Position numbers and translations under genes: made by a program. From Escherichia phage RB16, in the sequence record NC_014467.1: a stretch of DNA of 64,000 bases; one strand, 5' to 3'. How positions within the stretch are numbered: position 1 is the first letter of the stretch; each line of letters starts with the position of its first letter. Shown here piece after piece: positions 1 to 64,000 of this stretch. The notes below the pieces were generated by a model. It was given only the letters and a program-made list of their open reading frames with translations. It did no database searches and had not been told where the DNA came from.

Positions 1-80
1 TTCCGGTCGGGTGTTCGTGTGGCTATAAACACATAGTCTCTCTGCGTGGCTTAGAGGCGTTTTTAAAGGTGGTTGGATAA

Positions 81-473
81 ATGGCTGTTAACCTTCGCTT
101 ACTATACAGCGATATCGATCCGAACCTTACGAAAGATTGGAATAAAGATGTTGCCGCCTCGAAAGGGGCGGCAGCAGTAAAGAACAGTCTGATCGGTATC
201 GTTACTACCCAGAAAGGCACACGTCCTTTCGATAGCAATTTTGGATGTGAGATCGGGGAACAGATATTCGAAAACATGAACCCGCTAACAGCGGAATCAG
301 TACGAACTTCGATTACCTCCGCAATACGAACCTACGAACCCCGCGTTTATAACCTTAATGTTGAAGTGATCCCGCAGTATGACGAAAACGCGATTACTGT
401 TACGATTTACTACAGCATCATTGATGAACCGGAAGAAGTAGAAAAAATCAAACTCCAGCTTTCATCCTCATAA
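81..473 (+). CDS. 25: baseplate wedge protein gp25 (gpW/gp25 family)
   Basis: 130-aa ORF; MAVNLRLLYSDIDP...KIKLQLSSS is near-colinear with T4 gp25 as I recall it; ATG at 81 with upstream GGTGG; followed by hairpin+T-run. Confidence 0.88.
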   Translation: MAVNLRLLYSDIDPNLTKDWNKDVAASKGAAAVKNSLIGIVTTQKGTRPFDSNFGCEIGEQIFENMNPLTAESVRTSITSAIRTYEPRVYNLNVEVIPQYDENAITVTIYYSIIDEPEEVEKIKLQLSSS

Positions 474-475
474 CA

Positions 476-498
476 AAAAGCCCCTTTCGGGGCTTTTC
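476..498. terminator. intrinsic terminator-like hairpin (AGCCCC-TTTC-GGGGCT + T-run), usable on both strands
   Basis: perfect 6-bp GC stem with T-run on plus strand directly after gp25 stop. Confidence 0.6.
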
Positions 499-996
499 TT
501 ATTCCATCACGATCCAGCCCATTAGCTGTTGATATCGCAATTCGAACGGGGTGATGAAAGAGCGGTTATTGATAACCTTCGTCCCGTTGTAGGACTTAAT
601 CACTTCCTCACCACGAAGCACATATTCGTATACTTCGTCCATAGTGTCGTAACGCACTTCTTCGACTTCGAAGCAGAAGTTGGAATACTCAATCATCCCA
701 ATCTTGTTCGCGTAACGGCGTTCGATACAACCCTGTTTTTCAACCAGAGTGATCGCAGTATCAATGAACTGCGCAAGTGCTTGCATGAAATTACCACATT
801 CGACTTCACGCCCCCCGCTTGAGATAGCCAGGTAAACGCGGCTCAATCCATCATTGCCGATGTAACCGATGCAATCACCACCAATGTTAACAGACCACAC
901 TTTGCCAATCGGCCCCATACCCATTCTGTTTTCACTGCGAGAAACACCTTTCAGTAACAGTGCCATGATGCCGCCGCGAACGTAATTCATTTTCAT
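499..996 (-). CDS. hypothetical protein (165 aa)
   Basis: ORF track; first gene of minus-strand array; no motif recognised. Confidence 0.5.
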   Translation of the reverse strand: MKMNYVRGGIMALLLKGVSRSENRMGMGPIGKVWSVNIGGDCIGYIGNDGLSRVYLAISSGGREVECGNFMQALAQFIDTAITLVEKQGCIERRYANKIGMIEYSNFCFEVEEVRYDTMDEVYEYVLRGEEVIKSYNGTKVINNRSFITPFELRYQQLMGWIVME

Positions 997-1006
997 GATA
1001 AGCCCC

Positions 1007-1237
1007 TTATTTTTTCAGGTTGATTAACCAAGACGGTTGGGTTTCTAAACTAACCTCTTTCCAAGCATATGCAACACTATAACCGGAATACGTCTGACAT
1101 ACAACAGCATTTTCATTTAAATATTTCACTTTGTGATCTGCCTCTTGTTCATTCAGGGCAGCACATACGATATTCTTTTCATACACTCCGCCGTTTGGCT
1201 GGATAATTGTTTCTTCAATCAGATAAACGCTGTTCAT
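1007..1237 (-). CDS. hypothetical protein (76 aa)
   Basis: ORF track; co-directional, stop/start abut neighbours. Confidence 0.4.
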   Translation of the reverse strand: MNSVYLIEETIIQPNGGVYEKNIVCAALNEQEADHKVKYLNENAVVCQTYSGYSVAYAWKEVSLETQPSWLINLKK

Positions 1238-1446
1238 GCTAATTCCTTCTCGATTGCTTCGATGATGTGGAGAACATAACCATTCAATCTTTCGGCTTGT
1301 TCAGCGGCTTCGATCATACCGTAACGAGGAACTTCTAAAACGTCGAAACCTTCGATCGGGTTGCTTTCGATATCAACGATGATATAGCTTTCACCGATTA
1401 CCGCACCTTTTCTCCAGTCTTTTACGAATTTCATTTTAGCGTTCAT
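1234..1446 (-). CDS. hypothetical protein (70 aa)
   Basis: ORF track; preceded by promoter cassette at 1485-1518 and SD. Confidence 0.45.
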   Translation of the reverse strand: MNAKMKFVKDWRKGAVIGESYIIVDIESNPIEGFDVLEVPRYGMIEAAEQAERLNGYVLHIIEAIEKELA

Positions 1447-1484
1447 TTTCTCGTTCCTTTTGTCTGTTCCGTTTCAACACCCCT

Positions 1485-1518
1485 AATATACAAAAACCCC
1501 TCGCGATATGCAAGGGGT
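1485..1518 (-). promoter_or_regulatory. terminator-hairpin/promoter cassette (-35 TTGCAT inside hairpin, 17-nt spacer, -10 TATATT)
   Basis: minus strand reads CCCCTTGCAT ATCGCGAGGGG TTTTTG TATATT; -10 rc of 1485-1490, -35 rc of 1508-1513. Confidence 0.5.
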
Positions 1519-1524
1519 TTTCGA

Positions 1525-2169
1525 TTAATTAAACTTATTGTACAGCATGAAGTTTACACCGATTGAACTTAGGGAGGTACAAGCTCGTTCCAGGTCGTCC
1601 GCTTCAATTTCGATAACGAATTTCGTTCGTATTAAAGCTGGCGCGACTTCTTCGACAGAAGGTGTAGTGACTTCTACGACAGGTTTATATACGTTCTTAT
1701 CATGATCAGGAACATCATCGAGATACTTCAACATTTGATTGATGTATCGTTTATCTGAGTATACAAACCGCTTCGCATTCGTCAGAAGAGAACGCATTTT
1801 AGAGCGGGTTGTAACTTTTGTACTTTCTTTGTATCCGCTACTTTCGGTGTTAAGAAAGTTTGGATTGCTATCCAGCATAATGATAGACGCTAGATTGTTT
1901 TTGTGGAAGTATCCCACGAGTTCATTACGAGACTGAGAGAAAACAAGCACATAAGCCTCTTCACCTACCAGATACATTTGTATATGTACTGGCGCTGTAA
2001 ACATTTTGTTTATGATTTTATGGAATCGAGTGTTTTCCGATAAACTGCGTTGTCTTGTATAACTTTTGAAAATGTTATCTTTGACAATGGTCGCCATCGT
2101 TTCGATGTGGTTTAGCGATTTCCCAAGTAACGGGTTCAGAAAAACTTCTTTTTTCGGTACATAAGCCAT
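1525..2169 (-). CDS. hypothetical protein (214 aa)
   Basis: ORF track; no motif recognised. Confidence 0.5.
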   Translation of the reverse strand: MAYVPKKEVFLNPLLGKSLNHIETMATIVKDNIFKSYTRQRSLSENTRFHKIINKMFTAPVHIQMYLVGEEAYVLVFSQSRNELVGYFHKNNLASIIMLDSNPNFLNTESSGYKESTKVTTRSKMRSLLTNAKRFVYSDKRYINQMLKYLDDVPDHDKNVYKPVVEVTTPSVEEVAPALIRTKFVIEIEADDLERACTSLSSIGVNFMLYNKFN

Positions 2170-2185
2170 ATTTCAAATTCTCTTT

Positions 2186-2476
2186 TTAGTGCATGAAAGA
2201 TTTAACGTACTTCAATATTTCTTCACGACATGTGTCAACGCTTGTGTTTTCGGCAATCATAGCATGACAAAGTATCTCACCGTCAAGCCAAAACGTCAGC
2301 ATGTATTGAATATCACGACCTTCTGTTGCTTCCTGATGATACTTGATTTTCGCGAAAGCAGTTTCGATACTTTCGGTTACTGTCAACATTTCGGAATCAC
2401 CATCTACAGCAGCCATTTCCCCAGCTTCTTCGCTGAATTCGCTTTCCAGTTCTTCCCAGTATACTATCGTTATCAT
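2186..2476 (-). CDS. hypothetical acidic protein (96 aa)
   Basis: ORF track. Confidence 0.45.
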   Translation of the reverse strand: MITIVYWEELESEFSEEAGEMAAVDGDSEMLTVTESIETAFAKIKYHQEATEGRDIQYMLTFWLDGEILCHAMIAENTSVDTCREEILKYVKSFMH

Positions 2477-2479
2477 TGA

Positions 2480-2620
2480 TTACCCCAAACATACTTTACA
2501 TTTGCATAAAGGGCATTCAGCCTCTTTGATGCGTAGACGTTTCGTTGTTGTCTTCTTCTCCGTATTGTGATCATATACATGAAGACAACGGAAGCAGATC
2601 ACCCAACGTTTATCCGTCAT
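2480..2620 (-). CDS. possible small Cys-rich protein (46 aa; CxxC...CPLCKCKVC)
   Basis: hand translation MTDKRWVICFRCLHVYDHNTEKKTTTKRLRIKEAECPLCKCKVCLG; below ORF-track size cutoff; overlaps next gene by 11 nt. Confidence 0.2.
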   Translation of the reverse strand: MTDKRWVICFRCLHVYDHNTEKKTTTKRLRIKEAECPLCKCKVCLG

Positions 2621-3077
2621 AACCGCCACCGCACTTAACCTCACCTTCAATGAACAGTTCGCGGTTGTCTCTCAAAAGATTGTATTTCTTTTCGAGTTCC
2701 GGCCCGAATGCGTCAGCGTCTTCATAATAGCTATAATTATAACAACCGCATTCATCATCCCATTCAGGTTCATCACCGCGTTCGTTGAAGTGTACGACTT
2801 TGAGATCGTCAACTCCAGACTCTTTCATTTTATCCCAGATATACCGGATGTCAACGCTATGGTAACTGAATGCTTCAAGGGTGATGTTATCACCATCGAT
2901 TTGAGGGATACCCCATTTAGGACGTTGGTCATCGGTGATGATATCAAGCAAAGATTCTACGTTTTCGTGTCCGTAAATCTTCGCGACCTCTTCCTCTTTA
3001 CCAGGACGAACAAGCCCGATCCCGATAATAAAGCTACTGCTTGAACTGTTACTTACAAAACCAGAACGGATCTTCAT
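2610..3077 (-). CDS. hypothetical protein, paralog family A (shared N-terminus MKIRSGFVSNSSSSSFI)
   Basis: first 17 aa identical to ORF 6488-7000, nucleotide differences synonymous; Cys motif ECGCYNYSYY. Confidence 0.55.
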   Translation of the reverse strand: MKIRSGFVSNSSSSSFIIGIGLVRPGKEEEVAKIYGHENVESLLDIITDDQRPKWGIPQIDGDNITLEAFSYHSVDIRYIWDKMKESGVDDLKVVHFNERGDEPEWDDECGCYNYSYYEDADAFGPELEKKYNLLRDNRELFIEGEVKCGGGYDG

Positions 3078-3265
3078 CGTCTTGCCTCATATTTCGCGTT
3101 CTCAGCGATTTTTTCTTGATAGATGTTATATGACATTACCAGAGGCGCAACCGCCACGATAAGCCCTATAAAGCACACAGAGAACTCACGTTTATTGAAA
3201 GCCAGGAACGCAATTGCGCTCCCGACCACGAACACACCCAGCGCTAATAAGAAGAATAACGTCAT
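3074..3265 (-). CDS. small membrane protein (63 aa, two hydrophobic segments)
   Basis: MTLFFLLALGVFVVGSAIAFLAF...GLIVAVAPLVM hydrophobic stretches. Confidence 0.45.
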   Translation of the reverse strand: MTLFFLLALGVFVVGSAIAFLAFNKREFSVCFIGLIVAVAPLVMSYNIYQEKIAENAKYEARR

Positions 3266-3879
3266 TTTGTGAGGGTGTCCATTTGTTTTGATTTTTCCAA
3301 CAGGGTTTTGATTACCGTATCCATCGCCTGTTCTGTATCACCATCATGATAGATGATCGCGGTTTGATGCAAACCTTTCACCAGACGATTGATAATGTAC
3401 GCCATTTCGGTCGGTAACAGTTTACCCGTTTTGTTGAATTTTTCAAACAGATTGAACAGTTCTTCGTTATTCCCTTTCTTACGGAAATTGAAGTTGTGCA
3501 TCCCAGACAGAAGACTATCCAGATACAGAACTGTTTTGTTATCAGAGCGGAGGTGTCCACCGATTTTGTAGTAGTTGCTGAAAACGTATGGTGCTTCACG
3601 AACATCATCGATGTCGAAACCAGCATCATCGATATTGCCTACGTGGGAGAAGAAATCCGCATCGTTATCGAACAGATTGATCGCGCCTTTCTTGTATGGG
3701 AATCCAGCCAGGTTAATGACTCCCTTTTCATACGCATCATCGTTATCAACGACAACGTATTCAGGAAGCATAGGGGCATATGGTTTGTTTTTGTCGTGGT
3801 TTTCGCGATACGCTAAAGGTTCAGCCAGATAGAGGATATCGCCTTGTTTGACTTCATCCCAAAAGATATTACGTGACAT
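3262..3879 (-). CDS. hypothetical protein (205 aa; start trimmed to MSRNIFWD to avoid overlap with upstream gene)
   Basis: ORF track 3262-4047 trimmed to the Met at 3879. Confidence 0.45.
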   Translation of the reverse strand: MSRNIFWDEVKQGDILYLAEPLAYRENHDKNKPYAPMLPEYVVVDNDDAYEKGVINLAGFPYKKGAINLFDNDADFFSHVGNIDDAGFDIDDVREAPYVFSNYYKIGGHLRSDNKTVLYLDSLLSGMHNFNFRKKGNNEELFNLFEKFNKTGKLLPTEMAYIINRLVKGLHQTAIIYHDGDTEQAMDTVIKTLLEKSKQMDTLTK

Positions 3880-3919
3880 ATTAAATTCCTCAACATGCCC
3901 CCTTTCGGGGGCTATATCA

Positions 3920-6139
3920 TTACAGTTTAACTTCTTTTTCTTCCAGGACGATTTCGCAATCGAATGTTGCACCTTCCCAGAACTTATGCGGGATAATGTC
4001 AGTCGCTTTAACCGATACTTTGGTTTCTTCAAAATCCATATCCGCAAACCAGGCGTGGCCTACAACGATACCGTACATTACACGGCTCAGGCGCTTGTTC
4101 AGTGCGCGTACTTCGTTGATGGTTGCCTTTGTTTCTTTATCAAGGTACTCGATTACCTTATCCTTGTCAAGCGCTGCGAGTTCAGCTTTAACAGCATCGT
4201 AAGCCCACAGGATGATCAGGTCGCCGTTGTTCAGTTTCTTCTTACCTTCGGCACGTTTCGCAACGGTTGCCGCTACAGCAGGAAGGGAGGAAACACCCTT
4301 GATTTTCAGATTCAGTTCTTTCGACATATAAACATCAGTCGAATCGGTACGGGTTACTTTCGGGGAGAATCCATAATCACGAATACCCTGTTCAGATAAC
4401 CATTCACCAGCGGCTTCACCGTATTTCTGTTTCAGACCTTCGGCATTACGTAAACCGATCGCGTCGTCACGGAAGAACTTCATCACCTTCTGGCGACCTT
4501 TCAGGATTTCCAGACGGATAGAGTCGTTTACATACTCTTTACCGGAGATCCCGCGAGTCATCGCACGGTTAACCAGAGGCAGACTTGTAAAGTCAACCAG
4601 AACCGACATACGGTCTTCACCGATTTTTGCCAGCGGCTTGATGGTCAAACCAGAAGCGCGGAGGTTTTTCAGTGTCGGAATATCAGTTTCCAGAGGCAGA
4701 ACTTTAACGTTTACGATACCGTCTTTAACGATGGTAAAGTTACGCACCTGCTTAGTTTCGATCTGTTCAGGCAGTCCCAGTTCTTTCTGTTTGCTTTCTG
4801 GGATAGTTACGTAACCTTGCAGATCCGTGTTAATGGAAATGTTAGGACGTGAACTGTTGCCGACCAGATGTTTAACCGATACTTTGGTTGTTGTCTGGGT
4901 AAATTTCGGTGTCCAGATTTCGTGCGTTACCATTTGTGCGGCTAATGCTTTGCGTTCTTCCGGTGTTTTCGCATTTGCGATCTGTTCTGACAGTTGATCC
5001 AGAGTATCATCTTCTTTCTGTACTGTCTGACGGCCTGTACGGTTGTACGCCCAGTGTTCAGAAGACAGGTCGATCACTGTGTCAGTTTCTGCCAGCAGTT
5101 CTAGAGCATCAACCAGAGTGAATGCGTTTTCGTCTGGAACCATGTTGTAATCAACACCTTCAATCAGACGTTTACCCGCATCAACTACCGCTTCCGCGAT
5201 CAGGTCTTTGGCGTTGGAATAATCCTGCTTAGTAAAGCAGTTATCGTAAGCCTTAATCAGACGAACGTCACCGACTTTTTTCAGCACTTTCCATGCCAGA
5301 TCAGGGTTCATGGTATGAAGTGCATGATACAGAACCACGTACAGAACCTGTTCACCTTCCATCGTAGCTGGATCAAATCCGTCGATATCGTTGATTGCGT
5401 TATCACCCAGCGCCCAGATGTTTTTGATATGCTCAGGAACCAGCACAACACCGTTTGCAGCGTTCAGGACATACACGCGCCCTTCGTCAATGTAGATCGC
5501 ATGGGTAGCATCACCTACTTTAACTTCAATACGCGCTGATGTTTGAGCGGTAATGATTTCAGCAAATGCTGGCTCGTATGCGTCGAAACCTTCAACGAAT
5601 TTATGCAATGCGTTGGTTGCTTCTGCCATTTTTTCCAGCAGAGGACGGTTAACATAGTAACCATATTCCAGGAACGCAATGCTGTTAAACGTCAGAGGGA
5701 GAACCGCACACGCTTTCAGGATGTCATCGGTACGCCAGCAGTTATCATAACCATCCGTCAGGAAGATCAGGCTGTTCAGGTTGCCGTTTTCGGATTGCAG
5801 GTCAGTTGCAATCTCAGCAGCCAGATTCAGAGGTTCGACGAAACCAGTACAACCAGTAGGTTTCAGATAACGGTCGATCGCGGTGCAGATATTGGTCAGA
5901 TCCGATACGTTGCTAACCTTCTCACCACGGAACACAGTACCGTAATCGCCTTTGCTGGAGAAGTACAGGATCGAAACAGTATCATCCTGTTTAACCAGGC
6001 TTGCCAGATTCGCTTTCAGGTGCTTACGAATTTTCGGCAATTCGCTGTACATTGAACCGGAAACGTCGCAAACGAAAACGTGGTTGGTCGGAGTCGGTTT
6101 AGATACTGCATTTTTGAATTCGATATTTGTAATTGACAT
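3920..6139 (-). CDS. von Willebrand factor A (vWA) domain protein, 739 aa
   Basis: N-terminal MIDAS motif VCDVSGSM (DxSxS) and downstream IFLTDGYDN; long C-terminal region of unknown fold. Confidence 0.7.
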   Translation of the reverse strand: MSITNIEFKNAVSKPTPTNHVFVCDVSGSMYSELPKIRKHLKANLASLVKQDDTVSILYFSSKGDYGTVFRGEKVSNVSDLTNICTAIDRYLKPTGCTGFVEPLNLAAEIATDLQSENGNLNSLIFLTDGYDNCWRTDDILKACAVLPLTFNSIAFLEYGYYVNRPLLEKMAEATNALHKFVEGFDAYEPAFAEIITAQTSARIEVKVGDATHAIYIDEGRVYVLNAANGVVLVPEHIKNIWALGDNAINDIDGFDPATMEGEQVLYVVLYHALHTMNPDLAWKVLKKVGDVRLIKAYDNCFTKQDYSNAKDLIAEAVVDAGKRLIEGVDYNMVPDENAFTLVDALELLAETDTVIDLSSEHWAYNRTGRQTVQKEDDTLDQLSEQIANAKTPEERKALAAQMVTHEIWTPKFTQTTTKVSVKHLVGNSSRPNISINTDLQGYVTIPESKQKELGLPEQIETKQVRNFTIVKDGIVNVKVLPLETDIPTLKNLRASGLTIKPLAKIGEDRMSVLVDFTSLPLVNRAMTRGISGKEYVNDSIRLEILKGRQKVMKFFRDDAIGLRNAEGLKQKYGEAAGEWLSEQGIRDYGFSPKVTRTDSTDVYMSKELNLKIKGVSSLPAVAATVAKRAEGKKKLNNGDLIILWAYDAVKAELAALDKDKVIEYLDKETKATINEVRALNKRLSRVMYGIVVGHAWFADMDFEETKVSVKATDIIPHKFWEGATFDCEIVLEEKEVKL

Positions 6140-6149
6140 TTAAATTTTC

Positions 6150-6488
6150 TCAGTATTTGGTTGTTTTATGTGCGTTTAAAATGCTTTGGATTTTTTCGGA
6201 AATCGTTTGCTGGTCTGGTTCACATCCCAACTTACCGCCAATCGCCTTATAAAAATCTTCAACAGAGTTTACGTTAAAATCCTGCATATTGAAACCTAAA
6301 GAGTACATGTGTGGATTTTTGAATTCGTAAACATCTACATCATACTCGTTAAGGTCGAAACGTTCAATATATTTCTTCAAAGAAAATAAATCGAACGGTA
6401 GCGGGAGGTGCTGTTCAATCGTTACAGGTTCCCCCAGCTTATGCGCTTTTAGCGTTGCCGCTTTCGTGTACATCATTTCTTCTTTCAT
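6150..6488 (-). CDS. hypothetical protein (112 aa)
   Basis: ORF track. Confidence 0.45.
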   Translation of the reverse strand: MKEEMMYTKAATLKAHKLGEPVTIEQHLPLPFDLFSLKKYIERFDLNEYDVDVYEFKNPHMYSLGFNMQDFNVNSVEDFYKAIGGKLGCEPDQQTISEKIQSILNAHKTTKY

Positions 6489-7000
6489 CAGTGGTGACTC
6501 TTTGATGTATGTTCAAGGTTGCGGAAAATGTTACCATGTTCCAGTTGGGTTCCAATCGGGCCGCACTCGTCAGAGTACGTAAACTCGTAGATAAACACGC
6601 CGTTTTGATTCCCGTACTTCGTGTTGTATTCTTCATACAGCCACATCTTGATCAGAGCGTCTTTCTCTTCGGTTTCTAAATCGTACCAATCCCGACCATC
6701 ATATGCAAGTGCAATTTGCGGATTTGAACGATAACGGGTTTCCGCGCTGTCTTCGGTTTCCCAATCATAGCGCTTATCATCGTAATACGATTCAAAACTA
6801 TTACCCATATGACCGCCTAAGTCACGGTGAACGTGTTGAACAACTTCTTCGGATGTCAGCGGGGGATTGTAGTAACCGCAATTAGGGGAACATTCACCCA
6901 TCATTTCACGAAGGTTGTTGATATCAGTCGGATCTTTCGGGAACCGGACGATGAAACTACTTGATGAACTATTGCTTACAAAACCAGAACGAATTTTCAT
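6488..7000 (-). CDS. hypothetical protein, paralog family A (shared N-terminus MKIRSGFVSNSSSSSFI)
   Basis: first 17 aa identical to ORF 2610-3077; Cys motif ECSPNCGYYN. Confidence 0.55.
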   Translation of the reverse strand: MKIRSGFVSNSSSSSFIVRFPKDPTDINNLREMMGECSPNCGYYNPPLTSEEVVQHVHRDLGGHMGNSFESYYDDKRYDWETEDSAETRYRSNPQIALAYDGRDWYDLETEEKDALIKMWLYEEYNTKYGNQNGVFIYEFTYSDECGPIGTQLEHGNIFRNLEHTSKSHH

Positions 7001-7242
7001 TTCAACGCCTCGAATTTGATTTCTTTCAGTGATTGTGTGTGATTATAACAAACCACTCCGCGATGTGTTTTCTTTCCGGTAAATCCGTCGAATATGGTGA
7101 CATAATAATGATAGCAACAATCATCAAGAGGATTGTTTCTGATATAGTCTAACACAACGTCTAACGATACGGTAGAGCATACACAGTCAGATTCATTGTC
7201 ACGACCATCATAGAAATCTTTTTCAATACTATAAATTTTCAC
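6997..7242 (-). CDS. hypothetical protein (81 aa)
   Basis: ORF track; ATGA-type overlap with neighbour. Confidence 0.4.
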   Translation of the reverse strand: MKIYSIEKDFYDGRDNESDCVCSTVSLDVVLDYIRNNPLDDCCYHYYVTIFDGFTGKKTHRGVVCYNHTQSLKEIKFEALK

Positions 7243-7481
7243 GATATTTTGCCTTTTCTTTCAGATTTGAGAACGATGTTACTGTAAGGATCCTTTGCTA
7301 CCAGTTCCCACAGGTCGCCAGGATGTTCCCCGCTACGGTAAACAGATGAACGAATGATTTCGTTAAACTTGATCAATGCTTCGTCGATGTCATCATAGCC
7401 ACGTTTCAGAGGCTTACGGTTGCGACGGATGAAGAACATTTCTTTGGTCTTCTCCCAGCGTTCAGAGTTTTTAACCTTCAT
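7239..7481 (-). CDS. hypothetical protein (80 aa)
   Basis: ORF track. Confidence 0.4.
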   Translation of the reverse strand: MKVKNSERWEKTKEMFFIRRNRKPLKRGYDDIDEALIKFNEIIRSSVYRSGEHPGDLWELVAKDPYSNIVLKSERKGKIS

Positions 7482-7770
7482 TGACCTGCCTCATGTTAGC
7501 CATGATTTCTTCAAAAGTCACGGGAATTTCTTTATACTGTTGTGATTCTTCATCCCATACATCGCGATACCCGTATGTTGAACTTTTTGCAATACGTTTT
7601 TCATTTTCCCAAACATCAATAGTAATGTTGTCACCAAGATAAGGAAAATTGTCAACTTTGTTTAAAGCGTCAATACAATTTTGTAACGATTCAGAAACAT
7701 GAACAATTTCAGTGAATTCATAATCGGCACTATAAGAAGAAACGTAAATCATAAAACCCGCACCCACCAA
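7471..7770 (-). CDS. hypothetical protein (99 aa)
   Basis: ORF track. Confidence 0.4.
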   Translation of the reverse strand: MVGAGFMIYVSSYSADYEFTEIVHVSESLQNCIDALNKVDNFPYLGDNITIDVWENEKRIAKSSTYGYRDVWDEESQQYKEIPVTFEEIMANMRQVNEG

Positions 7771-7940
7771 ATAAGGTCAGTAATTACGTCATAGATCATG
7801 AGTGGGAACACTGTAAGAATAATACCCATAACGAACACGGTTCCCCACAACCCCAAACTTTTACGAATAGATAACGCGTATCCAAAAACAACAATCATTC
7901 CTACTACTGCAATGATCAACATAATGATAGATGCAACCAT
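7749..7940 (-). CDS. small membrane protein (63 aa)
   Basis: two hydrophobic helices MVASIIMLIIAVVGMIVVFGYAL / LWGTVFVMGIILTVFPLMI. Confidence 0.4.
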   Translation of the reverse strand: MVASIIMLIIAVVGMIVVFGYALSIRKSLGLWGTVFVMGIILTVFPLMIYDVITDLIWWVRVL

Positions 7941-7955
7941 AATATAACCCTCACG

Positions 7956-7975
7956 AAAAGCCCCTTTCGGGGCTT
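7956..7975 (-). terminator. intrinsic terminator-like hairpin
   Basis: AGCCCC-GAAA-GGGGCT followed by TTTTCG on minus strand. Confidence 0.5.
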
Positions 7976-7981
7976 GATTAA

Positions 7982-8269
7982 TCAGTGTCCGAAGATGTGT
8001 TTAACAGACTCAGCGAAAGCGTAGAACACTGGATTGTTTTCTTTCAACATCGCTTCCGATTTCAGAAGGTAATCGCTTTTGAACTTAGTACCGAACAGGC
8101 AGTAAGAAAACGATTTGTCCCAGTAAAAGCAGTTATAACCACCATCAACAAATCTCACTTCAACCAACAAATAACCCACATCTTCCGGTTTGGTATTTGA
8201 ATAATCTTTCAGAAGGTTAGCACTTGCTACTTTGTATGCGTTACCAGCAACCAAATCGTTATAAGTCAT
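7982..8269 (-). CDS. hypothetical protein (95 aa)
   Basis: ORF track. Confidence 0.4.
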   Translation of the reverse strand: MTYNDLVAGNAYKVASANLLKDYSNTKPEDVGYLLVEVRFVDGGYNCFYWDKSFSYCLFGTKFKSDYLLKSEAMLKENNPVFYAFAESVKHIFGH

Positions 8270-8319
8270 GATGTGTTCCTTTTCAGTTTCGTTTCGATAA
8301 AGCTAAGGTATCACTGTTC

Positions 8320-8751
8320 TTACGAAGATGCAAACACTTTTTTGAAGAATTTTGTTTCCGGTCTTTCTTTGTATGGACGCATGGTCAATTCTTTACCATC
8401 CAACACAATTGGTTCTCCGTTCAGTTCGATCAGGATAAAGTTGCCTTTGCGATACTTCAACACACCCTGGCTTGCCGACCATTCATCATTATCCCAGTGG
8501 TTATAATGCCACTCAACAACGGTATCGATTGGTATTTCTGGTTGATTTCTCATAGCTTTCCTTCGTTCTGATGCTTCTTTCAATTGTCGTATTTGTGGGA
8601 TCAACTGTTGTGGTGGAACAGTATCTGCTTGTTTCAGTGCCTTTCGAGCTTGTTCAACAAACCATTCATATTTCGGACGGTGTTTAAGTTGTTCACGCAG
8701 TCGGGCATTCTCTTGTTCGGCAATACTTGCACGTTTTCTATAATCAGTCAT
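8320..8751 (-). CDS. hypothetical protein (about 144 aa; start trimmed to MTDYRKRAS)
   Basis: ORF track 8320-8814 trimmed to avoid overlap with 8759-9013. Confidence 0.4.
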   Translation of the reverse strand: MTDYRKRASIAEQENARLREQLKHRPKYEWFVEQARKALKQADTVPPQQLIPQIRQLKEASERRKAMRNQPEIPIDTVVEWHYNHWDNDEWSASQGVLKYRKGNFILIELNGEPIVLDGKELTMRPYKERPETKFFKKVFASS

Positions 8752-8758
8752 ATAAACC

Positions 8759-9013
8759 TCAAAAAATATGCGTAAGGTTTCCGGCGTTGTTCGGGTATTC
8801 CACGTAATCGCCACGGAATATGTTTAGATCGGAATCGAACTTAAATCCTTGACCCCTGACATCCTCATGACGGGAAATATAAGAACATCCGTACTTTTGT
8901 AGATCTTCCATGTACATTTCAGTGATGCGTTTTGCTTTGTCCATTCCCCGACCTTCAAATCGGGAACGGCGATAATGTTCCAGCAAAAACGCATATAACT
9001 TTTCGTATGTCAC
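8759..9013 (-). CDS. hypothetical protein (84 aa)
   Basis: ORF track. Confidence 0.4.
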   Translation of the reverse strand: MTYEKLYAFLLEHYRRSRFEGRGMDKAKRITEMYMEDLQKYGCSYISRHEDVRGQGFKFDSDLNIFRGDYVEYPNNAGNLTHIF

Positions 9014-9918
9014 AGAACTTTCCTTATCTGTTTGGCTATTGCCTCGATAACTGGCACGGAAACGGAGTTACCCGCTTGCTTGTATGCTTGTTTTTTACTC
9101 GATGGAATAATAAACGAATCTGGGAAGCCTTGCAAGCGAAAACATTCACGCGGGGTTAATCGTCGTGGGTTCTTCCCGTCCTGCAACACCAGACATTGAA
9201 CGCCGTCCTTGTAATATTGCGCGGTGATGGTTCCTGTGTGCGTAGAATCGGCTGTGACGGCCTGATAACCAAAGCCCTTACCGTTTGCCTTATTTCGTTC
9301 CTTACGCTCTCTAAAGCCTTTCCACGCGTTATCTGATAGAGTGTACGAATCATCAGCATCTTCGAGGATATCACCTACGCGCGTAGGGGTACGCGGGGGA
9401 ACCGGAAACGAAAAGAATACATCATCCAGGAAGCAGACAATGAACACGCGTTCACGTCGCTGGGGTAGTCCGAAATCTTTTGTATTCAGTCGCTGATAGA
9501 ATACGTTGTATCCTTCGGCCTCAAGAAGCCCGTAAATCGTTTTAAACGTCTTTCCCTTGTCATGGGTTAGCAATTCAGGCACGTTCTCAAAGAACAGCAC
9601 ACGGGGCTTTTTAGCGCGTATGATGCGGAGGATTTCAAAGAACACCGTACCGCGAGCATCATCAAATCCCAGTTTCAATCCGGCTTTACTGAATGCCTGA
9701 CACGGGAACCCAGCCAACAGGATATCGTGATCGGGTACTTTGTTTTCATCAATGGCAAACAGATCACCCTGTAGGTTATCGTCGCCCCAGTTTTCAATAT
9801 AGGTTTGCTGTGCGTGTTTGTCGATCTCAGACGTTAAAAGGCATTCGACCCCGCCGAATGCATTATCAAATCCAAATCGAACTCCACCAACGCCAGCGCA
9901 GAGGTCAATTATTTTCAT
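9010..9918 (-). CDS. DNA (cytosine-5)-methyltransferase, Dcm-like
   Basis: C5-MTase motifs in order: LCAGVGG (I), FPCQAFS (IV, catalytic Cys), ENV (VI), QRRERVF (VIII), GNSV (X). Confidence 0.85.
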   Translation of the reverse strand: MKIIDLCAGVGGVRFGFDNAFGGVECLLTSEIDKHAQQTYIENWGDDNLQGDLFAIDENKVPDHDILLAGFPCQAFSKAGLKLGFDDARGTVFFEILRIIRAKKPRVLFFENVPELLTHDKGKTFKTIYGLLEAEGYNVFYQRLNTKDFGLPQRRERVFIVCFLDDVFFSFPVPPRTPTRVGDILEDADDSYTLSDNAWKGFRERKERNKANGKGFGYQAVTADSTHTGTITAQYYKDGVQCLVLQDGKNPRRLTPRECFRLQGFPDSFIIPSSKKQAYKQAGNSVSVPVIEAIAKQIRKVL

Positions 9919-10178
9919 GCGTCGAAATCTATCTCGTCAATTTTGTAAGACTGTTCATCGATATCAGCCCACAGGGTGACTTTAACCGTTTTGCGGTCTT
10001 CGTACATGTCACGACCATCATAGCCGCCTACGTATTCGCTGTGCGTCTGTTCATCCACTTCCAAACGCAGACTATCGCGCATGATTTGGACAACAGCCTG
10101 TTCCATCGTAACAGAATCTGGGTGTTGTTCTGTGCCACCAACTCGAACATCTTTCAGGTGTAAAATAATATCAGACAT
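9915..10178 (-). CDS. hypothetical protein (87 aa)
   Basis: ORF track. Confidence 0.4.
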   Translation of the reverse strand: MSDIILHLKDVRVGGTEQHPDSVTMEQAVVQIMRDSLRLEVDEQTHSEYVGGYDGRDMYEDRKTVKVTLWADIDEQSYKIDEIDFDA

Positions 10179-10447
10179 CAGTTGCTACCCCACGTATAAA
10201 AATCAAATTTTTCGGTTTGCGCTTCTTCAACACGGATCACGTAATCACTGGTATCGTATTTGTCAGCGGTACGGAATTCAACCGAATACACACGAGCAAA
10301 CACAGCATAAAGCGCTTCGCGGATTTTCTCTGCGATCTCTTCATCGGTCTTATCGATATGCAACGTAAGCATATCGGAAACCACATCTTCAACGCGACGA
10401 ACATCACGCTTATCAATGTAACCAGTGTATAAATTTACTTCTTTCAT
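10178..10447 (-). CDS. hypothetical protein (89 aa)
   Basis: ORF track. Confidence 0.4.
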   Translation of the reverse strand: MKEVNLYTGYIDKRDVRRVEDVVSDMLTLHIDKTDEEIAEKIREALYAVFARVYSVEFRTADKYDTSDYVIRVEEAQTEKFDFYTWGSN

Positions 10448-11430
10448 TTGTAATACCTCATAACATGATCTTTGTACACGAGTTCAATGAAGTTATCCCA
10501 GAACTCGCGATCGACTTCTTTCGGATAGGTAGAGATTGCAGCCAGGCGTTCAACTTCACCCATCACTTCCTCCAGTTTTTCCTGTACTTCGGCAAACGGG
10601 ACATTACCAGCTTTAACCGATTTCAACAGGTCACTCTCAGGAAGAGGATAAACGATATCACCGTGCTTGTAAATCTGTACCAACTGCATACCGCCGCGCA
10701 ATGCGTGACTTAATGCTTTCCAATCGATCCCATTGTTGGCTTCTGCTTGTCGTGCGCGTTCGCCATATTCATCCCAGAGCTTATACACGGATTTCTTCAT
10801 TTCCGCTACGGTGATTGTGAACTGGAATTTACGACCCAGAACTTCGTAGAAATTCTGCATACCACCTTTTTCGCTATAATGCAAAATAGAACGACAGAAT
10901 TCATTGGTCGGTAGTTGGTCTTTGATGTCGCCAACTTTGGTATTAACCAACGATGAAGCGTTTTCATCGTAATGTGCATTATCGGTGTCTTGCAACACGT
11001 CATACACTTCACGCAATGCAGCCAGGCGTGAACCCTTAACGCCATATTTCGCGGCTTGCTTACGAACATAACCGAACAGACCAGTTAACTCCGTGGTGTA
11101 GAAACGCCAGCGGTTAGCGCGGATATACTGCCAGATTTCAGAGTTAGCGATCAGCTTGCTATCATCAGCATGAAGCATATCGAGCGCTACGGTATCACCA
11201 TCACACGCAAGGCTGATGAACTTAGGCAGACTATACAACTGACGGTCTACGTCATCAACGGTGTTTTTAGAGTTCTTATCGCCCGTGCTCGTGTCGATGG
11301 TCTTTGGGGCTTTACCCAGTAAGATATCGCGTGGATGCGGGAGAAAGATCCCTTTATAATCTTTGTCGCTTGTCGGGGTGTTCAGTCCGTACAAAAAACT
11401 TCCAAACACCATTTCAACTACGGTTTTCAT
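10444..11430 (-). CDS. nucleotidyltransferase-fold (Pol-beta superfamily) protein, about 328 aa
   Basis: N-terminal VEMVFGSFLYGLNTPTSDKDYKGIF fits hG[GS]x9-13DhD NTase signature; start placed at MKTVVEMVFGSF. Confidence 0.5.
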   Translation of the reverse strand: MKTVVEMVFGSFLYGLNTPTSDKDYKGIFLPHPRDILLGKAPKTIDTSTGDKNSKNTVDDVDRQLYSLPKFISLACDGDTVALDMLHADDSKLIANSEIWQYIRANRWRFYTTELTGLFGYVRKQAAKYGVKGSRLAALREVYDVLQDTDNAHYDENASSLVNTKVGDIKDQLPTNEFCRSILHYSEKGGMQNFYEVLGRKFQFTITVAEMKKSVYKLWDEYGERARQAEANNGIDWKALSHALRGGMQLVQIYKHGDIVYPLPESDLLKSVKAGNVPFAEVQEKLEEVMGEVERLAAISTYPKEVDREFWDNFIELVYKDHVMRYYK

Positions 11431-11947
11431 AAAATTCTCCAAATAATTCTTTCGCTTTCGCTTCGTATACTACACTAGCTTCTTCTGGCGTGGCAAACCT
11501 ACCCAAAAACATATCTTTGCGGTTATGTTTGATTTTAGCTATCCATTTATCACGAGCATTGTCGAAATAGACCCCCTTATAGCCAGATTTATTGGTTTTC
11601 GGAGTTTTTGCTTTCATCGTGTTCTGCTGTTGCGTTACTTCCTGTAGGTTATCTTTGCCATTACCGTTCCCGACCCCGCGTTTATGGTCAACGATAGCGG
11701 GAAGATACCCGTTAGCAACATAGAAAACAATTCGATGAACATAGTACGACTTGCCGTTATATCCTATTGCAGTGTATCCAAATGAATTCGTACTACCCGC
11801 AATACTTCCTACTGTAGCCCTACTACCCCTGTGAACTTTCCAATAACACAACCCTGTGTCAACATCAACCCGAAGAATTTCTAACAATGAATCTATTTCG
11901 CTGCGTTCATCTTCTAGCGTTCTTTTCCACCGTCCGTGGCATTTCAT
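11414..11947 (-). CDS. HNH homing endonuclease with AP2-type DNA-binding domain
   Basis: YVHRIVFYVANGYLP...VDHKRG...DNLQ (HNH_3-like) followed by SGYKGVYF...KWIAKI...LGRF...EEA (AP2-like). Confidence 0.7.
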   Translation of the reverse strand: MKCHGRWKRTLEDERSEIDSLLEILRVDVDTGLCYWKVHRGSRATVGSIAGSTNSFGYTAIGYNGKSYYVHRIVFYVANGYLPAIVDHKRGVGNGNGKDNLQEVTQQQNTMKAKTPKTNKSGYKGVYFDNARDKWIAKIKHNRKDMFLGRFATPEEASVVYEAKAKELFGEFYENRS

Positions 11948-12336
11948 TCTTCAATTCCCAAGATAGCAGCAATTGCTTTCAGGTTTTCGGTAGTGATTTC
12001 GGGAACATTCACAGTGTATGAATTACCGAACATAGGCTGAATTTTAGCACACAATTCTTTACGATACATCATTTCTTTATAATGTTCTTCACTGCGATAG
12101 ACAGTGTACCCCATCCATCCATCGGTTCGTCCAAATGTGCGGTCAATCTTTTCATTGGTGTACGATTTCGGATCGAAGGTTTCAGAAGTTGACGCATAGA
12201 TGTATTTTCTTGCTACTTTATGCACATACAGTGTGCGCGGTTTTCTGTTCTGTCTTGTATCAGAACGAATACCGCAATCATAAAGGGTATCGCCCACTTT
12301 CACATCAGATAAATTTCTCATTTCATTTTCCAACAC
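11944..12336 (-). CDS. hypothetical protein (130 aa)
   Basis: ORF track. Confidence 0.45.
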   Translation of the reverse strand: MLENEMRNLSDVKVGDTLYDCGIRSDTRQNRKPRTLYVHKVARKYIYASTSETFDPKSYTNEKIDRTFGRTDGWMGYTVYRSEEHYKEMMYRKELCAKIQPMFGNSYTVNVPEITTENLKAIAAILGIEE

Positions 12337-12569
12337 TTTTTCTTTTCACAATAAAACACAGGGAGTTTAGACAATACCGGAGTAATGACATTCTCACCAG
12401 TTTTCGTATTATGCACCAGTTCGATAGTAAGTGATTTACCCATCGCAGATTTGACAATATCCAGTTTCAGGATCTCACGATTACCCTTTGTATTGATTTC
12501 CGCAACATAATAATCATTACCGTTGATGTTAATAACATCACCCATCAAAACGCTTCTGGCATGTTTCAT
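12318..12569 (-). CDS. hypothetical protein (83 aa)
   Basis: ORF track. Confidence 0.4.
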   Translation of the reverse strand: MKHARSVLMGDVININGNDYYVAEINTKGNREILKLDIVKSAMGKSLTIELVHNTKTGENVITPVLSKLPVFYCEKKKCWKMK

Positions 12570-13141
12570 TTAAACGTCACCTTCGTATACAGCGAGGACA
12601 TCAAAGAACGGTCAACACCGTCAATAACAATCATACCCTGGTACGCGTCTTTGTCTTTGCGGGAGTACATACGACACAGCAGCGAACCATCTTTTGCGAT
12701 GTATTCAACCTGGTATGTGCGACGTTCTGTTTTCAGAATATCACCAATAGCAACCGGACGTTCTACCTTTTCCCGTTTGTTCAGTGAAAATGACAACACA
12801 TTATTTCCATCTACATCAACCGTTTTATCTTTTGCCGCACAATCACGGCTATCAATGCTATGGATGTTAACTGAATACACGCTATCAGAAAGCAGCCTAT
12901 GATCATCACCTGAACCAATTGTCGCGATGATGGTCGATCCAGTCGTGCTGCGATTGTCAGACACAAACACATACACAGTGAACGGTACACCGAGTTTAAT
13001 ATCTTTCGCAACAGATTGAACAGTGAACGGTTCTTTGAACCCGCGAGATAGTGAGTGATTAATAAAAACGCCATCACCAGGGATCAGAGCGCGACGAACA
13101 ATTTTGGTTTCTTCGGTTTTGATAAATGCAGTTTTGTTCAT
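12566..13141 (-). CDS. hypothetical protein (191 aa)
   Basis: ORF track. Confidence 0.45.
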   Translation of the reverse strand: MNKTAFIKTEETKIVRRALIPGDGVFINHSLSRGFKEPFTVQSVAKDIKLGVPFTVYVFVSDNRSTTGSTIIATIGSGDDHRLLSDSVYSVNIHSIDSRDCAAKDKTVDVDGNNVLSFSLNKREKVERPVAIGDILKTERRTYQVEYIAKDGSLLCRMYSRKDKDAYQGMIVIDGVDRSLMSSLYTKVTFK

Positions 13142-13410
13142 AATGATTTCCTCTCAAATTCTTCATCAGATTTCCAGTACACGTTAAAGTTACGGCAATC
13201 ATGATCAGAAGTCAATGTATATTTTTCACTTGTTTTTTCATCGGTGATAACCATCGTTTCATTTTCGATAGAGTCAACACCATACACAAACACTTTATCA
13301 CCGCGCGTATTCAGGAACGCGTCACCTTCTTCAATCAACTGCCAACAGTTCACTGGTAAACCGCCCGTGCTTATCGGACGGCTAACAAGACAGTAAGGGT
13401 GTTTAATCAT
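13138..13410 (-). CDS. hypothetical protein (90 aa)
   Basis: ORF track. Confidence 0.4.
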   Translation of the reverse strand: MIKHPYCLVSRPISTGGLPVNCWQLIEEGDAFLNTRGDKVFVYGVDSIENETMVITDEKTSEKYTLTSDHDCRNFNVYWKSDEEFERKSL

Positions 13411-13601
13411 TTAAATTCTTCCATTGCATAGGAAGTAAGATCTTTGAAATACCTTGCGGTGTTGCCTTCTGGGTTGTTTGTAATCTCCATCAGGATAACA
13501 GCACTATCAACTCCTGCTTTCTTAGCCATGAATGAAAGGGCTTCGGTAGCAATAATCGTTGCTTTCATAACATCAGCTTTAGAAACGTTGATTGTATTCA
13601 T
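13407..13601 (-). CDS. hypothetical protein (64 aa)
   Basis: ORF track; preceded by promoter cassette. Confidence 0.4.
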   Translation of the reverse strand: MNTINVSKADVMKATIIATEALSFMAKKAGVDSAVILMEITNNPEGNTARYFKDLTSYAMEEFK

Positions 13602-13637
13602 TTTTCTTCCTTTTCATTAATCACTTGGTATGTGTGT

Positions 13638-13675
13638 ATAATACAAAAGCCCTCACGAGAACGCAAGGGCTTTTT
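13638..13675 (-). promoter_or_regulatory. terminator-hairpin/promoter cassette (-35 TTGCGT in hairpin, 17-nt spacer, -10 TATTAT)
   Basis: minus strand AGCCCTTGCGTTCTCGTGAGGGCTTTTG TATTAT; terminates NatV transcript and can start the next. Confidence 0.5.
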
Positions 13676-13774
13676 ATTAAATTCCGTATAAATCTGGATT
13701 CACAATAACCGCACATAAAAGATCATCTATATGTGCGGCTTCTTGTTCTAAGGTTTGTTTAGATGAATGTGCTT

Positions 13775-14836
13775 TCAAGCAACCCCCGTAAAGGCGTTTA
13801 CTATCTGGAAATGATCATCGAAGAATTCCCCTTGTCGTTGTACGACCTCATGTAAGGGCATCCAGAACGCCTCTGCTGCATCGTCAGCGCCTCCCATAAT
13901 GCGGGGCAGACTTCCATCATTGTTAGGTTCTAACTTGATGTATTGCGCTACAGTCGGTTTTGAGAAGTGTACGGAACGCTTCGGATGATCAAACAACATC
14001 GAATTGCGAATTGAACCACGGATAACCTTTTCAGGAACCTTGATCCGAACCTCTTCGAGCAATTCACGGATCGCACAATCCAGGAATGTTTCGTTTGCGT
14101 TTTTGTGTCCACCTGGCAGGGCCAACGCGCCTTTACCCGGTGCAAACTTACGACGAATTACCAGAAGGTGATTGTTACACACAACCACGCTATCACCCGT
14201 ACAACAGTTTAACGCGTCGGGGTATGGGTACGCTTTGAACTTCTCCAGTTCATCTTCCCATTTCTCGAACTCGTAGTACAAGCGCCAGAACGTATCGGTC
14301 ATCATCCATCCGTTAAGAGAACCCACGACAGCAGCAGGAACATAACGGGCGATCTTCTCGTCCCATCCATTTTTATGTAAAAATATGGTTGGACGCAGGT
14401 CGGTAGCAGATAAATCTTTGCCGTCAACCTTAACCGGATCAACCGGAACATGAGTCCATCCGAACGCTTTAAGCCAGTACGAATCAGCATCTTTTTCGTA
14501 ACCGTAGATCGCGATGTTATCGCCTTTAGTTTCGTCGATTGCTGTACGAACAGAGGTTTTCCATTTTTCTTCATTGTAAAGGTAATCTGGAATCGGTTTG
14601 AATTGCACACGGGACACATCTTCATATTTGAACTCAGACAGTAACCAGCTTGTAATCATACGTTCCCGTTCGGTTGCTGTTAGCGGGTTTAAAACGTTAG
14701 GGTAAGCATAAGCGGAACCCAGGAGGATATAAACGGCCTTCGACTCTTCAAGTGCTTTACGCACCATTGCCGCATGACCATTATGGAAGGGTTGGAATCT
14801 GCCAATTACGACAGCTTTATCAAATTTGTATTTCAT
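13775..14836 (-). CDS. natV: bifunctional NMN adenylyltransferase / Nudix hydrolase (NatV-like)
   Basis: N-terminal GRFQPFHNGH (HxGH nucleotidyltransferase motif) and C-terminal Nudix box GGHKNANETFLDCAIRELLEEVRIKV; start set at MKYKFDKAVVIGRF. Confidence 0.8.
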   Translation of the reverse strand: MKYKFDKAVVIGRFQPFHNGHAAMVRKALEESKAVYILLGSAYAYPNVLNPLTATERERMITSWLLSEFKYEDVSRVQFKPIPDYLYNEEKWKTSVRTAIDETKGDNIAIYGYEKDADSYWLKAFGWTHVPVDPVKVDGKDLSATDLRPTIFLHKNGWDEKIARYVPAAVVGSLNGWMMTDTFWRLYYEFEKWEDELEKFKAYPYPDALNCCTGDSVVVCNNHLLVIRRKFAPGKGALALPGGHKNANETFLDCAIRELLEEVRIKVPEKVIRGSIRNSMLFDHPKRSVHFSKPTVAQYIKLEPNNDGSLPRIMGGADDAAEAFWMPLHEVVQRQGEFFDDHFQIVNAFTGVA

Positions 14837-14861
14837 AACGTGCTCCACGTTTAAAGGGTAA

Positions 14862-14960
14862 TCATAAAACAGACGCAATAATCAATACACCAAGCAAACC
14901 GCCAATAAAGCCGAAGAATAGCGAAATGAAGATAGATAAGATGATCTGTTTTATGTTCAT
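14862..14960 (-). CDS. possible single-pass membrane micropeptide (32 aa)
   Basis: hand translation MNIKQIILSIFISLFFGFIGGLLGVLIIASVL; lies between SPFH gene and natV. Confidence 0.25.
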   Translation of the reverse strand: MNIKQIILSIFISLFFGFIGGLLGVLIIASVL

Positions 14961-14985
14961 TATAGTATTCTCGTTTTAAGAATCA

Positions 14986-15006
14986 AGCCCCCAAGGAAAG
15001 GGGGCT
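14986..15006 (-). terminator. stem-loop after SPFH gene
   Basis: AGCCCCC-TTTCCTT-GGGGGCT. Confidence 0.4.
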
Positions 15007-15014
15007 TTAAAATC

Positions 15015-15941
15015 TTATTTACGAGAATCGAAAATCACTTTACCAGCGTAATCTGAACCCATGACAGTCTGAGGCACATCACCTTTATAACGGGTAGAGT
15101 AGTTCATCTGTACATCCAGTTCTTTCCAGCGGATCATTTCTGGTGTGATGGTACGTTGCAACACGGCGTTCGCTTCTGCTTCTTTCTTCGCTGCATACAG
15201 TTTAGCGTCTGCATCACGTTCGTTGGCGATCGCATCGTTTTCACGCGCCTGACGATTTGCTTCCGCTTGTTTTACCTGTTGCTGTGAAGTCTGTTCGACT
15301 TTTGCCAGTTCCGCACGAGCGGCGTTAACCTGTTCTTCACGAATTTTCGTGTTAGTTACCTGTTCCATGATAACATCCGGCAGGGTGATATCCTGCAAGA
15401 ATACCTGTTTCACGGTGTAACCGTAAGGACGCGCATACTCTTCGACTTCCTGTTGAATTGCGGTCTGCAACTGGTTCTGGATCTTAGCATCAAACAGATC
15501 CTGTGCTTTTGGAACCGATTTGCCGAACTCGCGAACGGTTGACAGCAGTTTTTCGGTTACATACTTATCCAGTGCCTGTTCCTGGTCTCCCGCGTTGATG
15601 CGGTTGATAGGCGCTTTGTTACCGTCAAATTGCAGCATAACGGTCATATCAACAGTGGATTTAAACTTATCCTGTGAAGGAACCTGCAATTTATCGAACT
15701 TCTTCGCAATGTCTTTCGTGCTGAAAGTATCGAAATCAGCCAGCGGGTTTACGATATGGAAACCAGGCAGTACAGGTTTCGGAGAAACCTTACCCATGAA
15801 GGTCTGAGTTTTGACCGTGCCGTCCTGTACTACTGTAAAGGAGTTCGGAACCAGCCACAGTGCGGCTACTACGCCCAGAGCGATCAGAGTGGTTTTCTTC
15901 GGGTTGTTCAGGATAGTATTCATATTCATAGTATGTCTCAT
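15015..15941 (-). CDS. SPFH/band-7 (stomatin/prohibitin-like) membrane protein
   Basis: N-terminal TM helix TLIALGVVAALWLV followed by PHB-like region and C-terminal Ala/Gln/Glu-rich coiled coil typical of band-7 proteins. Confidence 0.6.
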   Translation of the reverse strand: MRHTMNMNTILNNPKKTTLIALGVVAALWLVPNSFTVVQDGTVKTQTFMGKVSPKPVLPGFHIVNPLADFDTFSTKDIAKKFDKLQVPSQDKFKSTVDMTVMLQFDGNKAPINRINAGDQEQALDKYVTEKLLSTVREFGKSVPKAQDLFDAKIQNQLQTAIQQEVEEYARPYGYTVKQVFLQDITLPDVIMEQVTNTKIREEQVNAARAELAKVEQTSQQQVKQAEANRQARENDAIANERDADAKLYAAKKEAEANAVLQRTITPEMIRWKELDVQMNYSTRYKGDVPQTVMGSDYAGKVIFDSRK

Positions 15942-16003
15942 TTAAGTTTATGTTTCAATTCGATAGTTATTCTATCATCACCATTCAGCTTGTCAAATAC
16001 TTT

Positions 16004-16387
16004 TTAAGAAAGTTTTGTCAGCTTGTAAATCGTTTGATAGCACAAGCCTTTTATCTCGTCCATGATGTTCTTCAATGAACTATCAACTGCGTCGTAGATT
16101 TCTTCGGCTTCGGTGGCTATTTTACGGAGATACGCTACCGTGTCAAGCACATTTTCAACTTTTAATACGGGTTTGTACCTTCCGGTAATGCCTATATGGA
16201 TTTCGGTGAACTTATCGACCAGATCCTGCATATCTTCGTAAAACCCTTCATATGCTTTATGCTGTGAGTATGAACCAGTCGCGAAGTGTGCGCTGTGCAT
16301 ATACGTAACAGACATTAGGCAAGTGCCGATAAAGGCATCGATCTTACTTGTGGTATCGCGTTCTGTAATTTCGTTAAACGTCTGCAT
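16004..16387 (-). CDS. hypothetical protein (127 aa)
   Basis: ORF track. Confidence 0.45.
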   Translation of the reverse strand: MQTFNEITERDTTSKIDAFIGTCLMSVTYMHSAHFATGSYSQHKAYEGFYEDMQDLVDKFTEIHIGITGRYKPVLKVENVLDTVAYLRKIATEAEEIYDAVDSSLKNIMDEIKGLCYQTIYKLTKLS

Positions 16388-16397
16388 CTTTCATCCC

Positions 16398-16679
16398 TTA
16401 TGAACGATGAATAGAAGCGAATTCAGTTGCTACCCTAAGCCCTAAGCGTTTGCATTCAGGTTCAGATTTACACTGTTTCTGCTGCCATTTTCGTTCCATA
16501 TAATTATAGAAAAGTTCACTTGTATTTACGCTGGGAGGGATGGTGTCTAGATACACCTGTAGCGCTGCATTGATGTAGTAGTCGAATTCTTTCGGTACGA
16601 CTGAATCATCTGCGTGTGATGCTGGAGACAAGATTAACAAACCAAACATCAGCGCTTTGGATATGCGTTTAATGTTCAT
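16398..16679 (-). CDS. secreted/periplasmic small protein (signal peptide MNIKRISKALMFGLLILSPASHA)
   Basis: predicted cleavable signal peptide; start trimmed to Met preceding the hydrophobic core. Confidence 0.45.
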   Translation of the reverse strand: MNIKRISKALMFGLLILSPASHADDSVVPKEFDYYINAALQVYLDTIPPSVNTSELFYNYMERKWQQKQCKSEPECKRLGLRVATEFASIHRS

Positions 16680-16786
16680 AAGCAATTTCTCTACGTGCTT
16701 ACGGATCACCAATAGACCCGTTCCTGTATATATTTATAGCAAAAAAGGGGCAATAAACCCCTTATGTTAAATCAGTATAAAAATAA

Positions 16787-17179
16787 TCAGGTTATGTCAT
16801 ACCAGCATAAGCTACGCTCATATGCGCGGATCTTGTTGGCGTTTTCGATGTTTTCATCCCACCCAATTACACCAGCTTTCATCCGGCGCAATTCCTGACG
16901 CATCTTTTCACGAACTTTTGAATCTATGCGCTTCTTTGCAATTTCGAGCATAACGGAAATGTCACCATGTGCTTTGTTACCGTCGCGGTTCACGTTCTTA
17001 TCAAACCGGATATATGCGCAACCTGATTTGTGTTTCCAATTGGTTGTATACCAACGTAAACCATCAGGGCTTTCCCCGTGTTGTGCATAATACTGTGAAA
17101 ATGTTTTTGTCTCTTCGATCTGTTCGATAGAGGACTTATCACGGGCTGGAACATATTTGTTACGGTAAGTACGGCTCAT
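16787..17179 (-). CDS. hypothetical protein (130 aa)
   Basis: ORF track. Confidence 0.45.
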   Translation of the reverse strand: MSRTYRNKYVPARDKSSIEQIEETKTFSQYYAQHGESPDGLRWYTTNWKHKSGCAYIRFDKNVNRDGNKAHGDISVMLEIAKKRIDSKVREKMRQELRRMKAGVIGWDENIENANKIRAYERSLCWYDIT

Positions 17180-17209
17180 AATGACTCTCCTTTGTTGTCT
17201 GATTACACC

Positions 17210-17794
17210 TTAACAGTTCACACCGACTTTATCAAGCACTTTTTCATGATAATGTTTCCGGCATAACGAAACATATTTGTCTTCGGCTCCGATTTCGACT
17301 TGCGCCCCTTCTGTTACGAAGTTGCATTGTGCGTCGATACGGGCGACCGTAGTTGCTTTACGTCCACAGTGACACATTCCCCGCAGTTCGCGGATCTCGT
17401 CAGCCCATGCAAGCAACCAGTAAGAACCCTCGAACAGATTCAACTGAAAGTCGGTACGCAACCCGTAGCACATCACAGGAATTTCGAGTTCATCGACAAC
17501 ACGACACAGATCGAAAACGTTTTTCTTCGAGAGGAATTGCGCTTCATCAACGAAGATGCAAGAGATATTATTCTGGCGCTGGATATCCCAGAACAGATCC
17601 ATACTTGGTGCAATCAGTTCGCAATTTGCATTTAGCCCTACACGAGAAGAAACGGTGTGCGACGTGCGAGTGTCAAGCATAGGCTTGTAGATCACAACGT
17701 TCATACCGCGTTCTTTGTAGTTGTATGCGTCTGTTAACAGTCGCGCACTTTTACCAGCGTTCATTGATGCGTAGTGATAATACAGTTTAGCCAT
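17210..17794 (-). CDS. tk: thymidine kinase
   Basis: Walker A NAGKSARL, FVDEAQF, zinc-binding C-terminus CHCGRKA...SLCRKH; near-colinear with T4 Tk as I recall it. Confidence 0.9.
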   Translation of the reverse strand: MAKLYYHYASMNAGKSARLLTDAYNYKERGMNVVIYKPMLDTRTSHTVSSRVGLNANCELIAPSMDLFWDIQRQNNISCIFVDEAQFLSKKNVFDLCRVVDELEIPVMCYGLRTDFQLNLFEGSYWLLAWADEIRELRGMCHCGRKATTVARIDAQCNFVTEGAQVEIGAEDKYVSLCRKHYHEKVLDKVGVNC

Positions 17795-17999
17795 GTTTAG
17801 CCCGTTCCTCTGCTACCGCATCAAACACCGCGTCTTCAACTTCTTTTTCGACGAATGAAATGATTTCATCAACCATGCGATCGATGTATAATTGATTGAC
17901 ATTGCGCGAATCTGGATCATCTTCTGCTGCATAATCCTGGTAAAGTTCTCCCAGTTCTTTCAGCTTGTGCTTTAACACTTTTTCTTCTTGAACTCTCAT
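17787..17999 (-). CDS. hypothetical acidic protein (70 aa)
   Basis: ORF track. Confidence 0.4.
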   Translation of the reverse strand: MRVQEEKVLKHKLKELGELYQDYAAEDDPDSRNVNQLYIDRMVDEIISFVEKEVEDAVFDAVAEERAKHG

Positions 18000-18052
18000 T
18001 CTTTATTACCCATTTTATAGCCGATCCCAATGACCAGCCCCATCAAAATAAC

Positions 18053-18071
18053 CGCGCTTATCAAAAGCGCG
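18053..18071 (-). terminator. stem-loop CGCGCTT-ATCA-AAGCGCG
   Basis: 7-bp inverted repeat in intergenic gap. Confidence 0.35.
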
Positions 18072-18230
18072 AATTGTAGACCTATGCTCATTTAAATTGA
18101 TCGTCCCATAGTTGCCACGCTTCCAGTTCATCATTGTATTCAGGGAGTGAACGTTCCCCTGGTTTCTTGACGTAATACCAGATAATGATAGCAACGGCGA
18201 TAACAGTACCGTAAAAGATAATTAATCCCA

Positions 18231-18557
18231 TTAGTATAATCCTATTCCGGCGTTATATTCATCCACCAGATAGGTACGCAGTTTTTCGCAGCGTTCCTTA
18301 TTCGGTGCGCGGGTACAGAGTTTCATCATTGGTTCAGACTGCAAAAACTCACGCTGTTTAACCAGCTTCTGACGCTTATACAGGTGCGCATTTTCTTCGC
18401 CCCACACATAAGCCGCGTCGAGTTGTTCCGCGATCACCTGGTAACATACCGCAGTATCTTTAATGTCTCGATGGTCGCAGAGTTCAGACAGACGGTTGTC
18501 ATCAACAGCGAACACGGAACCAGAAACCAAAGTCAGCAACAGCGCAAGTTTTTTCAT
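18231..18557 (-). CDS. secreted small protein with 4 Cys (signal peptide MKKLALLLTLVSGSVFA)
   Basis: predicted signal peptide; periplasmic, possible superinfection-exclusion-type protein. Confidence 0.45.
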   Translation of the reverse strand: MKKLALLLTLVSGSVFAVDDNRLSELCDHRDIKDTAVCYQVIAEQLDAAYVWGEENAHLYKRQKLVKQREFLQSEPMMKLCTRAPNKERCEKLRTYLVDEYNAGIGLY

Positions 18558-18559
18558 TA

Positions 18560-18961
18560 TTACTCTCCCAGTACGTAAACAAAGCGGTCTTCGATTGAAT
18601 CGTTAACACATTCGTAAATTCCCCCAGCGCGTACAGCTTTACGAATGCCGGATTTTACGATTTCCATGATCTCTTTGTTGCTTCCCCATACATTCAAATT
18701 GAAGTATAGCGCACATTCGATTGGATAGTCTTCTACGTTGCGATACACATCATCACTTTCACATACAAACAGTATGCGCTTTTCTTCTCCATATTCGAAG
18801 TAAATGCTAAACGCGTTCATACTGTTTTTATCAACAGTGATTTGAGTGATTTTAACGTTCGGTTTGCTTTTGAGTTCAGCAAGAACACTCTGAATAATAG
18901 ATAACGCATTCAGTTTAATAAGTCCGCATTTTCCTACAATAACACGATGTGATGTACTCAT
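18560..18961 (-). CDS. hypothetical protein (133 aa)
   Basis: ORF track; preceded by promoter cassette. Confidence 0.45.
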   Translation of the reverse strand: MSTSHRVIVGKCGLIKLNALSIIQSVLAELKSKPNVKITQITVDKNSMNAFSIYFEYGEEKRILFVCESDDVYRNVEDYPIECALYFNLNVWGSNKEIMEIVKSGIRKAVRAGGIYECVNDSIEDRFVYVLGE

Positions 18962-18989
18962 AATTCAATCCTCAATAGTTGGTACACAC

Positions 18990-19024
18990 ATAATAAAAAA
19001 GCCCCTGCAAAAATGCAAGGGCTT
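18990..19024 (-). promoter_or_regulatory. terminator-hairpin/promoter cassette (-35 TTGCAT, 17-nt spacer, -10 TATTAT)
   Basis: minus strand GCCCTTGCATTTTTGCAGGGGC TTTTTT ATTATG. Confidence 0.45.
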
Positions 19025-19028
19025 TCGA

Positions 19029-19677
19029 TTAAATAATTTGCTTTTCTTCTAACAGTTTCGCGGTATGGTTAACCATGCGAGCATAATCACGGGCTTCTTT
19101 CTTCGTATACTTGAAGCCCGCGTTATAGCTTGCCAGCGCCTTTTTCAAGTCGCCTTTGTGGTAATCAAGCCAGTATTCCAGTTCATGAATGGCAAACTTA
19201 GAACCTCCCCGAAGGGATTCGAGCTTATTGATTACTACGCGTTTGGAATATGATTTATCCATCCGTGCGGAAGCACTGTTTACAGTGACTTGCCAACAGC
19301 CATAAGCATGATGACCTTTTTTGCCCTTTCCGGTGTTCTCACATGCGCGAGATTCGATCCAGGCGATAGCCGCTAAATGATATCCCAAACGTTTCGATTT
19401 TTCTTTTTTCAGCAGGTTTTGCAGTCGTTAGATCATAGTCGTTGCCAACTCTGAAAGCATACTCCAAAACCTTTTTCTGCTTTGGTGTAATTTCGTCCAA
19501 TTCCTTGACATATGCAGGGGCATTGGCTGGTGCTTTCTTGATCACTGTTGCCTGTTGAAGCGGAAGTGTTGACTGAACAGCAGGAAGTTTTTCGATGAAT
19601 TCTCCTAGCGGATCTGTCTTTGCGTGACCAGAAAAAGAGCATAAGAAAATGAAAGGTAGTATCCATTTGAATCTCAT
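19029..19677 (-). CDS. soluble lytic transglycosylase (SLT domain) split over two overlapping frames; frameshift or pseudogene
   Basis: ORF 19339-19677 gives signal peptide MRFKWILPFIFLCSFSGHA; ORF 19029-19388 gives catalytic LAAIAWIESR...AYNAG; overlap contains an A6/T6 run at 19404-19409. Confidence 0.5.
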
Positions 19678-20234
19678 GGGCTTTCCTTATTATAAAAAGT
19701 TCCAAAATTTAACAACGCTGATTTTTTATAAGCGTTGCTTGCTTCTTCAGGATCATCAAAAGATCCCAAGTAGGTTGCTTTACCATTAATGGTTATTTGA
19801 GCAATCCACTTTTCATTTATAGTATTCCAAGTAACACCGATAAAACCAGAAGTATTAGTTTTCATCATACTTTTCTTTTGCTGATTTTGAGTATTAGTCA
19901 CTTCTTGCAAGTTGTCAATACCATCACCAAAAGAAACACCTTTCTTATGATCAATCATAACAGGAAGAGTACCTGTAGATACATAATACACGATGCGGTG
20001 TCTTCTAAACTGCTTTCCTTTGAAGTTTATAACGGTATATCCATCTTTCCGCAAGGTTCCTGCAAAAGAACCAACTTTAATTTTTCGGTTAGTTGATTTT
20101 ATCCATACACACGTACCGGAAACAACGTCAACGCTGATATATTCAAGTAATTCATCAATCAGTTGTTTTTCTTCTGATAGTGTACGCTCTCCCCATCCAT
20201 AAGATTTAGTCATGTTTAATACCTTTTGTAACAA
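19674..20234 (-). CDS. HNH homing endonuclease with AP2-type domain (paralog of 11414-11947)
   Basis: FRRHRIVYYVSTGTLP...IDHKKG...DNLQ and SGFIGVTW...KWIAQI...LGSF...EEA. Confidence 0.7.
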   Translation of the reverse strand: MLQKVLNMTKSYGWGERTLSEEKQLIDELLEYISVDVVSGTCVWIKSTNRKIKVGSFAGTLRKDGYTVINFKGKQFRRHRIVYYVSTGTLPVMIDHKKGVSFGDGIDNLQEVTNTQNQQKKSMMKTNTSGFIGVTWNTINEKWIAQITINGKATYLGSFDDPEEASNAYKKSALLNFGTFYNKESP

Positions 20235-20272
20235 GAGAGGGCAATGATACCTTCACCTTATTATTTACGCAA

Positions 20273-20833
20273 CTAAAATTCTGGTTCTTCCGACTCACCC
20301 AGTTTATTGATGATGAATTCAGCAACGTTATAGTTTGAAATCGACTTATTGGGATCGTACAGGGAAACGAGTTCTTCGAAAGATACTTGTACGACTTTCT
20401 TAAAGTGGACACCCCAGTTAGTAAAAAAGATCTCACTATTATCGAAACAACAAACAGGACTGAATAAAGCGCGATACTTATATCCGCTATAACATTCCAG
20501 TCGGCTACTATGGTGTGCGTTACTGGTGATAAGGAAACGCCCCTGATGTGTTTCAACAACATAAAAGAAACCCAGACGTTCTTTATCATCAAATATACTG
20601 ACAAATTTACGATGTGATTCCTCGCGTTCAACACGGGTTTCAATGGCTTTCCATGTTGGTTCGTATTCAGGCCAATCGTGTTCGACAACAACAGCCTTTA
20701 ACGGTTCTTTACCATCACGGGAACGTTGACGTTCAACCCGTCGCGCAATAGCACGTAAACTCAGTTGATCTTCATATTTCAATTTGTCGAAATCAGACAT
20801 TTTGATCACAATATACTTTTGTTCGCGTTCCAT
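20273..20833 (-). CDS. hypothetical protein (186 aa)
   Basis: ORF track. Confidence 0.45.
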   Translation of the reverse strand: MEREQKYIVIKMSDFDKLKYEDQLSLRAIARRVERQRSRDGKEPLKAVVVEHDWPEYEPTWKAIETRVEREESHRKFVSIFDDKERLGFFYVVETHQGRFLITSNAHHSSRLECYSGYKYRALFSPVCCFDNSEIFFTNWGVHFKKVVQVSFEELVSLYDPNKSISNYNVAEFIINKLGESEEPEF

Positions 20834-21009
20834 TATTTCACCACGATTTTATTATGACAGATAGGACAGGTGATCATTCTGTAGGTATCACGACCACCAG
20901 TGTAATCAGTATGCGTTTCTTCGCGAACGTCAGTTGCCACGTAAGAAAGACGCGAATCACATTTACGACAATTTACTTCTTTCGGTTTCATTTCAACAAC
21001 TTGTACCAT
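20833..21009 (-). CDS. small zinc-ribbon protein (58 aa)
   Basis: hand translation MVQVVEMKPKEVNCRKCDSRLSYVATDVREETHTDYTGGRDTYRMITCPICHNKIVVK; CxxC...CxxC; stop overlaps next start (TAATG). Confidence 0.35.
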   Translation of the reverse strand: MVQVVEMKPKEVNCRKCDSRLSYVATDVREETHTDYTGGRDTYRMITCPICHNKIVVK

Positions 21010-21016
21010 AATAACC

Positions 21017-21214
21017 TCAGTTCAGATTTAAGTTGACTTTACTACCGCACTTAGGGCAGGTAATGAACTTCTTCACGATGTAGTCAGCAGGACTATAAAA
21101 CCCGTTGTAAATGGTTACTGTCTTGCTTTGAATGTCTTCCAGTTCGTATTCTAACCCAGTACGACAGGATTCGCAAACAGTAATTAATTTTGGCGAAACG
21201 ATAATTTTGATCAT
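21017..21214 (-). CDS. small zinc-ribbon protein (65 aa)
   Basis: MIKIIVSPKLITVCESC...ITCPKCGSKV; start trimmed from ORF 21017-21289. Confidence 0.4.
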   Translation of the reverse strand: MIKIIVSPKLITVCESCRTGLEYELEDIQSKTVTIYNGFYSPADYIVKKFITCPKCGSKVNLNLN

Positions 21215-21231
21215 GTATACCTCACGAAAAA

Positions 21232-21247
21232 AGGGGCCGAAGCCCCT
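21232..21247 (-). terminator. intrinsic terminator after phoH
   Basis: AGGGGC-TTCG-GCCCCT + TTTTTCG on minus strand. Confidence 0.55.
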
Positions 21248-21251
21248 TTGA

Positions 21252-22601
21252 TTAAAAGTTGTCTTCGACGAATGCTGCCAGGCGTCCACGATACACAGTA
21301 TTCAGGATTATGTGACTAGCATGGTCATATTCTTTAAGTTTTTCAACAGCATAGACAAAACCGTTGTTTACAGCAGTGTTTCGCGGGTTGTCAATCTGCT
21401 TAATATTCCCGCATAGTATCAGAAGTGTGTTCTCTCCGCAACGGGAAATAATGGATTTTATTTCATGGTTGCTCAAGTTTTGACATTCGTCAACAATCAG
21501 CACTGAACCTTTACCAGGATCTGGGTGTCCGATAGAACGCCCACGGAAGTAATACAGGCTGGGGAACTGTACAACACCTTTCTCTAACAGCCCTTCGACG
21601 TACTTATCAACTTCCGGTTGATCCTTAAACAGAATGTTCAGGCTTGTAATACATGGTTCAATAGACGGTCGTAATTTTTCGCCCAGTGTACCAGGTAAGA
21701 ACCCGATTTCTCCCGACAGCGGGCTATCCGATTTTACATACATCACATTGGCAAAATGACCCGCACTTACCAGGTGCATAGCACCAGCAACCGCCAGCAT
21801 TGTTTTACCGGAACCAGCCGCGCCCATAATGGTCACTGCATCAATGTTTTTATCCAGAATGGAATCAACGAAAGACGCTTGCAACGCATCGCGAGGTTGA
21901 ATGGTTTTCATCAGCTTGCGTTTCATCAGGTGTTCGTGTTTCAACGGCAACACTTCAAGCTGAAACTCTCCAGCATCCACCACACGCCCGACAACCTCAC
22001 CACCAGACAGAATGTATTGGTTAGGGTAGAAATCTACCTTATAGTCGGCAAACGACGCATAGCTAATCAATGCAATGTCACCATTGTACCCGACAACATC
22101 AACGATGTTCCAGAAGTCGGTCAGTTCAATATAACCGGAATACAGAACATCACTATCTTTCAGTGTGTCATCGCCCGTGTACTGTTCAACAGGGCAACCC
22201 TTAGACATTGCGATCAGCAGCATATTGATATCGCGGGTTACTAAGGTCGCTTTCTCCTGCAAACAGGTAGCGATAATGCGAGCATCTTGCTTATCAAGCG
22301 GGAACTCTTCACCACCGACATAATCGACGATACGCAGAGTAACGCTATCGGGTAAAGCTGGGTTTGTTTGACCCAACGAAACCCCAGTTTGGGTAATTGC
22401 TTCATACTTCTGTCCCAGGACAATTTTAGACAGAAGTCGGATCACTAAACGTGCTTCGCGGGAAGTGTGTTCCTTTGATTTCAGGTGATCCAGTTCTTCC
22501 ATTGTTGCAGCGGTAATGATGATCTCAGTACCAGGGGCAACATAAGAATAGATTGAATATGGGTTCGAGATTAAAACGTTGGTATCTAGAACATATTTCA
22601 T
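21252..22601 (-). CDS. phoH: PhoH-like ATPase with N-terminal PIN domain
   Basis: N-terminal VLDTNVLIS (PIN-like) and Walker A GAAGSGKT, Walker B LIVDECQN; start set at MKYVLDTNV. Confidence 0.8.
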   Translation of the reverse strand: MKYVLDTNVLISNPYSIYSYVAPGTEIIITAATMEELDHLKSKEHTSREARLVIRLLSKIVLGQKYEAITQTGVSLGQTNPALPDSVTLRIVDYVGGEEFPLDKQDARIIATCLQEKATLVTRDINMLLIAMSKGCPVEQYTGDDTLKDSDVLYSGYIELTDFWNIVDVVGYNGDIALISYASFADYKVDFYPNQYILSGGEVVGRVVDAGEFQLEVLPLKHEHLMKRKLMKTIQPRDALQASFVDSILDKNIDAVTIMGAAGSGKTMLAVAGAMHLVSAGHFANVMYVKSDSPLSGEIGFLPGTLGEKLRPSIEPCITSLNILFKDQPEVDKYVEGLLEKGVVQFPSLYYFRGRSIGHPDPGKGSVLIVDECQNLSNHEIKSIISRCGENTLLILCGNIKQIDNPRNTAVNNGFVYAVEKLKEYDHASHIILNTVYRGRLAAFVEDNF

Positions 22602-22655
22602 AGAAGTTTTCCTGTTAATTGCGAGGTACGCGGATTCGCACCCCGCGTAATGCAA

Positions 22656-23114
22656 TTACATACCCAAACGGATAATGTGAATGTATGGGAAAGGATGCAG
22701 GTTACTATTTCTCATGCAGATCATGAGTGTTTGAACCAGTTCCCAACGGTCATCAAATTTTGTGTTGCATTCATCAAAAATCAGGTTGATAGCCTGATGC
22801 TCGATACGTCTACCACGAAAGATTGTGGTTAAATCCTGTCTGCTAGACAGCAGCATCAGATTTTCACAGTCGGCTTCAAATCGTTGGGCTTCACCTACTG
22901 CAAGTTGCTTTGTCGGGGCAACATAGATGTTCAGTGTACCTTTCGACTGTCTGATAATTTCAAACGCCGCTTTCGTTTTACCAGATCGACGGCCCATATC
23001 AAGCGCCGTTTCAAACACTGCAACGCCCGTTGTATCTGCTTGTCCTTCCATTACGCGCATCAGGTGCATATTGCGCGATTGCTTAACAGCATCAACGTAA
23101 AATTTTGAAAACAT
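22656..23114 (-). CDS. small P-loop NTPase-like protein (152 aa)
   Basis: Walker A MGRRSGKT and Walker B-like LIFDEC. Confidence 0.45.
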   Translation of the reverse strand: MFSKFYVDAVKQSRNMHLMRVMEGQADTTGVAVFETALDMGRRSGKTKAAFEIIRQSKGTLNIYVAPTKQLAVGEAQRFEADCENLMLLSSRQDLTTIFRGRRIEHQAINLIFDECNTKFDDRWELVQTLMICMRNSNLHPFPYIHIIRLGM

Positions 23115-23123
23115 GTTATCGCC

Positions 23124-23519
23124 TTACGCAAGTTCAATATGCGGCGCGTCGATGAACTTAGTTTCAATAGGAAGACGCGGATCATTCTTCCAGTTGATAC
23201 CGAAACGCAGTTTCACGCCCAGTTCATCACCAGCTTTTTTCATTGCGTCAAGGACAGGCAACCACACTTTCGGGTTTTTCTGCCAACCTTCCGGCAGTAC
23301 ACTAGGATACAGATCCACAGCATCGCCAGTGATGTGCTTTGATGCCATTGTCTGAGATACACCCTGGCGCACGTATTCGCGCTGTTGCTCTACGGTACGC
23401 AGACCTTCACGTACACCGAAATCAACGGTTGAGAGTTCAAGAGCACGGGTTACAACCTTAACCAGTTCAGGCTTAACGCCTTTCAGGTTGTTCAGGCTTT
23501 TCTGACTAAATTTAAACAT
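23124..23519 (-). CDS. peptidase M15-type L-alanyl-D-glutamate endopeptidase (candidate endolysin)
   Basis: zinc-ligand signature SKHITGDAVD (SxHxxGxAxD) and C-terminal DAPHIE. Confidence 0.65.
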   Translation of the reverse strand: MFKFSQKSLNNLKGVKPELVKVVTRALELSTVDFGVREGLRTVEQQREYVRQGVSQTMASKHITGDAVDLYPSVLPEGWQKNPKVWLPVLDAMKKAGDELGVKLRFGINWKNDPRLPIETKFIDAPHIELA

Positions 23520-23585
23520 ACATACCTCTTTATGAAAATACCCTATGGGCTACACAGGGTATTTACGGTTTAAGAGGCGCAACAG

Positions 23586-24008
23586 TTACATTTCCCAGAG
23601 AGCATCATCCGCTCTACGGATGGTCCATTCTCTGTGCATTTTACGACTTTCTTCTCTGATTTCGAGAGGCAGATTATCGTTGTTGATTTGGTCAACATAT
23701 TCCCGTGCATCTTTTTCGCTAAGGAAAAAAGCATGGAAATTATAATGATTGCGCCCCAATACATTTCGATCCATCAATGAACATCGACTATGATTTTCCC
23801 AGTCATTGTAAATGGTAATACACTTAACAAACAACCCGATTCCACGATGATTATACGGGAATCCAGTGATGATATGTTTACGACCCATTTCTGCTTTAAC
23901 ACCAGTGATGCTAAACACTTCATACAGAATAGCACCAGGTTTAATGTCTTTCAGTTGAGCACGTTTTTCAAAAGCATTCATAATATACACCTCACAATTA
24001 GTTTTCAT
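23586..24008 (-). CDS. hypothetical protein (140 aa)
   Basis: ORF track. Confidence 0.45.
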   Translation of the reverse strand: MKTNCEVYIMNAFEKRAQLKDIKPGAILYEVFSITGVKAEMGRKHIITGFPYNHRGIGLFVKCITIYNDWENHSRCSLMDRNVLGRNHYNFHAFFLSEKDAREYVDQINNDNLPLEIREESRKMHREWTIRRADDALWEM

Positions 24009-24036
24009 ATACAGATTACCATAGTCAGGTTATCTG

Positions 24037-24357
24037 TCAACAGGGATTATCGTTTTTTGATGGAAAAGTTAACTGGAACAAACGGTCATGCAACGCGTCG
24101 ATACGTTCACACGCTTGCTTGAGTATCACTTTATCCCCCGCGCTGGTTGTCTCAATGCAGCCCAGTTCGTCCGCATCAATCGCGATCACATCATCAATCA
24201 GGGAAGCAAAAACGTTAACGTCAGGATGCGTCAGTTCCTTTATCTCCGCTTCCATTCCGTCATGCTGGGATAACAGTTCGATGATATCTCTTTGCAGATC
24301 TCCCTGGTACGGGAAACCTGTTTGAAGATGGTTGATTATTCTTTCTGCTTTGGTCAT
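24037..24357 (-). CDS. hypothetical protein (106 aa)
   Basis: ORF track. Confidence 0.4.
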   Translation of the reverse strand: MTKAERIINHLQTGFPYQGDLQRDIIELLSQHDGMEAEIKELTHPDVNVFASLIDDVIAIDADELGCIETTSAGDKVILKQACERIDALHDRLFQLTFPSKNDNPC

Positions 24358-24370
24358 ATTTCACCTACAA

Positions 24371-24390
24371 AAAAGCCCCTTTCGGGGCTT
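24371..24390 (-). terminator. intrinsic terminator
   Basis: AGCCCC-GAAA-GGGGCT + TTTTTTG on minus strand. Confidence 0.55.
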
Positions 24391-24395
24391 CTGGA

Positions 24396-24659
24396 TTAAA
24401 GTTCACAGCAACGGCACACACCGTAATTGCTGAAAGGTTCTTCGCCGCTCAAATAAGCCCAGAAGTCGCAAGCCTGTTCAGCGGTTTCGAAGATTGCAGC
24501 CTCGTAGAAACCACGTTCTTCATTACCTGCTTCGTTGATATAAACCGGAGTCCAGAGGCTCGGTTTGAAGCAGTCAGAAACAACTACCCAACCATCTTTC
24601 GCTTTCATTGCTTCTTTATTCGCTTCAACCATTTCCAGAATTTCGTTCAGTAAGCTCAT
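24396..24659 (-). CDS. hypothetical protein (87 aa)
   Basis: ORF track; preceded by sigma70-like promoter. Confidence 0.45.
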   Translation of the reverse strand: MSLLNEILEMVEANKEAMKAKDGWVVVSDCFKPSLWTPVYINEAGNEERGFYEAAIFETAEQACDFWAYLSGEEPFSNYGVCRCCEL

Positions 24660-24699
24660 TTTGAATCCCCTTTAATCCGTTTCGTTGTCTACGAGAGAG

Positions 24700-24727
24700 A
24701 TATTATCATACTGGGGATTCATGTCAA
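24700..24727 (-). promoter_or_regulatory. sigma70-like promoter (TTGACA, 16-nt spacer, TAATAT)
   Basis: minus strand TTGACATGAATCCCCAGTATGATAATAT about 40 nt upstream of ATG at 24659. Confidence 0.5.
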
Positions 24728-24730
24728 CAC

Positions 24731-24994
24731 TTATTCGAAACGAATCGTGCTATTTTTGAAAAACATTCCAGAGCACACAGCACCAGCGATCGGTTTACCG
24801 TTTACGCCCGTAGCCGTAAATCCGGTTGCGTATGTATCCTTTTCAGAACAGGAAAACCAGCTATATCCTGTGAACTGAATATTCGAATACCCTTGCGCTT
24901 CCAGGATACGCTGTGCTTCTCGTTCGTCGGTACAGCTTGATTGCAATAGAACGAGAACCACAACCAGTAAGACACATCCAATAACTTTAAACAT
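24731..24994 (-). CDS. small lipoprotein-like/secreted protein (87 aa)
   Basis: hydrophobic N-terminus MFKVIGCVLLVVVLVLLQSSC with Cys after it. Confidence 0.4.
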   Translation of the reverse strand: MFKVIGCVLLVVVLVLLQSSCTDEREAQRILEAQGYSNIQFTGYSWFSCSEKDTYATGFTATGVNGKPIAGAVCSGMFFKNSTIRFE

Positions 24995-24996
24995 AA

Positions 24997-25473
24997 TTAC
25001 ACTCTTTTTAAGTTGGTTTTACTTGCTTGAACCCAGCTAACACCTAAAGAACCACAACGGAAACCGCTGATAGCACCGAGACATACAGTTGTATGACTGA
25101 AAGTGTTAGGTAAATCGACCTGGTTATCAGGAGAGATACCCAAATCATGTACGCTTACATCAGTTGCATACAGATAACCACCAGACACATACAGGGAATT
25201 GATCGAACCGAACGCGTCATTAGGCCATTTAAAACGGTATTTGTCGCCCCATAGCTCAACTTCATACACCTGATATTCATCGAACAGAGGATCGTTACCC
25301 TTCGTTGCTGTATAAAGAGCACTACGCCATTCATACAGCTTTGCTTCAATGTCACTAACATTGATTTCTTTACCAGCGCTTAAATCATCAAGCACTTGCT
25401 CAAGTTTGCGGATTGCTCCGCTTAATTCACAAGAAAGATTCATACAATACCCTCTTCTTTGAGCACTTCCCAA
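24997..25473 (-). CDS. hypothetical protein (158 aa)
   Basis: ORF track. Confidence 0.45.
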   Translation of the reverse strand: MGSAQRRGYCMNLSCELSGAIRKLEQVLDDLSAGKEINVSDIEAKLYEWRSALYTATKGNDPLFDEYQVYEVELWGDKYRFKWPNDAFGSINSLYVSGGYLYATDVSVHDLGISPDNQVDLPNTFSHTTVCLGAISGFRCGSLGVSWVQASKTNLKRV

Positions 25474-25799
25474 ATAAGTTTATCCAGGTGCATTAGGTTC
25501 CACATAACAGAGTCATACGAACCCAGCGAGCGGGAGTAAATTACACCCCATGAACGATATGCTTTTTGAAACTCTTCCGCGCTGTTTGTATCGCACGGCA
25601 TATCATCACCAGAAGCGATCAGCAGTTTAAACACCATCAGGCTGTTGAGCAGTTTTGAACTTGCGTCCTGTTCTCTCAGCTTAGACCAATACCGTTCGAT
25701 AATCGCTTTTGCTTTCGGTTCAGTAATACGCCCATTACTACAACGTTCACGATACACATACATCAGTTCATCGAGTATTTCTGTCATAACACACCCCAT
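25440..25799 (-). CDS. hypothetical protein (119 aa)
   Basis: ORF track. Confidence 0.4.
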   Translation of the reverse strand: MGCVMTEILDELMYVYRERCSNGRITEPKAKAIIERYWSKLREQDASSKLLNSLMVFKLLIASGDDMPCDTNSAEEFQKAYRSWGVIYSRSLGSYDSVMWNLMHLDKLIWEVLKEEGIV

Positions 25800-26110
25800 T
25801 TACTTTTGATTCTGTTGCATTCTTCCGCACACTCTTTTTCCGCAAGGATTTTACGAACAACCGCGTTTCTGATTTTCCAGAGATAATCAATCATCTGCAT
25901 ATCTTCGGGAGTGTGATAACCTTTCATATCGCATTCAAATACGATAGCATCGCGTTCTGACATTGCCATTATCGCGGTAGCCGAACAAATGGTCATCCCA
26001 CTATATTTTTCAATCAACGATTCCAGTGTACGCGTTTCTGCCGGAATGTCAATAGTTATCGGAACAGGACGGATTCTTGTAGTCGAATCGTCGAAGGATT
26101 GATAAATCAT
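25784..26110 (-). CDS. hypothetical protein (108 aa)
   Basis: ORF track. Confidence 0.4.
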   Translation of the reverse strand: MIYQSFDDSTTRIRPVPITIDIPAETRTLESLIEKYSGMTICSATAIMAMSERDAIVFECDMKGYHTPEDMQMIDYLWKIRNAVVRKILAEKECAEECNRIKSKWGVL

Positions 26111-26406
26111 ATCATCTTACCATATTTGAGAGTATTCATATAACCGATGATGTATTCAACAACAGCATCGCGTTCTTCTTCACATTCATATCCAGCCCAC
26201 GTTATCGACTGATTATGTGCTAAATGAAACTTAATCGCAGGTTTCCATGTTTTGTTAAGACAAGGAATTTTAGCATCAGTCTCAATCCATGAAACGTGCT
26301 CTACGTTAACAGGATAGTTAATACATTCCACCTCTGCATTACTATTGTATACAAAATGGTCTGCATATAAACGTTTATACGATTTAATTTCTGGTACAAT
26401 AATCAT
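26107..26406 (-). CDS. hypothetical protein (99 aa)
   Basis: ORF track. Confidence 0.4.
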   Translation of the reverse strand: MIIVPEIKSYKRLYADHFVYNSNAEVECINYPVNVEHVSWIETDAKIPCLNKTWKPAIKFHLAHNQSITWAGYECEEERDAVVEYIIGYMNTLKYGKMI

Positions 26407-27557
26407 TTTAACTCCACTGCATAAACATCGGTTTCAGTGGCTTTGTGTACGCGCATATCTTTACCGCATACTGCATAAGCCGGACAGTTACGACAACCGT
26501 TATGATCCTTATTACCGATCAGTTCATTACGGAACTGTTTGGTTTTCGGATGTTCCCAGATATCCTTAATGAAATCGTTCGCTTCCAGGACGTTCAAGCC
26601 TTCTTCCCAACCACCTTCAACCCAGCGTTCGGTAAACGAACAAGGGAAGAACTCGCCTTTCTCGTTGATGTACGAGCTAAACATGGTTGCTTCACAATCT
26701 TCGGCATACTGTTTGTACTGTTCGAAGTTTGGGTGTCCTTCCATCGCTTCAACGAAAGCGGGGGCTGAACAGCTATCGAAACCAAATCCTACACCAGAAT
26801 CAAGGCAATATTCAACAAGTTTTTTGTATTGTTCGCGGGTAACAGTATCCCAGTTCTTACCGCGTCCCTTTTGTTTCAGCCCCAGGAACACAATCGCATT
26901 GACTTGTTTCAGTCGCGGATCATTGCGCACAGCATCAACAACGTTAAACGCATCATCATAGGTTTTAGAGCTAACCATGAAGTGAAGGTTAATTTGCTGT
27001 TGTCCTGCTTCTGCCAGGTTCGCTACCGAGTCGAAAGCGACATCGAAGCCAGCATGTTTATAAACCGATACCGCAACAGCCCCAGCAACAGCCGCTAAAC
27101 GCGCTGCAACGTCTTTTGATACATCGGCAATGGTAAGGTTCGGCACAATGCCTTTAGAACGCGCATAGGCCATCATATCGAACATATCAGGGTTTGTTTG
27201 TCCCTGTGCATCAGCACCGAGGGCGCATTGAGTCAACCAGGGCATTTTATCAATGATAGATTTGAATGATTCCAGATCCATATTGTAGCCGTTAGGGTTG
27301 TTGGACTTGTAACAGAAACCGCACAGCTTACCAGCGGGGCCATTACATTTCGTGGTGATCTCGATATCGAGAATTTCAGGGAAAGGCGCGTATGTCGGAT
27401 CGCTTGCAAAGGTTGTACCCCAACGAGAGAATTCGCCAGTGTCAACATTGAAATTGTAGTTGTACCACTTAGAGCGAGCAAAGCGCATATTACCCTGCTG
27501 GTAAATCATCAGCGAAGGGGCTTTCATTACAGTTTGTGCGCGGTCAATAATATCCAT
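26403..27557 (-). CDS. putative Fe-S / radical-SAM-like enzyme with atypical Cys cluster (about 384 aa)
   Basis: LDIEITTKCNGPAGKLCGFCY (Cx7Cx2C preceded by TxxCN as in radical SAM cores) plus C-terminal CRNCPAYAVCG cluster; start set at MDIIDRAQ. Confidence 0.4.
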   Translation of the reverse strand: MDIIDRAQTVMKAPSLMIYQQGNMRFARSKWYNYNFNVDTGEFSRWGTTFASDPTYAPFPEILDIEITTKCNGPAGKLCGFCYKSNNPNGYNMDLESFKSIIDKMPWLTQCALGADAQGQTNPDMFDMMAYARSKGIVPNLTIADVSKDVAARLAAVAGAVAVSVYKHAGFDVAFDSVANLAEAGQQQINLHFMVSSKTYDDAFNVVDAVRNDPRLKQVNAIVFLGLKQKGRGKNWDTVTREQYKKLVEYCLDSGVGFGFDSCSAPAFVEAMEGHPNFEQYKQYAEDCEATMFSSYINEKGEFFPCSFTERWVEGGWEEGLNVLEANDFIKDIWEHPKTKQFRNELIGNKDHNGCRNCPAYAVCGKDMRVHKATETDVYAVELK

Positions 27558-27567
27558 GATATAGTTC

Positions 27568-27774
27568 TCAAAATTTAACGTGGGATTGGAAAACAGCACG
27601 AGCAAGGTTTTCGCTATCGAACGGGATTGATGTTCCCTGGTCTTTGCTGTCAATGTTAACGCGCCAGAACTCACTAGACCCGTTTTTGGTGGAGTAATGC
27701 ATCAGCGTTACCGTCTTATTCTTTTCCAGGAAGATGCGTTTATCAATCTCTGTTTTTATTTCGTGCTGCATCAT
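27568..27774 (-). CDS. hypothetical protein (68 aa)
   Basis: ORF track. Confidence 0.4.
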   Translation of the reverse strand: MMQHEIKTEIDKRIFLEKNKTVTLMHYSTKNGSSEFWRVNIDSKDQGTSIPFDSENLARAVFQSHVKF

Positions 27775-28049
27775 TTTACACTCCGTTTCAGTTTACGTTC
27801 GTCAGCCAGTTCTTTTTTGTACAGTTTAATGTACTTCCCGTTAAGGATGCGAAGCTGTTGGAAAACTTTGTTGCATAAAGCACGTTTCGCTTTGTATTCC
27901 GGCGTATTGCGGATTGATTCGATCGTCATACCCATTTCATTTTTAGGGTAAGCGCTCAATTCCCTGCCGATCTCCCTGTGCCAGTTGCTTAACTGGTCAC
28001 GCTTTGCTTTGTACTCTTCAAAAGTTAACATAACAATCTCCGGTTTCAT
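27771..28049 (-). CDS. hypothetical basic protein (92 aa)
   Basis: ORF track. Confidence 0.4.
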   Translation of the reverse strand: MKPEIVMLTFEEYKAKRDQLSNWHREIGRELSAYPKNEMGMTIESIRNTPEYKAKRALCNKVFQQLRILNGKYIKLYKKELADERKLKRSVK

Positions 28050-28096
28050 TTCTATGGGTGTAAGATAACATCATCCCACACCCAGCGCAAGCGATT

Positions 28097-28297
28097 TTAT
28101 TTTCCGTAAAGAACACAATATTCTTTATATTTTTCACGGGCTTTTTCTTCATTACTAAAGGAAACTCCCATTCCAAAATCAGAACCTTCGAACGTAACAT
28201 CCCACGATTCACACCCATCTTCCGAATAATAGGAAAGTGTTATTTTACGATCTTCAAGAACAAGTTGTTCAACAACAATATCAATTTCAGTAGTCAT
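28097..28297 (-). CDS. hypothetical protein (66 aa)
   Basis: ORF track. Confidence 0.4.
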   Translation of the reverse strand: MTTEIDIVVEQLVLEDRKITLSYYSEDGCESWDVTFEGSDFGMGVSFSNEEKAREKYKEYCVLYGK

Positions 28298-28440
28298 AGT
28301 TCATTTCCATAATCTTTTGCTGCATCTTCGGGGGTTGCGTCCAGTCGATAAAGCTCAACGGCTAACGGACTGGGTTTAATTTCGCGGTTCAGGATCTCAC
28401 TGATACCGCGAAGGAATTCGATATAAGGACGGAATCTCAT
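28294..28440 (-). CDS. possible small protein (48 aa)
   Basis: hand translation MRFRPYIEFLRGISEILNREIKPSPLAVELYRLDATPEDAAKDYGNEL; ATGA coupling to next gene. Confidence 0.25.
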   Translation of the reverse strand: MRFRPYIEFLRGISEILNREIKPSPLAVELYRLDATPEDAAKDYGNEL

Positions 28441-28688
28441 TTGATACGTACCGCGTTAAAAGCCTGGTTGCGCAGTTCATAAGCCTGTTCAAGCTGTTCA
28501 GTAGTGAACAGAGGACTATCGGTGTTAGTGGTGAAACTGCAAATGGTTTTGTTGTCGGCGTTTACTTCTTCAACAACGATTTCGTAACCCCAGATCCCGC
28601 TATACTCACATTTCACGTTCCGGTACTTGATGTAAACTGCTGCAACATCTTCTTTTTTGTAGTTCCGGCTTTTGTAGATGATTTCCAT
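28437..28688 (-). CDS. hypothetical protein (83 aa)
   Basis: ORF track; conserved leader motif upstream. Confidence 0.45.
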   Translation of the reverse strand: MEIIYKSRNYKKEDVAAVYIKYRNVKCEYSGIWGYEIVVEEVNADNKTICSFTTNTDSPLFTTEQLEQAYELRNQAFNAVRIK

Positions 28689-28742
28689 GATATCCTCCTT
28701 CGTTTCGATGTGTGTACAATAACAGATCAGGGTTATCGAGTT

Positions 28743-28916
28743 TTAGCAATTCGTGCTAATTACAGAAGCATTTCCATTTTTAAGCGAACGTTCCAGGGAT
28801 TCGGCGGTAACAGTGAATTCAGGGAACCACTGACCGATATTGTTTGACCACCACCAGACATTTACGCCGTCAGTTTTGAATTTGATGTTCAGGTAGTTAC
28901 TGAAAATGTGTTTCAT
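28743..28916 (-). CDS. hypothetical protein (57 aa; start trimmed)
   Basis: ORF 28743-29012 trimmed at MKHIFSNY to avoid overlap. Confidence 0.35.
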   Translation of the reverse strand: MKHIFSNYLNIKFKTDGVNVWWWSNNIGQWFPEFTVTAESLERSLKNGNASVISTNC

Positions 28917-28926
28917 GTTATTCCCC

Positions 28927-29205
28927 TTATGCCATTTTCTTAGCGATTTTCCACGCGGCTTTGAACTCAGGAACATCTTCAATCTCAACCCAGAAACCAG
29001 ATCCGAAACCATCGTTGTAGCAAGGACAACCGTCGCAGTAGTTTTCCCAGGTCATCACTTCACCACCAACAGAAGCACCAGTTTCCATCGCACGTAATGC
29101 ATCTTCAACCTTTTCCAGTTTTTCGGCGTTGTCGTCGTAAATGATGAAATACCATTTGCCGTTGTATTCGTTACCCAGTTTGATTGCTTCGCGAACAAGT
29201 TTCAT
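28927..29205 (-). CDS. hypothetical Cys-containing protein (92 aa)
   Basis: CDGCPCYNDG motif; start set at MKLVREAIK. Confidence 0.4.
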   Translation of the reverse strand: MKLVREAIKLGNEYNGKWYFIIYDDNAEKLEKVEDALRAMETGASVGGEVMTWENYCDGCPCYNDGFGSGFWVEIEDVPEFKAAWKIAKKMA

Positions 29206-29243
29206 GATGATTTCCTTTTTGTCTGTTTCGTTTCGATGTGTGT

Positions 29244-29272
29244 AATATAACAAAACCACTCACCATAGGCAA
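29244..29272 (-). promoter_or_regulatory. promoter cassette (-35 TTGCCT, 17-nt spacer, -10 TATATT) plus conserved leader
   Basis: minus strand TTGCCTATGGTGAGTGGTTTTGT TATATT ACACACATCGAAACGAAAC. Confidence 0.45.
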
Positions 29273-29298
29273 GGGGTTTCTTTAACAAAAAGTGCTAT

Positions 29299-29901
29299 TT
29301 AATAGTATCCCGGATCTTTGAAGTGTGCTTTCACATATCGCAGAATTTCATGAAGCATCTGAGTTTGCTCATGTCCACGTTGTGAAGCCATATCGATCAT
29401 GACGCGAGTCATTTCGACGTTCTCCAGGCTCGCTATACGCTGTTTTAAGGCTTCGTTTTCCTTTTCCAACTCAACCATACGGTTGTATGCGTTGACTCGC
29501 TCCAGAGGCATATCAGGGCGCTCTTTGAGGACACGGGCGCGGGAAACTTCACATTCATGGTTTGCTTTCCAGTGATCACGTTCACCAGCAAGTTTATCGT
29601 TCTCCTGATGTAGACGCACAATCTCTTTAAGGAGGCGTTCAGTGGTATCAGGATCAAACGAAACCATATACTGCATCAACGATTCCAGCCACATATTCTC
29701 TTGAACTGACTGCACCGCTTTAGGCCCGATAATGGTAAACGCGCGTTTCTTCATGTTGCTACCGCAACCGTAGTTAACGTTACCCGTAATCGAACCTGGT
29801 TGATTCGTACCATCCCACTTGTCACCGATAACAGGTTTTACTTGCTGAATAGCACGATTCAGCATTTCGAATTCTTCATCTAAAATCATTTCATATCCCA
29901 T
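29299..29901 (-). CDS. hypothetical coiled-coil protein (200 aa)
   Basis: long heptad-rich stretch ...LKEIVRLHQENDKLAGERDHWKANHE...LEKENEALKQRIASLE. Confidence 0.45.
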   Translation of the reverse strand: MGYEMILDEEFEMLNRAIQQVKPVIGDKWDGTNQPGSITGNVNYGCGSNMKKRAFTIIGPKAVQSVQENMWLESLMQYMVSFDPDTTERLLKEIVRLHQENDKLAGERDHWKANHECEVSRARVLKERPDMPLERVNAYNRMVELEKENEALKQRIASLENVEMTRVMIDMASQRGHEQTQMLHEILRYVKAHFKDPGYY

Positions 29902-30290
29902 AATTCATATTGTGAGCGAAGGATAGCGTAAAGGCTACCGATATGGATTGTGTCTACCGGACACTGGAAAAGATCCCCGCGCATCATGTTAAACTCGATA
30001 TCGTTACGTTCAACATAGTTACCGATCATTGATGTCCAACCCATCACCAGGTTGTAACCATCTTCTGATAACCCATAAGCCAGCCTAACCATGATACAAC
30101 GCTTATCAGCCAGTTCTACGCGCATATGGGTACTGGTATGAGTGACCTTGTTCGGGAATCTGCGAAACATTTTAGTAAGGAGTTTGGCGGTTTCAATATT
30201 GAACGCCAGTTCTTGATCCTTACTGGTCTGGTTATCATGACGACGATCCAGATATTTCTTCATTTTCGGATTCAGATTCACATGTTGCAT
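29886..30290 (-). CDS. hypothetical protein (134 aa)
   Basis: ORF track. Confidence 0.45.
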   Translation of the reverse strand: MQHVNLNPKMKKYLDRRHDNQTSKDQELAFNIETAKLLTKMFRRFPNKVTHTSTHMRVELADKRCIMVRLAYGLSEDGYNLVMGWTSMIGNYVERNDIEFNMMRGDLFQCPVDTIHIGSLYAILRSQYELWDMK

Positions 30291-30472
30291 AATATATCCC
30301 TCACAGGTTTATAACGTTCTTTTCCAGTGCCGTTGCATGAACTGCATTTTGGCGATCCGTAGTTATCATATCGCCCAGACCCATTACATGCAACACATTT
30401 CCGTAATTTACAGCCATACACGAACCGATTATTACATGCGGTTCGTGCTGCCTTGCGCTCATGGAAGTTCAT
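30278..30472 (-). CDS. small zinc-finger protein (CxxCxGxG repeats)
   Basis: CVACNGSG and CSSCNGTG repeats; ATGA overlap with next gene. Confidence 0.4.
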   Translation of the reverse strand: MNFHERKAARTACNNRFVYGCKLRKCVACNGSGRYDNYGSPKCSSCNGTGKERYKPVRDILCNM

Positions 30473-30672
30473 ACTTTGTTGTACACCTGAACAACCCACA
30501 TTTCGATATTTGGTGAGTAAGTAACGTTCACCATCGGCATAGTGCGGTATTTGTAAGCGGCTTTGTACGCGTCAAGTTCAGTCGGAACACAGAAAGAGAA
30601 ACCGTCGTCATAACGTTCTGCGTTAGAAACTTCACAACCAACTACAGCAGCAATATTTTTGTTCATGTTCAT
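30469..30672 (-). CDS. hypothetical protein (67 aa)
   Basis: ORF track; preceded by promoter cassette. Confidence 0.45.
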   Translation of the reverse strand: MNMNKNIAAVVGCEVSNAERYDDGFSFCVPTELDAYKAAYKYRTMPMVNVTYSPNIEMWVVQVYNKV

Positions 30673-30708
30673 GATGTTTTCCTTTCTGTGTTTCGTTTCG
30701 ATGTGTGT

Positions 30709-30745
30709 AATATAACAAAGCCCTTACAGTAATACAAGGGCTTTT
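30709..30745 (-). promoter_or_regulatory. terminator-hairpin/promoter cassette (-35 TTGTAT, 17-nt spacer, -10 TATATT)
   Basis: minus strand AAAAAGCCCTTGTATTACTGTAAGGGCTTTG TTATATT ACACACATCGAAACGAAAC. Confidence 0.5.
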
Positions 30746-30750
30746 TCAAT

Positions 30751-31059
30751 TTATTCGAATTTTTTTGGCAACTGGTCTACAAGTGTTTGAGTTTGATGAA
30801 GTTCTTCACTCAATTTATCACGATATTGAACCAGTTCGCGGGTTCGTGATGCGGAATAGCTAATGATTTTATCCGCGTTAGCCATGTAACCGTAACCAGC
30901 ACACGCGATTTCCAGTTTTGCGTTATCGCCGTTAGGTACGCGGATATGAGCATACGCCAGCAAGTTTTTAACCGCTTGTAACAGTTCATGATCTTCTTTA
31001 CCGATGATAAACTGGTTTGGTTCTACTGAATCAACATTCAGTTCTTCGTCTTTGTTCAT
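30751..31059 (-). CDS. hypothetical protein (102 aa)
   Basis: ORF track. Confidence 0.45.
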   Translation of the reverse strand: MNKDEELNVDSVEPNQFIIGKEDHELLQAVKNLLAYAHIRVPNGDNAKLEIACAGYGYMANADKIISYSASRTRELVQYRDKLSEELHQTQTLVDQLPKKFE

Positions 31060-31589
31060 TTTGCAGCCTTATACATTTCAATTACGCGTTTCATGTGCTC
31101 TTGTGATTGAGGCACACCAGCGAAATTCAATTTAATGAAGAATTCAAGACGATCCTTTTTATTACATTCATCCAACCCCAGGGCAGGTAATGACAGGTTT
31201 TCAAAGGCGCGTTGTTCGTGTCGCTGCATATCGTCCCAGAACAGACGGGAACCATCCGACATAGGAATCCCTATCTCACCTTCATAAACTTTGATAATCG
31301 TCGTCAGGCGTTGCTTGCCGTCGATTACTTCGACCCAGTGAGATTCGTTAAACTCGCTATCAACAGCGATCGCGATAATACCGCAAGGGAAACCCGTGAT
31401 CAACGTGGTCAGGAATTCATCTTGTTCTTTCTGCGTCCACACATAGGGGCGCTGATATGATGGATTCAGATCCAGATCCTTATTTTTCCACCAGTGGATA
31501 TAACTTCCAACCATGATCGCATGTTCACGACTTCTGAAAGTTATCCGTTCACGAATTCGGTTACGGGCTGGGATATCATCTTTAGACAT
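31056..31589 (-). CDS. DUF262 / ParB-like nuclease-domain protein
   Basis: PSYQRPYVW...VIDGKQRLTT matches the YQRxxxW / DGQQR signature of the ParB/Srx-fold DUF262 domain. Confidence 0.5.
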   Translation of the reverse strand: MSKDDIPARNRIRERITFRSREHAIMVGSYIHWWKNKDLDLNPSYQRPYVWTQKEQDEFLTTLITGFPCGIIAIAVDSEFNESHWVEVIDGKQRLTTIIKVYEGEIGIPMSDGSRLFWDDMQRHEQRAFENLSLPALGLDECNKKDRLEFFIKLNFAGVPQSQEHMKRVIEMYKAAK

Positions 31590-31911
31590 TATGGATCACC
31601 CACAGCAATAAACAAGAATTGATAACCGCGAAAGTGGTACAAATTGCAGCAAAAACACGCGCATTATGAACATCAGTTTTCAGTTCTGCGATCTCTTGAT
31701 CCTTTTCGCTTTCGAATTCGTCGCGGGTTCCGTAATAGCCAGGATCAGCAGGGGTAGAGATACGCACCGCATCTTTTTCTACAATAGTCGCATAACCATT
31801 GTTTACATTTGTTGCACCGTACCAATCACCACGGTCATTGTTAATGATCAGGTGTTGCCCCTTTTCATTGTGCTTTGCTTCACCAGTGACAACTACACGT
31901 TTACCGTTCAT
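31582..31911 (-). CDS. hypothetical protein with C-terminal TM helix (109 aa)
   Basis: C-terminal VFAAICTTFAVINSCLLLWVI. Confidence 0.4.
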   Translation of the reverse strand: MNGKRVVVTGEAKHNEKGQHLIINNDRGDWYGATNVNNGYATIVEKDAVRISTPADPGYYGTRDEFESEKDQEIAELKTDVHNARVFAAICTTFAVINSCLLLWVIHNV

Positions 31912-31914
31912 AAT

Positions 31915-32175
31915 TTATTCCTTCACATGTTGTAACAGGAAGTCTAACAGATTTCCTTCCGCTTGCATAGCATAAACTTTATTAAGTTTTGCGATGTTTT
32001 GAAAATCAGAGGTTTCTGGGTATTCCCAATTACCATCATCAGAAACAATAGCACCCACTGATAAACCAGTTTCGGGGTTGCGAGTCAACGCCAGCCCCAG
32101 CGGGTGCAATATTTCTTTGTTGATTTTCCAGATCAGCCCCATATCGGACAGGGTGTTGAAATCAACAATTTTCAT
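31915..32175 (-). CDS. hypothetical protein (about 86 aa)
   Basis: ORF 31915-32262 trimmed to MKIVDFNT. Confidence 0.4.
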   Translation of the reverse strand: MKIVDFNTLSDMGLIWKINKEILHPLGLALTRNPETGLSVGAIVSDDGNWEYPETSDFQNIAKLNKVYAMQAEGNLLDFLLQHVKE

Positions 32176-32176
32176 G

Positions 32177-32563
32177 TTATGCCTTTGGGACAACACCGAA
32201 TGCCAGAAGACCCATACGATGATCGTTATCTGCCTCTTCACGGAAGAAATAGTATTGTTCATCGGAAATATCGATTACGGTGATACCCTCTTTCAGATAC
32301 GGCAACAGATATAACGGGATCAGCATCAAATCAGATTCACTGCTCCATTTACGGAAACCCAGATTTTCCATTTCTTCCCGCGTCAAATCATTAGGATCTA
32401 CCGGAAAGAAATTAGGCGATTTCATCAGGCGACCAGGAAGGTCACGAATATTGCTGATTGCGAATTCCGTTCCCCATGAAGTGTATTCAATAGGTTCGGC
32501 GGCACGGGTTGCGGTAGCAACGAGAATCATTTGGCACAGTTGAAAAGTATTTGGATTGCTCAT
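32177..32563 (-). CDS. hypothetical protein (128 aa)
   Basis: ORF track. Confidence 0.45.
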   Translation of the reverse strand: MSNPNTFQLCQMILVATATRAAEPIEYTSWGTEFAISNIRDLPGRLMKSPNFFPVDPNDLTREEMENLGFRKWSSESDLMLIPLYLLPYLKEGITVIDISDEQYYFFREEADNDHRMGLLAFGVVPKA

Positions 32564-32973
32564 GATATAGATCCCACAAGTTTAGTCAGAAGGTGTCCCA
32601 TAGTCTTACGCGCATGATCGCGGATCTGGCTATACGGAACATATTTGAAGTCATCCATTTCAGTAATGGTTCGACCGTTTTTAACGAAGGTTGAAGCGCA
32701 AACACATTTTTCTGCTTCGGGGTAATTATTACCCACATATACGAATAACACAAGCTCTTTTTTACTCGTATAATCAATCAGACCCAGGCTCAACAGTTCG
32801 TGTTGTTCAACTACAACGCCCGTTTCCTCGAAGCATTCACGGATAGCAGCATTGATCGGGGATTCGCCTTTTTCGATATGCCCCTTTGGGATGTCCCAAT
32901 GAGGCGTTTCGGTTGCGTGACCCATTAAAACGCTGCCGTTATTCAGAAAGAGAATACCAGCAGACCGTTCCAT
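32560..32973 (-). CDS. nudE: Nudix hydrolase (NudE-like)
   Basis: Nudix box GHIEKGESPINAAIRECFEETGV (Gx5Ex7REUxEExGU). Confidence 0.8.
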   Translation of the reverse strand: MERSAGILFLNNGSVLMGHATETPHWDIPKGHIEKGESPINAAIRECFEETGVVVEQHELLSLGLIDYTSKKELVLFVYVGNNYPEAEKCVCASTFVKNGRTITEMDDFKYVPYSQIRDHARKTMGHLLTKLVGSIS

Positions 32974-33212
32974 TACTGTGCTCCGAACTTGCGATCGTAT
33001 GCTGCCAGCGCTTTATCTGCTGCATCAACAGCCTGTGTGTGCTTGTTGTTTGAACGCTCAGTAAACACTTCGCGGTAAATCGCAGTCCAGAGATTGCGGC
33101 GGGTATGTTCACTTTCTTCGTTGACACGAGAAGCCGCAAAAGCATTATGCTCTTTGATTAGTTGCGCCAGTTGCACATCATGATTGTTTTGTTGAATAGC
33201 TGTAGAAGTCAT
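32973..33212 (-). CDS. hypothetical protein (79 aa)
   Basis: ORF track. Confidence 0.4.
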   Translation of the reverse strand: MTSTAIQQNNHDVQLAQLIKEHNAFAASRVNEESEHTRRNLWTAIYREVFTERSNNKHTQAVDAADKALAAYDRKFGAQ

Positions 33213-33475
33213 AATTCACCTATTTCTTTCAGTTCAGTTTTCAGTTTTTCGAGAGTTGATTGGTACTGAATGCCGTTTTCTGGGTTTGGCAGACGGGCAT
33301 AATACAGCGTACCAGTTTTGTTTATGTCGGACAACACCTCTTGATCGAGGGTAGCCGGATCAATACCGAAAGCCATTTTAAACATGGTTTCCGCGTCTGG
33401 GGCGAATCCGTGAGAGAATGCAAACCCCAGCTTTTTATCAAACTGCATCAGGGATACTTTATTCACTTTTTCCAT
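33209..33475 (-). CDS. hypothetical protein (start uncertain)
   Basis: ORF 33209-33595 trimmed; several candidate starts. Confidence 0.35.
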   Translation of the reverse strand: MEKVNKVSLMQFDKKLGFAFSHGFAPDAETMFKMAFGIDPATLDQEVLSDINKTGTLYYARLPNPENGIQYQSTLEKLKTELKEIGEL

Positions 33476-33761
33476 AATGTTCTTCGTAGTCATCGCATTC
33501 AGGGAGATAAGTTTCGCAGAACATGCACAGCGTGAAGAAAGTAGGCTGGCGAATCCCGATATTATCAGGTAAGTACATCCAGAACGTGTTAGCAAACACG
33601 ATGAACGTTTTCAGGTTTTCAACGGTTACGGTACTGACACCATCATAACCGGATTGAGCAATTGCGCGTTCCAGGGGAACGGGGTATTGTTCGCAGTAAT
33701 CGACGTAATGATCGCTTGTTACAAGCGCATTAGCCGCCTTTACGAGATCGATAATTTTCAT
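33459..33761 (-). CDS. hypothetical protein (100 aa)
   Basis: ORF track. Confidence 0.4.
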   Translation of the reverse strand: MKIIDLVKAANALVTSDHYVDYCEQYPVPLERAIAQSGYDGVSTVTVENLKTFIVFANTFWMYLPDNIGIRQPTFFTLCMFCETYLPECDDYEEHYGKSE

Positions 33762-34096
33762 GCTTTTACATATTCCACTTTAACAGGTTTGGCGATAAGG
33801 TGATCTTTGGTGTAACCTTGTCCGTCGCAAACATCACAAACGATTTTGAAATCTTCCATTTGGTCGACCCATCCAGAATCAGGCAATCCAGAAGGGTACG
33901 TGTTGAAGGTTTTAACACTGTATCCTTTCCCATCACACTTAGGGCATTTATACGGGTATTTCGATTTGATCGCACTATACAATTGACCCAGTGTGGTCGA
34001 ATGATCAAAGTGTATAACAAATGCTTCAATGTCAGCAATACGCAGTTCGTTTGGCTTGATCACAGTAAACACATTTGAAGGTATGTTTGAGCGCAT
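33758..34096 (-). CDS. small zinc-finger protein (CPKCDGKGY ... CDVCDGQGY)
   Basis: two CxxCxGxG motifs; start trimmed to MRSNIPSN. Confidence 0.4.
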   Translation of the reverse strand: MRSNIPSNVFTVIKPNELRIADIEAFVIHFDHSTTLGQLYSAIKSKYPYKCPKCDGKGYSVKTFNTYPSGLPDSGWVDQMEDFKIVCDVCDGQGYTKDHLIAKPVKVEYVKA

Positions 34097-34106
34097 AATA
34101 TATTTC

Positions 34107-34247
34107 TCACTTAAAGAATTTTTTGATGAAAGAGAGGAACAATCCACCACCGAACATGATCCAGTATCCCGCGCCGTCACCGTGAAACAGGACGTAAACC
34201 GCGACACCATAACAAAAGATTTCTGCAATATTCAGTAAGTTTCTCAT
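34107..34247 (-). CDS. possible small membrane protein (46 aa)
   Basis: hand translation MRNLLNIAEIFCYGVAVYVLFHGDGAGYWIMFGGGLFLSFIKKFFK. Confidence 0.25.
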   Translation of the reverse strand: MRNLLNIAEIFCYGVAVYVLFHGDGAGYWIMFGGGLFLSFIKKFFK

Positions 34248-34336
34248 AACTCCCTCCTTTGTCTACACCAGGTATTTTACCAGAAAATAGACTACTGTCA
34301 ACAACAAAGTTTTATCAACCCACTTATCACCAGTCA

Positions 34337-34477
34337 TCAGTAGTCACCCATAGGTTGAGAAGAAGCAACGCTCAATACGCGGAAAGAACATTTGTTCCAT
34401 TCACAATATGCTTTCGCACAGTGAACACTACCTTTCATCACAAACCCGTTTGAGAACACCAACCAGTAAAGTTTCAT
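34337..34477 (-). CDS. small Cys-containing protein (46 aa)
   Basis: MKLYWLVFSNGFVMKGSVHCAKAYCEWNKC...; start follows promoter cassette and SD AGGAGG. Confidence 0.35.
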   Translation of the reverse strand: MKLYWLVFSNGFVMKGSVHCAKAYCEWNKCSFRVLSVASSQPMGDY

Positions 34478-34504
34478 GATTACCTCCTTTGTTTCGACAC
34501 CCCT

Positions 34505-34545
34505 AATATAACAAAAGCCCTTGCACGAATGCAAGGGCTTTTTCA
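34505..34545 (-). promoter_or_regulatory. terminator-hairpin/promoter cassette (-35 TTGCAT in 9-bp stem, 18-nt spacer, -10 TATATT)
   Basis: minus strand AAAAAGCCCTTGCATTCGTGCAAGGGCTTTTGT TATATT. Confidence 0.5.
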
Positions 34546-34712
34546 AATATTTTTCAACATGCGTAGTTGAGGTGGACAATCTGGAGAAGCAATCAAACAA
34601 TCCAGGCGAGACATAACGCGACGGTATCCGTCATACTCAAACTTGATTTTAGGCGGTACGTAGTTCACGTTAATTGCGTTGCGCGTGTTAATGTTCGCTT
34701 CGTACTCAGGGA

Positions 34713-35234
34713 TCACGAACTCTCGCCGCGATGTTCGATGTGCTCCGTGATATCCTCAACAGTCTTATCAAGGTCCAGAGATTCAGCATCTTCCTTGATA
34801 ATAGTCAAATCTACAGGCAGTGTCAACAGTCTTTTCACTCCGCTGATATCTTCGATACGAGAATCATACGCAAGGGTAACATGCGGTTTGTAGTTGTCAA
34901 AATCGTAAGTCGCTCCGGCATCCATCGCATCATTGAAACGGCTATGCAGATAATCAGACTCCAGAACACCGACGATAGTGTTACCGTATTTTGTGTCCCA
35001 CTTCTCTACGTCAACCAGTCGGGCAGGTTCAGAGATACCAGAGGCAGGGAACAAATCAACCGTCTTACGGCTATACACAATCGTTGTATGAAGTTTTTCA
35101 GCAGACACCGGATTCTCTACACCCAGAAGTTTTTGCACTTGTGCAAGCGCTTCACAGGAAGCCTGATCGAACTTCGCACACATATAGATCCCCGAATCAA
35201 CTACGGGTTTCGCAACTTCAATAAAACTTTTCAT
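34713..35234 (-). CDS. acb1: 2H phosphoesterase, Acb1/57B-like (anti-CBASS cyclic-oligonucleotide phosphodiesterase candidate)
   Basis: two HxT motifs (KLHTTIVYS and KPHVTLAYD) about 80 aa apart; sits in the T4 57B position next to 57A-1-3. Confidence 0.65.
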   Translation of the reverse strand: MKSFIEVAKPVVDSGIYMCAKFDQASCEALAQVQKLLGVENPVSAEKLHTTIVYSRKTVDLFPASGISEPARLVDVEKWDTKYGNTIVGVLESDYLHSRFNDAMDAGATYDFDNYKPHVTLAYDSRIEDISGVKRLLTLPVDLTIIKEDAESLDLDKTVEDITEHIEHRGESS

Positions 35235-35252
35235 GTGTACTCCAAATGAAAA

Positions 35253-35268
35253 AGGGGCCGAAGCCCCT
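35253..35268 (-). terminator. intrinsic terminator
   Basis: AGGGGC-TTCG-GCCCCT + TTTTT on minus strand. Confidence 0.5.
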
Positions 35269-35288
35269 AGTGGTTAAACGCCTAAGCG

Positions 35289-35549
35289 TTAAGCATCTTT
35301 TGTTTCTGCGTCATCGGTTTCATCGGCTTCCGGCAGAAGTGCTTTGATAGCACCCAGCAGAGCATCAGGGGTTACACCCTGGGAACCGTCGATTTCCAGC
35401 AGACCGCAAATTTGACCGACGAGTTGGCGATGGCTTTGCAGTTCCTGATCTTTACCCTGAATGATTTCATTCAGATCGAATACACGGGCTTTCAGGATCA
35501 GTACATCGTTTTGCAGTTGCTGGGTTTGGTTTTGGGTTTGTTCAGTCAT
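35289..35549 (-). CDS. 57A: tail fibre assembly chaperone gp57A
   Basis: 86-aa coiled-coil protein with acidic C-terminus, resembling T4 gp57A as I recall it; synteny. Confidence 0.7.
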   Translation of the reverse strand: MTEQTQNQTQQLQNDVLILKARVFDLNEIIQGKDQELQSHRQLVGQICGLLEIDGSQGVTPDALLGAIKALLPEADETDDAETKDA

Positions 35550-35560
35550 TGTTTACACTC

Positions 35561-36220
35561 TTAAAAGTTAAATACATTCAGTACGTTAGTTTTCAATTCA
35601 CCAAGCGTACCATTATTTAGGATGATAATATCAGTGGGTTGCGGTTTCAAGCCTTTCTCAGTTGAATGACTATCATCTTCCCCCGTATCACGTTCGATGA
35701 ATACAAATTTAGTCCCGAACTTGCTCAGGTATTTATATTCATGTTTTTGTCGAACGTCTGTAATGATAAAGTGATCTTTATCGGATTTCAAGATTTTCTT
35801 CAATACAATGTCAGTCCATACAGAATCGTTCTCATTGCAAACGATGTCAGTACCGAAAACCTGCATCAAACGGCGTATTGTCCAGGGATGTTTGTTTGTT
35901 TGGCAAATTTCATACGCGATGATATCAGCATTATTAAGCCAGTACCCGCGTTTAGTCAACGATTCAATGCCATTAGCAAACACCATACGCGCACATTCGT
36001 TAGACATCAACAGGGGTGCTTCCCGATCCCCTGAATAGAATGGGTTTGTTTTAGAGAGTTCTCGCAGATAGCGATTCCCTGATGCAGACATTCCATTTCT
36101 CAGGATACTCTTTATTTCATCAGCAAGCGCGATTGCTTCAACGTTCTGATAGTTATCCAAAACGAATTGAGAAACGGTGTCTTTACCTGTTCTCTTTTTT
36201 CCGCAAATACCATAAATCAT
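35561..36220 (-). CDS. 1: deoxynucleoside monophosphate kinase gp1
   Basis: P-loop GKKRTGKDT at N-terminus; T4 gene 1 synteny. Confidence 0.85.
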   Translation of the reverse strand: MIYGICGKKRTGKDTVSQFVLDNYQNVEAIALADEIKSILRNGMSASGNRYLRELSKTNPFYSGDREAPLLMSNECARMVFANGIESLTKRGYWLNNADIIAYEICQTNKHPWTIRRLMQVFGTDIVCNENDSVWTDIVLKKILKSDKDHFIITDVRQKHEYKYLSKFGTKFVFIERDTGEDDSHSTEKGLKPQPTDIIILNNGTLGELKTNVLNVFNF

Positions 36221-36756
36221 GATTCTTTTTTCCGTGGAGTCGGCACGAGTACCTTTCCGTCTATCTCAATTTCCATATGTGCGAAGTTGAACATAGCCAT
36301 ACAGGAAACGGCTTCATCCGAGTCATTAGTGTACATAAGCTCAAGCTCTCCCAGGTTGGAGGGCCAAGCACCATAAAAGCGAAATGTCGCCACAGTTTTT
36401 GATTGCGAGTTATCCAGGATGTGTAAAGCCATTGCCTGTTGTGGTTCACTCCATCGAATTGAATCGAAGGTGTTAAAATCACAGGTTCCAAGCATCCACA
36501 GGTAAACACCCAGATACGAACGCAATTCTTCATCAACAGCAAAACGGATAGTCAACGGATCGAACTCCATTGCAGATCCAGGGATTTTCCCACGGATCAT
36601 AGGGTTCAATGGTACTTCCGTAATTGGAATGTTGACAGAAGGTAGTGTAACACCCTGAATTTGTAGTTTCAACCCTTTCATATAATCATTATCAGGAATA
36701 TCTAACATAAAGTTAGTTGGTGAAATCTGGTTCAGGATCATAGCAGTAGTGTTCAT
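36217..36756 (-). CDS. 3: tail completion / sheath stabiliser protein gp3
   Basis: 179 aa, position and size match T4 gp3; late-promoter-like box upstream. Confidence 0.7.
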   Translation of the reverse strand: MNTTAMILNQISPTNFMLDIPDNDYMKGLKLQIQGVTLPSVNIPITEVPLNPMIRGKIPGSAMEFDPLTIRFAVDEELRSYLGVYLWMLGTCDFNTFDSIRWSEPQQAMALHILDNSQSKTVATFRFYGAWPSNLGELELMYTNDSDEAVSCMAMFNFAHMEIEIDGKVLVPTPRKKES

Positions 36757-36777
36757 TAATGATCTCCATTTTGTAGA

Positions 36778-36785
36778 TATTTATG
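36778..36785 (-). promoter_or_regulatory. late-promoter-like box CATAAATA
   Basis: minus strand CATAAATA 22 nt upstream of gp3 ATG (T4 late consensus TATAAATA). Confidence 0.4.
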
Positions 36786-36790
36786 TAGAC

Positions 36791-36958
36791 CGTGAGCGAA
36801 GCGAACACACGAACGAAGTGAGTGTTTTTTAACTCAACTACATAATTATATATTTATATTTTATATATAGAGAAAAATGTAGTTTTTGGTATAGTTTTTA
36901 ACCAACTGTAAACTATCCGTCTTCGCTTCGCTTGACGGAACTCGCTTCGCTCGTGATC
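36791..36958. repeat. inverted repeat (GAGCGAAGCGA / TCGCTTCGCTC) flanking an approximately 100-nt AT-rich core
   Basis: 11-bp arms at 36794-36804 and 36941-36951 plus additional CGAAG/CTTCG matches; central A+T tract TATATATTTATATTTTATATATAG. Confidence 0.6.
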
Positions 36959-36970
36959 TTGAAAAACTAT

Positions 36971-36999
36971 TTGACCCTTTCAATAAATAGGTATATCAT
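36971..36999 (+). promoter_or_regulatory. possible early (TTGACC...TATCAT) and late-like (AATAAATA) promoter elements upstream of the CTS-protein gene
   Basis: TTGACC at 36971-36976; AATAAATA at 36982-36989; ATG at 37028. Confidence 0.35.
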
Positions 37000-37027
37000 A
37001 CCTATACTTTCAAAAGAGATTGAAAAC

Positions 37028-37813
37028 ATGAAATCATTCAAAGAACTACTGTCTGAATCTGTTCAGACCAAAAAATTTGCTAAAACTGTTGATCTGGTTG
37101 ACCGTGGTAATGCTTCAAAAGGTCAGATCGGTTTCCTGCACTTTGCACACGGTGCTGATTACGATGTGTATGCGCCGGACTCTCACGATCTCGCCTACTT
37201 CGGTAAAGGTGTTGTTCGCCTGAAAGGTAAAACCACTGGTAAAACTCAGGCTGCATATGTTGACTGGGCGAAAGGTACGGTTTCTTTCTATAGCGGCGAT
37301 CCGGCAGATGACCTGAAATTCGACAAGCCAGCGAAATTCAAAGGCGCTTCCCTGTACAAAGAAGCCGAAGAAAATCTGGATCTGTATAATCAGTTAGCGG
37401 AAGACTTCGAAATTGATGTACCGATGGATGAAGCACTGGTGAAAGGTAAGGTGTACAAGCTCCCAAGCAACGATATGCGCTTGCTGTATACCGGACGTAC
37501 CAAAAACAAGCCTACAGGTGAATACGCTGTGTTTACGGTTGTAGATGCCTCCGGTAAGCCTCGTCTGGTATCGGGTAAACGATTTACCCAGGAATACAAA
37601 GGCGATATGCTGTCTAAACTGGTTCTCGCTGAATCGGAAGATCTGAACGAGGCCGCTAAAGGCATTCGCGAAAAAGTTATTGCGGTGTTGGTGAAGCGCG
37701 GGTTTAACGAAAAAGATGCAGAAAAGATGGTTGATAAAAACCTAAAAGATGCGATGAAAGTTCGCCCTGGTGCAACTCCAGGAAAACTAGCGGAAATCGT
37801 GAGCACCTTGTAA
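37028..37813 (+). CDS. internal head protein-like, with T4-type capsid targeting sequence
   Basis: N-terminus MKSFKELLSE parallels T4 IP CTS MKTYQEFIAE with LxE protease site; Lys-rich 261-aa protein; start reset from ORF-track 36932. Confidence 0.55.
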   Translation: MKSFKELLSESVQTKKFAKTVDLVDRGNASKGQIGFLHFAHGADYDVYAPDSHDLAYFGKGVVRLKGKTTGKTQAAYVDWAKGTVSFYSGDPADDLKFDKPAKFKGASLYKEAEENLDLYNQLAEDFEIDVPMDEALVKGKVYKLPSNDMRLLYTGRTKNKPTGEYAVFTVVDASGKPRLVSGKRFTQEYKGDMLSKLVLAESEDLNEAAKGIREKVIAVLVKRGFNEKDAEKMVDKNLKDAMKVRPGATPGKLAEIVSTL

Positions 37814-37818
37814 AAATA

Positions 37819-37849
37819 AAGCCCCTTCCTTTCGGTTGGGGCTTTTTTT
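37819..37849. terminator. bidirectional intrinsic terminator
   Basis: AGCCCC-TTCCTTTCGGTT-GGGGCT + T7; between convergent genes. Confidence 0.65.
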
Positions 37850-38702
37850 AATATCGGTTCCAAACTTTTTTCGCGCTGTATGGTTTTCCTTTCGACTGGA
37901 AAGCCTGTGTAGGCAACCAAACTGCTTTCGCCCAGTCTTTTGGGGCTATCTCTGCAAGAGGTGATCGCAGGTGCGCAGGTAAGTATGCTTTGATCATTTG
38001 ATCTGCACCGCGCATCCCTTTCACGTTGTTCCAGTTGATTTTCAATCTGGTTTTGTTTGAAAGGCGATCTGTTGATCCGTATCCACGTTTCAAAAGTTCT
38101 TCTAAAAACTCTTGACGGGCTTTAGGTGGCGCATAGTGCAAGTTCAAACCGTACAGAACTAAATTACCCGCTTTAGAACGTCCTGAACCCAGGAAGATGA
38201 TTAGCGGGAACCGATCCCAGTATGGTAGGGTATCTTTGTATTTCGCGTCATACACGAACGTATACAATCGCCCTGTTGCTGGTTTCGCTACCCTGTGCGT
38301 TTTGATGCTGGTTTTGATGAAGTCACCAAACCAATCGGTTGAATCCTTTTGACGTTTCGCAGCAGAAACACCCACTGTAATTTTCCGTAAACTATTTCGG
38401 AAGTCGTTGATGATGTCAACTGTATGTTTTTTGCGATAGTCATTGCGTTTTCGTCGGGCTTCGGTTTCTGCTGTACGTCGCGAGATTTCATCATCAATCT
38501 GCTGTTTATAGCGGTGCATAGACTTTGTGAACGTTGCGTATGCAATCCCGTTTTCGTCCGCGAATTTTTTGGCTGTCATGCCTTTTAATTTTGCGCGTCT
38601 GAATTTAACACCCAGTTCAACCCATTCACCAAGTTTTCGCTTCGGTGGCGGTTTCGGCTTATCTTCTTCTGCGATGATCTCAAACTCAAATATAAAACTC
38701 AT
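37848..38702 (-). CDS. 2: DNA end protector protein gp2
   Basis: 284 aa basic protein in T4 gene 2 position between 3 and 4. Confidence 0.7.
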   Translation of the reverse strand: MSFIFEFEIIAEEDKPKPPPKRKLGEWVELGVKFRRAKLKGMTAKKFADENGIAYATFTKSMHRYKQQIDDEISRRTAETEARRKRNDYRKKHTVDIINDFRNSLRKITVGVSAAKRQKDSTDWFGDFIKTSIKTHRVAKPATGRLYTFVYDAKYKDTLPYWDRFPLIIFLGSGRSKAGNLVLYGLNLHYAPPKARQEFLEELLKRGYGSTDRLSNKTRLKINWNNVKGMRGADQMIKAYLPAHLRSPLAEIAPKDWAKAVWLPTQAFQSKGKPYSAKKVWNRY

Positions 38703-39388
38703 AATTCCCTCCGTTTACACTTATCACCATGCCAACGTTTAAACATACCCGGCCTGAAACTATTACCGCAGTATTGGCATTCCATTTTCTCTATATTTGA
38801 AACTGCTTCCCTTATGCGTATCTTTTGTTCTTCTGTTCGGGGTTTCCCCTTTCTAGCATCTGCTGATTTTTTTACTGCATCAGGGGGCATAGTTTTTCCT
38901 GAACATGAGATAGAAATTTTTTGTTTATGTTCTTCTGATAGAGATCTCCCTACCTTAGCGTTTCTCATCTTTTCTATAGACTGTTCGTTGAATAGCCCTG
39001 GTCGAGTTTTACCTTTCAATGGATTGACCCACCCATCTTTCATTTTGCGAGATTTACCTATTTTTGCTTTACTCATTTTCTCTCGCGTTTCGCTGGATGC
39101 TGTTGTGTATGATACCCCACCCTCCCCACCAATTTTTAAATTGTATGTGTGTTCCGATAGCACGAACTCGCGATTGACAAGTTCCTTTTCTTTATCATAC
39201 ATTTCAGAAGGGGTGTCAAACACATACAATATACTTTTTGTGAAGTTGTGTATGCCATATTTGGTTTGTGCTTTCAATAAAAGTTTACCAGACCCCATAT
39301 ACGAATCATTCACATCTGTGGTTGCATGTGCGCCGATATAAATTTTATCGTTGATATTGTTTTTAATCTGATAGACTAAATATTTCAT
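38699..39388 (-). CDS. GIY-YIG homing endonuclease (Seg-like)
   Basis: MKYLVYQIKNNINDKIYIGAH (GIY...YIG), conserved R/E/N downstream, NUMOD3-like EKMSKAKIGK / EKMRNAKVGR repeats; inserted between genes 2 and 4. Confidence 0.75.
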   Translation of the reverse strand: MKYLVYQIKNNINDKIYIGAHATTDVNDSYMGSGKLLLKAQTKYGIHNFTKSILYVFDTPSEMYDKEKELVNREFVLSEHTYNLKIGGEGGVSYTTASSETREKMSKAKIGKSRKMKDGWVNPLKGKTRPGLFNEQSIEKMRNAKVGRSLSEEHKQKISISCSGKTMPPDAVKKSADARKGKPRTEEQKIRIREAVSNIEKMECQYCGNSFRPGMFKRWHGDKCKRREL

Positions 39389-39858
39389 TTCTCGTACCCT
39401 TTCCATCCAAAAACACGTTTGAGGGTGTCTTCGGTTATGATCTTGAACTCCCATCCTTTTGCTTTACATGCAGCATTGGCGGCTTTCCATTTGTCTATAT
39501 TTATGGAGTAAACATAGAGAGCATCAACAAATTTCTTTTTGTTGTGAACGTTGTTGTTCGCTGGCTTAGGTGGGGGCAATGTTTCTTTCATCGGTTTGAC
39601 TTCCCATAGGTAGGTCACACCGTTATCCATCTCAACATAAAAATCCATGAAGTAACGCCGTCTTTTACCGTCTGCGTTGCTGAAATAAGGTATCACAACC
39701 TCTTCACTGTTCCAGCGTTTCACATGCGGATTCCTGTCAAGCCAGTTCATTATATATTTTTCCCAGCTTGACCGATACGTTATCTTTCGAGGATCGCCTT
39801 TATATTTTGTTATGTTCTGGGGCATAAAAGACCCCTTGTACGTCTGTCTTCCAGCCAT
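39385..39858 (-). CDS. 4: head completion protein gp4
   Basis: 157 aa, T4 gene 4 position. Confidence 0.7.
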   Translation of the reverse strand: MAGRQTYKGSFMPQNITKYKGDPRKITYRSSWEKYIMNWLDRNPHVKRWNSEEVVIPYFSNADGKRRRYFMDFYVEMDNGVTYLWEVKPMKETLPPPKPANNNVHNKKKFVDALYVYSINIDKWKAANAACKAKGWEFKIITEDTLKRVFGWKGYEK

Positions 39859-39902
39859 TATAGATCCTAAATATAGTAAACATTAGATAGGGGAAATTAC
39901 AA

Positions 39903-40457
39903 ATGTTATTCTCGTTCTTTCCACCAGTTGATTACAAAGGCACACCGACTACTGATATTTTTCGGGATTATCGTTTTTACTTTAATCGCGTTATCAGAAA
40001 TTATAAGCCACGTACTTATCAACTGACCGGATCACTAAGACCCGAACAATTAGCTGAAACGCTATACGGAAACCAACAATATTATTGGGTTATCCTGATG
40101 CTCAATGATAACTATGACCCGTTTTACGGATGGATTACAGATCAGGAAACCGCTTATCAATGCGCGGTGCAGCGTTATTCAAAAGTAGGTGGTGAACAGG
40201 TTCTTTATCATATGGATGGGAAAAACAACCGATATTACAATCTGGTTGAAGATCCTAACAACCCTGGTCATTGGTATGACAAAGGTGATAAAGATATGCG
40301 GTATTTGCAATATCAAGGAACATTAGTCCCTATTGATATTTATGAAGATGCAGTGTTGAAAAATGAATCAATGCGAACCATCAAAATTATTAACCCTTCG
40401 GATATTCAATCGTTTGTAAGCGATTATATCAAGGAAATGGAAAAGGCGAATCTATGA
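39903..40457 (+). CDS. 53: baseplate wedge protein gp53
   Basis: MLFSFFPPVDY...NDNYDPFYGWIT...WYDKGDK near-colinear with T4 gp53 as I recall it. Confidence 0.9.
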   Translation: MLFSFFPPVDYKGTPTTDIFRDYRFYFNRVIRNYKPRTYQLTGSLRPEQLAETLYGNQQYYWVILMLNDNYDPFYGWITDQETAYQCAVQRYSKVGGEQVLYHMDGKNNRYYNLVEDPNNPGHWYDKGDKDMRYLQYQGTLVPIDIYEDAVLKNESMRTIKIINPSDIQSFVSDYIKEMEKANL

Positions 40458-42220
40458 AATTCGGTGGAAATATGCATTCCCCTTTCTTTGAGGGGGTGGT
40501 CGAAAACGTTGATGATCCTCGTCTACTGGGGCGTGTTCAGGTGCGTGTATTTGGTGAGCATCCGGCACAGAAACAAAAATCTGAAACTATCGGTATTCCG
40601 GTTGAGGAATTGCCGTGGATGATGCCTATTCAGGATATTCGCAGCGCCGCTATTTCCGGTGTTGGTTTTTCTCCGACTGGTATTACGCGCGGTAGTTTCG
40701 TTATCGGTTACTGGCGCGATAAATGGCACCAGGACGGCGTTATACTGGGAACCTTTGCTGGTGAGTACCGAGAGAAACCGGACACCCAGAAAGGCTTCTG
40801 TGACCCGTTTGGTGAGTATCCTCGTTATGTAGGTAACGATGTCAACGTACTGGCTCGCGGTGGTGCAGAAGGACGCGGTTCTTCAAGCGTGATTATTCGT
40901 GATGCTAACAGTTCGTTAGCTGTCAATCCAGATGATCGCCCACTTGATGAGATTCCAGAAGATAACCGACCTGATACTGGTGGGTTTACGATAGAAAAAA
41001 TGATCCGTGGTGATGAAGGTATTAGATTGACGTGGTATTATGATGTTAAAGGTTATACCATCGGGATCGGACACTTTTTCTTAACCGCACCACAAGGAAC
41101 AGACCCAGCAGTTGTTAACGCGGCGTTATCTAGACAAATTGGCAGAACGGTTACTGGTGTTCCTGGATCAATCACTGCTGATGAAGCGAGTGTTTTATTT
41201 CAGCAGGATTTAGCTAAAGTTCATAACGATATTCAGAATAATAGCAAAGTTCGGGAAGTGTATGTGACGTTAAACCGTCCTCGTCAAATGGCTATTGAAA
41301 ATATGTGCTTCCAAATGGGCGTTGGCGGTGTCGCCAAATTTACTAATGCTCTGGCTGCTATGAAGCGTCAGGACTGGAAAACCGCTTACAACGAACTGCG
41401 AAACTCTACATGGGCTAACCAGACGCCAGGACGTTCTTCACGCGTATCTAAAATCGTGCTGACGGGCAACCTTGAATCATACGGTGTTCAGGTTCCAGAT
41501 CCAGAAGGACGTTCATTGAGTGCTGCTTATAATGCGGTGGTTCTGCAAACAAGCAACCCAGAAGATCCTTTTGTTCCTGGTGATACCCGCGTAATGTTCG
41601 AGGAACCTAAATCGGCATACGCTGCTGAATATCCATACAACATGGTATTCGAATCCCGTTCTGGACACATTCAGGAATTCGACGACACCCCAGGCTTTGA
41701 GCGTTACAACCGCGTTCACCCAGCAGGATCATACGAAGAAATTCGTCCTGATGGAACCCGTGTTGTTAAAATCGTTGGTGATGATTATCTGATTGTTCAA
41801 CAGGGAAGAAAGGTAAACATCAAAGGTAATTTACAAGTAGTGATCGAAGGTGATGCGTTCATTTACAATATGGGTAACGTTCAACAGACTGTCGATGGAA
41901 ACGTAACTGAGTTCGTGCGCGGTAACGTAAACCAGACTGTCGAGGGTGAATATGTTGGGCGTATCAAAGGTAACGCAGAATTAACCGTCGAAAAAGATGC
42001 TACTGTAAACGTGGATCAGAATTTAATGGCTAACGTTAAACAGAATGCAACTGTTAACGTAACCGAAGATGCAACTGTTACCGCAAAAAATGCGATGATG
42101 GATATTGAACAAGACTTCGATTTAAACGCGAACAATATCACAATGGTTGCCCGACAAAATACACTAATCGATTCCGGTTCTCTGACTAAGATTACTGGCG
42201 GGACAGTCCAGGTAGGTTAA
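40454..42220 (+). CDS. 5: baseplate hub / tail-associated lysozyme gp5
   Basis: OB-fold N-terminus, lysozyme domain GYTIGIGHFF, C-terminal beta-helix VxGxxxxxV repeats; high similarity to T4 gp5 as I recall it. Confidence 0.95.
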   Translation: MKFGGNMHSPFFEGVVENVDDPRLLGRVQVRVFGEHPAQKQKSETIGIPVEELPWMMPIQDIRSAAISGVGFSPTGITRGSFVIGYWRDKWHQDGVILGTFAGEYREKPDTQKGFCDPFGEYPRYVGNDVNVLARGGAEGRGSSSVIIRDANSSLAVNPDDRPLDEIPEDNRPDTGGFTIEKMIRGDEGIRLTWYYDVKGYTIGIGHFFLTAPQGTDPAVVNAALSRQIGRTVTGVPGSITADEASVLFQQDLAKVHNDIQNNSKVREVYVTLNRPRQMAIENMCFQMGVGGVAKFTNALAAMKRQDWKTAYNELRNSTWANQTPGRSSRVSKIVLTGNLESYGVQVPDPEGRSLSAAYNAVVLQTSNPEDPFVPGDTRVMFEEPKSAYAAEYPYNMVFESRSGHIQEFDDTPGFERYNRVHPAGSYEEIRPDGTRVVKIVGDDYLIVQQGRKVNIKGNLQVVIEGDAFIYNMGNVQQTVDGNVTEFVRGNVNQTVEGEYVGRIKGNAELTVEKDATVNVDQNLMANVKQNATVNVTEDATVTAKNAMMDIEQDFDLNANNITMVARQNTLIDSGSLTKITGGTVQVG

Positions 42221-42222
42221 TC

Positions 42223-44295
42223 ATGATCATGGATTATGAATCCATCATTGATGGAATTATGCAAGATTTTCAGCATCCATGTGATGCTGAAATACCTGCT
42301 GGATCGTACAGACGTATTATCTGGCAGGGACATACAGAAGACTACCCCGCTGTCGGGGTAGAATGGGATACTGAAATAATTCCGATCGGGGCGCATCTTT
42401 ACACACAATCCCCTTTCGGACAGAAAAGCGATCCGCTTCCGGTAGTTAACTCCCCTGGAACCGATCCAGGAACTGGGGAAGCAACTGGGATTCTTGTAGA
42501 AAAGATAGGTTATTATTTCGCCACACAACAGGAGATTGATGACTATATCACTTCTATCGGGGCAACAAAACTAACTGGTAATGATTGGTACGGCGCGGAT
42601 CTGACAAAAGCAAACCTGTATAAAAACCCTGGGGAACTCGCGATGTATAAGGTCGAGAACTCTGGAGGTTATTTGCTTACTTCTGGCCCACGTTGCGATC
42701 AACGCATCAGACAGGCATATAATGAGGACACAGGCGCGTTTACAAGCATTGATTACTATTGGAATGGTAATCGTATTGCCTACATGAAACACGACGACAC
42801 AGGGGCGCACAATTGCAAATACGTGGGTATGGTGGTTAACACCAACGCCGACACAAGCATTCCCCCTGTACCTCCGGCTATGCCGTCAATTTACGGGGCA
42901 TTGCCTAGCGAAATTTCAATGATGCGCTCCGGTTTGGGTTGTCTTCCTGCAACGGTAGGTTTTGCGTACACGAATATCAGTGATGCAATGCTATCCGCAT
43001 GGAACGAAACGCGCAAGTCGTTTAAGCTCGTGTTTGATATGCTTACGGGTATCACTAAAACGGGTTCCGGTGGTATCTCCACGATGTACGATGGTTTGTC
43101 TATCGCAATGGAGGAAATCACAGCAGGTGCTCTTGCGTTGTCACAGCAAGCATGGCAAGCCGCAATTAAGGTGTTCAAAGATATTATGTCTTCTGCGTTA
43201 AACATCGTAGGTGGTGCGTGGAACATGATAAAGAGTTTTTTACCGACTGTTACGATTCTGGGTGTTTCAATAAACATCTATGATTTGATTTTTGGTGATA
43301 ACTCAGTACAGACACTGAAAGATTCATTCCAAGCGATCATTGATGCTGGTACAGAAACCTATGAGAACGTCATAAACGCAATATACAGCGCTATAGGCAG
43401 TGCATACAATTATACCGTTGAATATGTCAAGGCTGGCGCTCGCGACCTCGTGGATGCTTGCAGTACGCTTTTTGACTGGTGTATTACCATGTTTCAGAAT
43501 GGTTGTGTTGCTCTGGTGGATCTGTACGGACGAATAATGCAAATCTGGGCTATGCCTCCAACGGTTCCAAACCCTTTATGGGCTGCTGTTCTGGCTATCC
43601 GTAACATTATGATGCAAATCAAACCGCTTGATGTGATCCTGGGTGGAAACTTCCCTGGGTTTACGGCAATGGATTTGTACCAAATGGCACAGGAGAAGGT
43701 GAAAGAGTTTATCGATCAGTCGTATGCGCAAATACGCGTGTATTATGATCAGGTTAAGGATCTGTATAACACACTGACTACACAGACACAAGAAAGGGAT
43801 GCGATTAAACGCAAGTTCGATCAATACCTAAACTGGATGTGGGAACCTGTAAAGGAAGCAACGACTGCTGCTTATCAGGCTGCACTTGATGCCGCTAACG
43901 CTGCTGTGAATGCGACTAAGGCCGCATATGAGGGAATCAAAGCACAGATTGCTAATCTGCAAAATGGGATGAAAGACACCTACAGCATGGCAATGGCTGA
44001 ACTCAAGAAACTGCCTGTAATGGCTCAGATTAACCAGTTCTTAGGTTACTGTGGGGTTGCATTCGATGACCTGTTAAAAACGTATGAGAACGCGCTGACG
44101 GGCGCACAATCGCTATATAAAAACTTTGTTGACAGTTCCCGCTCGTTTAAGGACACATGCAAGGTGATTTATAACCAGATTTGTACGCTTGCTCTAAGTA
44201 AGGTAACTCAATACGTAAACAAATTATTGTCATTAATCGGACTCGCGATCACATTCGGTTCAATTAGTGTTTGCGTCCCTATGGTTCAATACTAA
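42223..44295 (+). CDS. large hypothetical protein (690 aa) in the gp5-gp6 interval
   Basis: uninterrupted 2073-nt ORF starting 2 nt after gp5 stop; Pro-rich linker PPVPPAMPS; long Ala/Ile/Leu-rich C-terminal region; hydrophobic C-terminus. Confidence 0.7.
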   Translation: MIMDYESIIDGIMQDFQHPCDAEIPAGSYRRIIWQGHTEDYPAVGVEWDTEIIPIGAHLYTQSPFGQKSDPLPVVNSPGTDPGTGEATGILVEKIGYYFATQQEIDDYITSIGATKLTGNDWYGADLTKANLYKNPGELAMYKVENSGGYLLTSGPRCDQRIRQAYNEDTGAFTSIDYYWNGNRIAYMKHDDTGAHNCKYVGMVVNTNADTSIPPVPPAMPSIYGALPSEISMMRSGLGCLPATVGFAYTNISDAMLSAWNETRKSFKLVFDMLTGITKTGSGGISTMYDGLSIAMEEITAGALALSQQAWQAAIKVFKDIMSSALNIVGGAWNMIKSFLPTVTILGVSINIYDLIFGDNSVQTLKDSFQAIIDAGTETYENVINAIYSAIGSAYNYTVEYVKAGARDLVDACSTLFDWCITMFQNGCVALVDLYGRIMQIWAMPPTVPNPLWAAVLAIRNIMMQIKPLDVILGGNFPGFTAMDLYQMAQEKVKEFIDQSYAQIRVYYDQVKDLYNTLTTQTQERDAIKRKFDQYLNWMWEPVKEATTAAYQAALDAANAAVNATKAAYEGIKAQIANLQNGMKDTYSMAMAELKKLPVMAQINQFLGYCGVAFDDLLKTYENALTGAQSLYKNFVDSSRSFKDTCKVIYNQICTLALSKVTQYVNKLLSLIGLAITFGSISVCVPMVQY

Positions 44296-44318
44296 ATACC
44301 CGATAACGAGGGGTAATA

Positions 44319-44996
44319 ATGAATTACGATAGGATATATAAAGCTCTTATAGATAAGCGGAGGAAAACTCCGCTTAAAGACGGATATAAGGAACATCATC
44401 ACATCATTCCTAAATCTATGGGCGGTAGTGATGATTTTGATAATATGGTGTATTTGACAGCGAGAGAACATTTCGTTGCGCATCTTTTACTCGCTCGTAT
44501 ACATGGTGGTAAGATGTGGTTTGCTGTTGCTATGATGTGTGGGCGTGGATCAAGTAGCGCGAAAGGCGTTGTCCCTACTTCTCGAATATATGAGTTAGCC
44601 AAAAAACGGGTAGCCAATGAAAGAAGTATATTGTTTTCTGGGAAATTACATCCATTATACGGAAAGCCTTGTACAGAACAACGAAGAAAACGCATAGCTG
44701 AAGGACGTAAAGGGAAAACGCATACTCAGGAAACGAAACAGAAAATGTCTGAATCGAAGAAAGGATATAAACATACTCAGGAGACGAAACAGAAAATGTC
44801 TGAGTCACGGAAGAGACAAACACCTCCTACTCTGGGTAAAAAGTTACCTTCTCCATCAATCGAAAAAAGAAAGAAACTTAGTGAGGCTATTAAAAATCAG
44901 CCAATCATCAAATGTCCATATTGCGGGTTAGAAAGTAACAGCAAAGGAAATATGGTGAGGTTTCATTTCGACAACTGCAAATATAGGAAACCATGA
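44319..44996 (+). CDS. HNH homing endonuclease (Mob-like)
   Basis: HNH core EHHHIIPKSMGGSDDFDNMVYLTAREHFVAH; internal duplicated HTQETKQKMSES motif. Confidence 0.8.
   Translation: MNYDRIYKALIDKRRKTPLKDGYKEHHHIIPKSMGGSDDFDNMVYLTAREHFVAHLLLARIHGGKMWFAVAMMCGRGSSSAKGVVPTSRIYELAKKRVANERSILFSGKLHPLYGKPCTEQRRKRIAEGRKGKTHTQETKQKMSESKKGYKHTQETKQKMSESRKRQTPPTLGKKLPSPSIEKRKKLSEAIKNQPIIKCPYCGLESNSKGNMVRFHFDNCKYRKP
44721..44807 (+). repeat. 35-nt near-perfect tandem duplication inside HNH gene
   Basis: CATACTCAGGA(A/G)ACGAAACAGAAAATGTCTGA(A/G)TC at 44721-44755 and 44773-44807. Confidence 0.8.
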
Positions 44997-46909
44997 TGGC
45001 TACAACTCGTAAGCAAATTAATCAGATCCCCGATATCTTTGTCGGGGCTACTTTTGACGAAATCAAATCTGACTTAATCAACTGGCTCCGAGGTCAGGAC
45101 GAATTCAAGGATTATGATTTCTCCGGCTCGCGCATGAACGTACTTGTGGATCTGTTATCATACTGTACACTGTACATTCAGCAAATGAGTAACACCGCAC
45201 TGTTCGAATCGTTTATTCGTACCGCTGCATTGCGTAGTTCTGTTGTCCAACAGGCTCAGGATTTGGGCTATATGCCGGACTCCCGTACCGCTGCAAATAC
45301 TGCGATCCTGATCACTGCGAAGAACCCACTGAACCCGACATCGATCCGTATTCCACGCGGTACGAAATTCATTGGTACAGTGAAAGAAACAAACAGTTTC
45401 CCGTTCGTCGTATCCGATGACGTGGTGATTGTTCGTGATAAAGACAATAACTATGTTTCGATGTTGAACATCGTACAGGGGCGTTTAGTCCGTACCGAAG
45501 TCATCTTTGATGGTTCTACGATCCTGATTCGAGATCCTAACATCGACCGTAGTCAGGTTCGCGTTACTGTCAACGGCGCTCAATGGGATGACTGGACAAA
45601 CGAAAGTATCGTAAACGCAACGGGCGCATCAACAATTTTCTACATGCGTGAAACTGTGGATGGACATACCGAAGTTTACTTTGGTGAAGGTGAAACCAGC
45701 CAACAGGTCGCAGGTGGTGCTCTGACTGCGGATTACATCGGTGGCTTGAAACCTGCAAACGGTTCAACCGTTGTTATTGAATATATTTCAACCAACGGCG
45801 AAGAAGCAAACGGTGCTGAAAACTTTGTCTACGTGGATACGTTGACAAACATTAGCATTACGAATATTGTTGAGAACCCGACTGATTCAGCGGACTATGT
45901 AGGCGCTGATGGTGGTGGTGAACCGGAAGATATCGAACGTATTCGTGAACTCGCGCCTATTATGCGTGAGACACAGCGCCGTTGTGTTACTGCATCGGAT
46001 TATGAATCGTTCCTGTCTCACCGTTTCGGTTCTGTTATTCAGGCGGTTCAGTGCTTTACTGATAAAGAAAAACCTGGCTATGCGTTCATCGCTGTTAAAC
46101 CGAAATCAGGGTTGCGCTTAACCTCTGTTCAAAAAGAGGACATGCAAAACTATCTGGCGAAGTATAACCTGGCGACTATTACGCCGTCTATCCTTGACCC
46201 GAACTACCTGTATATTGTACAAAGCGTTAAAGTAACGTATGATATCAGTAAGTTGATCGAGTCTGAGGAATGGTTGCGTGGTCAAGTAATCAATGAAATT
46301 GACAGATACTACACAGATAACGTTGAAATTTTCAACAAATCTTTCAGTAAATCCAAGATGTTGACTTATGTTGATAACGCGGACGTGTCGATCATTGGTT
46401 CTTCTGCGACTATTCAGCTATTGCGTGAACTGGATAACTATTACAGCGCCCCGATGTCTGGTATTCACTTCTTAAACCAGGTGAAATCACGTTCTGTTGT
46501 TTCGAATGGGTTCAAGTACACAAATGCTGCTGGTGATTCGTATGATGTGCGCTATGCGTCAACAGATATGAACACCACGACCGGACTCGCGAAAATGGTT
46601 ATCGGGCCATTCAAAAACGGTGATATCGGTATCGCAGCCTATACAGGAAACGATTTTGATAAATATCCTGGAGTAACCGATCGTGATAAATATTACGAAG
46701 TCGGCTATGTGGAACATTTTAATGATTTCATTAGTTTCGATCTTGGTGTCCTGAACGTTCCATCCGAGCGATTCAGCGCTGCTTACATCGAACTGACTGG
46801 TACACCTCTGGAAGAGAACATTTTCACCCGTGATGGTTCTCTGATTGTATTTGAAAACGATCTACGTCCTCAATATACAACGTTGACGATGAATCCAATC
46901 AGTCAATAA
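44993..46909 (+). CDS. 6: baseplate wedge protein gp6
   Basis: near-colinear with T4 gp6 as I recall it (IFVGATFDEIK...TRDGSLIVFENDLRPQY...PISQ). Confidence 0.95.
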   Translation: MMATTRKQINQIPDIFVGATFDEIKSDLINWLRGQDEFKDYDFSGSRMNVLVDLLSYCTLYIQQMSNTALFESFIRTAALRSSVVQQAQDLGYMPDSRTAANTAILITAKNPLNPTSIRIPRGTKFIGTVKETNSFPFVVSDDVVIVRDKDNNYVSMLNIVQGRLVRTEVIFDGSTILIRDPNIDRSQVRVTVNGAQWDDWTNESIVNATGASTIFYMRETVDGHTEVYFGEGETSQQVAGGALTADYIGGLKPANGSTVVIEYISTNGEEANGAENFVYVDTLTNISITNIVENPTDSADYVGADGGGEPEDIERIRELAPIMRETQRRCVTASDYESFLSHRFGSVIQAVQCFTDKEKPGYAFIAVKPKSGLRLTSVQKEDMQNYLAKYNLATITPSILDPNYLYIVQSVKVTYDISKLIESEEWLRGQVINEIDRYYTDNVEIFNKSFSKSKMLTYVDNADVSIIGSSATIQLLRELDNYYSAPMSGIHFLNQVKSRSVVSNGFKYTNAAGDSYDVRYASTDMNTTTGLAKMVIGPFKNGDIGIAAYTGNDFDKYPGVTDRDKYYEVGYVEHFNDFISFDLGVLNVPSERFSAAYIELTGTPLEENIFTRDGSLIVFENDLRPQYTTLTMNPISQ

Positions 46910-46916
46910 TTTACAA

Positions 46917-46942
46917 CCCCTGTCATTTGGCAGGGGTTTTTT
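46917..46942 (+). terminator. intrinsic terminator between genes 6 and 7
   Basis: CCCCTG-TCATTTGG-CAGGGG + T6. Confidence 0.6.
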
Positions 46943-46989
46943 GTTTGCTAAATATGGGATATAAGTAAAACGCAAATTTGGAGAAACAT

Positions 46990-49900
46990 ATGATTAAAGC
47001 GCCGTCAATTACCAGTTTGCGCGTTGATAAACTGGCTGCTAACTTCGTTTATTTGAAGTGGGATAGCGTCGGCATGGATTTTTACTATGTCGTGGAAATG
47101 GCTGAAACTCGCGGTGCGGGTGGTGCTGTGATTCCAGATGCGGATCTAACATGGTTCCAGTTGGGCTATGCGTATGTGAACGAATGGTTCTCTACTGCTG
47201 TGCAACCGGATAGCTTTTACAAATTCCGTATTAAGGTTACACATCAGGGATTTGAACCGTCTGATTGGGTTTACAGTGATGAACTCTGGACATTCACCCT
47301 TAACGCCTACGCATATTCAACCATGCGCGAATTTACACCAAGTGACGCATTTATAAACGAAAAATTCGCAAAGAACAATCAGAATTACGTGAATTTTAAT
47401 ACAGATGTGGTAATGGCAGCGTTGATGAAAGAAGACTTTGTGTTTTCTCCACTGTACACTGACGTATCCCAGATTAGTGATAAGATTCTTACACAGGAAA
47501 ACTATCACGAGATCCAGGATCACATTGAACACGTTTGTAATGACATTAACAGAACTTTTCTGGTAGCGTCAAACGGTTTGTTATATCTGTTTGAACGTTT
47601 TCAGAACATGGCTAAGGTATCCAATGACAAGGGGCAAACATGGCATTACTACAAGGCGTTTAACGACCGCGTAGGAAACCCCGTATCGCGTTCTGTCGCG
47701 TACCAAAGCACAAACACAACATATGTACTGGGTTACGACCGGATCTTCTACGGGCGCACCTCAACGGATATTCGCTGGTCTGCTGACGATGTGCGATTCT
47801 CTGCTGACGATATCATCTTTGCAAAACTGGGGAACCAGACAGGGTTAGATTTTGATGTTGACTCATACAATACCTTTGCAAAACTTCCTGGTGATGTATC
47901 GAAATATGCAGAAGCAATGGCATGTTCCGACGATTGGCTTTATGTTGCAGCGAAAAACATAGTTCGTCGTATTGCTCTGAAACAAACACCGATCGACACC
48001 GATCCGAGTTCTCCAACTTTTGGGGAAAAGATTTTCGACGAAACAAGCTATACCATTGTTCCAGGCAATGATAAAATTGTTGTTAAGAAAATGGATGTGA
48101 TGGACAGCAAACTTTACGTGCTCGTTACAGGCGAAGTTAAAGTTGCTCTGCAAGATCCAACAAAACCGGAAAACGTAGTTCCTTCTGTTGATTCTGGTGT
48201 GTATCAGTGGCAAGAAGACACTAAAACCTTTGTGCGCCTGTATGGGAACACTGAGGAAGAACGTTTCTTCATTGAACATGAATACACCAATATGTCAACA
48301 AACGGAAAAGAAATTTATATTTCTGTTGCCAACTACAAATACCCAGGAACTTTGCCAGATCCTGAACTGCTGATAACTAATCCTGAATTGGTTGCTGCTG
48401 TTAAGTATGATTTGCGTCCTGGCTATACTGCTAGTCTGTCTATCAACTTTGCTACTATTCGAGCAAATATTGATGATCCGACCGTGTGGAAATTCGGCGC
48501 ACAGGAATACTACAACGAGGCAAATTATAGCTGGTTCTTCCGTGATTCTGTTCGTACATGGATCACGAATGATAACCGTCCGTTGGTTGTGTATCCGAAA
48601 ATTGTATATGAAATGGTAACTGATACCGCTGGACCTTCTTCTACGTTGCGCGTCAACAAAGAGGTGTGGGATCGTGGACATGTTACAATTTACATTAACA
48701 ACATTAAATTTACCGGATTTACCAAATACACTAACGGTGTGTTGTTGTATAAAAGTTCTGGTGAAATTATCGGGTTCTTTGAACTGAGTTACCGCGCTCG
48801 TGATAGCCTTACGATTTTCTGGAAACCAGATAACACATTACTGATTGCGGATCTTATTCAGCAGGAAAGGGAACAACCTTATGTACCGGATTTGTCGCCC
48901 GGTTTGATTGATCCTGATTTAAGCCATATGATTACTCGCTTTGCACCACAAAGCTATCTGGATCAGGAATATTTCGAGAAGTTTGGTGAATATTATTTGC
49001 AGTTCGTTTCGTTGGGTGAAAACACCTACTATAACAAATTGCTGAACCTTATCAGGAACAAATATCCACGCGAGAAGAACTGTGTTGAATATTTGTGGTC
49101 GGAAGTAAACCGACGCAATATCTATCTGGATAAAACGAAGCGTGATCAAGTTGTGCGATTCTTTGAATCCCGTGCGAGTGATTTTTACTCCACGAAAGGT
49201 ATCGAGGCAAGTTATAAATTCCTGTTCAAACTGCTGTACAACGAAGACGTATCCGTAGAAATCGAGAGTTCAAACACTCTGGAATATGATATACTGGTTT
49301 CTTCGACTAACATCAGTCAGGACATTGTAGGGCGCACGATTTATACACCAACAGCAAGAGCAAACGTGACATATATCGAACGTGATTATGAAGACGGGCA
49401 ATTGCGATGGTCTATGACTCTGCATAACGTGATCGGTAACTTCCTTGAAGGACAGGTTGTTAAGTCAGAAAAGACTAATTTCACGGGTAGTATTCTGCGT
49501 GGTGTTCGTGGTAAGCAAATGGCGAACAACTCGATCGACTATTTCAACCGTGGGCGTTCATACTACGTGATGAAAATCCGTTCAAACCTTCCGGCTTCTC
49601 GTTATAAAGATGACGTGTTGCGGTTTGTGCATCCGGTAGGTTTTGGCTTTATCGGGATCACTATGCTGACGGTGTTCATTAACTCCGGTTTGTCGATGAC
49701 CCATAGTGAAACAATCATTGATATCCTCCGAAACTATCGCTTTGATAGCGGATATCCTAAGTATTGGCCCGATCGTGTTGCACGTCTTGACGGTAACGGA
49801 AACCAGACATTTGACCTTGTAACAGGTGAAGCATTATATGAACCACACCCTAAAGCGGGGCAACCGTTCGATGTTCCACCACAATATGACATTGATGAAC

Positions 49901-50073
49901 AACCGTTAAACGGTGTTTTGCCGTCTGCGCGTCGATTCGATCAAAGTCCTCTGTTCGATAGTTCAGCGGTTAAATACTCTCAGTTCCGTAACTTAGTGGA
50001 AAAACGATTGAAAGACGATGCGGGTAATCCTCGTGATCCGAATCCACCGACTCAGAGAAAGGTAGGAAAATAA
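46990..50073 (+). CDS. 7: baseplate wedge protein gp7
   Basis: 1027 aa (T4 gp7 1032 aa), synteny; ATG at 46990 with GGAGA SD. Confidence 0.9.
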   Translation: MIKAPSITSLRVDKLAANFVYLKWDSVGMDFYYVVEMAETRGAGGAVIPDADLTWFQLGYAYVNEWFSTAVQPDSFYKFRIKVTHQGFEPSDWVYSDELWTFTLNAYAYSTMREFTPSDAFINEKFAKNNQNYVNFNTDVVMAALMKEDFVFSPLYTDVSQISDKILTQENYHEIQDHIEHVCNDINRTFLVASNGLLYLFERFQNMAKVSNDKGQTWHYYKAFNDRVGNPVSRSVAYQSTNTTYVLGYDRIFYGRTSTDIRWSADDVRFSADDIIFAKLGNQTGLDFDVDSYNTFAKLPGDVSKYAEAMACSDDWLYVAAKNIVRRIALKQTPIDTDPSSPTFGEKIFDETSYTIVPGNDKIVVKKMDVMDSKLYVLVTGEVKVALQDPTKPENVVPSVDSGVYQWQEDTKTFVRLYGNTEEERFFIEHEYTNMSTNGKEIYISVANYKYPGTLPDPELLITNPELVAAVKYDLRPGYTASLSINFATIRANIDDPTVWKFGAQEYYNEANYSWFFRDSVRTWITNDNRPLVVYPKIVYEMVTDTAGPSSTLRVNKEVWDRGHVTIYINNIKFTGFTKYTNGVLLYKSSGEIIGFFELSYRARDSLTIFWKPDNTLLIADLIQQEREQPYVPDLSPGLIDPDLSHMITRFAPQSYLDQEYFEKFGEYYLQFVSLGENTYYNKLLNLIRNKYPREKNCVEYLWSEVNRRNIYLDKTKRDQVVRFFESRASDFYSTKGIEASYKFLFKLLYNEDVSVEIESSNTLEYDILVSSTNISQDIVGRTIYTPTARANVTYIERDYEDGQLRWSMTLHNVIGNFLEGQVVKSEKTNFTGSILRGVRGKQMANNSIDYFNRGRSYYVMKIRSNLPASRYKDDVLRFVHPVGFGFIGITMLTVFINSGLSMTHSETIIDILRNYRFDSGYPKYWPDRVARLDGNGNQTFDLVTGEALYEPHPKAGQPFDVPPQYDIDEQPLNGVLPSARRFDQSPLFDSSAVKYSQFRNLVEKRLKDDAGNPRDPNPPTQRKVGK

Positions 50074-51065
50074 TGGCTCAACAAAACATCTACCGTGCGG
50101 TTGTAACAGGAAAATTCCGCACGGAAAACATGATGAACTTTCGTGATATGATCGGGGATGACCCCGATCACAACTCGATTTATATGTCAATAGGGAGAAC
50201 TGAACAATGGGCTGATAACGAATCAGATCCTGAATTCGCTCCCCCGTATCCAAACGATGATACAGATGGTATTGTTGATATGTGGACGCATATGATCGGG
50301 GCGACAAAAGTTCCTGGCGAAATGATTGATGCAATCGTTCCGCGTAAAGATTGGGGCGACACTCGCTATCCAAACCCTAAAATATTCTATGTGAATGATA
50401 TCGTGGTTGTCAACTCCGCACCTTACAACCGTACTGACTACGGGAAAGGATGGATGATTTACCGCGTTGTAGACGTTCCTGATATTGGTTCTTGTTCTAT
50501 TTCCAGTATCACAGGTAAAGTCGAATGTGTGCGCATTGGTGGTATCTGGACACCGACCCATGAATCTGTTGAACCTCCACGCGGAGAAGCAAACGGAATT
50601 GATATGGGCGACGGGTACAAGTGGGAATATCTTTATACGATCCCGCCTGATGTCGTTATCAACCGATGCACAAACGAACATATCGTTGTTCCGTTCCCTG
50701 ATGAACTGGAAGAAGATCCGGTACGCTGGGGTTATGACAACGTGATCAAATGGTATCCAGATATGTATGATCTGGTGTTCCGTATGAAAGTTCATTCAAT
50801 GCGATTCCGTGCGTATATGGATTCTCTATTTTTCCCACAAGCCTCGCTACCTGGCAACCGTGGATTCCGTCAAATCAGCGTGATTGTTAACCCGCTGTTG
50901 AAAAAGGCGCAACCAACAGACCCAGAAGTGAAAGCAACCGGACAATTCTATACAAAGGATCAATTCGAACTGGATTCTGGACAGATGATCTATATGGAAA
51001 ACAGACAACCGATTATTCGATCCCCAGATCAGACCGAAGAAGTCAGTATTATTTTCGAATTCTAA
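50073..51065 (+). CDS. 8: baseplate wedge protein gp8
   Basis: 330 aa; start overlaps gp7 stop (TAATG); T4 synteny. Confidence 0.85.
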   Translation: MAQQNIYRAVVTGKFRTENMMNFRDMIGDDPDHNSIYMSIGRTEQWADNESDPEFAPPYPNDDTDGIVDMWTHMIGATKVPGEMIDAIVPRKDWGDTRYPNPKIFYVNDIVVVNSAPYNRTDYGKGWMIYRVVDVPDIGSCSISSITGKVECVRIGGIWTPTHESVEPPRGEANGIDMGDGYKWEYLYTIPPDVVINRCTNEHIVVPFPDELEEDPVRWGYDNVIKWYPDMYDLVFRMKVHSMRFRAYMDSLFFPQASLPGNRGFRQISVIVNPLLKKAQPTDPEVKATGQFYTKDQFELDSGQMIYMENRQPIIRSPDQTEEVSIIFEF

Positions 51066-51075
51066 GGAAACCATA

Positions 51076-51939
51076 ATGGCATATCAAACAGGTAAAAAAT
51101 TAATTGACGTGGGGCAGATCGGCAACCCGTCAACTGGTGACCCGCTGTATGACGGCGGTGTTAAACTTAACGAAATCATCACCAACGTGTATAATGCGTT
51201 CGGTGATGTGCGTTTGCTGACTGCAAATGATGGTGTTGGTACAATGCTGCTTCATGCAACTGGATATTTCCAGAAGTTGCCAAGAACGTATTATTCAGCA
51301 AACCCGATCGAACTGGGTTCATTGCATGATATGGATACAGCAACAGGGCCAATTACGGTTGTTCTTCCGTCTGGTAAGGCTGGCGAAGGGTGCTATTTCA
51401 TAAATAGTAACGGTAGTATTTCTGTTGATCGTCCTGTTGTATTTCGTCCTCAAGTTGGCGATAACATCAAAGGGGTTCAGGATCAGCTTTATATCACTTC
51501 TCCTTACACCCAGATTAAATTATGGTGTGTGAAGAAAGAAGGTTCAGTAACCACATGGGATTATTCAGTCGAATCTATGTTCGGATCTAAAACAATGCCC
51601 GTGGATACTACCAAACTAATTTTGAAAGCATCACCGACCGCAATTCCTTTATTCGGTTACAGTGAATTCAGCGGGGCTAAGTTGCTCGTATATGCTGAAA
51701 ATATGACAGGTACAGTCAACAAAATGGCTGAACTTCTCCTGTCTGTGGATCGTATCGCAAGGGGCGTATATTCTACGGAATATGCTGTACTGAAAAATAG
51801 CGATGATGACATGTATTCACTTACTTTCACTGTCGGTGCTGGTGACATTGTATATGCAAACGTCCAATCGGTACTCGAAGATCGAATTAAGTTCTCGATT
51901 AAAGCGGTTGACACCATTAAATCAGGGATCGCAGCATGA
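51076..51939 (+). CDS. 9: baseplate wedge / long tail fibre attachment protein gp9
   Basis: 287 aa; T4 synteny. Confidence 0.85.
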   Translation: MAYQTGKKLIDVGQIGNPSTGDPLYDGGVKLNEIITNVYNAFGDVRLLTANDGVGTMLLHATGYFQKLPRTYYSANPIELGSLHDMDTATGPITVVLPSGKAGEGCYFINSNGSISVDRPVVFRPQVGDNIKGVQDQLYITSPYTQIKLWCVKKEGSVTTWDYSVESMFGSKTMPVDTTKLILKASPTAIPLFGYSEFSGAKLLVYAENMTGTVNKMAELLLSVDRIARGVYSTEYAVLKNSDDDMYSLTFTVGAGDIVYANVQSVLEDRIKFSIKAVDTIKSGIAA

Positions 51940-53753
51940 AACAAGAAATTATTATTGGTAACGTGGTTGATGATGGCGCTGGCGATTACTTACGCCGTGG
52001 TGGTCAGAAAACAAACGCTAACTTTACCGAACTATACGAAAAGCTGGGTGATGGGGAGATCCCACACCCAGCGGGTGCATGGAAAACACATTCAGCACCG
52101 ACTCTGAACCCGATTTTCGGTGATTCATGGGCGCTGAATACCAGCAACAACCGTATTACTGTAAACCTCCCTAAAGGCGGCGTAGGCGATTATAACAAGG
52201 TTATTCGTCTGCGTGACGTATGGAGTAAATGGGCTGTAAACAACGTCCGTATTGTTCCTGCAACTGGTGATACCATCAAAGGATCACCAACTTACAAAGA
52301 ACTGTACAAAGATTTCATGGATGTTGAGTTAGTTTATTGTGCGCCTGGTCGTTGGGAATATGTCGAAAACAAACAGGTTGACAAAATCACAACTTCCGAT
52401 CTGGCTACTGTAGCAAAAGAAACATATATTGCTACACAAGGACAGACAGATTTCCCGAATGTGTTTGGCCCTGGTAACTCGTACAACGTCCGTGCTCTGG
52501 AAGTTTACTATCGTGGTAACTTGCTGTACATCGACGACAAAAACGGATTTGTTGAAGCAAACAGCGATTATGGTTCACCTGGTACAAACCCTGGAGAATT
52601 GATTGACCTTGATGGTACTAACATACGCCTTAAACGTCCGTGTAACGCTGGAGACACGCTTCAATTCGTAACCTATATGGATGGTATAGCGACATGGCGA
52701 TCGACGTATGAGGCGCATACTATGCGCGTATACAACACGGGTGATACTGAACTGGTAAGCGTACCTGGTGAAATCTGGGTTGGCAACCTTGCAACCAAAA
52801 AAGAATTTACCACTGCTGAATTCGGGATCAGTTCTCGTGTATTGATTAATCCGAACTCTTTCGAACTGCTGTTGAACGGTCGCCAACTTGTTAAAGCAGG
52901 TGACGCGGATCTTCCTACATTCGTGTGTGAAGGGGCAGAAGGTTATGATGAAGATAGCTGTTTAGCTAACTCCGGTGCGTGGGTTCCTTCTGGACAGGAC
53001 TACAGTTTGATCTTTGTTGATTCCATTGTAACAGGTATCAAATTCAGTCAACCTCTTGAAAGTCGCGATGTTGTTACGATCCGTTGGTTCAATAACGATA
53101 TCGGAACTGTAATGGAATGGGAAGGTGTTGGCGGTATTAAAGAGCATACCGATAAAATCTATCTGAACAACGAAGAAGAGTTAACCCTAGTTGGACGGAT
53201 TGAATATACCGACTATAACAACCCGTCGCAGAAAACGATGCGTAAAATTACGGAACCTTTCAGCGGTCGATTGCTGGATCTGCAAGCGTTTTTTGATGTG
53301 ATTCATCCGATCGGGACGATCTACGAAAACGCGCATAACGACGCAAACCCAGGCGAATACATGGGCTTCGGTATCTGGAAACGGTACGCAGAAGGTCAAT
53401 TTATCGCTGGTTGGACAACTGATGCAGCAGATAGCGATTTTGGTTTAAACAACAACGATTTGGATGGTTCTGGACAGCCTACACACACAGCAGGTGGTTC
53501 TGGTGGTGAACGTGGTTATGAAATTCATCCGATCAACGTTCCACAAATTGAATCAACCGATAAAGTTCTGATTAAGGACGACAACGGGATCATTATCATT
53601 GGTGGCTGTCAGGTTGACCCAGATGCAACAGGGCCAGGATACACTAAATACCGTGAGGATGTATTGAAAGTAAATCAGGGTAACACTACCCCAGATAAAC
53701 TTAAAACGCTCCCTCCGTATATTACTGCACATCGCTGGATAAGGGTAGCATAA
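51936..53753 (+). CDS. 10: baseplate wedge protein gp10
   Basis: 605 aa; T4 synteny. Confidence 0.85.
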   Translation: MKQEIIIGNVVDDGAGDYLRRGGQKTNANFTELYEKLGDGEIPHPAGAWKTHSAPTLNPIFGDSWALNTSNNRITVNLPKGGVGDYNKVIRLRDVWSKWAVNNVRIVPATGDTIKGSPTYKELYKDFMDVELVYCAPGRWEYVENKQVDKITTSDLATVAKETYIATQGQTDFPNVFGPGNSYNVRALEVYYRGNLLYIDDKNGFVEANSDYGSPGTNPGELIDLDGTNIRLKRPCNAGDTLQFVTYMDGIATWRSTYEAHTMRVYNTGDTELVSVPGEIWVGNLATKKEFTTAEFGISSRVLINPNSFELLLNGRQLVKAGDADLPTFVCEGAEGYDEDSCLANSGAWVPSGQDYSLIFVDSIVTGIKFSQPLESRDVVTIRWFNNDIGTVMEWEGVGGIKEHTDKIYLNNEEELTLVGRIEYTDYNNPSQKTMRKITEPFSGRLLDLQAFFDVIHPIGTIYENAHNDANPGEYMGFGIWKRYAEGQFIAGWTTDAADSDFGLNNNDLDGSGQPTHTAGGSGGERGYEIHPINVPQIESTDKVLIKDDNGIIIIGGCQVDPDATGPGYTKYREDVLKVNQGNTTPDKLKTLPPYITAHRWIRVA

Positions 53754-54415
53754 TGACACAATTTATTTCAAAGACAAGGGAGGGGGCGAAAGTCCCTTCC
53801 CGTGAAGCAGACTTTTTGCAATATGAAATGGGTACTAAAGACCCTCTTATCGGTGGTAAACGTACTATCGGTGGTGCAAACGTCGATCAGCTTCGTAAAG
53901 GGGTAGATTATCCCAACGTGCAATCAGCAATCGATGACCTGTATACTCTGTCTCAACAGATCCCGATCAACGGGGTTATCATGATGACAGAAGACAGTCC
54001 TCCGACCGCTGTTCAGCAGGTAGAGACTATAACTTTTGATGGTACTGTACAAAACACAGATCCAGACCAGACAAAAGCAACAATTCATGTTTATGGATTC
54101 CCGTTCGTGTTCGATAACACAACGAACGCATCAACCGTATGCGAAACAGTCTACAACAAGTTTACTGAATTTGTCAATGACGAAAAATATTTCGATCTGG
54201 TAACTCGCAAGGGCTTGAACGGTGAAATTCTGGAAGTTCGGTTTATTGATTGTGTTCCGCATCCGGTAACAAATACTACTGAAAACGGAATATCTATGGT
54301 AGGAACAATCGATGTACAGGCACGATCTGGTTACGGTACGTGGTCGAAACTGGGTGAGGTGGATCTTGCTGTAACTCCGGCAGTTCCAATTTTCTACTTT
54401 AAACGTATTGCGTAA
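53753..54415 (+). CDS. 11: baseplate wedge / short tail fibre attachment protein gp11
   Basis: 220 aa; T4 synteny. Confidence 0.85.
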   Translation: MTQFISKTREGAKVPSREADFLQYEMGTKDPLIGGKRTIGGANVDQLRKGVDYPNVQSAIDDLYTLSQQIPINGVIMMTEDSPPTAVQQVETITFDGTVQNTDPDQTKATIHVYGFPFVFDNTTNASTVCETVYNKFTEFVNDEKYFDLVTRKGLNGEILEVRFIDCVPHPVTNTTENGISMVGTIDVQARSGYGTWSKLGEVDLAVTPAVPIFYFKRIA

Positions 54416-54424
54416 GGATAACCA

Positions 54425-55816
54425 ATGAGTAACAACACAATTAACCACGTAAGCGATGCGTCCGTTTACGTGACTTTTGATCCGGCAGGTACGCAATGGC
54501 CCTCGACTTTCGTCAACGTACAGCAAGCATTAGCCTCTATAGGCCCGTGGGCGCGTACTGATGTTGGTTTGCCTAACGCGGCTCCTGGTATGCGTGGTAT
54601 TGCTGCTATTGCTACCGAGGCGATGATTGACGCAGGGACAGACAACGAAACGATCGTTACTCCTGCATTGCTGGCATATCGTTTACAAAATCCTCATGCG
54701 TCACAAACCGTTTGGGGATATACCAAATACGCAACTGATGCGGAAGCGGTTGATGTCGCAAACGATCTGGTTTCATTAACTCCGCGTTCGATCAATGTGG
54801 TTTTCAATACCAGACACGCATCAGAAACCGTGTGGGGTTCTTCTAAACTGTCAACGACAGCACAGGCAACAGCGGGTACTGATGATACAACCTCAATGAC
54901 ACCATTGAAGGTAAAACAAGCAATCTCTGCTCTGGTTCCGGTACAATCCAACGCAACAGAAAGCGCGTTCGGTTTGGTTCAGTTGGCTACGGTTTCAGAA
55001 GTCCGCGCGGGTACTATTCGCGACGGTTTCGCAATTTCACCGTATACGTTTATTCGTCTGAATGCAACAGAAAGCGATCTGGGTATTGTTCGCCTAGCAA
55101 GTCAGGCAGAAGTAAACGCAGGAACTGATGATACCAAAGCCGTTACCCCGTTAAAACTGGCTAACCTTAAAGGCTCCGGTGGTTCTTTCGGTTTGGTTAA
55201 ATTATCAACAGAAGTAAACGCAGGGCTGGCTAACACTGCTCTTTCTGCGGGTGCTAACGTAGTACCGAGCAACCGTGACAGCGCTATCACTGGTGGTGCA
55301 TTGTATCAGGGTTCAGTTGCTGCTGCTAATAAATACCAGACACATAGCGATATCGAAGCATCGTTACCGATTGGCTGTATGATGATGGCTGCATTTAACT
55401 CCGATTACGGAAACCTGTGTATTGCCAACGGTCGCGGGATGTATACATACGAATACCCAGAACTGTTTGCACGTATAGGCTATACGTATGGCGGTAGTGG
55501 TAACATCTTTAATCTTCCTGATATGCGCGGCGTAGTTGCTCGCGGATTTGATGCGGGACGTGGTTTAGACCCAGGTCGTGGATTTGGTACATACCAGCAT
55601 CACGAAGTACAGTCTCATGAGCATCCATTGCAGATGATCTATCAGTCTGGTGGTAACTTACCATCATGGCAGTGTGTTTATGAACTGCGTACTGCTGAGA
55701 AGAATGACCAGAAATTATACTGGCCTGATCCATCACTCAGTAAAGCAATGGCTGTAGGCGGTAACGAAACGCGAATGAAGAACCTTGCGGTCAACTATGT
55801 AATTCGAGTACGATAA
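54425..55816 (+). CDS. 12: short tail fibre protein gp12
   Basis: N-terminus MSNNTINHVSDASVYVTFDP... parallels T4 gp12; repeated TDDT..MTPLK motifs. Confidence 0.9.
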   Translation: MSNNTINHVSDASVYVTFDPAGTQWPSTFVNVQQALASIGPWARTDVGLPNAAPGMRGIAAIATEAMIDAGTDNETIVTPALLAYRLQNPHASQTVWGYTKYATDAEAVDVANDLVSLTPRSINVVFNTRHASETVWGSSKLSTTAQATAGTDDTTSMTPLKVKQAISALVPVQSNATESAFGLVQLATVSEVRAGTIRDGFAISPYTFIRLNATESDLGIVRLASQAEVNAGTDDTKAVTPLKLANLKGSGGSFGLVKLSTEVNAGLANTALSAGANVVPSNRDSAITGGALYQGSVAAANKYQTHSDIEASLPIGCMMMAAFNSDYGNLCIANGRGMYTYEYPELFARIGYTYGGSGNIFNLPDMRGVVARGFDAGRGLDPGRGFGTYQHHEVQSHEHPLQMIYQSGGNLPSWQCVYELRTAEKNDQKLYWPDPSLSKAMAVGGNETRMKNLAVNYVIRVR

Positions 55817-55828
55817 AGGGGTTAATCC

Positions 55829-58117
55829 ATGATTTCAAAACTTAACCCGTTACCAAAGATCCCGTTTGTTGATGGTGTCCCTTCGGACACCACACAAACC
55901 CCGATCAACTGGATAATTAACGGCGAAACTCTCGATGGTGCTAAAACCAAAGTCACTAACGAGGGTTCTTTAAACAGGTGCGGTGTTCTGGTACAAAAGA
56001 ACGCGGTGCAATTAGAAACCAACACCATTACACAGACTGCAAAAATCAACGAAGTTATCGATCAGGTTAACCTCATTAGTGAAAACCTCGCGGCTATTTC
56101 TGATGAAAGCGTGATTGACAAACTGGATCAGGTTGTTGCTGATGTAGAAGTGTTGAAAGTTGATATGACTGCGGTTCAAGGTTCTACTGCAAGCAATACC
56201 CTGAAAATCCAGGATCTCGATAAAGAGATCGGGACGTGGGACGCTTCAACAGATCCTAAACACCGTACCATTCGAAAAGATATTATTTTCCTGAAAGGGG
56301 AAATGGGTGCGTACCCTGGGTTTAACGAAAACGGCGACGTAGATCCGACATCAACGGGTTCCGGCATGAAATACAAAATCATGACGAACGCGCAAGCGAT
56401 TTCGATTCATGAAGGACGTATTACGCGCCTTGAAGATGATTGGGCTAACTCAGACGTAGGTCATTTAACTGATGAAGTAACCGATCTGCGTAACGAAATG
56501 GGGCCAAAACATTTAGCGACGTTTGAATCTGTATATGTTCGTCTAAACATTATCGGTACTGAGATCACTGGTATCAATTCCGAACTAACCAGCATCAACC
56601 AATATATCGGTCGTACTGGCACGGGTGGAACTGGTAGTATTTCTGCGCGTATGACTACAGCAGAATCGAATATCGCAACCCTGCAAACACAGATGAATGA
56701 TTCTGCTACTGGTGTATTACCTCGCGTAATTTCTTTGGAAAATGCTGTCGGTAACTCTCAGATCCCTGGTAGTATTCGTTACGACATCAGCGCAATCAAA
56801 CGTGACATCGGTGATATCAACATGATCGTCGGTGAATCAAGCGATGATGGTCTTCGTGGGGAAATGGCTCAGGTTATGACCGATATCGGTACTGATTCAC
56901 AGCCTACGAGCATCAAAGGCCGTTTGCTGAACGTTGAGAACACCCAACGTGACGATCACCAGAAACTGATTGACGTTGAATCTGTTGTTGGTAATACTTC
57001 AAGTGGACTCGTTGCGGCTAATATCGCGATGGGTAAAGCTGTTTACGGTGATGCAACGAGTTCTGATCCATTCCTGAAAGACGGTATTCAGAAAACAGCG
57101 CGTGACAGTAAAGCGGCTATCGGTGTAAACACAACCGGATCGGAAACAGGGATCTATAAACTGATTTCAGATTTGACTGCTCGTGTTGCTGCACTTGAAA
57201 GCGGTACTGGTGGCGAACTTGAACAACGTGTTTCTGATTTGGAAACCAATAAAGCATCGCATCAGGACGTTGCAAACGCATTGGTTCCGTATATTACCGA
57301 AGCGGAAGCAGATGTTAAGTACGAACCGAAGAAAATTCCGTTATCGTTTACGCAAAACCTTGTTAGGCGTGGCGATTATATCGAAGGTGATGACATTTCT
57401 TTCATGGTTACGGTAACAGGTGGTAAACTGCCTTATGTCTACCAGTGGAAGAAAGGAACCGCTGATGTAGGTACTAACGCATCGAGCATTCTGATCCAAA
57501 GCATTACCTCTGCCGACGCTGGCGTGTATAAAGTTGTTGTTACCGATGCAGACAACACCGTAATTACTTCTGACGAAGTGACGGTTGCTGTTTATCCGGT
57601 TCCTCAGTTTGATACTAACCTGGCTGACAAATCGGTGGTTGACGGTGATCCTCTGACTCTGGAAGTTGTATACAGCGGTGGTAAACCTCCGTACACTTAC
57701 GAATGGTTCAAAGATAACTCTGTTATCTCTGGGGAAACATCAGCAACATTTACCAAATCTGCTGTTACAAGCGCTGATGCTGGTGAATACTATGTTTCTG
57801 TAACTGACGCAATGAACAACCAAAACGATTCAGTGAAAGCAACCGTGACTGTAACACCTCGTCCGGCTCTTGCATTCACTACGGATCTGAGTGCTACTAA
57901 ATCATACAGCACAGGTGCTAACATGGATCTTGCTGTTGTCGTGACTGGTGGTAAAACACCATATACGTATAAATGGTTTAAAGACACTGCGGAAATTTCC
58001 GGTCAGACAGGCGCAAGCCTTACCACTGTAGCAGAAGATGGGGTGTATAAAGTCGAAGTGACGGATGCACTAACGACTAAAATAACATCAACTGAATGCA
58101 CGGTAACTGTGGCATAA
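55829..58117 (+). CDS. wac: fibritin (whisker/neck fibre, wac) with three C-terminal Ig-like repeats
   Basis: N-terminal LPKIPFVDGVP and coiled-coil segments as in T4 fibritin; C-terminus has three about 90-aa repeats. Confidence 0.85.
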   Translation: MISKLNPLPKIPFVDGVPSDTTQTPINWIINGETLDGAKTKVTNEGSLNRCGVLVQKNAVQLETNTITQTAKINEVIDQVNLISENLAAISDESVIDKLDQVVADVEVLKVDMTAVQGSTASNTLKIQDLDKEIGTWDASTDPKHRTIRKDIIFLKGEMGAYPGFNENGDVDPTSTGSGMKYKIMTNAQAISIHEGRITRLEDDWANSDVGHLTDEVTDLRNEMGPKHLATFESVYVRLNIIGTEITGINSELTSINQYIGRTGTGGTGSISARMTTAESNIATLQTQMNDSATGVLPRVISLENAVGNSQIPGSIRYDISAIKRDIGDINMIVGESSDDGLRGEMAQVMTDIGTDSQPTSIKGRLLNVENTQRDDHQKLIDVESVVGNTSSGLVAANIAMGKAVYGDATSSDPFLKDGIQKTARDSKAAIGVNTTGSETGIYKLISDLTARVAALESGTGGELEQRVSDLETNKASHQDVANALVPYITEAEADVKYEPKKIPLSFTQNLVRRGDYIEGDDISFMVTVTGGKLPYVYQWKKGTADVGTNASSILIQSITSADAGVYKVVVTDADNTVITSDEVTVAVYPVPQFDTNLADKSVVDGDPLTLEVVYSGGKPPYTYEWFKDNSVISGETSATFTKSAVTSADAGEYYVSVTDAMNNQNDSVKATVTVTPRPALAFTTDLSATKSYSTGANMDLAVVVTGGKTPYTYKWFKDTAEISGQTGASLTTVAEDGVYKVEVTDALTTKITSTECTVTVA

Positions 58118-58123
58118 TTTAAC

Positions 58124-58143
58124 AAGGGGCGCAAGCCCCTTTT
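58124..58143 (+). terminator. intrinsic terminator after wac
   Basis: AGGGGC-GCAA-GCCCCT + TTT. Confidence 0.6.
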
Positions 58144-58152
58144 GAGGATCAT

Positions 58153-59076
58153 ATGATTACGAACAATCCTGAACAATTGAAGGATGAAATTCTTCGTCGT
58201 CTGGGCGCACCAATCATCAAAATCGAAATCACACAAGACCAGATTTACGATTGCATTCAACGCGCACTGGATCTGTATGCGGAATATCACTACAACGGAA
58301 CAAACAAAAGTTACATTATCCTTACGTTAGGCGAAGACAACCCGCGAAACGTATTTGATTTGAGTAAAGAACATATTTTCGCGGTTACAAAAGTATTGCG
58401 TACAAATATCGGTTCATTGGTTTCTATGGACGGTACAGCGGTTTATCCGTGGTTTACTGATTTCCTGATGGGGCTTACTGGTGGTTCTCTGGGCGGTCGC
58501 TGTGCATCAAGCGTGTACGGTATGAATGCATATGGCGCGGATCTGGGGTATTTTACACAGATGATGTCATATCAACGTTCAATGCAAGAGTTGCTGGCTC
58601 CATTACCTGATTACTGGTACAACGACGACACTGGTCAGTTTTGTGTATGGGGTAAAGTCAACAACGGTGATATTATTGTCATTGAAGTGATGGTAAGATC
58701 CTTTGTCGATGTTCCTAGTGCCGTAGGAAGCGTTGCAGGATACGCTACAGCGGGTTCTAACGCAGTAGAAGACCAATCCATAGCCGACATCTACGATAAC
58801 CCGTATAACGCGGTTGTGGGCGGTGTACGAGCGGGACAGGGTACAACTGTTACTGGTGGAACCTCTGCATATAACAACCGTTGGGTAAAAGACTACTCAA
58901 CCGCGCTGGTAAAAGAAATCAACGGGCAAATTCTGGCTAAGTTTCAGGGTATGCAATTGCCTGGTGGTGTTGCTCCAGATGGAACACGACTGATTCAGGA
59001 AGCGGAAACCAAATTACAAGGATTGCGCGACGAACTGATTTCTATGTCTGACGCAGTTCCTATTATTATGGTGTAG
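58153..59076 (+). CDS. 13: neck protein gp13
   Basis: 307 aa; T4 synteny. Confidence 0.85.
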   Translation: MITNNPEQLKDEILRRLGAPIIKIEITQDQIYDCIQRALDLYAEYHYNGTNKSYIILTLGEDNPRNVFDLSKEHIFAVTKVLRTNIGSLVSMDGTAVYPWFTDFLMGLTGGSLGGRCASSVYGMNAYGADLGYFTQMMSYQRSMQELLAPLPDYWYNDDTGQFCVWGKVNNGDIIVIEVMVRSFVDVPSAVGSVAGYATAGSNAVEDQSIADIYDNPYNAVVGGVRAGQGTTVTGGTSAYNNRWVKDYSTALVKEINGQILAKFQGMQLPGGVAPDGTRLIQEAETKLQGLRDELISMSDAVPIIMV

Positions 59077-59084
59077 GGGGAATA

Positions 59085-59831
59085 ATGCAAAACTGGGATG
59101 AAAGTTTATTCGCTCAGTTGTCAACGGGGGAGGGAGTCGATCGCAACTTAAAGGATCAAGTCACTAACCCGTATGTAAACTGGTACAAATATAACCCAAC
59201 ACAACAGCTACATGATTCACTTACAGCAGAATCAATCCAGATGAAATCACCTGATATGTATTATGTCAGACGTGAATTTGTGAATATAGATAAAATTCTG
59301 GGTGAAGACCGAGAGTCTAAATTCACGAAATCGTGGAAGATCGCTGCATATATTGAATCATATGCTAACTATGAAGGACAGCGGGACTTCTTTAGAAAAT
59401 TCGGGTTGAGTTCTAACGACGAAATGACGCTGGTACTAAATCCGCGTTTATTTGCACATCAAACTGATGGTGGTATTCCGGTGCTGGGGGATTTGGTTTA
59501 TTTCCCAATGGATAACAGCTTGTTTGAAATTACATGGGTGGAAGCAGATCCGTTCTATCAGTTCGGTGATCGTCCTCAACGTAAAATCAACCTGGCTAAA
59601 TTCATCTACACGGGCGAAGAATTGGCTCCTGAATTGCAGCGAAACGAAGGAATCCATATCGAACCTGATGCAGAACTGGATCTTGAACCTATTCGAAATC
59701 TTGACGGGCTGGCAGATATTAACATTGAACAGTACGAAGAAGACAAAGAATTTGAAAGAGAAGGTGACGAGTTTATCGAATCTTTTGATGTTGTCAACGG
59801 TCGCGGTTCTCCGTTTGCAAGTCTACCATAA
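59085..59831 (+). CDS. 14: neck protein gp14
   Basis: 248 aa; T4 synteny. Confidence 0.85.
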   Translation: MQNWDESLFAQLSTGEGVDRNLKDQVTNPYVNWYKYNPTQQLHDSLTAESIQMKSPDMYYVRREFVNIDKILGEDRESKFTKSWKIAAYIESYANYEGQRDFFRKFGLSSNDEMTLVLNPRLFAHQTDGGIPVLGDLVYFPMDNSLFEITWVEADPFYQFGDRPQRKINLAKFIYTGEELAPELQRNEGIHIEPDAELDLEPIRNLDGLADINIEQYEEDKEFEREGDEFIESFDVVNGRGSPFASLP

Positions 59832-59835
59832 ATAA
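59828..59835 (+). promoter_or_regulatory. late-promoter-like box CATAAATAA
   Basis: ATAAATAA overlapping gp14 stop, upstream of hairpin pair. Confidence 0.35.
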
Positions 59836-59842
59836 GTTAAAT

Positions 59843-59880
59843 GGGTATAGGCGGAAGTCTATACCCTCTTCAAAGAGGGG
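59843..59880 (+). promoter_or_regulatory. two alternative hairpins, the second sequestering the SD of the downstream T5orf172-like gene
   Basis: GGGTATAG-GCGGAAGT-CTATACCC (59843-59866) and CCCTCTT-CAA-AGAGGG (59864-59880); SD AGAGGGG lies in the 3' arm. Confidence 0.5.
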
Positions 59881-59888
59881 TTTATGAT

Positions 59889-60614
59889 ATGGTTGCAAAA
59901 ATCTCTATAGAACAACGAGAACATCAATTAAAAGAACGTTGTGCGGAATTAGAACTATCTTTTGATGGATGGGTAGACCAATCAGCGATCACAAAATATT
60001 CAAAGTTTTATGTTGTTTGCAGTAAAGGACATAGAACAGAAAAACAGATCAAACCATTTGTCAACAAAAGTCGTCCAAACGGATGTTATTTGTGTTCTCC
60101 TAAGATGAAAATATCAAAGGAAAACAGAATCGAGGAAATCAAAACTCTTGCAGATTCAATTGGATATACATTCATAGATTTCGTTGGGGTGTATAAAGAT
60201 GCTCACACAAAAATATCAATGGTTTGCGATAAAGGCCATAATTGGGATGTAAGTATAGTTGCTTTTCTCAATCAAGGTCATCGCTGTAAAAAATGCGCAA
60301 CGTCTGGGTTCAATACGAACAAACCAGCATACGTATACGTACAATCACTATCTGGAAAATTTCTGAAATTTGGGATAACCAACAGAACACCAAAGAAAAG
60401 AATGTGTGCGCAATCAAATAAATCCGTTTATAAACACGAACTGGTTTATCAAAAATTATTCGATAAAGGTATTGATGCAATGAGTATTGAACAGAAGATC
60501 AAACAATCTCTTGTTTGTGGCGTAGTTGATAAATCAGATATGATGGATGGATATACAGAAACAACAGATATATCCAATTACGATAAACTGTTGAATATTA
60601 TAGAAGGAGTATAA
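59889..60614 (+). CDS. T5orf172/GIY-YIG-like domain protein with duplicated zinc-finger modules (free-standing homing-endonuclease-like)
   Basis: two CxKGH...CxxC modules then YVYVQSLSGKFLKFGITNRTPKKR (T5orf172-type GxxKxGxT...R); inserted between genes 14 and 15. Confidence 0.5.
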   Translation: MVAKISIEQREHQLKERCAELELSFDGWVDQSAITKYSKFYVVCSKGHRTEKQIKPFVNKSRPNGCYLCSPKMKISKENRIEEIKTLADSIGYTFIDFVGVYKDAHTKISMVCDKGHNWDVSIVAFLNQGHRCKKCATSGFNTNKPAYVYVQSLSGKFLKFGITNRTPKKRMCAQSNKSVYKHELVYQKLFDKGIDAMSIEQKIKQSLVCGVVDKSDMMDGYTETTDISNYDKLLNIIEGV

Positions 60615-60616
60615 AA

Positions 60617-61434
60617 TTGTTTGGATACTGGTATAATAGTTCGCTGCGTAACTACATTGTTCTTATGGGACAATTGTTTAACCATGTTCAGGTTAAAAGA
60701 GTACGCGGCGATCAAGAAAAATTTATTAAGGTTCCAATTACCTACGCATCGAAAGAGAAATTTCTTGCTTCCATGAATAAACTCAACTATGCGTATAGTC
60801 AGGAAAACGTAGCAAAGACGGAAACCATTTTACCGCGAATGAACCTATCACTGGTCGATCTGCAATATAACGCAATTCGTAAAACCAGCATAGCGGTCAA
60901 CCAAAAAATGACGCAATTGCAATCACCCCGCAAGACGATCACACAGTTTAACCCTGTGCCTTATCGTTTAATTTTTGAACTGGGTGTGTATACGCGATAT
61001 GAAGACGACATGTTTCAGATCGCAGAACAGATTTTACCGTATTTTCAACCACATTTCAACTGCAAGATTACCGAACTGCATAAGAACGAAATCACAGTTG
61101 ACCGAGACATCAAAATCAGTCTCCAGTCGGTTGCACCAGATACAACGTTTGAGGGCGAAGCATCACAGCGCCGACATGTTGAATGGTCTTTCATGTTCGA
61201 ATTGCAGGGTTATCTGTACCCGCCTGTTACTGACGTTAAGGGCGAAATCAGAACAGTATACACGGATTTCTTTGCCAATATGAACCCATTGGATAAAGAT
61301 AACTTTGAATCCGTTGATAGTCAAGCCGATCCGGTAGATCTGCCTTTGCAGGATTACACGGGCGAAGAATATATTCAGACGTATTCGCACGATAAGCCGA
61401 TCCCGTCTGGTGATGAACCTCCTAAGCCGAGGGA

Positions 61435-61438
<4 letters not shown>
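60617..61438 (+). CDS. 15: tail sheath stabiliser / connector protein gp15
   Basis: MFGYWYNSSLRNY... parallels T4 gp15 MFGYFYNSSFRRY...; apparent TTG start at 60617 after AGGAGT. Confidence 0.9.
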
Positions 61439-63781
<2,343 letters not shown>

Positions 63782-63796
63782 AGAGGAAATTCTATA

Positions 63797-64000
63797 ATGG
63801 CTTTACAATCTCCAGGTATTGAAACAAAAGAAACATCGGTACAATCTACCGTTGTTCGAAATTCAACTGGTCGCGCTGCCATTGTTGGTAAATTTTCATG
63901 GGGGCCAGCTTATCAGATCCGTCAGATTTCTAACGAAGTCGAACTGGTAAACTATTTTGGTTCCCCAGACAACCTAACCGCTGATTATTTCATGAGTGCT
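63797..64000 (+). CDS. 18: tail sheath protein gp18 (5' partial, runs off window)
   Basis: MALQSPGIETKETSVQSTVV... parallels T4 gp18 N-terminus. Confidence 0.9.
   Translation, partial: MALQSPGIETKETSVQSTVVRNSTGRAAIVGKFSWGPAYQIRQISNEVELVNYFGSPDNLTADYFMSA

What the first reader, a model, noticed from the sequence alone, without database searches (positions are those of the whole stretch)
13775..14836. NatV-like NMN adenylyltransferase-Nudix fusion: half of a phage NAD+ salvage / NAD+ reconstitution pathway
GRFQPFHNGH (HxGH) plus a complete Nudix box identify a bifunctional NMNAT/ADP-ribose pyrophosphatase, as characterised for vibriophage KVP40 NatV. Such enzymes pair with a nicotinamide phosphoribosyltransferase (NadV/Nampt) and have been implicated in counteracting NAD+-depleting defence. 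No Nampt-sized gene is present in this window, so the partner is either elsewhere in the genome or absent.
Basis: partly seen in the sequence, partly recalled or inferred. Interest (0 to 1): 0.5.

Follow-up and report, generated by a model that had tools for sequence, protein, structure and literature searches.

The report
Phage NMNAT–Nudix NAD-rebuilding enzyme (NatV)
This is an intact copy of a well-known phage enzyme (NatV) that makes NAD+ from nicotinamide mononucleotide; it is ordinary for RB43/Lw1-type T4-like phages, and in every close relative its partner enzyme Nampt lies about 70 kb away, which would be just outside this window.

Summary
Window 13775..14836 (minus strand) encodes a 353-aa protein with an N-terminal NMN adenylyltransferase domain (HNGH, SATDLR) and a C-terminal Nudix domain. 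It aligns end-to-end with the solved NadM-Nudix enzymes 2QJO (E=7e-55) and 2QJT (E=3e-45), and with the characterised KVP40 NatV (41% identity, E=8e-86).

The window comes from a Pseudotevenvirus very close to Escherichia phage Lw1. The protein is 97% identical to Lw1 gp134, which is already annotated as an NMNAT/Nudix bifunctional protein.

- There is no Nampt in the window (tblastn best E=7.5). The two large ORFs are a PIN-PhoH protein and a radical-SAM/SPASM protein.
- Lw1 carries an intact Nampt at 148589-150022, which would lie about 22 kb past the window's right end.
- All 20 nearest natV-bearing phage records have a Nampt, and so do 5/5 long IMG/VR contigs.
- Osterman et al. already list the Lw1 Nampt as "Nmnat-associated" (NARP2).
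- Iyer et al. 2022 state that every NadM phage also has NadV.

This is therefore a routine member of the known NARP2 / NadV-NatV NAD+ salvage pathway. The gene appears to sit in its own early-type transcription unit. Interest is low and the feature is already known.

The parts
13775..14836 (-). natV coding sequence (353 aa plus stop): bifunctional NMN adenylyltransferase / Nudix (ADP-ribose pyrophosphatase-type) protein
   Evidence: ORF. Pfam, NCBIfam and PHROG hits. PDB 2QJO E=7e-55 and 2QJT E=3e-45, both full length. 41% identical to KVP40 NatV. 97% identical to Lw1 gp134.
14327..14836 (-). N-terminal NMNAT (HIGH-type nucleotidyltransferase) domain, about residues 1-170
   Evidence: PF01467 at residues 10-68. 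NCBIfam PRK13793 NMNAT at residues 3-153 and archaeal NMNAT models. PDB archaeal NMNATs 1F9A and 1EJ2.
14774..14785 (-). HxGH motif (HNGH, residues 18-21), the ATP-binding signature of the nucleotidyltransferase
   Evidence: Regex. Invariant in Lw1, KVP40 and VH7D and in 2QJO, 2QJT and 1F9A.
14393..14410 (-). SxTxxR motif (SATDLR, residues 143-148), the second NMNAT signature
   Evidence: Regex. Aligned to SSTAIR in 2QJO and NATEFR in 2QJT. S143, T145 and R148 are invariant among the phage proteins.
13778..14203 (-). C-terminal Nudix hydrolase domain, about residues 212-353
   Evidence: PF00293 at residues 216-340, E=1.8e-14. phrog_1198. Aligned to the Nudix halves of 2QJO and 2QJT.
14042..14110 (-). 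Nudix box GHKNANETFLDCAIRELLEEVRI (residues 243-265), with R264 in place of the canonical G
   Evidence: relaxed regex matches, strict regex fails. The same position is R in 2QJO and N in KVP40 NatV.
14843..14846 (-). Shine-Dalgarno GGAG, 6 nt upstream of the ATG at 14836
   Evidence: Read directly from the sequence.
14959..14986 (-). Sigma-70-type (T4 early-type) promoter-like site, TTGATT-16-TATAAT, about 125 nt upstream of natV
   Evidence: Consensus scan, 10 of 12 matches. This is only a consensus match; the region's count of such sites is not above the shuffle expectation.
14988..15003 (-). Terminator-like hairpin plus T-rich tail, between the upstream SPFH gene and the natV promoter-like site
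13641..13679 (-). Strong hairpin followed by a U-run downstream of natV; a likely intrinsic terminator closing the natV unit
   Evidence: RNA fold gives -20.8 kcal/mol, z=-7.2, with 0 of 200 shuffles as stable. The scan did not report it.
13703..13745 (-). First hairpin in the natV 3' untranslated region (stem CCGCACAU / AUGUGCGG)
   Evidence: RNA fold gives -17.6 kcal/mol, z=-4.9.

Best explanation
The gene is the Pseudotevenvirus orthologue of vibriophage KVP40 natV. It encodes a bifunctional NadM-Nudix enzyme.

The N-terminal domain adenylylates nicotinamide mononucleotide (NMN + ATP -> NAD+ + PPi). The C-terminal Nudix domain hydrolyses ADP-ribose (and possibly NAD(H)) to AMP plus ribose-5-phosphate.

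It is the second enzyme of the phage NadV/NatV salvage route, now called NARP2. A phage Nampt makes NMN from nicotinamide and PRPP, and NatV converts NMN to NAD+. The Nudix half returns ADP-ribose carbon to ribose-5-P, which the host's Prs can turn back into PRPP. The pathway keeps NAD+ available during infection and can override NAD+-depleting defences such as Thoeris, DSR and SIR2-type systems.

The Nampt partner is not in this window. It is expected about 22 kb beyond the right end, in the srd-rnlB ... dam-nrdC-nrdD early cluster, as in Lw1. natV appears to be its own early-type transcription unit: a promoter-like site upstream and hairpins on both sides.

Shown here: the domain architecture, the motifs, the homology, the purifying selection, the absence of Nampt from the window, and the presence of Nampt in all close relatives. 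Inferred: the enzymatic activities, the presence of Nampt in this particular genome, the expression timing, and the counter-defence role.
For: Architecture and motifs.

Homology:
- Full-length to the solved bifunctional enzymes 2QJO (E=7e-55) and 2QJT (E=3e-45).
- 41% identity, E=8e-86, to KVP40 NatV (KVP40.0162).
- The invariant columns include every catalytic motif.

Purifying selection against Lw1: 44 synonymous versus 12 non-synonymous codon differences.

The window is Lw1-like: 97% nucleotide identity across natV..tk and 99.5% at the right end.

The Nampt partner in relatives:
- Present in Lw1 at 148589-150022, and it passes the curated cutoff of the NadV-type model PRK09198 (460 bits against 405).
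- Also present in RB43, IME-CF2, Miller, CfP1, GAP161 and others at a constant distance of about 70-71 kb.
- 20 of 20 nearest natV records appear in the Nampt list.
- 5 of 5 long IMG/VR contigs carry both genes.

Literature:
- The KVP40 Nampt+Nmnat pair abolishes Thoeris and DSR2 defence and raises NAD+; 94% of phages with this Nampt also have Nmnat (bioRxiv 10.1101/2024.02.11.579819).
- The Lw1 Nampt is listed as 'Nmnat-associated' in that paper's supplement.
- All 50 NatV phages then known also had nadV (PMC7139368 citing Lee et al. 2017).

In KVP40 itself, natV also lies between an nrdC.11 homologue and tk, and nadV is not within 14 kb. Separation of the two genes is therefore normal for this pathway.
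Against: The rest of this phage's genome is not available, so Nampt presence is inferred and not observed. The exact protein and an exact DNA word from the window were not found in the public collections.

The score against the NCBIfam PRK05379 equivalog sub-models is 259 bits, below their curated cutoffs of 354-449. The protein is therefore a diverged phage branch, not a member of those bacterial sub-clades.

No enzymatic or infection data exist for any Pseudotevenvirus NatV. The substrate range of the Nudix half is extrapolated from homologues that are 40% identical or less.

The promoter-like site is only a consensus match, and the number of such sites in the region is not above the shuffle expectation.
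Confidence: 0.85

Rival explanations
1. The pathway is housekeeping rather than counter-defence. The NadV/NatV pair is an auxiliary metabolic module that raises NAD+ for the phage's own needs, such as NAD+-consuming ADP-ribosyltransferases, NAD+-dependent host ligase and redox reactions supporting nucleotide synthesis. Defence evasion would be incidental.
For: NARP2 raises NAD+ even in cells without any defence system. Before the defence link, the pathway was described simply as NAD+ salvage or NAD+ synthesis. natV sits among nucleotide-metabolism and early genes (tk, nrdC.11 homologue) rather than in an obvious anti-defence island.
Against: Expression of the KVP40 pair abolishes Thoeris and DSR2 defence, and knock-in rescues a sensitive phage. 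The two roles are not mutually exclusive, so this is a difference of emphasis and not of mechanism.
Confidence: 0.1
2. NatV is an orphan in this genome. This phage has lost or never had Nampt, and NatV works alone, converting host-derived NMN (for example from NAD+-dependent ligase turnover or nicotinamide riboside salvage) into NAD+ and clearing ADP-ribose.
For: No Nampt is present in the 64-kb window. The source genome could not be retrieved. The accessory regions of the window are mosaic relative to Lw1.
Against: Every close relative examined carries Nampt at a fixed position that lies outside the window. Surveys report that all NadM/NatV phages have NadV. The window is 99.5% identical to Lw1 at the end nearest the expected Nampt locus.
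Confidence: 0.03
3. The Nudix half is the main functional part. It would destroy ADP-ribose-derived immune signals (such as Thoeris gcADPR-type molecules) or remove NAD caps from RNA, with the NMNAT half secondary.
For: The Nudix domain is intact and strongly conserved, including the FDxPxRS and DDA..W blocks. Phages are known to degrade or sequester immune signalling nucleotides (the discussion in the NARP3 paper lists Tad1, Acb1 and Apyc1).
Against: No evidence supports such substrates in this family. The fusion with NMNAT and the strict co-occurrence with Nampt point to NAD+ metabolism. The phage also carries a separate stand-alone NudE-type Nudix gene at 32560..32973.
Confidence: 0.02

Closest known systems
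Escherichia phage Lw1 gp134 (AGJ71542.1), with orthologues in RB43, Miller, CfP1, IME-CF2 and other Pseudotevenvirus phages
   Same: It is 97% identical in protein and 94.7% in DNA. The genomic position is the same, between the SPFH 'lipoprotein' gene and small conserved ORFs, in the nrdC.11 ... rI-tk interval. It is already annotated as 'putative bifunctional protein NMN adenylyltransferase/NUDIX hydrolase'.
   Different: There are 12 amino-acid differences, 8 of them in the last 26 codons. The window protein is one residue longer. The 3' flank (window 13399..13802) is replaced relative to Lw1.
Vibrio phage KVP40 NatV (KVP40.0162, AAQ64231.1), the biochemically characterised phage NMNAT/Nudix enzyme and the Nmnat of NARP2
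   Same: The two-domain architecture and length are the same (353 versus 341 aa). Identity is 41% end to end, E=8e-86. The HNGH, SATDxR, Nudix box and FDxPxRS motifs are identical. Both genes lie between an nrdC.11 homologue and tk, and both are physically separate from nadV.
   Different: The proteins are 59% divergent. The phage genus and host differ (Schizotequatrovirus on Vibrio versus Pseudotevenvirus on Enterobacteriaceae). The window protein itself has no experimental data.
Bacterial NadM-Nudix enzymes: Synechocystis slr0787 (PDB 2QJO) and Francisella tularensis NadM-Nudix (PDB 2QJT, 2R5W)
   Same: Collinear full-length homology, E=7e-55 and 3e-45. The catalytic motifs match, including the non-canonical R at the end of the Nudix box in 2QJO.
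   Different: These are cellular enzymes. The window protein scores below the curated cutoffs of all seven NCBIfam PRK05379 bacterial sub-models.
NARP3 NadR-like enzyme Bas30_86, paired with the PnuC-like transporter Bas30_87 (Sci Adv 2026, PMC13464706)
   Same: It is also a phage-encoded NMNAT that rebuilds NAD+ to defeat NAD+-depleting defence in phages of Enterobacteriaceae.
   Different: There the NMNAT is fused to a ribosylnicotinamide kinase domain and paired with an adjacent transporter, and the substrate is imported nicotinamide riboside. Here the fusion partner is a Nudix domain. NadR models match only the NMNAT part (residues 8-154, well below cutoff), and no transporter gene is adjacent.

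Membership tests
NadM-Nudix / phage NatV bifunctional NMNAT-ADPR pyrophosphatase (phrog_395; PDB 2QJO, 2QJT; KVP40 NatV) | N-terminal HIGH-type nucleotidyltransferase domain with the (H/T)xGH motif | tested here: met
   PF01467 E=1.9e-8, above the gathering score. HNGH at residues 18-21, aligned to the HLGH/HKGH motifs of the solved enzymes.
NadM-Nudix / phage NatV bifunctional NMNAT-ADPR pyrophosphatase (phrog_395; PDB 2QJO, 2QJT; KVP40 NatV) | Second NMNAT signature, SxTxxR | tested here: met
   SATDLR at residues 143-148, aligned with SSTAIR in 2QJO and NATEFR in 2QJT. Invariant in the phage orthologues.
NadM-Nudix / phage NatV bifunctional NMNAT-ADPR pyrophosphatase (phrog_395; PDB 2QJO, 2QJT; KVP40 NatV) | C-terminal Nudix domain with the catalytic Nudix box (G-x5-E-x7-REUxEExGU) | tested here: met
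   PF00293 E=1.8e-14. The box lies at residues 243-265 and all Glu/Arg positions are present. The final G is R264, as in 2QJO, and is N in KVP40 NatV, so the family itself departs from the generic consensus at this position.
NadM-Nudix / phage NatV bifunctional NMNAT-ADPR pyrophosphatase (phrog_395; PDB 2QJO, 2QJT; KVP40 NatV) | Collinear full-length homology to characterised members | tested here: met
   2QJO: query 2-350 against chain 4-338, E=7e-55. 2QJT: query 4-347 against chain 6-342, E=3e-45. KVP40 NatV: 41% identity, E=8e-86. phrog_395: residues 1-351 against profile 7-372 of 373, E=1e-98.
NadM-Nudix / phage NatV bifunctional NMNAT-ADPR pyrophosphatase (phrog_395; PDB 2QJO, 2QJT; KVP40 NatV) | NMN adenylyltransferase and ADP-ribose pyrophosphatase activities | not testable with these tools
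   This needs enzyme assays. It is inferred from motif conservation only.
NCBIfam PRK05379 equivalog sub-models (bacterial bifunctional NMNAT/Nudix clades) | Whole-protein score at or above the curated cutoff | tested here: not met
   The best score is 259.4 bits against a cutoff of 397; all seven sub-models fall below their cutoffs of 354-449. The alignment is still full length. I therefore file the protein in the broader NadM-Nudix/NatV family (phage branch) and not in any of these bacterial sub-clades.
NARP2 (phage Nampt + Nmnat NAD+ reconstitution pathway; Osterman et al.) | Nmnat homologous to KVP40 NatV | tested here: met
   (E=8e-86, full length).
NARP2 (phage Nampt + Nmnat NAD+ reconstitution pathway; Osterman et al.) | A KVP40-type Nampt encoded in the same phage genome | tested here: inconclusive
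   It is absent from the 64-kb window. In Lw1 the locus lies about 22 kb beyond the window's end. It is present in 20 of 20 nearest records and 5 of 5 long IMG/VR contigs. The source genome could not be retrieved.
NARP2 (phage Nampt + Nmnat NAD+ reconstitution pathway; Osterman et al.) | Restores NAD+ and overcomes NAD+-depleting defence systems | not testable with these tools
   This has been shown only for the KVP40 genes.
NARP3 (NadR-like RNK-NMNAT + PnuC-like transporter) | NMNAT fused to a ribosylnicotinamide kinase domain, with an adjacent PnuC transporter gene | tested here: not met
   The C-terminal half is Nudix, not RNK. NadR models match only residues 6-154, at 35-45 bits against cutoffs of 201-341. 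The flanking ORFs have no transporter hits.
NARP1 (Adps + Namat) | Prs-like ADPR diphosphokinase next to a Namat (Nampt-homologous) gene | tested here: not met
   No Nampt/Namat-like sequence exists anywhere in the window. Osterman et al. found no phage carrying both NARP1 and NARP2. Adps itself was not searched for separately.

The most novel reading that the evidence does not exclude
The most novel reading not excluded is that the Nudix half of NatV in these Enterobacteriaceae phages has a second, direct anti-defence activity. It might hydrolyse ADP-ribose-derived immune signals or ADPR-based second messengers in addition to recycling ADP-ribose. Alternatively, this particular phage may have lost Nampt, so that NatV acts as a stand-alone module on host NMN. 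Neither reading has positive support here.
Probability: 0.05. Interest if true: 0.45.

Novelty: already known. Interest (0 to 1): 0.12.

Why it matters
The finding adds nothing new biologically. It is a correctly recognised copy of the natV half of the NadV/NatV (NARP2) NAD+ salvage pathway, in a phage group where the pair is already annotated and already catalogued.

Its practical value is for annotation and phage-therapy genomics. An RB43/Lw1-type phage carrying natV should be expected to carry nadV as well, and to be comparatively resistant to NAD+-depleting defences (Thoeris type I, DSR1/2, SIR2-HerA) in Enterobacteriaceae.

One point is worth remembering for window-based scans: the two genes of this pathway are normally tens of kilobases apart in T4-like genomes. 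Absence of the partner from a 64-kb window therefore says nothing about absence from the genome.

Tried and rejected
Leads that were tested and rejected:
1. I tested the two largest same-strand ORFs as possible Nampt genes. 21252..22655 is a PIN-PhoH protein and 26403..27674 is a SPASM/radical-SAM protein.
2. A six-frame tblastn of a Pseudotevenvirus Nampt against the whole window found only noise (best E=7.5).
3. I scanned the small ORFs flanking natV for NADAR, macro, PnuC or other NAD-linked domains. They are conserved phage families of unknown function only.
4. NARP3 (NadR+PnuC) was considered and rejected on domain architecture.

Attempts that led nowhere:
5. I tried to recover the source genome so that Nampt could be observed directly. 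The exact-protein look-up found no record, and an exact 34-mer from the window-specific 3' end had no hit in IMG/VR.
6. The primary KVP40 paper (Lee, Li & Miller 2017) and the NadM-Nudix structure paper (Huang et al. 2008) are not held. Their content is cited only through secondary sources or marked as my own knowledge.
7. The first 50 kb of KVP40 does not contain natV. I located it through the VH7D orthologue.
8. Two sandbox scripts failed because locus L002 was not visible there, so I pasted the sequence in instead. Two family scans failed on a wrong coordinate for the 32-aa ORF and were rerun.

All conclusions rest on the annotated phage hits and on the IME-CF2 and Lw1 Nampt sequences taken from the records.

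I did not run a structure prediction, because sequence homology to two solved full-length structures made it unnecessary.
Full report
OBSERVATION

The ORF finder lists a minus-strand ORF at 13775..14878 that begins at a TTG. That ATG is preceded by GGAG with a 6-nt spacer, and the Lw1 orthologue is annotated from the same ATG. It is therefore the likely start, giving 353 aa.

A regular-expression check found four motifs:
- HNGH at residues 18-21, inside the quoted GRFQPFHNGH.
- SATDLR at 143-148.
- A Nudix box at 243-265 (GHKNANETFLDCAIRELLEEVRI).
- A conserved FDHPKRS block at 282-288.

The strict Nudix consensus fails only at the penultimate position, where R264 replaces G. The solved homologue 2QJO has the same R and KVP40 NatV has N. 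This is a property of the family and not a lesion.

Family scans agree with the two-domain reading:
- Pfam gives NUDIX (E=1.8e-14) and CTP_transf_like (E=1.9e-8), both above gathering score.
- NCBIfam gives full-length matches to the PRK05379 'bifunctional nicotinamide-nucleotide adenylyltransferase/Nudix' models (E=5e-77). These are below the curated equivalog cutoffs (259 bits against 397).
- PHROGs gives phrog_395 at E=1e-98 over the whole length.

WHAT IT IS

Against the Protein Data Bank, the protein aligns end-to-end with the two solved bifunctional NMNAT/ADP-ribose pyrophosphatases: Synechocystis slr0787 (2QJO, E=7e-55) and Francisella NadM-Nudix (2QJT/2R5W, E=3e-45). The N-terminal part alone also matches archaeal NMNATs.

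I located the experimentally characterised phage enzyme, KVP40 NatV, at AY283928.2 94507-95532 (KVP40.0162) through its VH7D orthologue. A BLASTP comparison gives 41% identity over the full length, E=8e-86. In a four-sequence alignment every catalytic motif is invariant.

Compared with Lw1, the gene shows 44 synonymous and 12 non-synonymous codon differences, which indicates purifying selection. Eight of the 12 non-synonymous changes fall in the last 26 codons. That is exactly where nucleotide similarity to Lw1 stops (window 13803), so a mosaic junction lies at the 3' end of the gene.

WHERE THE WINDOW COMES FROM

Megablast of the gene against 50,697 phage records finds 137 records, all T4-like phages of Enterobacteriaceae. 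The best is Escherichia phage Lw1 (Pseudotevenvirus) at 94.7%.

The natV-to-tk stretch is 97% identical to Lw1. The right end of the window (60500-64000; terminase and tail sheath genes) is 99.5% identical and maps to Lw1 123058-126558. The window thus corresponds to roughly Lw1 63.0-126.6 kb.

Lw1 gp134 is already annotated as 'putative bifunctional protein NMN adenylyltransferase/NUDIX hydrolase'. Other relatives carry similar names.

THE PARTNER GENE

That is not literally true. ORFs of 467 aa (21252..22655) and 423 aa (26403..27674) lie on the same strand, but they are a PIN-PhoH protein and a SPASM/radical-SAM protein.

To test the point properly, I probed the phage collection with a Nampt sequence. 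This showed that Pseudotevenvirus phages such as IME-CF2 carry an annotated nicotinamide phosphoribosyltransferase far from natV. Using that phage protein as the query gave three results:
- A six-frame tblastn against the window returns only noise (best E=7.5).
- Lw1 has a 96%-identical homologue at 148589-150019. RB43, Miller, CfP1, GAP161 and dozens more have it too.
- The Lw1 protein passes the curated cutoff of the NadV-type NCBIfam model PRK09198 (460 bits against 405).

The distance from natV to Nampt is 70.8 kb in Lw1 and about 70-71 kb in RB43, Miller and CfP1. The gene should therefore lie about 22 kb beyond window position 64000, in the srd-rnlB ... dam-nrdC-nrdD early cluster.

Co-occurrence evidence is consistent:
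- All 20 records listed as nearest natV hits also appear in the Nampt list.
- In IMG/VR, all five long contigs whose NatV is at least 86% identical to the window's also hold the Nampt, including two metagenome-derived contigs.
- In the phage collection, 175 records have NatV at 60% identity or more, and 178 have the Pseudotevenvirus-type Nampt at 60% or more.

I could not retrieve the source genome itself. Presence of Nampt in this particular phage remains an inference, which I put at about 95%.

HOW IT MOST LIKELY WORKS

Established knowledge of the NadM-Nudix family and of KVP40 NadV/NatV comes from Lee, Li & Miller 2017 (as reported in PMC7139368) and from Osterman et al.. It gives the following scheme:
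- The phage Nampt condenses nicotinamide with PRPP to form NMN.
- The NatV N-terminal domain adenylylates NMN to NAD+.
- The NatV Nudix domain hydrolyses ADP-ribose to AMP and ribose-5-phosphate, which the host's Prs can convert back to PRPP. This last step is from my own knowledge of the family.

Nicotinamide and ADP-ribose are exactly the products of the TIR, SIR2 and SEFIR NADase effectors. Osterman et al. showed that the KVP40 pair abolishes type I Thoeris and DSR2 defence and raises NAD+, and they named it NARP2. They report that 94% of phages with this Nampt also encode the Nmnat, and that NARP2 occurs in about 1.1% of phages. My count of 435 NatV-positive records out of 50,697 (0.9%) is consistent with that figure.

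Their supplementary table lists the Lw1 Nampt (KC801932_00235) as 'Nmnat-associated'. Iyer et al. [quoted passage not shown]

In KVP40 itself, natV lies between an nrdC.11 homologue and tk, and nadV is not within 14 kb. The window shows the same relative placement: nrdC.11-like at 10444..11442, natV, then tk at 17210..17794. Dispersed genes are the norm for this pathway in T4-like genomes.

LOCAL ANATOMY

- A terminator-like hairpin (15003..14988) follows the upstream SPFH gene.
- A sigma-70-type promoter-like site, TTGATT-16-TATAAT (14986..14959), comes next.
- Downstream of the natV stop codon there are two stable hairpins. The first gives -17.6 kcal/mol, z=-4.9. The second, followed by a U-run, gives -20.8 kcal/mol, z=-7.2.

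I infer a self-contained, early-type transcription unit. This is an inference from consensus matches and folding only.

The flanking ORFs have no NAD-related domains.

RIVALS

- Housekeeping NAD+ supply rather than counter-defence. This is compatible with the same mechanism, and NARP2 does raise NAD+ without any defence system present.
- An orphan NatV without Nampt in this genome. This is unlikely given.
- A Nudix-centred role in degrading immune signals or NAD caps. There is no positive evidence for it.
- NARP3 (NadR-like RNK-NMNAT plus PnuC). This is excluded by domain architecture.

VERDICT

The feature is already known: it is a 97%-identical orthologue of an annotated gene, in a phage whose NadV/NatV pair is already catalogued as NARP2. 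Interest is low.

Noticed in passing
window 11414..11947 (-): This 177-aa HNH_3 + AP2-domain homing-endonuclease-like ORF (phrog_99, E=5e-58) sits just after the nrdC.11/RlaP-like gene. Window 11393-12277 has no megablast match in the corresponding Lw1 region, where a different 132-aa ORF sits, so this looks like a mobile-endonuclease insertion or replacement.
   Followed up: partly
window 13399..13802: The 3' flank of natV has no megablast match to Lw1. It includes a 64-aa ORF at 13407..13601 (phrog_14073). The break coincides with a cluster of 8 amino-acid changes in the last 26 codons of natV, so a recombination (mosaic) junction lies inside the gene's 3' end.
   Followed up: partly
window 14862..14960 (-): A 32-aa strongly hydrophobic ORF (MNIKQIILSIFISLFFGFIGGLLGVLIIASVL) lies between the SPFH gene and natV. 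Its ATG overlaps the -10 hexamer of the promoter-like site, so it may not be translated from that transcript. It has a weak, sub-threshold Pfam resemblance to a holin family (E=0.012) and is not annotated in Lw1.
   Followed up: partly
window 15015..15941 (-): The gene immediately upstream of natV encodes an SPFH/Band-7 domain protein (PF01145, E=2e-15; phrog_200 'lipoprotein') with an N-terminal hydrophobic segment. It is conserved in Lw1 (gp135). Its function in a T4-like phage is unclear.
   Followed up: no
window 21252..22655 (-): This is the only Nampt-sized ORF on the natV strand. It is a PIN-domain + PhoH-like ATPase fusion (PF13638 and PF02562).
   Followed up: partly
window 26403..27674 (-): This 423-aa protein has a SPASM iron-sulfur domain. 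The Lw1 orthologue is annotated as a putative radical SAM protein. The substrate is unknown.
   Followed up: no
window 32560..32973 (-): A second, stand-alone Nudix hydrolase (137 aa) carries a fully canonical Nudix box (GHIEKGESPINAAIRECFEETGV). It corresponds to the T4 NudE-type gene annotated in Lw1 (gp177). The phage therefore has two Nudix enzymes.
   Followed up: partly
window 34713..35234 (-): This 173-aa ORF has two H-x-T-x motifs (HTTIVY, HVTLAY), typical of 2H phosphoesterases and LigT-like enzymes. By position it corresponds to Lw1 gp186 (gp57B, 'RNA ligase' in RefSeq). The motifs were seen by eye only.
   Followed up: no
window 9010..9918 (-) and 10444..11442 (-): A C-5 cytosine DNA methyltransferase (PF00145, E=1e-93) and an RlaP/nrdC.11-type nucleotidyltransferase (PF10127) lie a few kilobases downstream of natV on its coding strand.
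   Followed up: no
L003 (KVP40 NC_005083.2) 23288..24028: KVP40, the reference NARP2 phage, also encodes a Sir2-family NAD-dependent deacetylase/ADP-ribosylase homologue (KVP40.0043). This is an NAD+-consuming enzyme on the phage side. No counterpart was looked for in the window.
   Followed up: no

Follow-up and report, generated by a model that had tools for sequence, protein, structure and literature searches.

The 64-kb window (the whole stretch of 64,000 nucleotides analysed here) derives from an RB43/Lw1-like T4-type phage (Pseudotevenvirus) and is 97.9% identical to Escherichia phage Lw1, in line with the original prediction, made from the letters of the DNA, that it encodes a phage locus. 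All the features singled out in that prediction are present and lie on the minus strand, where the gene order of this T4-like locus is tk-rI.1-rI-rI.-1-SPFH-(micropeptide)-natV. The T4-type RI antiholin gene (16398..16712, lysis inhibition) was identified through PF24205 (E=4.3e-26), phrog_1246 (“lysis inhibition”) and the annotation of Lw1, and is followed by rI.-1/DUF5856 (16004-16387; PF19174, E=3.5e-25), which places rI two genes upstream of the pair under study. This pair consists of an SPFH/Band-7 membrane protein gene (15015..15941) and an ORF for a 32-aa single-pass hydrophobic micropeptide, MNIKQIILSIFISLFFGFIGGLLGVLIIASVL (14862..14960, stop included). Downstream lies, as context, a natV-like NadM-Nudix gene (13775..14836) for a bifunctional NMN adenylyltransferase/Nudix hydrolase, with Pfam NUDIX and CTP_transf_like matches and a match to the NCBIfam PRK05379 models at E=5e-77, under their equivalog cutoffs. 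The micropeptide locus as a whole lies downstream of tk-rI in an early region that is hyperplastic and rich in unrelated small genes.

Counted from its first ATG the SPFH protein has 308 aa, and 304 aa from the start at 15929 that is annotated in relatives. It matches Pfam Band_7 (PF01145) over residues 46-220 (E=2.3e-15, 57.5 bits, gathering cutoff 23.6) and phrog_200 at E=3.4e-79. In the AlphaFold2 model of the monomer (mean pLDDT 81) a TM helix at residues 14-30 precedes an alpha/beta SPFH domain (35-186) and long coiled-coil-type helices (189-264 and 267-284), and Foldseek aligned this model with full-length chains of erlin, HflK/C, prohibitin, stomatin and QmcA at E values of 1e-10 to 6e-15 and a probability of 1.00 over about 280-310 columns. 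The modelled combination of a membrane anchor, an SPFH fold and long coiled-coil helices thus appears to be the architecture of the SPFH family, and the N-terminal TM helix and C-terminal coiled coil proposed earlier are supported by the model. The predicted N-in orientation would put the SPFH domain in the periplasm. The “lipoprotein” label attached to this protein in phrog_200 and RefSeq is unfounded, because its 308 residues include no cysteine and hence no lipobox. Membership of HflK/HflC found no backing in NCBIfam (no match at E<=0.01, and no other equivalog match), and the locus holds only one SPFH gene, with no paired K and C subunits. Nor is there an SPFH-NfeD operon, the neighbours being DUF5856, the 32-aa ORF and NadM-Nudix, none of them NfeD-like; an NfeD partner combines TM segments with a C-terminal OB-fold domain, for which the 32-aa ORF is too short. 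NCBIfam and PADLOC returned nothing for either the SPFH protein or the micropeptide, and the TM segment of the SPFH protein is not conserved, even inside the clade that bears the micropeptide.

As predicted, a hairpin separates the two genes. It is GC-rich and terminator-like (14985..15007, minus strand), with an 8-bp stem and a 7-nt loop, AAGCCCCC-TTTCCTT-GGGGGCTT, and an interrupted T tract, CTTGATTCTT, follows; among 15 relatives, compensatory changes occur at three of its stem pairs. Rfam yielded no family match here, the CRISPR-DR32 match at the hairpin (E=0.04, below gathering) being due to chance. Next comes a sigma70-like promoter, TTGATT-N16-TATAAT (14959..14986, minus strand), which matches 10 of 12 positions and is listed as a promoter by the record of KP27. 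It is not conserved in phage Invicta or in a class of relatives with a 36-aa peptide. Its -10 hexamer overlaps the micropeptide ATG; consequently, a transcript from this promoter would miss the start codon and could not encode the peptide.

The length of the micropeptide ORF is unremarkable in itself, 80 ORFs of at least 25 aa being present in 6 kb. Since short ORFs are this common, the reality of the gene rests on its conservation and on the pattern of codon-level substitution. Each of the 23 syntenic genomes or contigs that we inspected has an intact ORF. Among them there are 15 distinct nucleotide versions and two length classes, 32 aa and 36 aa, separated by an in-frame 12-nt indel. The motif M-x-x-KQ...GxxxG-x-L-x-x-ASVL, which includes a glycine zipper, is kept, with zipper variants GxxxGxxxGxxxG in one contig (L055) and GxxxGxxxG in the 36-aa class. 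We compared the middle codons, which lie outside the RNA stems described below. Between Lw1 (L001), whose ORF is nucleotide-identical to that of the window, and Slopekvirus there were 14 synonymous and 4 non-synonymous changes (p=6.5e-6), and between contigs L054 and L062 there were 9 and 2, respectively (p=2e-4). The pN/pS of these codons is 0.08-0.3 in most pairs and 0.6-1.2 in the most divergent ones, where synonymous sites are saturated. Moreover, although nucleotide identity between the lineages is low, every one of them has T at position 2 in 54-73% of its middle codons, and this preference is retained at about 45% nucleotide identity, together with the hydrophobicity and the glycine zipper. 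Conservation in relatives, on which the original prediction had staked the micropeptide, was examined in this way, and the ORF proved to be kept under purifying selection.

That the peptide is almost entirely hydrophobic was also correct: its GRAVY is 2.1, the highest of any 25-60-aa ATG ORF in the window, its single lysine is N-terminal (Lys4), and its C-terminus (...IIASVL) lacks charged residues. The SD-like tract, GAGA, is weak, and the initiation region is like that of the SPFH gene, GAGA(C)ATACTAT(A)ATGAA. The ORF had been described as unannotated, and this holds for the closest records (Lw1, RB43, phi5, GuL6, Margaery and Invicta); other GenBank records do list it as a “hypothetical protein” (e.g. 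QWY13846.1, QPX73491.1 and QDH49090.1), and gene callers as well as several GenBank submitters call it independently. A phmmer search against 1.84 billion representatives returned one phage orthologue only, so the family is not detectable outside its clade. A degenerate DNA pattern for the peptide retrieved from IMG/VR its syntenic copies and one out-of-frame chance match (L073), and PHROGs, Pfam, NCBIfam and PADLOC hold no family that matches it. Derivation from the N-terminus of RI, which also starts with MNIK, was rejected, as BLASTP gave no alignment to the RI of the window and Pfam (PF24205) no match. An open antisense frame across the ORF was likewise rejected, because T at codon position 2 produces such a frame through composition. 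From the comparison of these sequences we conclude that the 32-aa ORF is a real gene maintained by selection, and that it is predicted to be protein-coding.

Constraint on this stretch is not confined to the protein. Located 8 nt before the micropeptide ATG, an SD-like purine tract, CGAGAA (14968..14973, minus strand), has the last sense codons of SPFH (UUCUCG, 15020-15025) as its predicted pairing partner. This outer stem appears in the MFE folds of all 15 relatives, in sequences that differ by class (UUCUCG/CGAGAA versus CUCUC/GAGAG), and is modestly above control, given that 1-10% of shuffled 3' flanks also form this pairing. A second, long-range stem in the RNAalifold consensus closes the ORF by joining a 5' arm in codons 2-6, CAUAAAACAGAU (14944..14955, minus strand), to a 3' arm, GUCUGUUUUAUG (14863..14874, minus strand), made of the Ser-Val-Leu codons and the first two bases of the stop. 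It comprises 11 pairs with 96% of cells paired and one compensatory pair (U-A to C-G), and a z-score of -4.3 was obtained for the 211-nt fold. All 15 versions share the TCT GTT codons, although synonymous sites in the middle of the ORF are near saturation. The most conserved residues (MNxKQ and SVL) coincide with the stem arms, and part of the amino-acid conservation may therefore reflect RNA constraint. Further downstream, a small hairpin, AACGUG-GAG-CACGUU (14837..14851, minus strand), holds the GGAG Shine-Dalgarno of the NadM-Nudix gene; it is invariant in the 15 aligned micropeptide-bearing sequences, and its ACGTGGAGCACGTT core is also found in micropeptide-less contigs (L050/L051). DNA conservation over a 261-nt region amounts to 86-97%, versus mostly 80-90% for the surrounding 1.4 kb. 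These results demonstrate that the two ends of the ORF are under additional constraint at the nucleotide level.

SPFH homologues were found in 721 phage records and the micropeptide region in about 175. Outside the RB43-type clade the micropeptide is absent from 39 of 39 other SPFH loci inspected, namely 30 T5-type IMG/VR loci, T5, Proteus phage J3S, Aeromonas phages 31 and Aeh1, Vibrio phage 5P1c, contigs L050/L051 and contig L053. The T5-like phages and J3S have SPFH homologues that are 72-80% identical and lack such an ORF, as do the Aeromonas and Vibrio phages with their more distant homologues and the non-syntenic SPFH locus of L053. The syntenic T4-like contig (L050/L051, 179 kb) has the order tk-rI.1-rI-rI.-1-SPFH-natV with only a 56-nt spacer between SPFH and natV, and no micropeptide. 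This distribution suggests that the SPFH protein is an independent, widespread phage membrane scaffold for which the micropeptide is not required. The proposal that the two form a functional pair is thus not supported, as SPFH is kept without the peptide even in a syntenic T4-like contig and the two genes are separated by a terminator-like hairpin and a promoter; it is their position alone, two genes from rI but in a region crowded with unrelated small genes, that may suggest a role in lysis timing or exclusion. A SleB-type hydrolase was observed near SPFH in T5, J3S and L053. The annotations of the Aeromonas and Vibrio phages show nothing like it close to SPFH, and it was not established that SPFH is recurrently linked to lysis genes.

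We favor, with moderate confidence, the explanation that the micropeptide is a lineage-specific accessory single-pass peptide of the inner membrane in the Pseudotevenvirus/Slopekvirus/Phynn-like clade of T4-type phages, that it is translated and regulated, and that the SPFH protein is not its dedicated partner. According to this hypothesis the peptide would be made from SPFH-promoter transcripts that read through a leaky terminator hairpin, and mRNA structure would keep its translation low or conditional. Pairing of the SD-like tract with the last SPFH codons could couple its translation to that of SPFH, and the 11-bp stem between codons 2-6 and the stop region may contribute to translation control. 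Its predicted topology has the N-terminus with Lys4 in the cytoplasm and the C-terminal ASVL at the periplasmic face. The peptide would then act in the membrane through helix-helix packing via its glycine zipper, either with itself or with a larger membrane protein, and the SPFH protein is one candidate target among others.

A possible but unlikely alternative is that the micropeptide serves the SPFH protein as a dedicated partner or client, with its TM helix in or under an SPFH cage, and that the two jointly adjust lysis inhibition, superinfection exclusion or the timing of lysis. The micropeptide lies directly downstream of SPFH wherever it is found, the only non-syntenic IMG/VR pattern match being the out-of-frame chance hit; however, adjacency within one clade represents a single evolutionary event, and most phage lineages, including the syntenic T4-like contig, keep SPFH without the peptide. 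The stem between the last SPFH codons and the SD-like tract, found in 15 of 15 versions with class-specific sequences, is compatible with translational coupling, but stands weakly above chance (1-10% of shuffles), and the terminator-like hairpin and the promoter intervene between the genes. Both proteins are predicted to be N-in, which would bring the SPFH domain and the C-terminus of the peptide to the same, periplasmic, side; the SPFH TM segment, however, is unconserved inside the very clade that bears the micropeptide. SPFH proteins do enclose partner TM proteins, and QmcA-YbbJ (8z5g) and HflK/C-FtsH (7vhq, 7wi3) are among the fold matches, but an NfeD-like domain is lacking here. The rI antiholin gene two genes upstream and the unrelated small membrane proteins that flank SPFH in two other lineages also fit a partnership. 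An elaborate form of this alternative, which we regard as distinctly improbable, is that the glycine-zipper helix is produced solely when ribosomes reach the end of SPFH, which opens the UUCUCG:CGAGAA stem and frees the RBS, and that the micropeptide so gated inserts under a periplasm-facing SPFH cage. As a phage-specific “SPFH + client” module of minimal size, the two would control the integrity of the inner membrane or the timing of lysis inhibition next to rI.

It could also be hypothesized that the peptide is an autonomous membrane-permeabilizing effector resembling a type I toxin, a pinholin or a single-gene-lysis peptide, in which glycine-zipper oligomers depolarize or perturb the inner membrane and a fold-back structure of the mRNA restrains synthesis. 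As one specific mechanism of the accessory-peptide explanation it overlaps with the latter, and in that specific form we consider it quite unlikely. Size, GRAVY, the single N-terminal lysine and the conserved GxxxG(xxxG) zipper agree with it, as do the predicted occlusion of the SD and the stem that links start-proximal and stop-proximal regions. However, no antisense promoter or sRNA was predicted on the plus strand. The peptide has no charged C-terminal tail (...IIASVL) and no adjacent endolysin, both of which are typical of holins, and on these grounds it was not classed with the holins or pinholins. Matches in PHROGs, Pfam, NCBIfam and PADLOC were lacking as well.

Very unlikely, in our estimate, is that the ORF is incidental and the conserved element is non-coding RNA or DNA, i.e. 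a PeSL-type (promoter-early stem-loop) terminator/promoter together with a structured leader at the 5' end of the NadM-Nudix mRNA. With the -10 hexamer over the ATG, transcription is predicted to start within the ORF, where the conserved stem has its 5' arm, and the synonymous-site constraint at the ORF ends, the 11-bp stem with its one compensatory pair, the z-score of the 211-nt fold and the excess conservation of the 261-nt region all agree with such an element. It does not account, however, for the strong synonymous bias of changes in what would be a loop (the middle of the ORF, p down to 6.5e-6) or for an indel that is in frame, nor for features of the peptide (hydrophobicity, T at position 2, zipper) that are held across about 45% nucleotide identity. 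Moreover, the ORF persists in the 36-aa class and in Invicta, where the promoter is absent, and Rfam offers no family apart from the chance CRISPR-DR match. A chance ORF in AT-rich intergenic DNA is hardly credible: the abundance of ORFs of 25 aa or more would allow it, but conservation, codon-level selection and the in-frame indel effectively refute it, and this one is the most hydrophobic small ATG ORF in 64 kb.

Our results add one well-supported gene to RB43/Lw1-type genomes, most records of which leave it unannotated, and provide a clear case of a phage membrane protein of very small size with constraints at the level of both protein and RNA structure. At present the micropeptide ranks with the many other small accessory ORFs that T4-type hyperplastic regions contain. 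The results also correct the misleading “lipoprotein” database label of cysteine-less phage SPFH proteins, a family that spans at least 721 records in T4-like, T5-like, Aeromonas and Vibrio phages and has no assigned function. Band 7 proteins in T4-like phages were noted as early as 2006 (PMC1524935), and the literature that we searched contains no functional study of any phage SPFH protein or of the micropeptide. Should the peptide be an SPFH client or a membrane-active effector, its 32 residues would offer a one-helix handle on the scaffold role of phage SPFH proteins, and the gated module, if true, would give this family its first defined function and partner.

Compared with known systems, the SPFH protein is a member of the phage SPFH/Band-7 group (phrog_200; RB43ORF139c, 44RRORF098c, Aeh1ORF064c and T5.080), from which it differs by strain-level divergence alone (97% identity to RB43ORF139c, 76% to T5.080). 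With the cellular SPFH cage formers (HflK/C-FtsH; QmcA-YbbJ/NfeD; prohibitin, erlin and stomatin) it shares the N-terminal TM helix, SPFH domain, long coiled-coil helices and C-terminal segment, at just 14-20% sequence identity. The domain of HflK/C is periplasmic, and the predicted N-in orientation of the phage protein would match it. Unlike the NfeD partner of the cellular systems, its neighbor is a bare 32-aa TM helix without an OB-fold domain.

The hairpin and sigma70-like promoter at 14959-15007 resemble the composite of the PeSL cassettes of T4-type phages (Arbiol 2010, PMC2839356; Comeau 2014, PMC4122927). These cassettes likewise lie in hyperplastic regions, with a small lineage-specific ORF adjoining, and consist of a G/C stem-loop and, directly after it, a near-consensus sigma70 promoter. 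PeSL cassettes are a repeated motif of such regions, whereas a search of the 64-kb window with strict criteria revealed no second copy, and the window shows no enrichment of the GGGGCTTGAY motif. Two more differences are that the promoter half has been lost in some micropeptide-bearing lineages and that the -10 hexamer overlaps the start of the ORF instead of lying ahead of it.

The mRNAs of hok-type toxins are inhibited by fold-back. As in hok/Sok type I systems, a small and very hydrophobic peptide is here combined with an occluded SD and with pairing between start-proximal sequence and the 3' end of the ORF, both predicted for the micropeptide mRNA. There is no homology, however; the fold-back-like stem closes the ORF and not the whole mRNA, no antisense RNA promoter is predicted, and no promoter-like site on the plus strand overlaps the locus. 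In bacteria, single-TM proteins of 30-50 aa such as AcrZ, MgrB, KdpF and CydX regulate larger membrane proteins; these small regulators have no soluble domain, act by helix packing in the membrane and are often missed by annotation. The micropeptide differs from them in being encoded by a phage, in an early hyperplastic region, and has no sequence similarity to them, but it shares their size class, their one TM helix, their lack of a soluble domain and their frequent absence from annotation.

Sequence comparison makes it very probable that the 32-aa ORF at 14862-14960 (minus strand), which has exactly the sequence quoted in the original prediction, is a protein-coding gene. Its product has a GRAVY of 2.1 and tops the hydrophobicity of all 25-60-aa ATG ORFs in the 64-kb window. 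Homologous regions were gathered from GenBank phages, IMG/VR, JGI/ENA metagenomes and Logan assemblies, and the conservation in relatives on which the original prediction had staked the micropeptide was found: the ORF is intact in all 23 of 23 syntenic contexts with DNA between the SPFH gene and natV, as 15 different nucleotide versions that encode 11 different peptides. Peptides of 32 aa occur in Pseudotevenvirus, Slopekvirus and metagenomic relatives, those of 36 aa in Pantoea phage Phynn and three metagenomic lineages, and an in-frame 12-nt indel accounts for the difference. All have in common M-[NKST]-[IT]-K-Q, a fully hydrophobic span and G-x-x-x-G-[VF]-L-x-[VI]-A-S-V-L-stop, and several carry a full glycine zipper (GxxxGxxxGxxxG in the retrieved locus L055, GxxxGxxxG in the 36-aa class).

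The test for selection was limited to the middle codons, i.e. those outside RNA stems. Here Escherichia phage Lw1, whose ORF is nucleotide-identical to that of the window, differs from Slopekvirus by 14 synonymous and 4 non-synonymous changes, where ∼26% synonymous would be expected (pS 0.82, pN 0.08, binomial p=6.5e-6). The corresponding ratios were 9:2 between loci L054 and L062 (p=2e-4) and 15:11 between L054 and L070 (p=5e-4). Codon position 2 is T in 54-73% of middle codons in all lineages, even at low nucleotide identity, and the initiation region (GAGA-ATACTATA-ATGAA) closely resembles that of SPFH itself (GAGAC-ATACTAT-ATGAA). The ORF, described as unannotated, does lack annotation in Lw1, RB43, phi5, GuL6, Margaery, Invicta and the RefSeq versions, but gene callers and several submitters have already called it elsewhere, always as “hypothetical protein” (VAC13, QWY13846.1; Cronuts, QPX73491.1; Phynn, QDH49090.1; and others). 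It matched nothing in Pfam, PHROGs, NCBIfam or PADLOC, and no relatives outside this phage clade were found among 1.84 billion representative proteins; it is an orphan family.

Every gene of the locus lies on the minus strand. A 1.4-kb region matches 177 records from Pseudotevenvirus, Slopekvirus and related T4-type phages, at 97.9% to Lw1 and about 91% to RB43. In order of transcription, tk (17210-17794) is followed by a 130-aa ORF (phrog_7774), the rI antiholin gene (16398-16712; PF24205, E=4.3e-26), rI.-1/DUF5856 (16004-16387), SPFH (15015-15941), a hairpin (14985-15007), the 32-aa ORF and the natV-like NadM-Nudix gene (13775-14836). Since the Lw1 equivalent runs on to nrdC.11, the locus belongs to the early, hyperplastic portion of a T4-type genome, and in such a region the rI neighbourhood, sole tie to the lysis timing once suggested, is a weak one. 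RI and the micropeptide both begin MNIK, probably by coincidence, as they have no alignable similarity. The NadM-Nudix product reaches 259 bits with the NCBIfam models for bifunctional NMNAT/Nudix, short of the equivalog cutoffs of 354-449, and would by its sequence be a diverged phage version of the NAD salvage enzyme. Just upstream of tk lie two more small hydrophobic ORFs on the minus strand, at 17996-18091 (31 aa, MSIGLQFALLISAVILMGLVIGIGYKMGNKE) and 18088-18231 (47 aa, starting MGLIIFYGTVIAVAIIIWYYVKK); in the former region Lw1 has a longer annotated gene (gp141, 58 aa), and a stop or frameshift may separate the two phages here. In Klebsiella phage CPRSB (OM971649.1; 442 features in 180 kb) SPFH and natV are both annotated as truncated fragments, which is more likely due to sequencing frameshifts in the assembly than to biology; the ORF of the micropeptide is intact despite its fragmented neighbours.

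The SPFH protein exceeds the Pfam Band_7 threshold (57.5 bits vs 23.6). An AlphaFold2 model built with 32 homologues as input (mean pLDDT 81) bears out the N-terminal TM helix and C-terminal coiled coil first read from the sequence, with a TM helix (residues 14-30), an alpha/beta domain (35-186) and then two helices, the first of 76 residues (189-264) and the second at 267-284. Foldseek against the PDB aligned it with full-length SPFH cage formers over about 280-310 columns at 14-20% identity, namely erlin1/2, HflK/C (7vhq, 7wi3, 9cz2), prohibitin, stomatin and QmcA-YbbJ (8z5g). R2, K15 and K16 precede the TM helix, so that by the positive-inside rule the bulk of the protein is expected to face the periplasm, a placement predicted to be like that of HflK/C. 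The protein contains no cysteine and hence no lipobox, and the “lipoprotein” label of phrog_200 and RefSeq is thus wrong, an annotation error propagated through hundreds of phage records. A Band 7 protein was already listed for RB43, 44RR and Aeh1 in 2006 (PMC1524935), and we found no functional study of the phage SPFH family in the literature searched; the protein is a member of a known, annotated, functionally uncharacterised phage family.

We lean, if only slightly, towards the micropeptide being an independent, lineage-specific accessory membrane peptide. That it is a dedicated client of the SPFH protein we regard as doubtful. The two are predicted on the same membrane side, and unrelated small membrane proteins flank SPFH elsewhere: Aeromonas phage 31 has a pseudopilin-like 72-aa protein after it (L046 3445-3663), whose N-terminus (MKGFTLIELMIVV...) is canonically type IV pilin-like, and Vibrio phage 5P1c a 59-aa two-TM protein just upstream (L047 2249-2428), neither related to the other or to the micropeptide. 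However, tblastn found SPFH homologues in 721 phage records, and the micropeptide region is present in only about 175. Most homologues belong to T5-like Salmonella and Escherichia phages (T5.080), the others to Proteus phage J3S, Aeromonas T4-likes (about 57%), Aeh1 (29%) and Vibrio phages (24-39%), and in the loci inspected from these groups no micropeptide was found. The most telling case is a T4-like metagenomic contig (L050; ENA ERZ1760311 NODE_5, 179 kb), a natural “deletion” control: it keeps the window's order tk-rI.1-rI-rI.-1-SPFH-natV, but its SPFH-natV spacer is just 56 nt (3401-3456), occupied by a terminator and the natV hairpin, and the ORF is missing. When SPFH proteins were placed in an NJ tree (unbootstrapped), the lineages with the micropeptide grouped as a single clade, next to those of the T5-like phages and of L050. 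This pattern is compatible with one gain, and the constant adjacency is accordingly a single event. The TM segment of SPFH varies even inside the micropeptide clade, and the peptide has neither an NfeD-like domain nor the database matches already sought. The comparative evidence thus speaks against an obligate pairing of the two.

SPFH of the T5-like siphoviruses (Demerecviridae; L011-L040, L045) and Proteus J3S is 72-80% identical to that of the window, as close as that of more distant T4-type relatives, implying, from these identities, horizontal transfer between unrelated virulent phage families with common enterobacterial hosts. T5, Proteus J3S and a metagenomic contig (L045 5491-6263; L049 4404-4826; L053 1-117) each have a SleB-type cell-wall hydrolase (PF07486) no more than 1-2.5 kb from SPFH; DUF7616 adjoins it in T5 and L053, and its T5 neighbour T5.084 has a cREC_REC receiver domain.

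The hairpin between SPFH and the micropeptide is present as first described and is a real terminator-type structure, probably leaky, with an 8-bp GC-rich stem, an interrupted T tract and compensatory substitutions at three pairs among relatives. Besides it, RNAalifold predicted two further helices in the 15 versions. An 11-bp long-range stem joins codons 2-6 (CAUAAAACAGAU, 14944-14955) to the Ser-Val-Leu-stop region (GUCUGUUUUAUG, 14863-14874), with 96% of cells paired; in the 36-aa class one U-A pair has become C-G, and L055 has U-G there. The natV hairpin (AACGUG-GAG-CACGUU, 14837-14851, minus strand) is invariant in 15 aligned relatives and carries the GGAG Shine-Dalgarno of natV; its core (ACGTGGAGCACGTT) recurs in the micropeptide-less contig, and it may serve translational control or be an RNase target (RegB-type, GGAG-specific). 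In single-sequence folds of 15/15 versions an outer stem brings together the final sense codons of SPFH and the SD-like purine tract ahead of the micropeptide ATG (UUCUCG/CGAGAA in the 32-aa class, CUCUC/GAGAG in the 36-aa class). A possible coupling stem of this kind would suit an SPFH client, but shuffled 3' flanks gave equal pairing in 1-10% of trials, so the outer stem is suggestive only.

Between hairpin and ORF lies a sigma70-like promoter, TTGATT-N16-TATAAT (TTGACA in Slopekvirus, where the promoter is annotated in the KP27 record). Because its -10 overlaps the ATG, transcripts from it would begin within the ORF, roughly at the long stem's 5' arm, and could not encode the peptide. The composite, of which this is the only clear copy within the 64-kb window, fits the description of promoter-early stem-loops in T4-type phages (PMC4122927). 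The 36-aa class lacks the promoter and phage Invicta has it in degraded form, and both keep the ORF.

As a sub-case of the accessory peptide, an autonomous pore-forming or toxin-like action, for which a glycine-zippered helix would be suited, is unlikely. That the conserved element is RNA only is quite improbable: the Ser (TCT) and Val (GTT) codons of the long stem are invariant across all versions while middle synonymous sites are near saturation, so the ORF ends are also constrained as RNA or DNA, yet the middle codons outside the stems are under selection as protein. A chance ORF is barely credible given this selection, even if 32 codons alone are not above chance expectation.

In conclusion, the micropeptide is a single-helix peptide, conserved and under selection, one face of which is a glycine zipper, and RNA structures cover its initiation region. 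As an accessory peptide it would owe its translation to transcripts that read through from the SPFH unit, with initiation held back by RNA structure, a restraint that ribosomes terminating on SPFH may relieve, and its synthesis would be low or conditional. It would insert in the inner membrane N-in and act by helix-helix packing, through self-association or on a larger membrane protein as target. It is a real feature, uncharacterised; although it belongs to neither group by any testable criterion, it is alike in kind to bacterial single-TM small proteins and alike in mRNA design to type I toxins.

Follow-up and report, generated by a model that had tools for sequence, protein, structure and literature searches.

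Why does a predicted lytic transglycosylase of Escherichia phage RB16 occupy two reading frames? The window analysed here is a stretch of 64,000 nt of the RB16 genome (NC_014467.1; 176,788 bp). The sequence-only reading of its minus strand had proposed one lytic transglycosylase gene split at a homopolymer tract, and had offered a sequencing or assembly indel, a true pseudogene or a programmed frameshift as the cause. The two ORFs were found exactly as described there: a 5′ fragment at 19339..19677 (−) and a 3′ fragment at 19029..19388 (−), which overlap by 50 nt in different frames. The frame of the 3′ fragment is +1 relative to the N-terminal frame.

The 5′ fragment was identified from the ORF list, by alignment and by exact-sequence look-up as RB16p140, a 112-aa "hypothetical protein" in GenBank. 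Its product comprises 91 native residues, including a signal-like hydrophobic N-terminus (MRFKWILPFIFLCSFSGHA, read from the sequence only), and then 21 out-of-frame residues before the TGA stop. A Pfam domain search with this 112-aa ORF gave no match. The 3′ fragment is a mechanical ORF of 119 aa counted from a TTG, and it carries an SLT domain (PF01464, E = 5.4e-7, 29.6 bits, gathering cutoff 21.3). Inspection showed no Shine-Dalgarno sequence upstream of the TTG and no signal peptide after it. The GenBank product of this half is RB16p139 (19029-19262, minus strand; exact-sequence look-up), a 77-aa "hypothetical protein" starting MDKSY. It begins downstream of the codon for the putative catalytic Glu, and the annotated product therefore lacks that residue.

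An A6 run of the minus strand (T6 on the plus strand) is present at 19404..19409, at nt 269–274 of the whole gene, where the 0-frame codons are GAA AAA AGA. It does not lie inside the overlap of the two ORFs, as had been supposed, but 16 nt upstream of the TTG, within a larger zone at 19342..19427 (−) in which both frames are open. This zone is bounded by the SLT-frame TAA (19428-19430) and the N-terminal-frame TGA (19339-19341), and any restoration of the frame is confined to it.

The whole gene was placed at 19029..19677 (−) by alignment with Lw1, RB43, EC-F2, CfP1 and seven metagenome alleles, and by phrog_600 and SLT matches. In tblastn of the Lw1 protein gp147 against the window, residues 10–102 matched in frame −2 (E = 7e-53) and residues 90–215 in frame −3 (99% identity, E = 7e-83). 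Because the two ORFs match consecutive halves of this single protein, far more closely than chance would allow, they are, judged by homology, one conserved gene, vs.1; the locus name Vs.1 is used in the RB43 and Lw1 records. Deleting one A gave a repaired Vs.1 of 215 aa, which is 100% identical to Lw1 gp147 over residues 10–215. The repaired protein matched phrog_600 in a single continuous stretch (residues 55–215, E = 1.5e-51) and the SLT profile over residues 98–196 (28.5 bits, cutoff 21.3). No exact match to the repaired 215-aa sequence was on record. The putative catalytic Glu108, in a WIES motif, is invariant in all aligned relatives and is coded solely downstream of the frameshift. Besides this E-S motif, an AYN(A)G motif is conserved.

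With 649 nt in RB16, the gene is one base longer than its 648-nt Lw1 counterpart, and the difference lies entirely in the extra A of the run. The run site reads GAAAAAAG (A6) in RB16 and GAAAAAG (A5) in Lw1, with otherwise identical flanks; the same site is GAAACGG in RB43, CfP1 and Miller, and GAATCGG in EC-F2. Over window positions 17996-19651 the alignment with Lw1 showed 99.0% identity, with the insertion as its only gap. Downstream of the insertion, RB16 and Lw1 differ by only two substitutions. Both are synonymous in the SLT frame, so this frame shows no decay. Relative to the closest allele, that of Lw1, the change is one base of length in a mononucleotide run, the pattern described by Streisinger. 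The position of the insertion, its uniqueness and the identity of the gene were demonstrated by these comparisons. It is thus highly probable that vs.1 was broken by a single extra A (A5 to A6) private to the RB16 record, and the proposed split of one gene at a homopolymer holds relative to the nearest allele, with intact genes in the relatives. The frameshift itself is an ordinary homopolymer lesion in a known conserved gene and represents no new biology.

The comparison with orthologues that had been suggested as a check found a single ORF in Lw1, RB43, CfP1, Miller, EC-F2 and seven metagenome alleles. In the five named phages vs.1 is a single CDS of 636–651 nt (648 nt in Lw1), and RB43-GVA also has a single ORF. 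Megablast with the RB16 region placed it among the T4-like phages of the RB43 group (Pseudotevenvirus); identity to Escherichia phage Lw1 was 99%. The phrog_600 membership of vs.1 goes together with a gene order shared with Lw1, RB43, CfP1 and Miller (beside vs, tk cluster). Homologues at the DNA level were found in 175 phage records, and the 60 rows sampled each showed a single feature except Klebsiella phage CPRSA. At the protein level (tblastn), the family extended to 1741 phage records including T4, in one piece in each sampled row. A search of a large protein database gave 19 homologues of 201–230 aa and one contig-end fragment. The seven metagenome alleles are intact 648-nt, 215-aa ORFs, six of which adjoin a homing endonuclease gene (HEG) identical in protein to that of RB16, and in each case the length difference from RB16 is a single base, located in the run. 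For every allele aligned nucleotide by nucleotide with RB16, this is the one position at which the frames part. Exact-product look-ups returned the truncated 112-aa product for RB16 only. No second copy of the A6 allele was found in IMG/VR (only Lw1, with A5), the JGI metagenomes or the complete E. coli genomes. It is the lesion that keeps RB16 vs.1 from being a single ORF like the other members; this is not a sign of a different family.

Klebsiella phage CPRSA (OM971648.1) is annotated with 483 CDS in 198 kb, and throughout the region retrieved its genes are fragmented. Three one-base indels are scattered over its vs.1, all at positions other than that of RB16. CPRSA is an error-ridden assembly, in contrast to RB16.

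The gene is the same as Vs.1 of other T4-like phages (T4 vs.1; RB43ORF153c; Lw1_gp147; phrog_600). The T4 locus is 31.5% identical to RB16 Vs.1, and synteny is shared: the neighbour of the gene in both phages is vs, which encodes the valyl-tRNA synthetase modifier. RB16 shares the signal-peptide-plus-SLT architecture of T4-like Vs.1, and differs in having one extra A and the first 9 codons of the HEG-linked version. The gene is predicted to encode an exported protein with an SLT lytic-transglycosylase-like domain. Vs.1 resembles the SLT lytic transglycosylases (PF01464) in scoring above the gathering threshold of the profile and in its conserved WIES and AYN(A)G motifs, but it is a distant member (28–30 bits) whose activity is predicted from sequence. 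A PDB sequence search with Vs.1 gave no meaningful relative (best E = 0.6). Nolan et al. found Vs.1 conserved in each of the six T4-like genomes that they compared, and from a marginal SLT match they suggested a role in lysis, which is a domain-based guess (PMC1524935).

Some orthologues carry other labels. Vs.1 of Citrobacter phage Margaery, Salmonella phage Marshall and Escherichia phage APTC-EC-2A is named "endoribonuclease" or "RegB", and the note on Miller Vs.1 reads "RegB and lysozyme domains". Since SLT was the only domain detected, these labels look like a propagated misannotation. Some Vs.1 proteins in the 90%-identity cluster of RB16p139 are recorded as bacterial, namely WP_349043501.1 from a 2.6-kb contig of Brucella melitensis and MEI2421111.1 from a 394-nt contig of Arthrospira platensis; most likely, phage DNA contaminated these bacterial assemblies.

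Directly upstream of vs.1 lies an HNH-AP2 homing endonuclease gene, "RB16 HNH(AP2) 6" (RB16p141, 179 aa, 19674..20213, minus strand), identified by a domain match and exact-sequence look-up. Its TGA stop overlaps the ATG of vs.1 (ATGA). The HEG was inserted exactly at the vs.1 start codon of Lw1, and it took over the Lw1-type upstream region and ATG. In this part of the window (19652-20213, minus strand), RB16 has 558 nt in place of 22 nt of Lw1. After the HEG, vs.1 restarts with nine new codons (MRFKWILPF, compared with MKKIILATS in Lw1), which are common to all HEG-adjacent alleles. The HEG is identical in protein on 8 metagenome contigs, and the downstream vs.1 is complete in six of them and intact in all six. 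The body of vs.1 beside this HEG is CfP1-like on the metagenome contigs and Lw1-like in RB16. Such a pattern suggests that homing co-converted only a very short tract, about 33 nt long, and the replaced 5′ end of vs.1 may be the cleavage-immune target site. The HEG insertion was also considered as the cause of the frameshift and was rejected, since 235 nt separate the run from the end of the HEG-type tract (at about nt 33 of vs.1), and since the six other alleles beside an identical HEG are intact.

On the other side of the gene, an intrinsic-terminator-like hairpin (13 pairs and a T-run; 18997..19026, minus strand) lies directly past the vs.1 stop, and a terminator is annotated at the equivalent position in CfP1. 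The RB16 valyl-tRNA synthetase modifier (ADJ55441.1) was located at 18231-18557 by exact-sequence look-up. The same look-ups found the neighbouring proteins RB16p138 and RB16p142 on record. The window as a whole (1-64000) is a mosaic, with 99% identity to Lw1 around vs.1 and 81–97% elsewhere; the baseplate genes within it showed 95.5% identity to RB43, CfP1 and Miller. Weak matches to MobE of RB43 (26–29% identity) were found at window 44334-44981 (+) and 38714-38962 (−), and both lie where the window has no alignment to Lw1 (44321-45011 and 38717-39397). Free-standing HEGs were probably inserted at these two places as well, which would agree with the published count of 10 HEGs in RB16 (PMC2993671).

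Two of the three causes first offered, an indel in the record and a pseudogene, remain candidates for the origin of the extra A. Strand slippage on the homopolymer would have added it, either in the phage stock during replication or during sequencing and base calling. The odds between a real slippage mutation and a miscalled homopolymer are roughly even, because a lone private break with no decay fits a recent mutation of the laboratory stock and a single miscall equally well. No description of the sequencing method used for RB16 turned up in a literature search.

There is close to an even chance that base calling or assembly introduced the extra A into the deposited sequence, in which case the real phage would have an intact 215-aa Vs.1. 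An error would fit the intact state of vs.1 in all other high-quality genomes and the lack of decay in the downstream frame; miscalls, moreover, typically occur in homopolymers. The RB43 record AY967407, listed in the same T4-like genome survey, points the same way: at least five single-base homopolymer miscalls fall within 35 kb, as judged against the re-sequenced RB43-GVA and all relatives. However, the RB43 miscalls are all under-calls, whereas that in RB16 would be an over-call, and the 64 kb of RB16 contain no further such lesion, which indicates a low error rate.

The noise of the assembly was assessed by tblastn with the complete ORF sets of Lw1 and RB43 (of the RB43 ORFs, 148 had hits and 135 were clean and full-length). 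The only frame break private to the window in the 64 kb was that of vs.1; the assembly as a whole is therefore not riddled with errors. Frame changes relative to RB43 at window positions 1943, 8353, 10085/10101 and 22780 were considered as general homopolymer over-calling in RB16, and this was rejected. At all of these positions it is the old RB43 record that stands apart, because RB16 agrees there with RB43-GVA and, where aligned, with Lw1, CfP1 and Miller.

The RB43 record deserves a remark of its own. One base is missing from short homopolymers of AY967407 at at least five coding sites, compared with RB43-GVA, RB16, Lw1, CfP1 and Miller, and ORF113c/114c, ORF126c, ORF129c and ORF158c are split or truncated. 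The affected regions lie around 3687-4036, 9855-10363, 12020-12276 and 24990-25459 of the fetched RB43 stretch. The missing bases in AY967407/NC_007023 are probably sequencing errors.

Alternatively, with a chance a little short of even, strand slippage recently altered the DNA of the RB16 lineage or of a laboratory stock and turned vs.1 into a pseudogene, possibly a leaky one. In the Streisinger model, strands slip on homopolymers, as at the frameshift hot spots of T4 rII and the e gene, and one-base changes in A-runs are textbook spontaneous frameshifts in T4-type phages. The RB16 lesion resembles both these mutations and homopolymer miscalls in being a one-base change of a run with premature termination shortly downstream, and it is known here from the deposited record alone. 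The assembly is otherwise clean, and the window holds 51 A/T runs of at least 6 bases as possible targets. Loss of vs.1, an accessory and uncharacterised gene, would plausibly be tolerated in culture. A real mutation has to be set against the retention of vs.1 across some 1,700 phage genomes, a sign of selection in nature, and against the lack of any independent observation of the A6 allele.

Programmed recoding, by a +1 ribosomal shift at GAA-AAA-AGA or a slip of RNA polymerase that would set full-length Vs.1 against a short product, is very unlikely. Restoring the frame in RB16 vs.1 does require a +1 shift, and AAA-AGA offers a re-pairable P-site codon followed by a minority Arg codon (AGA makes up 10% of the Arg codons in the long ORFs of the window). 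By reading of the codons, a +1 slip here would give exactly the wild-type protein (...PAEK-EKSK...), with a predicted junction of TTAKPAEKEKSKR compared with PAEKRKIETFGISFSGYR for the 0-frame stump. The programmed +1 sites of prfB (CUU-UGA) and Ty1 (CUU-AGG) likewise pair a re-pairable P-site codon with a less-used codon. This likeness is superficial: the RB16 site is unconserved and has neither a stimulatory Shine-Dalgarno element nor a stimulatory structure, and the relatives are single-frame. The two-frame arrangement is absent from all relatives, and an A-run occurs besides RB16 only in Lw1 (A5, in frame); the other DNA-level homologues aligned have GAAACGG or GAATCGG. The upstream CCUGCUG contains no Shine-Dalgarno-like element on inspection, and the 84 nt downstream fold no better than shuffled sequences (z = +0.53). 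Efficient transcriptional slippage needs an A/T run of about 8–9 or more bases, and the run here has 6. No tRNA genes were found in the 64-kb window. The third cause that had been offered, a programmed frameshift, is thus effectively excluded, because both the arrangement and the run are unconserved, the shift needed is +1 and a stimulatory element is absent. A role of the A-run as a switch is just as improbable, whether low +1 slippage dosed full-length Vs.1 beside a secreted 112-aa product or reversible A5/A6 variation turned a periplasmic muralytic accessory protein on and off among the phages of a population.

That RB16p140 and RB16p139 are two genuine separate genes, as the two CDS of the public GenBank record have it, is scarcely credible, as they are consecutive halves of one conserved protein in an arrangement absent from any other genome, RB16p139 begins past the catalytic Glu, and the longer TTG ORF has neither a ribosome-binding site nor a signal peptide. 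Independent expression of the SLT part was rejected on the same grounds, its only start being that TTG.

The preferred reading is therefore a single vs.1 gene broken by one extra A. As the sequence is written, translation would stop 21 codons past the run and leave a 112-aa exported stump. The catalytic domain would be left with neither a signal peptide nor a credible start codon, and the gene would be inactive. If the A6 run is real, vs.1 would be effectively null, because the SLT part has only a TTG with no ribosome-binding site and no signal peptide. We speculate that the lesion may be leaky. AAA-AGA is a plausible weak +1 slip site, and some full-length Vs.1 is conceivable; at most, tRNA-Lys would on rare occasions slip +1 spontaneously on AAA-AGA and so restore the wild-type junction.

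In RefSeq and UniRef, RB16p139 and RB16p140 are currently carried forward as two "conserved hypothetical phage proteins". The annotation should be corrected by merging them and flagging the locus as a frameshifted vs.1 (pseudogene or sequence error). If the mutation is true, RB16 would be a natural vs.1 knock-out, which could be compared with Lw1 for the function of this uncharacterised SLT-like protein.
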